Source: Chlamydiota bacterium (lineage in GTDB: Bacteria; Chlamydiota; Chlamydiia; Chlamydiales; SM23-39). From it: DNA of 33,062 nt. The position numbers and the translations under genes are program-made. Location of the stretch: contig JAJFMM010000149.1 of NCBI GenBank assembly GCA_021772165.1, positions 1 to 33,062 of the forward strand, in the 5' to 3' direction. Below are positions 1 to 33,062 of the stretch, piece after piece (within the stretch, counting starts at the first letter, position 1; each line of letters starts with the position of its first letter). The notes under the pieces are model-generated. The model was not told the DNA's origin. It did not search any database and was given only the letters and a program-made list of their open reading frames with translations.

Positions 1-7459: not shown

Positions 7460-8779
7460 ATGCGCTCCCACAGATTTAAACACCCCAAAGAGCTCTATGT
7501 TCTGGCACTCTCGGAACTTTGCGAGAGATTTGCTTTCTGGGGAGTTGGCTTCATGCTGGTTCTCTATCTCGTAGGATATTACCAATTTGAAGATGCAAAG
7601 GCTACTTCGATTTATGGTATTTTTACCGGCTGCGCTACTTTTCTTCCTCTCATCGGTGGATTTGTCGCTGATCGCTGGAACTACCAGGCCCCTCTTTTGC
7701 TAGGCGCTCTCATCAACGCCTGCGGCTGCTTCATGCTCGCCATCGGCTCCTATTCCCTGCTCGTCCCTTCACTAGCTATCATCGCCTGCGGCTATGGCCT
7801 TTTCACTCCTAGCATCCTGACCATTTTAGGCCACACGTACCGCAATAAACCGGAACTGCGCGAGGCGGGCTTTTCTATCTACTATGCTTCCATCAATGTG
7901 GGTGTTTTCCTGGCGCTGATCTCTCTTGGCTTCATCGCTCAGGAATATAGCTGGAATGCCGCGTTTGCAACAGCCGGTGTTGTGCAGATCATCGGTCTTC
8001 TGCCAATTCTCTGGTATCTCTCCAAGCATAAAGACACAAATCTGGAGTTGAAGAAGATCCAAAAAGAGAGACGTGTAGATAAGAAATCTCTCACGAAAAT
8101 CGAGAAGGAGCGCGTAGGTGTTATTTTAGCCTTAAGTCTTTTCTCCATCGTCTTCTGGATCGCTTACAACCAGGCTTTCTCTTCCATGTCGCTCTTTTCA
8201 AAGAACTACACCGATCGTTTCTTCTTCGGCTGGGAAGTGCCGCCGAGCTGGATCCTGTCGAGTGAAGCGTTCTTTCTCATTCTTCTCGCTCCAATTTTAG
8301 CGATTCTCTATGCCTATCTGCAAAAAAAGAAGCTCGATCCCTCCCCTTCCATGAAGACAGCGCTCAGTCTTTTTGTGATGGCTGCGAGTTTCGGCGTGAT
8401 GATGCTAGGATCCTCTGCGATTCCAATGTTCGCTAGATCGGCTTCCATCAACCCAGGCTTTCCAATCTTTGCGTTCTTGCTCATGGCGATCGCTGAGATG
8501 CTCTTGGCTCCGATCGGTCTCTCTATAGTGACCAAGCTCTCCCCTCGCCACCTGACAGCCTTTTTCGTAGGCTTCTGGTACCTCTGCGTAGGCATTGCCT
8601 TCTACATCGGTGGTGTTCTGGCTGGTTTGATGGAGAAGCTCGCAAAGCTCGAGGATTTCTTCGGGATCTTTGTGATCCTTACAGTGATTCCTGCTCTGGT
8701 ACTCTTTTTCCTCGCGAAGAAGTTCACAAAAATGTCTCATGCAAATGTGAAAGTCCCGCCTGTCGAGCCGGGGTTATAA
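7460..8779 (+). CDS. Proton-dependent oligopeptide transporter (POT/PTR2 family, DtpT-like)
   Basis: An AGGAGG RBS lies 5 nt upstream of the ATG. It carries the PTR2 signatures ELCERFAFWGVGFMLVLYL and GGFVADRW, and about 12 hydrophobic segments. Confidence 0.85.
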   Translation: MRSHRFKHPKELYVLALSELCERFAFWGVGFMLVLYLVGYYQFEDAKATSIYGIFTGCATFLPLIGGFVADRWNYQAPLLLGALINACGCFMLAIGSYSLLVPSLAIIACGYGLFTPSILTILGHTYRNKPELREAGFSIYYASINVGVFLALISLGFIAQEYSWNAAFATAGVVQIIGLLPILWYLSKHKDTNLELKKIQKERRVDKKSLTKIEKERVGVILALSLFSIVFWIAYNQAFSSMSLFSKNYTDRFFFGWEVPPSWILSSEAFFLILLAPILAILYAYLQKKKLDPSPSMKTALSLFVMAASFGVMMLGSSAIPMFARSASINPGFPIFAFLLMAIAEMLLAPIGLSIVTKLSPRHLTAFFVGFWYLCVGIAFYIGGVLAGLMEKLAKLEDFFGIFVILTVIPALVLFFLAKKFTKMSHANVKVPPVEPGL

Positions 8780-9601
8780 GTGTGTCGAGATATCTGTGGG
8801 TAGCGGCGCTTCAAAGAGGAGCTGTCTGCCCTTCCATGAAAACTGCAGGCGGCTCGCATGCAGGAGTGGTCTTGCTGCAATGAGGCTGGAGCGGAAATGC
8901 GAGGCATACTGCCGGTCGATTAGAATGGGGTGGCCCATCTCTGAGAGATGCACGCGTATCTGGTGTGTGCGTCCTGTCTTAGGCTTGATTGAGAGAAGGG
9001 ACGCTTGTGTGCTCAGCGCAGTGCGCAGCTCCCAGGAACTTTCCGCATAGAGTCCGGTACCTACTGGATTCGATCCCCAGATCGTCTGTCCCTCAAAGCT
9101 GCTTTTTTTGATGAAGTGGCTGCGGATGATGCCTGAGCTTTTCTTAGGAATGCCGTCGACGAGAGCGAGGTACTCTTTTTCAACAGCTCTCTCTTCAAAC
9201 AGGTTTTGCAGCTCTTTGGCAACAGCGGGGCTCTTGCCAAAGAGAAGTACGCCTGTCGTGTCTTTATCGAGTCTGTGCGCCAGCCAGACGCGCTTTTTTA
9301 ACGCCTTTTGAAAGAAGGCATCGCTGCAAACAGAGCGGACTGGCTTATTGAGAACGAGGAGCTCTTCATCTTCAAAGAGTGTGGTATAGATCGGTTTGTC
9401 TTGGGCAATGGCTGCCCATTCGATCAGATCGCCCTTTTCTAGCTGCGCAGACGCAAAGCGCTCGACGCGGCCATTAACGCGGCAGCCGTTAGATTCTAGA
9501 GAGCGTTTGAGTGCACGTGCAGAACCAGACGGATCGATGCGCTCTTTAAGCGCATCGATCAGTCGGGATCTTCGAGAAAGACGCCAGGACAATTTGGTCA
9601 T
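8774..9601 (-). CDS. RluA-family 23S rRNA pseudouridine synthase with an N-terminal S4 domain (RluC/RluD-like)
   Basis: The catalytic motif HRLDKDTTGVLLF is present, with an S4-like segment CRVNGRVERFASAQLEKGDLIE. I place the start at ATG 9601-9599, which forms an ATGA overlap with the pepA stop (9600-9598). The longer ORF to 9721 lies inside pepA. Confidence 0.85.
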   Translation of the reverse strand: MTKLSWRLSRRSRLIDALKERIDPSGSARALKRSLESNGCRVNGRVERFASAQLEKGDLIEWAAIAQDKPIYTTLFEDEELLVLNKPVRSVCSDAFFQKALKKRVWLAHRLDKDTTGVLLFGKSPAVAKELQNLFEERAVEKEYLALVDGIPKKSSGIIRSHFIKKSSFEGQTIWGSNPVGTGLYAESSWELRTALSTQASLLSIKPKTGRTHQIRVHLSEMGHPILIDRQYASHFRSSLIAARPLLHASRLQFSWKGRQLLFEAPLPTDISTHL

Positions 9602-11073
9602 TTCTGGCGGCGTTCGAGAAAATCGACGAGAAGGCGAAGACCAAAGCCGGTCGCCTTCGTGGTGTTGTAGTGTTTGTTTTTTTTGCGATAGCAGGTTCCT
9701 GCGATATCGAGGTGTGCCCAAGGCACTGATCCGGCAAACTCCTGCAAAAAGAGCGCGGCTGTAATCGAAGAGGCTGTTCTTCCTGCGGAATTGACCATGT
9801 CGGCCACATCCGATTTCAGCATCTCTTTGTATTCAACAGGTATCGGCATGCGCCAAAGCGCCTCTGTCACTGCATCTGATGCTGTCATGAGATCGCCTGC
9901 TAAGGCATCATTGTTACAGAAAAGCCCCGAAATCTCTTCGCCCAGCGCAATGACAATGGCGCCGGTTAGCGTCGCTACGTCGATCATCGCTGTCGGCTTC
10001 AGATGCTCTACGGCATAAGCTAACCCATCGGCTAAAACGAGTCTGCCTTCTGCATCGGTATTGGTGATCTCAACTGTTTTGCCGTTCATCGCTCGATACA
10101 CATCGCCAATTTTGTAGCTGTTTGCATCGATCGAGTTCTCCGATGTCGGCACGACCGCTGTTACATTGACCTTTAGATTGAGCGCGGCTGCTGTTTGTAC
10201 GGCTCCCAGGACTGTGGCTGCACCGCCCATGTCGCACTTCATATCCAGCATGCCATCTGTGGGCTTCAGGCTTAAGCCTCCCGAATCGTAGGTAATGCCT
10301 TTGCCGACGAGGACAACATGTTCCTCGGACTTAGGGTCACCTTTGTAGGAGAGCACGATGAGGTAAGGTTCTTGAGATGAGCCGCGATTGACAGCTAGGA
10401 GCAGACCCATTTTCTCTTTTTCGAGCTGCTTTCTCTCCAAGAGGGTGAGCTTCAGGCTGCGCGAGCGCTTTTCTAAGCTCTTGGCTGTCTCTGCCAACAT
10501 CTGCGGCGTGACATCATCGGCATTGCCGTTGATCAGCTCACGCACGAGATAGACGCCGCTGGCGATCGTATACCACTTCTTCAGAGCTTCCTCTTCCGAC
10601 TGATCGAGGCCAAGAAAGGTCACCTCTTCTAGCAGCACGCAAGGATTGTCTTTAATCGAATCGCCTTTCAGGTGTGTAAAGGCGTAGTTTGTAAGGAAGA
10701 TTCCCTCTGCAACACCGCGTAAAAGCTCATCCCGCTTCATCTCCGATTTGGGAAACAGCAGGCAGAGGCTCTTCACTTTTTTTGCTTGGGCCATGCGAGC
10801 GGCTGCCGAATAAGCGCGTCTGAGCACTTCGGCATTGACCTTCTCTTTTTTGCCTAAGCCAAGGAGAAGAATCCTTCCCTTTGTGCTGTAGGCAAGTAGC
10901 TTTTCGCCAACTTTGCCTTTAAAGTCGCCACTCGAAAGGGGCGCTTCAATGGAATCTTTCCAAAGAGAGTGATCTGCAGCAGGCTCAGCGCCTTCCCAAA
11001 AAGGAAGAACGAGAAATTCACAGCCGTCGCCGCATTTCGCTAGCTCCGGCTGACAAGTGATTTGCAATGCCAT
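9598..11073 (-). CDS. pepA: Leucyl aminopeptidase (M17 family)
   Basis: The M17 signature NTDAEGRLVLADGLAYA is present, at 491 aa. The ATG lies 3 nt downstream of the ssb stop. Confidence 0.95.
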   Translation of the reverse strand: MALQITCQPELAKCGDGCEFLVLPFWEGAEPAADHSLWKDSIEAPLSSGDFKGKVGEKLLAYSTKGRILLLGLGKKEKVNAEVLRRAYSAAARMAQAKKVKSLCLLFPKSEMKRDELLRGVAEGIFLTNYAFTHLKGDSIKDNPCVLLEEVTFLGLDQSEEEALKKWYTIASGVYLVRELINGNADDVTPQMLAETAKSLEKRSRSLKLTLLERKQLEKEKMGLLLAVNRGSSQEPYLIVLSYKGDPKSEEHVVLVGKGITYDSGGLSLKPTDGMLDMKCDMGGAATVLGAVQTAAALNLKVNVTAVVPTSENSIDANSYKIGDVYRAMNGKTVEITNTDAEGRLVLADGLAYAVEHLKPTAMIDVATLTGAIVIALGEEISGLFCNNDALAGDLMTASDAVTEALWRMPIPVEYKEMLKSDVADMVNSAGRTASSITAALFLQEFAGSVPWAHLDIAGTCYRKKNKHYNTTKATGFGLRLLVDFLERRQK

Positions 11074-11076
11074 AGG

Positions 11077-11592
11077 CTAAAACGGTATCTCGTCGTCGTA
11101 GGTTCCACCGGCGGGCTTTGGTGCCGCTGGAGCTGCTGGAGCTGCGTAAGGGTTGTAACCGCCGCCTGTAGCCGCACCCTGAAAACCTGAAGGAGCTGCG
11201 GCTGGCGCGGCTGGAGCTTCTTGGTGAGAGTACGCCTGAGGACCTGCTTGCGCTTGCGTATCTTGCTGCGCGCGGTCGCTTTTTCCAAATGGGCTAAACT
11301 GAATGTGTGTCGCAGTAATGTTCATGGAAATTTGTGGTTTTCCATCGCGGTCTGTGAAGATCTCCGGCTTTTGCAGATCACCGAAGACAATGACAGCAGA
11401 TCCTTTTTTCAAAAAAGAGATCATCTTATCATATTGTTCGCCCCAGATGGATACTCGCCACCAGATTGTGTCATCAGCATTCGCTTTTCTGACATGTGTT
11501 GCGATACGAAGAGTTGTTACCTTTTTTCCCGATGAAGTAAAGCGTACTTCTGGATCAGCACCTAGGTGCCCAGCAATAGTGATATGGTTCAC
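11077..11592 (-). CDS. ssb: Single-stranded DNA-binding protein
   Basis: OB-fold N-terminus MNHITIAGHLGADPEVRF, a Gly/Pro/Ala-rich linker, and the canonical acidic tip DDEIPF. It uses a GTG start with a GGTGGA RBS. Confidence 0.95.
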   Translation of the reverse strand: MNHITIAGHLGADPEVRFTSSGKKVTTLRIATHVRKANADDTIWWRVSIWGEQYDKMISFLKKGSAVIVFGDLQKPEIFTDRDGKPQISMNITATHIQFSPFGKSDRAQQDTQAQAGPQAYSHQEAPAAPAAAPSGFQGAATGGGYNPYAAPAAPAAPKPAGGTYDDEIPF

Positions 11593-11637
11593 AAATCCAC
11601 CCCATTTCTTTTTTTAAACCATTATCCCCTCTATGGA

Positions 11638-12690
11638 CTATCGGGTCAAGGCGGATTTTTTGGAACGGGCACGAATTAAAAGAAAGATTCCCAATGCGAT
11701 AAAGGGGACGCTGAGCCATTGGCCCGTCACTCCGAAGGAGGCATCCACGAGCCTGCTCTGCTCATCTTTGATGAATTCAACGAAGAATCGGAAGGCAAAG
11801 ACCAGAATTAAAAATAATCCTATTAACCAGCCTTGCGCCTGCAGTCTCTTTGGCTGATAGGAAAAACGCCACAAGAGGAAAAAAACCGCAAAATAGAAGA
11901 GTCCCTCATAGATCTGCACCGGATGGCGAGGGGTGGGATAGCTCCCATCTGCCGGATGACCAAATAAAACGGCCCAAGGCACGTTTGTCGGAGTACCTAA
12001 AATTTCTTGATTCACGAAGTTGCCCAGGCGGATAAAACCTGCGGCAAGAGCCGTTGGAATGGAGACGAAATCGAGGAGGCGCAGCCAGGTCAGTCCTGGA
12101 TCCTGCTGCTTGGACCAGCGAGTAAGGATCCAGATTGCGAGAAGGATGGCCAAGGCAGCACCATGGCTCGCCAGCCCACCTTCTCGAATTCGCAGAAGCT
12201 CCAGAGGATCGCGTAGGTATTCAGAGGGCTTCTCGTAGAAAAGAAAATGGCCGAGCCGCGCTCCGAGCACCGTCGCGACGATCACGTAGATCGTGATCTT
12301 GTCTGTGACTTGTAGTGCTTTTTTCTTTAAATTCTGAACAGAATCGCCCAGCTTCTCTTCCCAGCAGAGTCTCGCAACAGCAGAGTCGGGATCGGGGCAT
12401 CGGCTATGCTTTGCATCTTTTTCGAACTCATCGATTTTCTTTTTTGCGATACCGCTACAAGCCCTTTTCCTATCGAGGACGAGCGTGCGTAGATCCACTT
12501 CACCTAGAATCTCGCTTTTCTCAAATTCAGGATGCTGTAGGAAGTAGCGAAATAAAATGTCCTTGAAAAGAGGAAAGCCGATGGCGAATCCTAGAGCAAA
12601 AAGCAGACCATACCACTTGATTGGCCAGTTCAAGACCGGGATAGTGAATAGGTCTGGGTCAGGATTCCAATAAATCATATGCAACAGCAT
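11638..12690 (-). CDS. lgt: Prolipoprotein diacylglyceryl transferase, carrying an extra loop of about 65-70 aa
   Basis: Lgt motifs are present: GARLGHFLFY, REGGLASHGA, GRLGNFVNQE, PRHPVQIYEG. At 350 aa it is longer than the roughly 290 aa of E. coli. The start could alternatively be the ATG at 12678. Confidence 0.9.
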   Translation of the reverse strand: MLLHMIYWNPDPDLFTIPVLNWPIKWYGLLFALGFAIGFPLFKDILFRYFLQHPEFEKSEILGEVDLRTLVLDRKRACSGIAKKKIDEFEKDAKHSRCPDPDSAVARLCWEEKLGDSVQNLKKKALQVTDKITIYVIVATVLGARLGHFLFYEKPSEYLRDPLELLRIREGGLASHGAALAILLAIWILTRWSKQQDPGLTWLRLLDFVSIPTALAAGFIRLGNFVNQEILGTPTNVPWAVLFGHPADGSYPTPRHPVQIYEGLFYFAVFFLLWRFSYQPKRLQAQGWLIGLFLILVFAFRFFVEFIKDEQSRLVDASFGVTGQWLSVPFIALGIFLLIRARSKKSALTR

Positions 12691-12699
12691 GGGGAAAAA

Positions 12700-13125
12700 A
12701 TGTTAAAAGTCAAAGTGATCACTGTCGGAAAATGCAAAGAATCTTGGCTTCAAGAGGCTCTGGCTGAATATGAGAAGCGCTTACAAAAAACGCTCGAACT
12801 CTCCTGGATTGAGGCAAAGAATGACGCGCAACTCGAAGCTCTTTTGCTGTTAGAGCCTTTTATCGCTCTCGATCCAAAAGGAGAACTGCTAGAGAGTCCT
12901 GCTCTTAGCAAGAAACTGATGCATCTTTTTGAAGAAAAAGGATCCAGGTTAACGTTTGCCATCGGAGGTCCTGACGGATTTACTCCAAAACTTTTGCAAA
13001 AGGCTCTCTGGCGCTGGAGTCTATCCCCCCTGACCTTTACACATCAGGCGACCCGCTTGATTCTCACAGAGCAGCTCTACCGCTCGCTAGAGATTGCAAA
13101 GGGATCGCCCTATCATAAGGAATGA
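12700..13125 (+). CDS. rlmH: 23S rRNA (pseudouridine1915-N3)-methyltransferase, SPOUT family
   Basis: MLKVKVITVGK..., IGGPDG, SLSPLTFTHQATRLILTEQLYR and GSPYH all match RlmH. A GGGGA RBS precedes the ATG at 12700. The track start of 12679 would overlap the lgt start. Confidence 0.85.
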   Translation: MLKVKVITVGKCKESWLQEALAEYEKRLQKTLELSWIEAKNDAQLEALLLLEPFIALDPKGELLESPALSKKLMHLFEEKGSRLTFAIGGPDGFTPKLLQKALWRWSLSPLTFTHQATRLILTEQLYRSLEIAKGSPYHKE

Positions 13126-13128
13126 TTG

Positions 13129-13298
13129 GAGACTGTCGTTGATTTAAGCTTCTGTCGATTTTGAGGTTCTTTTGAGCCGATTTTTGACGTTTTTTGCAGG
13201 GGTAATATCGACAAGGGTATATTACCCCTGCAAAAAACGTTAAAAAGCGGCCAAAATAATCCACAAAATCGACGGAGCCTTAATTCAACGACAGTCTC
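13129..13298. repeat. 170-bp centred imperfect palindrome filling the rlmH / membrane-protein convergent gap; probable bidirectional transcription stop or structured element
   Basis: The arms are 13129-13208 and 13219-13298, symmetric about position 13213.5. By hand count, 68 of 80 positions are complementary without gaps. The inner 22 bp are perfect (13187-13208 acgttttttgcaggggtaatat pairs with 13219-13240), with a 10-nt loop. Confidence 0.9.
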
Positions 13299-13736
13299 TT
13301 AGACCTTATATTTGAAGTAGAGAATCGCACCGCTAATCAGTGCAGATCCGATCGCTACATCGATCGCTCCACGTAAATCGAGAGCAATGGGCAAGAAGTT
13401 CATGGACATGCCCAGCAGCATCATCGATCCGATCAAGATCCAATAGGACGGAGCGTAGATCTTGCCAATAGAAAGGGGCATTGGCAGTGCAGCGATGCGA
13501 CCGGCCACTCTGGTTACCGTCTTTCTCAAAACAAACTGACCTTTTAGAAAGCCTACAAGAAGTCCCGCCGAAATCAAAATGGCAGCGCCTCGCTCTGAGG
13601 TGGCAAAAAATGAGGAGATCCCACTTGGCTCAAAAGCTCCGTAAGAAACGTATTTTAAGCCTTTAAAAAACAGCCAGGTTCCGATTGCAAACCACACAAA
13701 ACCTGTTAATCGAATACAAAAACGGTGAGTAATCAT
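13299..13736 (-). CDS. Small integral membrane protein (145 aa, about 4 TM), function unknown
   Basis: Four hydrophobic segments are visible (FVWFAIGTWLFF, AAILISAGLLVGFL, YWILIGSMMLLGM, AIGSALISGAILYF). ATG start. It ends exactly at the palindrome boundary. Confidence 0.6.
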   Translation of the reverse strand: MITHRFCIRLTGFVWFAIGTWLFFKGLKYVSYGAFEPSGISSFFATSERGAAILISAGLLVGFLKGQFVLRKTVTRVAGRIAALPMPLSIGKIYAPSYWILIGSMMLLGMSMNFLPIALDLRGAIDVAIGSALISGAILYFKYKV

Positions 13737-13860
13737 GGCACGAGAGTCTAGTCATTTAAAATCAATTTTGCAACACAATCGACAAAAAAAAGCTTCCCCT
13801 CTACAATTCGCTCAATGGAAGAACTTCAAGATCTTTTCTAACGTCTAATCATAGGGAAAT

Positions 13861-14943
13861 ATGAACCTCGCACTAGCCTTTACACGTCTATTATTTGTCA
13901 TACTTAGCATCTTTTTCATCACCACTTACATGATTGCCGGATCCGGTGGCTATACGCTCAGCAACCTACTCACAGGTGCAGGAATGGGACTCGTTCTTGG
14001 CCTTGCCCTGATCGGCTTTGACCTTTTATTTAAACGCTTTAATCTCCGCTCTTTCAACATTGCCATCATCGGTATTTTCATCGGCTTTCTGATGGGAGAA
14101 GCTCTAGTGCTTGTTCTCAAGGCGATCCTCGAAATCTCATCTGCTTCGATTCACATGAACCCCAAGGGTTTGGAAATCATCCAAATCGTTCTCTTCCTCT
14201 TCGGTGTCTATCTAGGTACGATCATGACGCTTCGCGCAGCTGATGAAATTTACGTTAGCATCCCTTTTGTGAAATTCAGCCCTCAAGCTCAGAAGAAAAA
14301 AGACCTCGTTCTCGACACCTCTGTCCTCGGTGACGCGCGTATCATCGATCTCGCCTCCTCCGGACTCGTTGACCATCACCTCGTCCTACCTCGCTTCTTG
14401 CTCAAAGAGCTCTATGCACAATCAGAAGTGGGCGATGAGATGGCAAGGAACAAAGCAAGGCGCTCTCTGGAAGTTGTGAAGAAGCTAGAGCATACGCAAG
14501 ATCTAGAAATGCGCTACAACGACACTGACTTTCCTGAAGTGAAAGATCCGATGAGCAAACTGGTGCGCCTCGCACGCCTCCTCGATGCAAACATTTTGAC
14601 AGCGGACATCAGCCGCGTTCAGATTTCTGCGATTGAGGGAATCCGCATCATCAACATTCACTCCCTCTCAAACTCTCTGAAGCCTCTGATGCAGGCGGGT
14701 GAGAAAATCAAGATCAAGATCCAGCGCTACGGGAAAGAGCCTCGTCAAGGCGTCGGTTACTTGGAAGACGGCACAATGGTCGTCGTCAACGGCGGTGGAG
14801 CCTTCATCGGCGAAACGATCGATGCGCTTGTGCTTTCCGTCAAACACACTTCTTCAGGAAGAATGATCTTCTGCAACGCCATGGACGAAGAAGGCGGTAA
14901 CGGCAACACCTATAACGGCTACGACACACAGCATGACGACTGA
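13861..14943 (+). CDS. Membrane-anchored PIN/TRAM-domain protein (YacL-like)
   Basis: An AGGGA RBS is present. There are N-terminal TM helices, a PIN-like core LVLDTSVLGDARIIDLASSG, and a C-terminal TRAM-like beta segment GEKIKIKIQRYGKEPRQGVGYLEDGTMVVVNGG. Confidence 0.8.
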   Translation: MNLALAFTRLLFVILSIFFITTYMIAGSGGYTLSNLLTGAGMGLVLGLALIGFDLLFKRFNLRSFNIAIIGIFIGFLMGEALVLVLKAILEISSASIHMNPKGLEIIQIVLFLFGVYLGTIMTLRAADEIYVSIPFVKFSPQAQKKKDLVLDTSVLGDARIIDLASSGLVDHHLVLPRFLLKELYAQSEVGDEMARNKARRSLEVVKKLEHTQDLEMRYNDTDFPEVKDPMSKLVRLARLLDANILTADISRVQISAIEGIRIINIHSLSNSLKPLMQAGEKIKIKIQRYGKEPRQGVGYLEDGTMVVVNGGGAFIGETIDALVLSVKHTSSGRMIFCNAMDEEGGNGNTYNGYDTQHDD

Positions 14944-15316
14944 TTCAGCCTCTCCTAGAGGGCTTGGAAACGATATCATCGAGATAAAGAGGATGGGCAA
15001 GAGCATTGAGCGCCACGGCTTGCACTTCCTCAATCGTCTTTTCACGCAACGAGAACAGGATTACTGCTACAAGTACCAAGATCCTGTTCCTCATTTTGCG
15101 GGCCGCTTTGCGGCAAAAGAGGCGATCGTCAAGGCGCTCGGCACAGGATTCGGCGCTCATGTCCAGTGGCATGAGATCGAAATCATCAACGATGATCTAG
15201 GCAAGCCCATTGCCACTTTTTCAGAAACTCTTATGAAACGTTTTGATCGGCCGAATATCTTGATTTCCATTAGCCACTGCAATGAATATGCCACTGCAGT
15301 AGCTCTCTGGTTCTAA
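14933..15316 (+). CDS. acpS: Holo-[acyl-carrier-protein] synthase
   Basis: GNDIIEIKR and RFAAKEAIVKALGTG motifs are present, at 127 aa. It overlaps the upstream PIN/TRAM gene by 11 nt. Confidence 0.9.
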   Translation: MTTDSASPRGLGNDIIEIKRMGKSIERHGLHFLNRLFTQREQDYCYKYQDPVPHFAGRFAAKEAIVKALGTGFGAHVQWHEIEIINDDLGKPIATFSETLMKRFDRPNILISISHCNEYATAVALWF

Positions 15317-15350
15317 TGATTTACTTGTTCTCGCGTCATCGCGGTATCTA

Positions 15351-16166
15351 CTAAAAAGAAAATGGAAGCAGATAGCTAACAACAAAAGTATTCATATTCT
15401 GCGGATAAGCTTTAGCCAAAACTCTCCTCATGTATTCAAAGCGAAGTGTACCCCAGACTCCTGTGCGAAAGCCGTAGCGGATACCTAGATCGATCGCTTT
15501 TTGACGAATTTTGGCGTAGCCAAAGAAGTTGAAGGGGTCTAAATGACTACGACGCCCATACCCATTGCTACCGACTGCATAGATAGCCCATCGATGGATA
15601 TCGTTGATATTGGTCTCCCCCATCACAAGGGCTCTCACCCAGGGCGAACCGCGATTACCGTGGCCGACTGCGCCAAATCCCCAGAGCCTCCAGCGCCAGC
15701 TCTCATTAGCATCGAATTCTTTACCCAGAGAAAAATTGAATTCGAAGTCGAGATTCGCATAAGAGGGACAGCTGACGTCGCGCAGAGCTCTAGACGACGT
15801 CACGCGCGTGCTGAATCCCGTGGAAAAGCTGACGGGATCTCCTACGATATCATCACACCAGAGATAGCGTCCTTGCAGAGCAAAGGAGCGGAAATTGAAT
15901 GGCATCTGCGTCGTAGCGGCTACCTGCAGCTCCCCATCGATGCTCCATTCAGGAGAAGGGCAAAATTCCAGCCCTGTATAGACAACGTTTTCATTGAACG
16001 GACTGCTGAGCTGAGGCCTGGCTCCTTGCACCGTATTGAAACGGCTATAAGCATAGCTGCCTAGAAAATGAAATTCGTACACATCGCAAAACCAGGGCTG
16101 CATTTCCAATGCACCACAGAGCGCTGGAAGAGTGACGCCAAAAAGAGTTGCGAGGAGCCGCTTCAT
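15351..16166 (-). CDS. Putative outer-membrane beta-barrel protein (signal peptide, C-terminal Phe)
   Basis: Signal peptide MKRLLATLFGVTLPALCGA. Alternating aromatic/polar beta-strand-like pattern. C-terminal LLPFSF, typical of BamA substrates. Four Cys in the mature part. The ATG immediately follows the trxB TGA (TGAATG), with AAGGA upstream. Confidence 0.6.
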   Translation of the reverse strand: MKRLLATLFGVTLPALCGALEMQPWFCDVYEFHFLGSYAYSRFNTVQGARPQLSSPFNENVVYTGLEFCPSPEWSIDGELQVAATTQMPFNFRSFALQGRYLWCDDIVGDPVSFSTGFSTRVTSSRALRDVSCPSYANLDFEFNFSLGKEFDANESWRWRLWGFGAVGHGNRGSPWVRALVMGETNINDIHRWAIYAVGSNGYGRRSHLDPFNFFGYAKIRQKAIDLGIRYGFRTGVWGTLRFEYMRRVLAKAYPQNMNTFVVSYLLPFSF

Positions 16167-17117
16167 TCAGCTTAGTCCTTGTTCAGTCAGCCATCTCTCT
16201 GCGTCCAAAGCCGCCATACAACCGGTACCTGCCGCTGTAACGGCTTGTCGATAATGGGGATCTTGAACATCGCCTGCGGCAAACACACCCTCGAGGCTTG
16301 TCAAGCTAGTACCTGCTTTAACTTCGACATAACCCGCGGGATTGAGTTTGATCTGGCCTTTGAGAAAGTCTGTATTCGGTTTGTGGCCGATCGCAAAGAA
16401 GACGCCGCCCGCTTCATGTTCTTCTATCTTGTCGGACTTGATATCTTTCAGATGCACTTTGCGCACGATCTGATCTCCCGTCACTTTTTCCAGACTCTGA
16501 TTCCAGAGGATCGTGATTTTCGGATGCTTCATGGCGCGCTCGGCCATGATCTTGGAAGCTCTGAGCTCATCGCGACGATGCACGAGATAGACCTGGCTAC
16601 CATATTTCGTTAGAAATATCGCTTCTTCCACAGCACTATCTCCGCCACCGAAGACATAGAGCGGTTTGTTGCGAAAAATGGGCGCAGCGCCGTCGCACAC
16701 AGCGCAAGCAGTAACACCTTTTTGCCAGAATTCACCATCGCGGGTGCCTTCGACATCTAACCGTTTCGCTGTTGCACCAGTTGAGATAATCAGTGATTGC
16801 GCTAGTACTTTCGTGTTCGAGCCTTCAACATAATAAGGTCGTTTGGATAGATCGACAGAGACGACATCTTCGGTTAAAACCGTCGTTCCGAAGCGGACGG
16901 CTTGTTCCTTGAACTTCTCCATCATCTCTGGACCAAGAACGCCCTCGGGAAATCCTGGATAGTTTTCGACATCCGTAGTGGTCATGAGTTGGCCGCCAGC
17001 TGGGCCGGACATGAATCCCTCATAAAGTACAGGCTTAAGATTTGCTCTTGCTGCATAGATTGCAGCTGTATAGCCCGCGGGACCGGAGCCGATGATCACT
17101 AACTTCTGTTCTTCCAT
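16167..17117 (-). CDS. trxB: Thioredoxin-disulfide reductase
   Basis: FAD motif [18 protein letters not shown], redox-active CAVCDG, NADPH motif [10 protein letters not shown]. Confidence 0.95.
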
Positions 17118-17227
17118 TATTCTTAAAACCCCCCAAAAGCAGATCGATGAAAAAATTTAGAGTACCAACATTTTTACACCGCATGCGCGAATTTCCTCAA
17201 GGATCGATTTTGAAAATCTGTAATTAA

Positions 17228-17324
17228 AAAAGGACAGGATAAGCAAGATCGCGAGCGGCAGGATAGGCAAGATAGAAAATCCTGCACATCTTGCCGCTCG
17301 CGATCTTGCTTATCCTGTCCTTTT
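17228..17324. terminator. Very long perfect hairpin (33-bp stem) with U-tracts on both strands; intrinsic terminator of the 53-codon ORF
   Basis: 17228-17260 (aaaaggacaggataagcaagatcgcgagcggca) is the exact reverse complement of 17292-17324. The stem extends to 37 bp with one G.U pair. On the minus-strand RNA the GC-rich stem is followed by UUUUUUAAUUA; on the plus strand by UUUUAUU. Confidence 0.75.
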
Positions 17325-17388
17325 ATTCGAAAAATTCCCGGATAACTTACTTTTGCGAAATAGCGTTTTCTAGGGCTTATTTTTGGAT

Positions 17389-17550
17389 TTATGCTTTTGA
17401 GATAGGGTCTACATAACCCGACTGTGTGATACCAGACCAGTGAGACTCATCATGTGCAAGATCGTCTCTAGTCTTAGATTCTTGAACTGCCGTAGGACCT
17501 TGATCTACATAAGGAGTTGCGTGACCAGTAGGATTAATTGGTGATGCCAT
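17389..17550 (-). CDS. Unannotated small ORF, 53 aa, hydrophilic (MASPINPTGHATPYVDQGPTAVQESKTRDDLAHDESHWSGITQSGYVDPISKA)
   Basis: It is below the 60-aa cutoff of the ORF track. ATG at 17550-17548, with a GAGG RBS (17561-17558) 7 nt upstream and TAA at 17391-17389. An extended -10 promoter lies upstream and the 33-bp hairpin lies 64 nt downstream, so it forms a self-contained transcription unit. Confidence 0.5.
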   Translation of the reverse strand: MASPINPTGHATPYVDQGPTAVQESKTRDDLAHDESHWSGITQSGYVDPISKA

Positions 17551-17581
17551 CTTATTACCTCTTCTTTGTTTGCCTTCATCA

Positions 17582-17590
17582 ATTATATCA
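17582..17590 (-). promoter_or_regulatory. Extended -10 promoter element TGATATAAT (TGnTATAAT) for the 53-codon ORF
   Basis: The minus-strand sequence reads ...AACGAAAATATGATATAATTGATGAAGGCAAACAAAGAAGAGGTAATAAGATG. This gives a perfect TATAAT with TG one nucleotide upstream. The -35 is weak (ATAGGA at 17-nt spacing). Confidence 0.45.
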
Positions 17591-17654
17591 TATTTTCGTT
17601 AAGATCCTATTAATAATGGGATGAGAGCAAGTTCCTTACCTTAAGGCACTTTAG

Positions 17655-18473
17655 TTAGAAATATTCGTCAGAAATCTCTTTAGAACGGCGACATGAAGCC
17701 TGAATGGCTGAGGTAAGCTTTTCAGGAATCTGCTCTTGGCGCAGCACATTGAGCCCCGCCTGGGTAGTGCCCCCGGGGGTGGCGATCTGCTGCAATAGAT
17801 CCCGCGGCAGCTGCCCTTTCTGGATCAGCTTGGCAGCCCCAAGGAAGGTCTGAGCTGCAATTTGGAGGGCCTTATTGTAGGTAATCCCCTCTTTTTCCCC
17901 GATTTTCGCCATCGCCTCGATCAGCTCGAGGACGAGTCCGGGGCCACTGCCTGCCATCCCGCAGCCGATATCCATCTGCTGTTCGGCTATCTCAATCGTC
18001 TGACCTGAGGCTCCAAAAAGGAGGTTTACGAGGCTTCTGAACTCAATCGAGGGATGGGAAGCAAAGGAGAGCAGGCTCATCCCCTCTGCCACCGAAGAGG
18101 CGATATTGGGCATGACTCTGGCAATTTGAGCCTTCGAGCCTAAATGCTTTTGTAAAAAAGAGAGTTGAATCCCCGCCATCACTGAGACAAACATTTTTGA
18201 GCTGGGATTGAGTTCTGCTAAATCTCTCAACATAAACTCAGCCTGATTGGGCCGAACACAGATCAAAAGCAGATCGGACTTATCCATTAGATGGCCCAGG
18301 CTCGTCGCTGTGATTCCAAAGTCCTGCTCATTTTGCTTCGCTTTGGCCGGATCGCGCCTGTGAAAAAGTATTTGAGAGCGAGGGATTAACCTGGCATTTT
18401 CTATGGCCCTGCAAAGGATTTGAGCCATATGACCAAACCCCACAAAACCTATATGGTAATTTTCAATCTTCAT
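17655..18473 (-). CDS. proC: Pyrroline-5-carboxylate reductase
   Basis: Rossmann N-terminus IGFVGFGHMAQILCRAI and C-terminal signature ATPGGTTQAGLNVL, at 272 aa. Confidence 0.9.
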   Translation of the reverse strand: MKIENYHIGFVGFGHMAQILCRAIENARLIPRSQILFHRRDPAKAKQNEQDFGITATSLGHLMDKSDLLLICVRPNQAEFMLRDLAELNPSSKMFVSVMAGIQLSFLQKHLGSKAQIARVMPNIASSVAEGMSLLSFASHPSIEFRSLVNLLFGASGQTIEIAEQQMDIGCGMAGSGPGLVLELIEAMAKIGEKEGITYNKALQIAAQTFLGAAKLIQKGQLPRDLLQQIATPGGTTQAGLNVLRQEQIPEKLTSAIQASCRRSKEISDEYF

Positions 18474-18650
18474 ATCTTTTGGGTTATAGCAATATTCCCA
18501 TATATCCTACAAAAAAAGATTTGACCAGCGACCAAGTTTTGAGCTCATTTAGGTATAATAGAAAAAGCCTGGTTCTGAACAACATAATCTATTATCAGAA
18601 ATCTTTCTATGTCGTAGACTATCTGCAAATCAACAAACTGCAATCCTGAA

Positions 18651-21410
18651 ATGCAACGAATTTTACAAAAAGCTTTTGGAATTTACCCCGGAGAGGGCCT
18701 TAAAGCGTTTCGTTTTGCACGTATGGCGATTTTCTGGGCTCTTGGGATTATGACCTTGGAGACCCTCTCCGATGGCCTCTTCCTCGAGAAAGTGGGCTCC
18801 CACTCCCTGCCCACCGCCTATCTCATGATCGCCCTCCTGATGATCGGGATCTCAAGCTTGATGCTCTATATGCTGAGGATGACCAGCCCTTACCGTATCC
18901 TGACAACTGTCATGCTGCTTGGGACTTGCATAGGTATTACGGCGGCCATCTTCCTCCTTGGCACTCCCCCATCCTGGTTTTGGCTGACCTTTAAAATTCT
19001 TTCTAGAATGCTTTTCGTCATGCTGATCGCCTGCAGCTGGACCTTTATCGACCAATACCATGACCTGCAAGATGCCAAAAGGGTCTATTCCCTCTACAGC
19101 GCCGCCTTCTTTTTTGGGAGCATCTGCTCCGGCACGCTCATCAATATGGCTCTGGAGTCGATAGGCTTTCCCTGCATGCTCCTGATCGGCGCCACCTCGC
19201 TTCTGCTCGCTTTTCGAGAAGCGCGCTCCATCGCCCTGAAGATGCCGCCTCCTCATGATGACAGTACGGACGGGATTTTCTCTAGCGACCGCAGCGGTTT
19301 CGGTGCGATCGCCCGCCTCATCCGACGCTCCCCCTTTACGATCCTGCTTCTCTCCTTGAGCCTGACCATTCAGCTGATTTTCACCGTGTCAGAGTTCAAC
19401 TACATGGAAACGTTTGGCCGGGTCATCGGCGGTGGTGCTGAGGGCAATGAGGGAGCGATCGCTGAATTTTTAGGCCGCTGCCGCGCTTGGATCTCAACGG
19501 GCAATATCTTGATGGGTCTCTTCTGCTACAGTCGATTTGTGCGCCGGCTCGGCTTGAACAATGCTATCCTGATCACTCCGATCTGCTTTATGATTGTCTA
19601 TTCTCAATGGGTTTTCAACGATACCCTCCTGATTGCTATCTGCGGACTGATCACAGTCGATGGAATCATGTTCACCGTCGAAGACAACTCCTTCAACCTG
19701 CTCACTAACGCGGTTCCGGCAAAACTCAAATCGAAAGTCCGCATCATCAACGACTCTTTCTTTGAACCTGTCGGGATGCTGATCAGCTCCCTTCTTCTTC
19801 TTTGCATGGAATCTGGAAGCCGGGTGCTCGGATTAACTCTAGCGATTTTAGCTCTGGTCGTAACCTTGCTATTAAGAGCTATCTATGCCAAATCACTCCT
19901 GATCAATCTCAAGGAGAACGCCCTTCACTTTGAGAGAAAAATTAGAGACTGGCTCTCCTCTTTAAACCGCAGAGAAGAGAAGGAATCGCACAAAAATATT
20001 ATCGACGCCCTGAGAAGCAACCAAGAAGAGATGCGTCTTTTAGCCTGTGAAGCCCTCCTCTCTTTGCCGGGCAGCTCTGTTCTTCCGCAAATTCTCGAGG
20101 TGAGCCGCGCATTCGGCACTCCGAGTAGAATCCGCCTGCTCCGTCTTTTTGAAGCGAGTCCTTTCGCCAACGCCCCCCAAGTTCTCGATTCAATCTCTGG
20201 CTGGGTCTCAGAGAGTCAATCTCCTGAGTTTTGCAAATGGGCTAATTTCTACCTGGCAAAGCGCGGCCTGCATCCCACGGATCAGATCGAAGAAGAGCTG
20301 GAACACTCCGATCCGCTGATACGAGCCGCAGCGATTCTCACGCTACAAAAAAGATCGACCTCTCTAAACCGTGCCATCGCAGCAAAAAAGATCGATCTAA
20401 TGCTCAAATCAGAGCGTATCGATGAGATCAGCATGGCTCTCGAAATTCTAGGTGAAGGCTCCTCTGAGAACGTTCCGAAGGCGCTCCCCTTTCTTTCACA
20501 CGGATCGACCCTCGTCAAACGCATCGCCGCAAAGAGCCTTGCAAAGCTGACAAATCGCTCTTCGAGTCCCTACGCGACAAGACTCATTGAGGAGATCGAT
20601 TCAGCTCGCGACAACACCTTCCGCCTCCACTGCCTCGATGCTTTAGGGAACATCAGAGACTCATCCACCATCAAAGACCTTCTGGTTGCCAGCGTCTACT
20701 TCCGCCCGAACGAGCGCAGACGCACCGAGGAGATCATGGTGCAGATGGGGCTCAAAACCGTTCCCCTTCTTCTCTCCATCACAAAAGATATCTCCATCCC
20801 GGAGAGAGGGCGCATTCTTGCAGGGAAAATTTTGGGCCGGCTCGCGCTACCACAACTTCAGGCGAATCTGCATGAGGTGATCGCCATCGAACTAGATCGC
20901 GCCTATTTCTACTTCTATTTTGGTCATACAATTCAGAAACAGTATCCCCTCTACGACCTTGAGATGCTCGAAAGCGCTTTGATGGCAGGCTATCAATCGG
21001 TGATCGACTTCATCTTCCACCTTCTGGGTGCTGCCGGCTCTCTTGATGAGCCTGAGCTGCTCGTGCGCGCGCTGCATAGCCGCAACGCAAAGGTCCAGTC
21101 GCACGCCGTAGAGAGCTTGGAAAAAACATGCAGCCCACGCCTCTTTAGACGAATCGCTCCCTTGATCGATGACCTTCCCGTCGAAGAGAAGCTGGCAGCC
21201 TGCTTGAAACATAAAAAAGATCTGCCCCATCTCTCCCTATCAGATCTTCTTGCGAAACTAGAACAGTCCCCTTCTCTATATGACAAAATTGTAGCTGCCC
21301 GTTTGAAATCTTCACTACAGATGCCAAACTGGAGGCAGGAGCTCAGAGAACAGATTAAACGCTCCGATGAGACCTTTCACCATTTTGCTTACGAGTTATT
21401 GCAATCATGA
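18651..21410 (+). CDS. Fusion protein: N-terminal polytopic NTT(TLC)/MFS-like membrane domain (about 430 aa) plus C-terminal HEAT-repeat domain (about 480 aa)
   Basis: About 11-12 hydrophobic helices. The opening segment (TLETLSDGLFLEKVGSHSLPTAYLMIALLMIG) parallels the nucleotide-transporter N-terminal motif (ILRDTKDTL...GAEAIPFIK). The C-terminal half has repeated helical pairs of HEAT/PBS-lyase type (DPLIRAAAILTL, STLVKRIAAKSLAKL, FRLHCLDALGNIRD, NAKVQSHAVESLEK). Confidence 0.7.
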   Translation: MQRILQKAFGIYPGEGLKAFRFARMAIFWALGIMTLETLSDGLFLEKVGSHSLPTAYLMIALLMIGISSLMLYMLRMTSPYRILTTVMLLGTCIGITAAIFLLGTPPSWFWLTFKILSRMLFVMLIACSWTFIDQYHDLQDAKRVYSLYSAAFFFGSICSGTLINMALESIGFPCMLLIGATSLLLAFREARSIALKMPPPHDDSTDGIFSSDRSGFGAIARLIRRSPFTILLLSLSLTIQLIFTVSEFNYMETFGRVIGGGAEGNEGAIAEFLGRCRAWISTGNILMGLFCYSRFVRRLGLNNAILITPICFMIVYSQWVFNDTLLIAICGLITVDGIMFTVEDNSFNLLTNAVPAKLKSKVRIINDSFFEPVGMLISSLLLLCMESGSRVLGLTLAILALVVTLLLRAIYAKSLLINLKENALHFERKIRDWLSSLNRREEKESHKNIIDALRSNQEEMRLLACEALLSLPGSSVLPQILEVSRAFGTPSRIRLLRLFEASPFANAPQVLDSISGWVSESQSPEFCKWANFYLAKRGLHPTDQIEEELEHSDPLIRAAAILTLQKRSTSLNRAIAAKKIDLMLKSERIDEISMALEILGEGSSENVPKALPFLSHGSTLVKRIAAKSLAKLTNRSSSPYATRLIEEIDSARDNTFRLHCLDALGNIRDSSTIKDLLVASVYFRPNERRRTEEIMVQMGLKTVPLLLSITKDISIPERGRILAGKILGRLALPQLQANLHEVIAIELDRAYFYFYFGHTIQKQYPLYDLEMLESALMAGYQSVIDFIFHLLGAAGSLDEPELLVRALHSRNAKVQSHAVESLEKTCSPRLFRRIAPLIDDLPVEEKLAACLKHKKDLPHLSLSDLLAKLEQSPSLYDKIVAARLKSSLQMPNWRQELREQIKRSDETFHHFAYELLQS

Positions 21411-21835
21411 AACCACTCAGTCTGATAGAAAAAGCCTTCTTCCTGAAAAAGGTAAAACCCTTTTCCGAACTCGCTCTCGATCTTCTACTCGCGATCGCCG
21501 AAAAGCTCTACTACGACGATTACGATGCAGCTGAGCGCGTCTTTGCCCATGGACAAGCCGCCAACCGGATGTATTTCATCATTCAAGGCGCTGTTGAAAT
21601 TCACGATGAGAGAATGCTCCCTCTTTATACAATTGGAGATGGAGACTTTTTTGGAGATGAATCGCTCTTCAATGAGCAGCCACGCAGCTATGGAGCCATC
21701 TGTCGAGCCGATACCGAACTGCTGACGCTCTCTCGCAGCCACCTCCTCTCCATCATCTCGGAGTGCCCCTCTGTCGCCGTTTCTCTCCTCCAGTGCTACG
21801 CCCAACAACTCCCCTGCAGGACGAAAAAGGCATGA
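21407..21835 (+). CDS. Stand-alone cyclic-nucleotide-binding (CAP effector-type) domain protein, 142 aa
   Basis: The beta-roll plus phosphate-binding-cassette pattern is present: MYFIIQGAVEI...GDGDFFGDESLFNEQPRSYGAICRADTELLTLS. Its ATG overlaps the upstream stop (ATGA at 21407-21410). Confidence 0.8.
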   Translation: MKPLSLIEKAFFLKKVKPFSELALDLLLAIAEKLYYDDYDAAERVFAHGQAANRMYFIIQGAVEIHDERMLPLYTIGDGDFFGDESLFNEQPRSYGAICRADTELLTLSRSHLLSIISECPSVAVSLLQCYAQQLPCRTKKA

Positions 21836-22821
21836 AAATCAGAACCAGCCTCTTCCTCTCGCTGCTGCCCACCCTTGCCATCGGTCTTGGGCTCTCCCTG
21901 CCTCTACTCTTCTGCACGCTGCCTGAGAGCATCGTTCCCTATATTCCCCTAGCCATTGGCAGTATCGTCGCTCTAACCCTCTCTACCGCCGTTTCTCTTC
22001 ACATCCTCGCAGGCAAAATTTCGCGTCCTATCAAGAAACTCAACAACTCCGCCTTAGCCATTGCAGCTGGACAATACGCAGAGTCGATCGAGATCCATAG
22101 CCCGAGAGAATTGGGAGAGCTGGCCAACACACTCAACACCATGAGCGAATGCCTCCTCGAAAACATCAATCATCTCAAAGAGCATTCTCAACAAAGAGAG
22201 CAAGCCTATGGAGAAACTGCATGTGCCCGGCTTTTGCAACAGAACCTTCTCCAAAAAAGTATTGATGAGTGCGCCTCGGACGCCATCGCAATTCAATCGA
22301 TCTCGTTTGCTTCCAACGCGCCGAGAGGACTGATCCTCAACTTTCCTCAGACTTCGAAAGAAGAGCATTTCACCCTACATCTCGCAGAGGCCAAAGAAAA
22401 GGGACTCGATGGAATGTATGAGCTCCTGAGTCAATACAAACTCTCAGATGAGCTCCCGATCTCTTCACTCTCTCTTCTGCTAGATCGAGAAAAGTCAGCG
22501 ATTCGCTCCAAAGTAAAACGCTTTCCCTCTCCTCTTTTCTGGTGCCATTCTGAAGAAGAGATTTCCAAGATCAAAGGAGAGTTCCAAGCGATCAAACCCG
22601 GTGATTTTGTCTTCCTGATGAATCACGCTTTCGTCTCTTTCTTCAAGAGTCCTGAGCGCATCTCCCAGATGCTAACAAAGGTATTGAGAGTATTTGCAAC
22701 AGACGGCTTAGAAACCTCTGCCGCGATGCTACAAAAAGAGATCGCGTTTCAAACCAAACGAAAAGACATCCTCGAGGATCTGCACCTGATCTGTCTACAA
22801 GTACTCAGCCCGGAAATCTAA
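21832..22821 (+). CDS. 2-TM / HAMP-domain protein with a degenerate PP2C (SpoIIE/RsbU-like) C-terminal domain, 329 aa
   Basis: I place the start at ATG 21832, giving an ATGA overlap with the cNMP gene stop. Two TM helices are separated by about 9 residues. HAMP segment: ISRPIKKLNNSALAIAAGQYAESIEIHSPRELGELANTLNTM. The C-terminal part aligns by eye to the SpoIIE domain, but the Asp-containing metal motifs are replaced. Confidence 0.7.
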   Translation: MKIRTSLFLSLLPTLAIGLGLSLPLLFCTLPESIVPYIPLAIGSIVALTLSTAVSLHILAGKISRPIKKLNNSALAIAAGQYAESIEIHSPRELGELANTLNTMSECLLENINHLKEHSQQREQAYGETACARLLQQNLLQKSIDECASDAIAIQSISFASNAPRGLILNFPQTSKEEHFTLHLAEAKEKGLDGMYELLSQYKLSDELPISSLSLLLDREKSAIRSKVKRFPSPLFWCHSEEEISKIKGEFQAIKPGDFVFLMNHAFVSFFKSPERISQMLTKVLRVFATDGLETSAAMLQKEIAFQTKRKDILEDLHLICLQVLSPEI

Positions 22822-23602
22822 ACCGCACAGGATCGATTAATTCCTGTACTTCCGGAGAAAGTGCCTCAAACGCCTCTTTCGAAATCTTCATAGCATCCGG
22901 ATTCACGCTGTCTTTAAACCAGTTTCTCAAGTAGGTGAGATAGAGAAGAGGCCTTGGCTCGCTACTCAAATTCGCTCCACCCGCATGAAACACACGATAG
23001 TCCCAAAAATGGCACGCTCCCACAGCTCCCTGAAGAAGAAATTTACAATAGGAAGCCATTTTTAGATCGGTGGGGTACATGAGATGCGAACCCGACCAGA
23101 CAGCGGTCGGACCATTGACAAGATCGACATCTACAAGAGGAATACCGACGGTGATCCCAAAGGGCGGCATGACTCCCCCAAGCGCCCTGAGCTCCTCAAA
23201 GAGCGGCATGTGATCGTCATGAATATGCTGCTCTGCGGCGCCTGGCAGCGCTGTGATTGAGCCCATACTGCTCAAGCGAAAGCTAGAGCCTAAGAGACGG
23301 TCGAAGAGTTTGAGTAAAAAAGGATTTGCATAGATCTCCGGAGCGTCGAAGGGCTCCTTGAACTCGAGCGGTACGTGGTAGCGACGATCCCCTACTCGGG
23401 TTGCATTGAGTATCTCAGAACCATCTTCGCTAAAGGAGAGCTGGCTGAAATAGTGGGCATAGAGCCCCTCAATGTATTCAGGGGAGAAAAGATTGGTGAT
23501 CGATAGGAAACCATGAACTCGGAAGAGCTCGCAAGCTCTCTCGACCATTTCGTAATCCCACTCTCTAGCTTCTATTTCTTTTTTTGTTAGCTTTATTTGC
23601 AT
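22805..23602 (-). CDS. Phytanoyl-CoA dioxygenase (PhyH) family Fe(II)/2-oxoglutarate oxygenase
   Basis: HxD motif in AEQHIHDDH, distal His in YRVFHAGGAN, typical length of 265 aa. Its 3' end overlaps the convergent HAMP gene by 17 nt. Confidence 0.75.
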   Translation of the reverse strand: MQIKLTKKEIEAREWDYEMVERACELFRVHGFLSITNLFSPEYIEGLYAHYFSQLSFSEDGSEILNATRVGDRRYHVPLEFKEPFDAPEIYANPFLLKLFDRLLGSSFRLSSMGSITALPGAAEQHIHDDHMPLFEELRALGGVMPPFGITVGIPLVDVDLVNGPTAVWSGSHLMYPTDLKMASYCKFLLQGAVGACHFWDYRVFHAGGANLSSEPRPLLYLTYLRNWFKDSVNPDAMKISKEAFEALSPEVQELIDPVRFRFPG

Positions 23603-23640
23603 AAGCTAAACTTATAGAAAAAGAATTAATAGAGACAAGG

Positions 23641-23676
23641 AAAAAATAAAAAGGCCGAAGTAACTACGGCCTTTTT
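23641..23676 (-). terminator. Rho-independent terminator downstream of acpP
   Basis: The minus-strand RNA reads AAAAAGGCCG-UAGUUACUU-CGGCCUUUUUAUUUUUU. The GC stem is 23653-23657 paired with 23667-23671, followed by a U-tract. It lies 12 nt after the acpP stop. Confidence 0.55.
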
Positions 23677-23687
23677 AAGTATAATAA

Positions 23688-23927
23688 TTAAGCATTGACT
23701 TTGCGCTTTTCGATGTAGTCAATTACATCGGAAACAGTCTTGAGCTTCTCAGCGTCTTCTTCAGAGATCTCGAAACCAAAGCGCTCTTCAAACGTCATGA
23801 TTAATTCAGTAAGATCGAGAGAATCTGCGTTGAGATCTTCTACGAAAGATTTTGCAGGGCTCACATCGTTGGCATCTACGCCAAGTTGCTCTACAATGAT
23901 ATCAATGACTTCTTGTTGAATCGACAT
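23688..23927 (-). CDS. acpP: Acyl carrier protein
   Basis: 79 aa, with the phosphopantetheine attachment motif [23 protein letters not shown] is present. Confidence 0.95.
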
Positions 23928-23967
23928 AGTTCCTCTTCATTTAAATAAATTTTACACACAAGTTGGT

Positions 23968-33062: not shown

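Follow-up and report, generated by a model that had tools for sequence, protein, structure and literature searches.

[quoted passage not shown] The same authors reported NTT-HEAT-cNBD fusions in other bacteria and in oomycetes as well as NTT-HEAT proteins in free-living cyanobacteria, and cited an S-adenosylmethionine carrier as an NTT-family member with a non-nucleotide substrate; our literature search returned no later characterisation of the pair. The window analysed here, 33,062 nt of a Chlamydiota contig (JAJFMM010000149.1), contains exactly this arrangement as ORF1 and ORF2, but adds a gene for a HAMP/pseudo-PP2C protein (ORF3), which is coupled translationally to the gene for the cNBD and is retained alongside the pair by most environmental chlamydiae. 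This partner is mentioned neither in Major et al. (2017) nor in any searchable paper. New is thus the third gene, kept across environmental chlamydiae, and not the NTT-HEAT/cNBD pair.

Each component has further relatives. Npt1/NTT1, Npt2 and AtNTT1 (PDB 9j3n, 9j3m) have the FxFxxQ...(E/D)AKR(F/V)Y signature and the 12-TM MFS topology in common with ORF1, whereas canonical NTTs lack a counterpart of its 495-aa HEAT tail. MloK1, SthK and HCN/CNG channels are membrane transport proteins under the control of a CAP-type cNMP-binding domain; there the domain is covalently attached, while ORF2 is a separate 142-aa protein encoded beside the gene for an MFS-type carrier. SiaA of P. aeruginosa and chlamydial RsbU resemble ORF3 in the order TM, (periplasmic sensor), TM, HAMP, helical linker and PP2C fold; yet the catalytic aspartates are not conserved in ORF3, the window copy has no periplasmic domain, and the operon contains neither a cognate kinase nor a STAS partner. 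Chlamydiae also offer a precedent for a membrane pseudo-PP2C, namely CT589 of C. trachomatis, a membrane-spanning RsbU paralogue of unknown role in the Rsb network (Thompson et al. 2015). Going by its published description, CT589 is, like ORF3, an inner-membrane protein whose cytoplasmic PP2C-like domain no longer has its Mn2+ ligands, but by locus numbering it adjoins rsbU rather than an NTT-HEAT gene, whereas the ORF3 family is short and found only in the trio. Finally, RssB uses a PP2C fold as a regulated, non-catalytic binding module; RssB is soluble and receiver-domain driven, ORF3 is membrane-anchored and would be HAMP-driven, and the likeness is one of possible working mode, not of family membership.

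All features of the window given with coordinates below lie on the forward strand. ORF1 (18651-21410; 919 aa) and ORF2 (21407..21835) share an ATGA at 21407..21410, in which the ATG of ORF2 (21407-21409) overlaps the TGA of ORF1 (21408-21410); a second ATGA at 21832..21835 joins the start of ORF3 (21832-22821; ATG 21832-21834) to the stop of ORF2 (TGA 21833-21835). Reading the sequence directly, we find the three frames and both overlaps where the preliminary description of this locus had placed them. All three starts are backed by N-termini conserved among homologues, MxxLFxKAFGIY for ORF1, MK..SLIEKAFFLKK for ORF2 and MKIRT for ORF3. A GTG at 21763 was considered as an alternative ORF3 start and rejected because the conserved MKIRT begins downstream of it. 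The 177-nt spacer between the divergent proC and ORF1 (18474..18650) is the sole non-coding gap 5' of the three overlapping genes, and is presumed on this ground to hold the operon promoter; a consensus scan of this spacer yielded only a 9/12 sigma-70-like site (18559-18588), which did not rise above shuffle expectation.

We followed the trio through 66 Chlamydiota genome loci with ORF1 identities of 40-78%. ORF2 directly follows ORF1 at all 58 informative loci and ORF3 directly follows ORF2 at 49 of 54, very divergent chlamydiae included; co-conservation, on which the preliminary description had staked its proposal of a three-gene module, is therefore strongly borne out. ORF3 is dispensable in at least five lineages: at 5 of the 54 loci, one of them in an Anoxychlamydiales MAG, ORF1 and ORF2 persist without it. 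The junctions are preserved as well. A 4-nt overlap connects ORF1 and ORF2 at 46 of 58 loci (an overlap of any length at 56 of 58), and ORF2 and ORF3 at 41 of the 45 loci that allowed the MKIR start to be located, so that the 4-nt form is kept in about 80-90% of loci, exceeding chance. Two loci (L001, L002) carry the same trio, also with overlapping junctions. ORF3 relatives of only 23-27% identity likewise reside directly behind NTT-HEAT and cNBD genes (5/5), in differing flanks, indicating that the conserved unit is the trio and not its neighbourhood. In L067, an intact 415-aa ORF at the corresponding position between proC and acpP encodes the NTT domain alone, and HEAT tail, cNBD and HAMP/pseudo-PP2C protein are all missing. 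Such a joint loss would be expected if the latter three made up a single regulatory unit attached to a membrane core able to work by itself.

We tentatively favour, at slightly less than an even chance, the reading that the trio forms an operon, conserved among chlamydiae, that serves a regulated transporter of the NTT type in the inner membrane. ORF1 would be the transporter, its 12-TM NTT/MFS domain being continued by a cytoplasmic HEAT solenoid that may serve as docking platform. ORF2, presumably made in step with ORF1 by virtue of the ATGA junction, would sit as a cyclic-nucleotide sensor on the HEAT tail, to the end of which such a domain appears fused in other phyla, and would link transport to the cNMP level. 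ORF3 might provide a second, membrane-embedded input, with HAMP domain and long signalling helix driving a PP2C-fold domain devoid of catalysis; this module could bind the HEAT/cNBD assembly in a conformation-dependent manner, similar to the pseudo-PP2C of RssB. The scheme implies that the three proteins would form a physical complex, that signals would run from the sensors to the transporter, that cAMP or cGMP would be the ligand and that the substrate would be a nucleotide. Such a complex may, as the preliminary description speculated, sense host nucleotides or cNMP.

The membrane domain of ORF1 (residues 1-425; 18651..19925) comprises 12 long helices in the AF2 model, arranged as 6+6 with a disordered central loop (198-216) between the halves. 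Foldseek ranked C. pneumoniae NTT1 first (9j3n, 6e-7) and AtNTT1 second (9j3m, 1.6e-6), closely followed by generic MFS transporters. The former structure is also the sole PDB sequence match of the domain profile (E 1.6e-6), with sWtFiDqyhdlqdaKRvYslys aligned against FWGFANEITKIHEAKRFYALFG. The NTT domains of the C. trachomatis NTT-HEAT protein (WP_009871581.1; E 2e-55) and of the Estrella protein are 30% and 31% identical to ORF1, respectively. Fold ranking, profile match and the C. trachomatis identity thus place the domain among NTTs rather than in some unrelated family of transporters, as had been proposed. A different matter is what it carries: the domain may have descended from an NTT but now move another solute, or nothing, in which case host-nucleotide interpretations would be misplaced. 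We regard this as unlikely, though to be reckoned with seriously. Identity to NTT1 is merely about 17% over the fold alignment, the Pfam TLC score of 14.1 bits falls short of the cutoff of 21 (MFS_1 is under threshold, too), and the subthreshold TLC score together with the nearby MFS folds leaves room for a non-nucleotide substrate, in line with the S-adenosylmethionine carrier and the cyanobacterial NTT-HEAT proteins mentioned above (both Major et al. 2017, PMC5381601). Against this stand the NTT signature segment around DAKRvY, which does not vary within the ORF1 family and can be aligned with the solved NTT1, and the fact that the two best fold matches are both NTTs. The remainder of ORF1 (residues 426-919 plus stop; 19926..21410) is a cytoplasmic, all-helical HEAT solenoid of about 24 helices and about 495 aa, with three Pfam HEAT_2 stretches (4.8e-12), alphaRep HEAT proteins as PDB matches and fold matches to karyopherin-beta2, alphaRep and mTOR. 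Averaged over columns, identity in the family reaches 74%, and conservation of the C-terminal third is very high.

ORF2 is a CAP-type cyclic-nucleotide-binding domain throughout, with no output domain (Pfam cNMP_binding, 1.8e-17, 63.5 bits versus a cutoff of 27.5). In the PDB it matches best to Plasmodium PKG CNB-D, PKG I, M. tuberculosis CRP and PKA RI-alpha, and the CNB domains of MloK1 and SthK are significant sequence matches as well. The phosphate-binding cassette, FFGDESLFNEqPRSY, aligns to the GER..PRT of PKG free of gaps, and conservation of its Gly, Asp and Arg in 56 orthologues is 90% or higher. Judged by this alignment, the orthologues and the PDB matches, the cassette is near-canonical and largely intact, a point on which the proposal of the preliminary description depended. 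However, the Asp replaces the Glu that binds ribose in canonical domains, and orthologues differ in the residue that follows the Arg, so that cNMP binding by ORF2 is not certain.

ORF3 starts with a two-helix membrane hairpin (residues 1-58; 21832..22005), its helices modelled by AF2 at 3-28 and 35-78 and joined by a short turn of some 6 residues (29-34). The earlier statement that the protein has no extracytoplasmic loop is accurate for the window copy, but needs qualification, as the lack of a loop is derived: roughly every second homologue is longer and carries 100-200 aa inserted exactly at the turn, which, given subthreshold Cache/PDC Pfam matches, is probably a Cache-like periplasmic sensor. 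With this sensor deleted, ORF3 of the window could report membrane- or transporter-level signals only. Residues 59-146 (22006..22269) contain a HAMP domain (59-106; Pfam, 1.7e-12) that runs into a signalling helix (91-145), and the NCBIfam model for SiaA, a HAMP-PP2C phosphatase, covers residues 42-145. The C-terminal part (residues 147-329 plus stop; 22270..22821) is predicted with pLDDT above 90 to adopt a PP2C/SpoIIE-type fold without the canonical set of metal-binding aspartates. Its top 30 Foldseek matches are PP2C-family proteins without exception, among them P. aeruginosa RssB at the top (7e-9; E. coli RssB complexes are listed as well), SpoIIE (2.5e-8), SiaA (7e-8; target-normalised TM-score 0.58), the RsbU domain of Rv1364c and RsbX. 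With 116 clusters at 50% identity in a set of 1.84 billion representatives, the family of this domain is small; in every case the domain is C-terminal in a protein of 300-525 aa, as would suit a dedicated partner.

These nearest folds, partner-switch phosphatases and the adaptor RssB, would also suit a transceptor or signalling device, in which NTT domain and cNBD sense nucleotide or energy status and ORF3 is the output, binding without dephosphorylating an RsbV-type phospho-STAS partner-switch protein or another cytoplasmic target. The notion would gain from CT589 as a membrane pseudo-PP2C already present in the chlamydial Rsb network (Thompson et al. 2015) and from the retention of a sensor-phosphatase HAMP-helix-PP2C architecture despite lost catalysis; if true, it would tie nutrient status to the Rsb/sigma-66 network. 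We nevertheless consider it improbable, as no STAS, RsbW or sigma-factor gene occurs in or beside the trio at any inspected locus, the confinement of the ORF3 family to the vicinity of NTT-HEAT/cNBD genes points to a local partner, and survival of the membrane domain alone in L067 suggests that transport is primary.

With its PP2C fold assigned by structure prediction and fold search and its catalytic residues lost, ORF3 qualifies as a pseudo-phosphatase. The domain architectures given in the preliminary description, including this one, were right, and an enzymatic output is recognisable in none of the three proteins. In the hhalign mapping, N264-H265-A266 takes the place of the T-D-G motif, and position 265 is Q/S/T/R/N/H among 96 family representatives; position 150, where the first GD Asp would be expected, is P or D (Pro in 37/96), and position 186 is E, never D. 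A still active ORF3, i.e., an atypical PP2C that works with fewer or other metal ligands (E186, D258, D316, H318), removes phosphate from ORF1, ORF2 or some further substrate and thereby makes the transporter phospho-regulated, is very unlikely. Its residues are retained in 86 (E186), 90 (D258), 72 (D316) and 56 (H318) of the 96 representatives, D316 matching the second Asp of DDxT, and with E186 and D316 so strongly conserved, some remaining metal binding or an atypical activity is conceivable; conservative Asp-to-Glu changes at metal sites are known from another chlamydial PP2C, CT259 (Thompson et al. 2015). Still, the variable residue at the TDG Asp, the frequent Pro at the first GD Asp, the lack of any match to the Pfam PP2C and SpoIIE models at E<=1, a marginal profile-profile match to genuine PP2Cs and a module without a kinase gene all speak against catalysis.

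Overlaps of 4 nt are common in compact genomes and prove co-transcription at most, not the stoichiometric assembly read into them at first. That three independently acting products, a transporter, a soluble protein binding cNMP and a membrane sensor unrelated to them, are merely packed into one transcript has the frequency of same-strand overlaps in reduced genomes and the five loci without ORF3 in its favour, but is the least probable account of all, since order, orientation and exact 4-nt junctions persist down to 23-40% identity while flanking genes change, the ORF3 domain family is seen only in the trio, HEAT, cNBD and ORF3 were lost jointly in L067, and fusions of the cNBD to NTT-HEAT are known from other organisms (Major et al. 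2017, PMC5381601). The acpP gene lies immediately 3' of the cNBD gene at L037 and L054, which agrees with the suggestion in the preliminary description that a membrane/HEAT gene and a cNMP-domain gene adjoin acpP in C. trachomatis. As to the two genes that had been taken for lineage-specific additions, the suggestion fails for the widely conserved HAMP/pseudo-PP2C gene but holds for the PhyH gene, which was found at none of 68 loci and is a private insertion of the window lineage.

The three genes lie in tandem on the plus strand, as ORF1 (18651-21410, 919 aa), ORF2 (21407-21835, 142 aa) and ORF3 (ATG at 21832, stop at 22821, 329 aa); ATGA is read at both junctions, with the start of ORF2 inside the stop codon of ORF1, so that the three plus-strand ORFs and two ATGA overlaps were found exactly as a preliminary description of the sequence had reported them. 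A mechanical ORF list had placed the start of ORF3 at GTG 21763, which was ruled out by the N-terminus MKIRT; this is invariant in homologues and identifies ATG 21832 as the true start. The starts of ORF1 and ORF2 are likewise backed by conserved N-termini. On one side the trio is flanked by the divergent genes proC and trxB, on the other by a convergent PhyH-like gene followed by acpP, fabG, fabD, fabH, recR, bamA, ompH and lpxD, a typical chlamydial housekeeping neighbourhood. A promoter and terminator scan and an Rfam search of the locus gave no result above chance.

Pfam identified HEAT_2 in ORF1 (4.8e-12; 46.4 bits versus a cutoff of 27.7), and its match to TLC (PF03219) covered only residues 108-167 and stayed below the gathering score (14.1 versus 21 bits), which sets ORF1 apart from canonical NTT/TLC transporters. 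MFS_1 was also matched below the Pfam threshold, TIGR00769 gave an E-value of 0.079, and a PF03219 match is precomputed for many close ORF1 homologues. In an AlphaFold2 model built with 58 homologues (pLDDT 77), two sets of six long helices are separated by a disordered central loop, and residues ~425-918 form an unbroken all-helical solenoid that extends to the C-terminus. The two leading Foldseek matches in the PDB were NTT1 of C. pneumoniae (9j3n) and then AtNTT1 of Arabidopsis (9j3m), followed by generic MFS proteins and HEAT/armadillo solenoids. A single-sequence search of PDB sequences with the membrane domain returned no match, and a 21-sequence profile was needed to obtain one, with NTT1 as its sole PDB hit (9j3n; E 1.6e-6) and the family-invariant WTFIDQYHDLQDAKRVYSLY placed on FWGFANEITKIHEAKRFYALF. 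Against the sequences given by Major et al. 2017 (PMC5381601), the NTT domain of ORF1 showed 30% identity over its full length to that of the C. trachomatis NTT-HEAT protein (E 2e-55) and 31% to that of Estrella. By its profile, fold and identity matches, ORF1 therefore belongs to the published NTT-HEAT clade, whose three features are all present here: an NTT/TLC-homologous N-terminus, HEAT repeats (PF13646/PF02985) in the same chain and a gene for a cNMP-binding domain (cNBD) directly downstream. The earlier description of ORF1 as an NTT/MFS-type membrane half with a HEAT tail fits the fold, profile and HEAT_2 matches alike.

For ORF2, the cNMP_binding model (PF00027) was matched almost in full (1.8e-17; 63.5 bits versus a cutoff of 27.5; profile positions 4-88 of 89), and the best solved relatives were the cGMP-binding CNB-D domain of Plasmodium PKG, PKG I, M. 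tuberculosis CRP and PKA RI-alpha. The phosphate-binding cassette aligns without gaps (GDE...PRS in ORF2 on GER...PRT), and its Gly, Asp and Arg are each at least 90% conserved among 56 orthologues. Relative to the canonical Gly-Glu ... Arg-(Ser/Thr/Ala), the Glu position reads Asp then Glu, and the residue after the Arg is Ser in the window and S, G, A or K among orthologues. The protein ends directly after its C-helix at 142 aa and lacks a helix-turn-helix DNA-binding domain, and the NCBIfam CRP and FNR models match it by their N-terminal sensor part only, far below their cutoffs; a CRP/FNR transcription factor was ruled out on the missing C-terminal helix-turn-helix. ORF2 is thus, as first described, a CAP-type cNMP-binding domain and nothing more, devoid of an output domain. 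The very strong conservation of the C-terminal helix (ISECPSVAV.LLQ.Y) suggests that it may serve as a protein-contact surface.

ORF3 carries a HAMP domain (Pfam, 1.7e-12, residues 59-106) into which its second transmembrane helix runs directly in the AF2 model. This model (60 homologues; pLDDT 87, exceeding 90 for residues 150-325 and over the last 180 residues) comprises, in this order, a membrane hairpin that turns within 6 residues, the HAMP domain, a helix of ~55 residues and an alpha/beta domain. The best 30 Foldseek PDB matches of the latter are all PP2C-family proteins, with E-values down to 7e-9, and include P. aeruginosa RssB, SpoIIE, the RsbU domain of Rv1364c, SiaA and RsbX. Sequence models are blind to this domain: PF07228, PF00481 and PF13672 gave no match at E<=1; Pfam, NCBIfam, PDB phmmer and profile searches for PP2C found only HAMP; and the ORF3 family profile reached no PP2C among PDB sequences. 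The fold was therefore established by AF2 and Foldseek. hhalign of the C-terminal profile against four PDB PP2C sequences remained marginal (E 0.0035 local, 0.0022 global; 5-9% probability), placing GDFVFLMN-H-A on GDxxLLYT-D-G and E-D316-L-H on D-D-I-T. hhalign served solely to locate the TDG and DDxT motifs; because its global alignment could not be trusted in the N-terminal half, the GD (S-D150) and DxxGxG (E186) positions were mapped by eye from strands of the model. Across 96 family representatives, position 150 (GD) is Pro in 37 and Asp in 32, position 186 (DxxGxG) is Glu in 86 and never Asp, position 265 (TDG) varies among Q, S, T, R, N and H, and position 316 (DDxT), the sole canonical Asp that is mostly kept, is Asp in 72. 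By this variation, the canonical binuclear PP2C site is not under selection in the family, and the domain would presumably be biochemically inactive, as judged from its residues. ORF3 accordingly shares the fold of PP2C/SpoIIE (PPM) phosphatases without their conserved metal-binding aspartate set or a sequence-model match, and the fold together with the loss of these aspartates justifies the pseudo-PP2C label it had been given.

The proposed two-helix topology with a HAMP domain and no extracytoplasmic loop was also borne out, the loop amounting to ~6 residues in alignment and model. Unlike the RsbU/SiaA-type HAMP-PP2C sensor phosphatases, the window's ORF3 has no periplasmic sensor domain between its transmembrane helices. 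About half of its orthologues are longer (418-442 aa, some up to 525 aa), and their additional 100-200 residues are inserted precisely where the membrane hairpin turns and are therefore periplasmic; the inserts of several long proteins gave sub-threshold Pfam matches to Cache/PDC. The 329-aa protein of the window is thus a derived, loop-less version that cannot perform whatever periplasmic sensing ORF3 may carry out in other lineages. Two apparent long fusions of ORF3 in related loci (L014, L058) were artefacts of the stop-codon routine and no true fusions. In a further orthologue (locus L065, 9207-10391), the conserved GD-VFVVN motif is interrupted by an in-frame stop; this gene is either a pseudogene or affected by a sequencing error.

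A genome scan with two peptide patterns, using one genome per species, recovered 66 loci, all from Chlamydiota MAGs and none from Chlamydia, Parachlamydia, Simkania or Waddlia, with ORF1 identities from 78% down to 40%, the lowest in an Anoxychlamydiales MAG. Gene order and junctions were derived from tblastn and ORF tracing. A relative at 61% identity has the identical three-gene set, overlapping junctions and an equivalent neighbourhood. In each of the 58 loci long enough to show it, an ORF2 orthologue comes directly after ORF1, with a 4-nt overlap in 46 and any overlap in 56. Among 54 informative loci, 49 have an ORF3 orthologue behind ORF2, with a 4-nt overlap at 41 of the 45 placeable starts; co-conservation was thereby confirmed for both partners. 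In lineages without ORF3, the cNBD gene is followed by acpP or unrelated genes. An exhaustive HMMER search of 1.84 billion representatives found the pseudo-PP2C domain in no more than 116 clusters (50% identity), at the C-terminus of proteins of 300-525 aa in every case. The five most distant ORF3 relatives examined (23-27% identity) each come immediately after NTT-HEAT and cNBD genes, with overlapping junctions and unrelated flanking genes; what is conserved as a unit is therefore the trio and not its neighbourhood.

Of the two genes that had been suggested as lineage-specific additions, the HAMP/pseudo-PP2C gene is not one, given its presence in 49 of 54 loci, and only the PhyH gene qualifies. 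This PhyH-family (phytanoyl-CoA dioxygenase-like) gene (22805-23602, minus strand) is convergent with ORF3, overlapping its 3' end by 17 nt; tblastn on 68 related loci revealed no equivalent of it, and it looks like an insertion private to the window's lineage between the trio and acpP. One locus (L067, 5992-7239) retains an intact 415-aa ORF consisting of the NTT domain only, between proC and acpP, with HEAT, cNBD and ORF3 all missing together. Here the NTT has naturally returned to the unfused state, which, as a single case, fits the notion that HEAT, cNBD and ORF3 together constitute one regulatory accessory to a membrane core that is sufficient by itself. In two distant relatives (L069, 7546-8991; L073, 6359-7801), a sodium:solute symporter (SSF family) gene begins 3-4 nt past the ORF3 stop, which suggests a four-gene operon variant. 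In another contig (L070, 1194-3918), gene calling gave NTT-HEAT in two parts (304 and 616 aa) that overlap, which may reflect a frameshift or a genuine separation of membrane and HEAT parts.

The NTT-HEAT architecture and its presence in C. trachomatis and Estrella were described by Major et al. 2017 (PMC5381601), as was the cNBD gene, lying a few nucleotides downstream or fused in other phyla, and the same authors singled out NTT-HEAT, also in C. trachomatis, as an uncharacterised and likely important candidate. A later preprint re-used the family for phylogeny only. In the literature on CT234/CT235, NTT-HEAT and HAMP/PP2C/cNMP in chlamydia, we found no functional study and nowhere a third HAMP/PP2C-like gene. 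What is new is hence this third partner and its phylum-wide coupling to the published pair. Across environmental chlamydiae, the NTT-HEAT gene forms a constant trio with the genes of a putative cNMP sensor and a HAMP-driven pseudo-phosphatase, and this three-component form seems to be the usual arrangement there. ORF3 also represents a second membrane pseudo-PP2C family in chlamydial signalling. For a hypothetical membrane protein, this gives a specific regulatory hypothesis that names its partners and can be tested; ORF3 forms with and without the long sensor loop, lineages that lack ORF3 and the NTT-only locus provide natural variants to compare.

NTT transporters underpin chlamydial energy parasitism. 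The best-supported reading of the trio, plausible if still short of probable, is that of a regulated NTT-type carrier. The data establish the domain identities, the loss of catalytic residues, the operon structure and the co-conservation; from these we infer that the three proteins would form a complex, in which partners would dock on the cytoplasmic HEAT solenoid. The cNBD protein, whose synthesis would keep pace with that of the carrier, would confer cyclic-nucleotide control, and the HAMP-driven pseudo-PP2C would provide a second input via conformation-dependent binding, not catalysis. RssB, which has the same PP2C fold, also acts by conformation-dependent binding rather than catalysis. Ligand, substrate and direction of signalling would on this reading be a cyclic nucleotide, a nucleotide and from the sensors towards the carrier, respectively, and the initial interpretation as a ligand-gated signalling or transport-regulation complex is partly supported overall.

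The nearest fold relatives of the ORF3 domain and the chlamydial pseudo-PP2C CT589 (Thompson et al. 2015) suggest an alternative in which the trio is an outward-signalling transceptor feeding an Rsb partner-switch; however, a STAS or RsbW gene was never found nearby. An extension of this idea, which we regard as distinctly unlikely, makes the trio a phylum-wide nutrient/energy sensor: NTT domain and cNMP sensor would report host-derived nucleotide status, which the pseudo-PP2C would relay to the Rsb partner-switch, e.g. by sequestering phospho-RsbV, and Chlamydiaceae would have retained the NTT-HEAT/cNBD core only. If true, this would couple host nucleotide supply to sigma-66 availability and developmental-stage switching. 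A rival to the regulated carrier that concerns ORF3 alone is a residual, atypical phosphatase, for which the conserved E186, D258 and D316 speak, set against the drift of the canonical aspartate positions; another is that the NTT domain of ORF1, divergent as it is from its NTT1 relatives, carries a non-nucleotide substrate. Mere co-transcription of the three genes is disfavoured by the depth of their conservation.

Some further features of the loci deserve mention. A methyl-accepting chemotaxis protein gene, unusual for a chlamydial locus, lies ~3 kb downstream of one related trio (L074, 9834-11963; assembly GCA_024233575.1). A protein of 1954 aa from the search with the ORF3 C-terminal domain (P0262) matched a 60-residue piece of this domain in 27 separate stretches and is either an unusual repeat protein or a product of misassembly. 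In the window itself, a 1059-aa ORF (396-3575, plus strand) without a Pfam match may be a lineage-specific or acquired gene; GC content is 0.36-0.45 in the first 5 kb (1-5000) versus about 0.50 elsewhere. A 271-aa ORF (15351-16166, minus strand), also without a Pfam match, has a signal-peptide-like N-terminus and the C-terminus ...LPFSF, and its product may be an outer-membrane beta-barrel; at the equivalent site beside trxB, the related locus L001 has an unannotated 266-aa gene.
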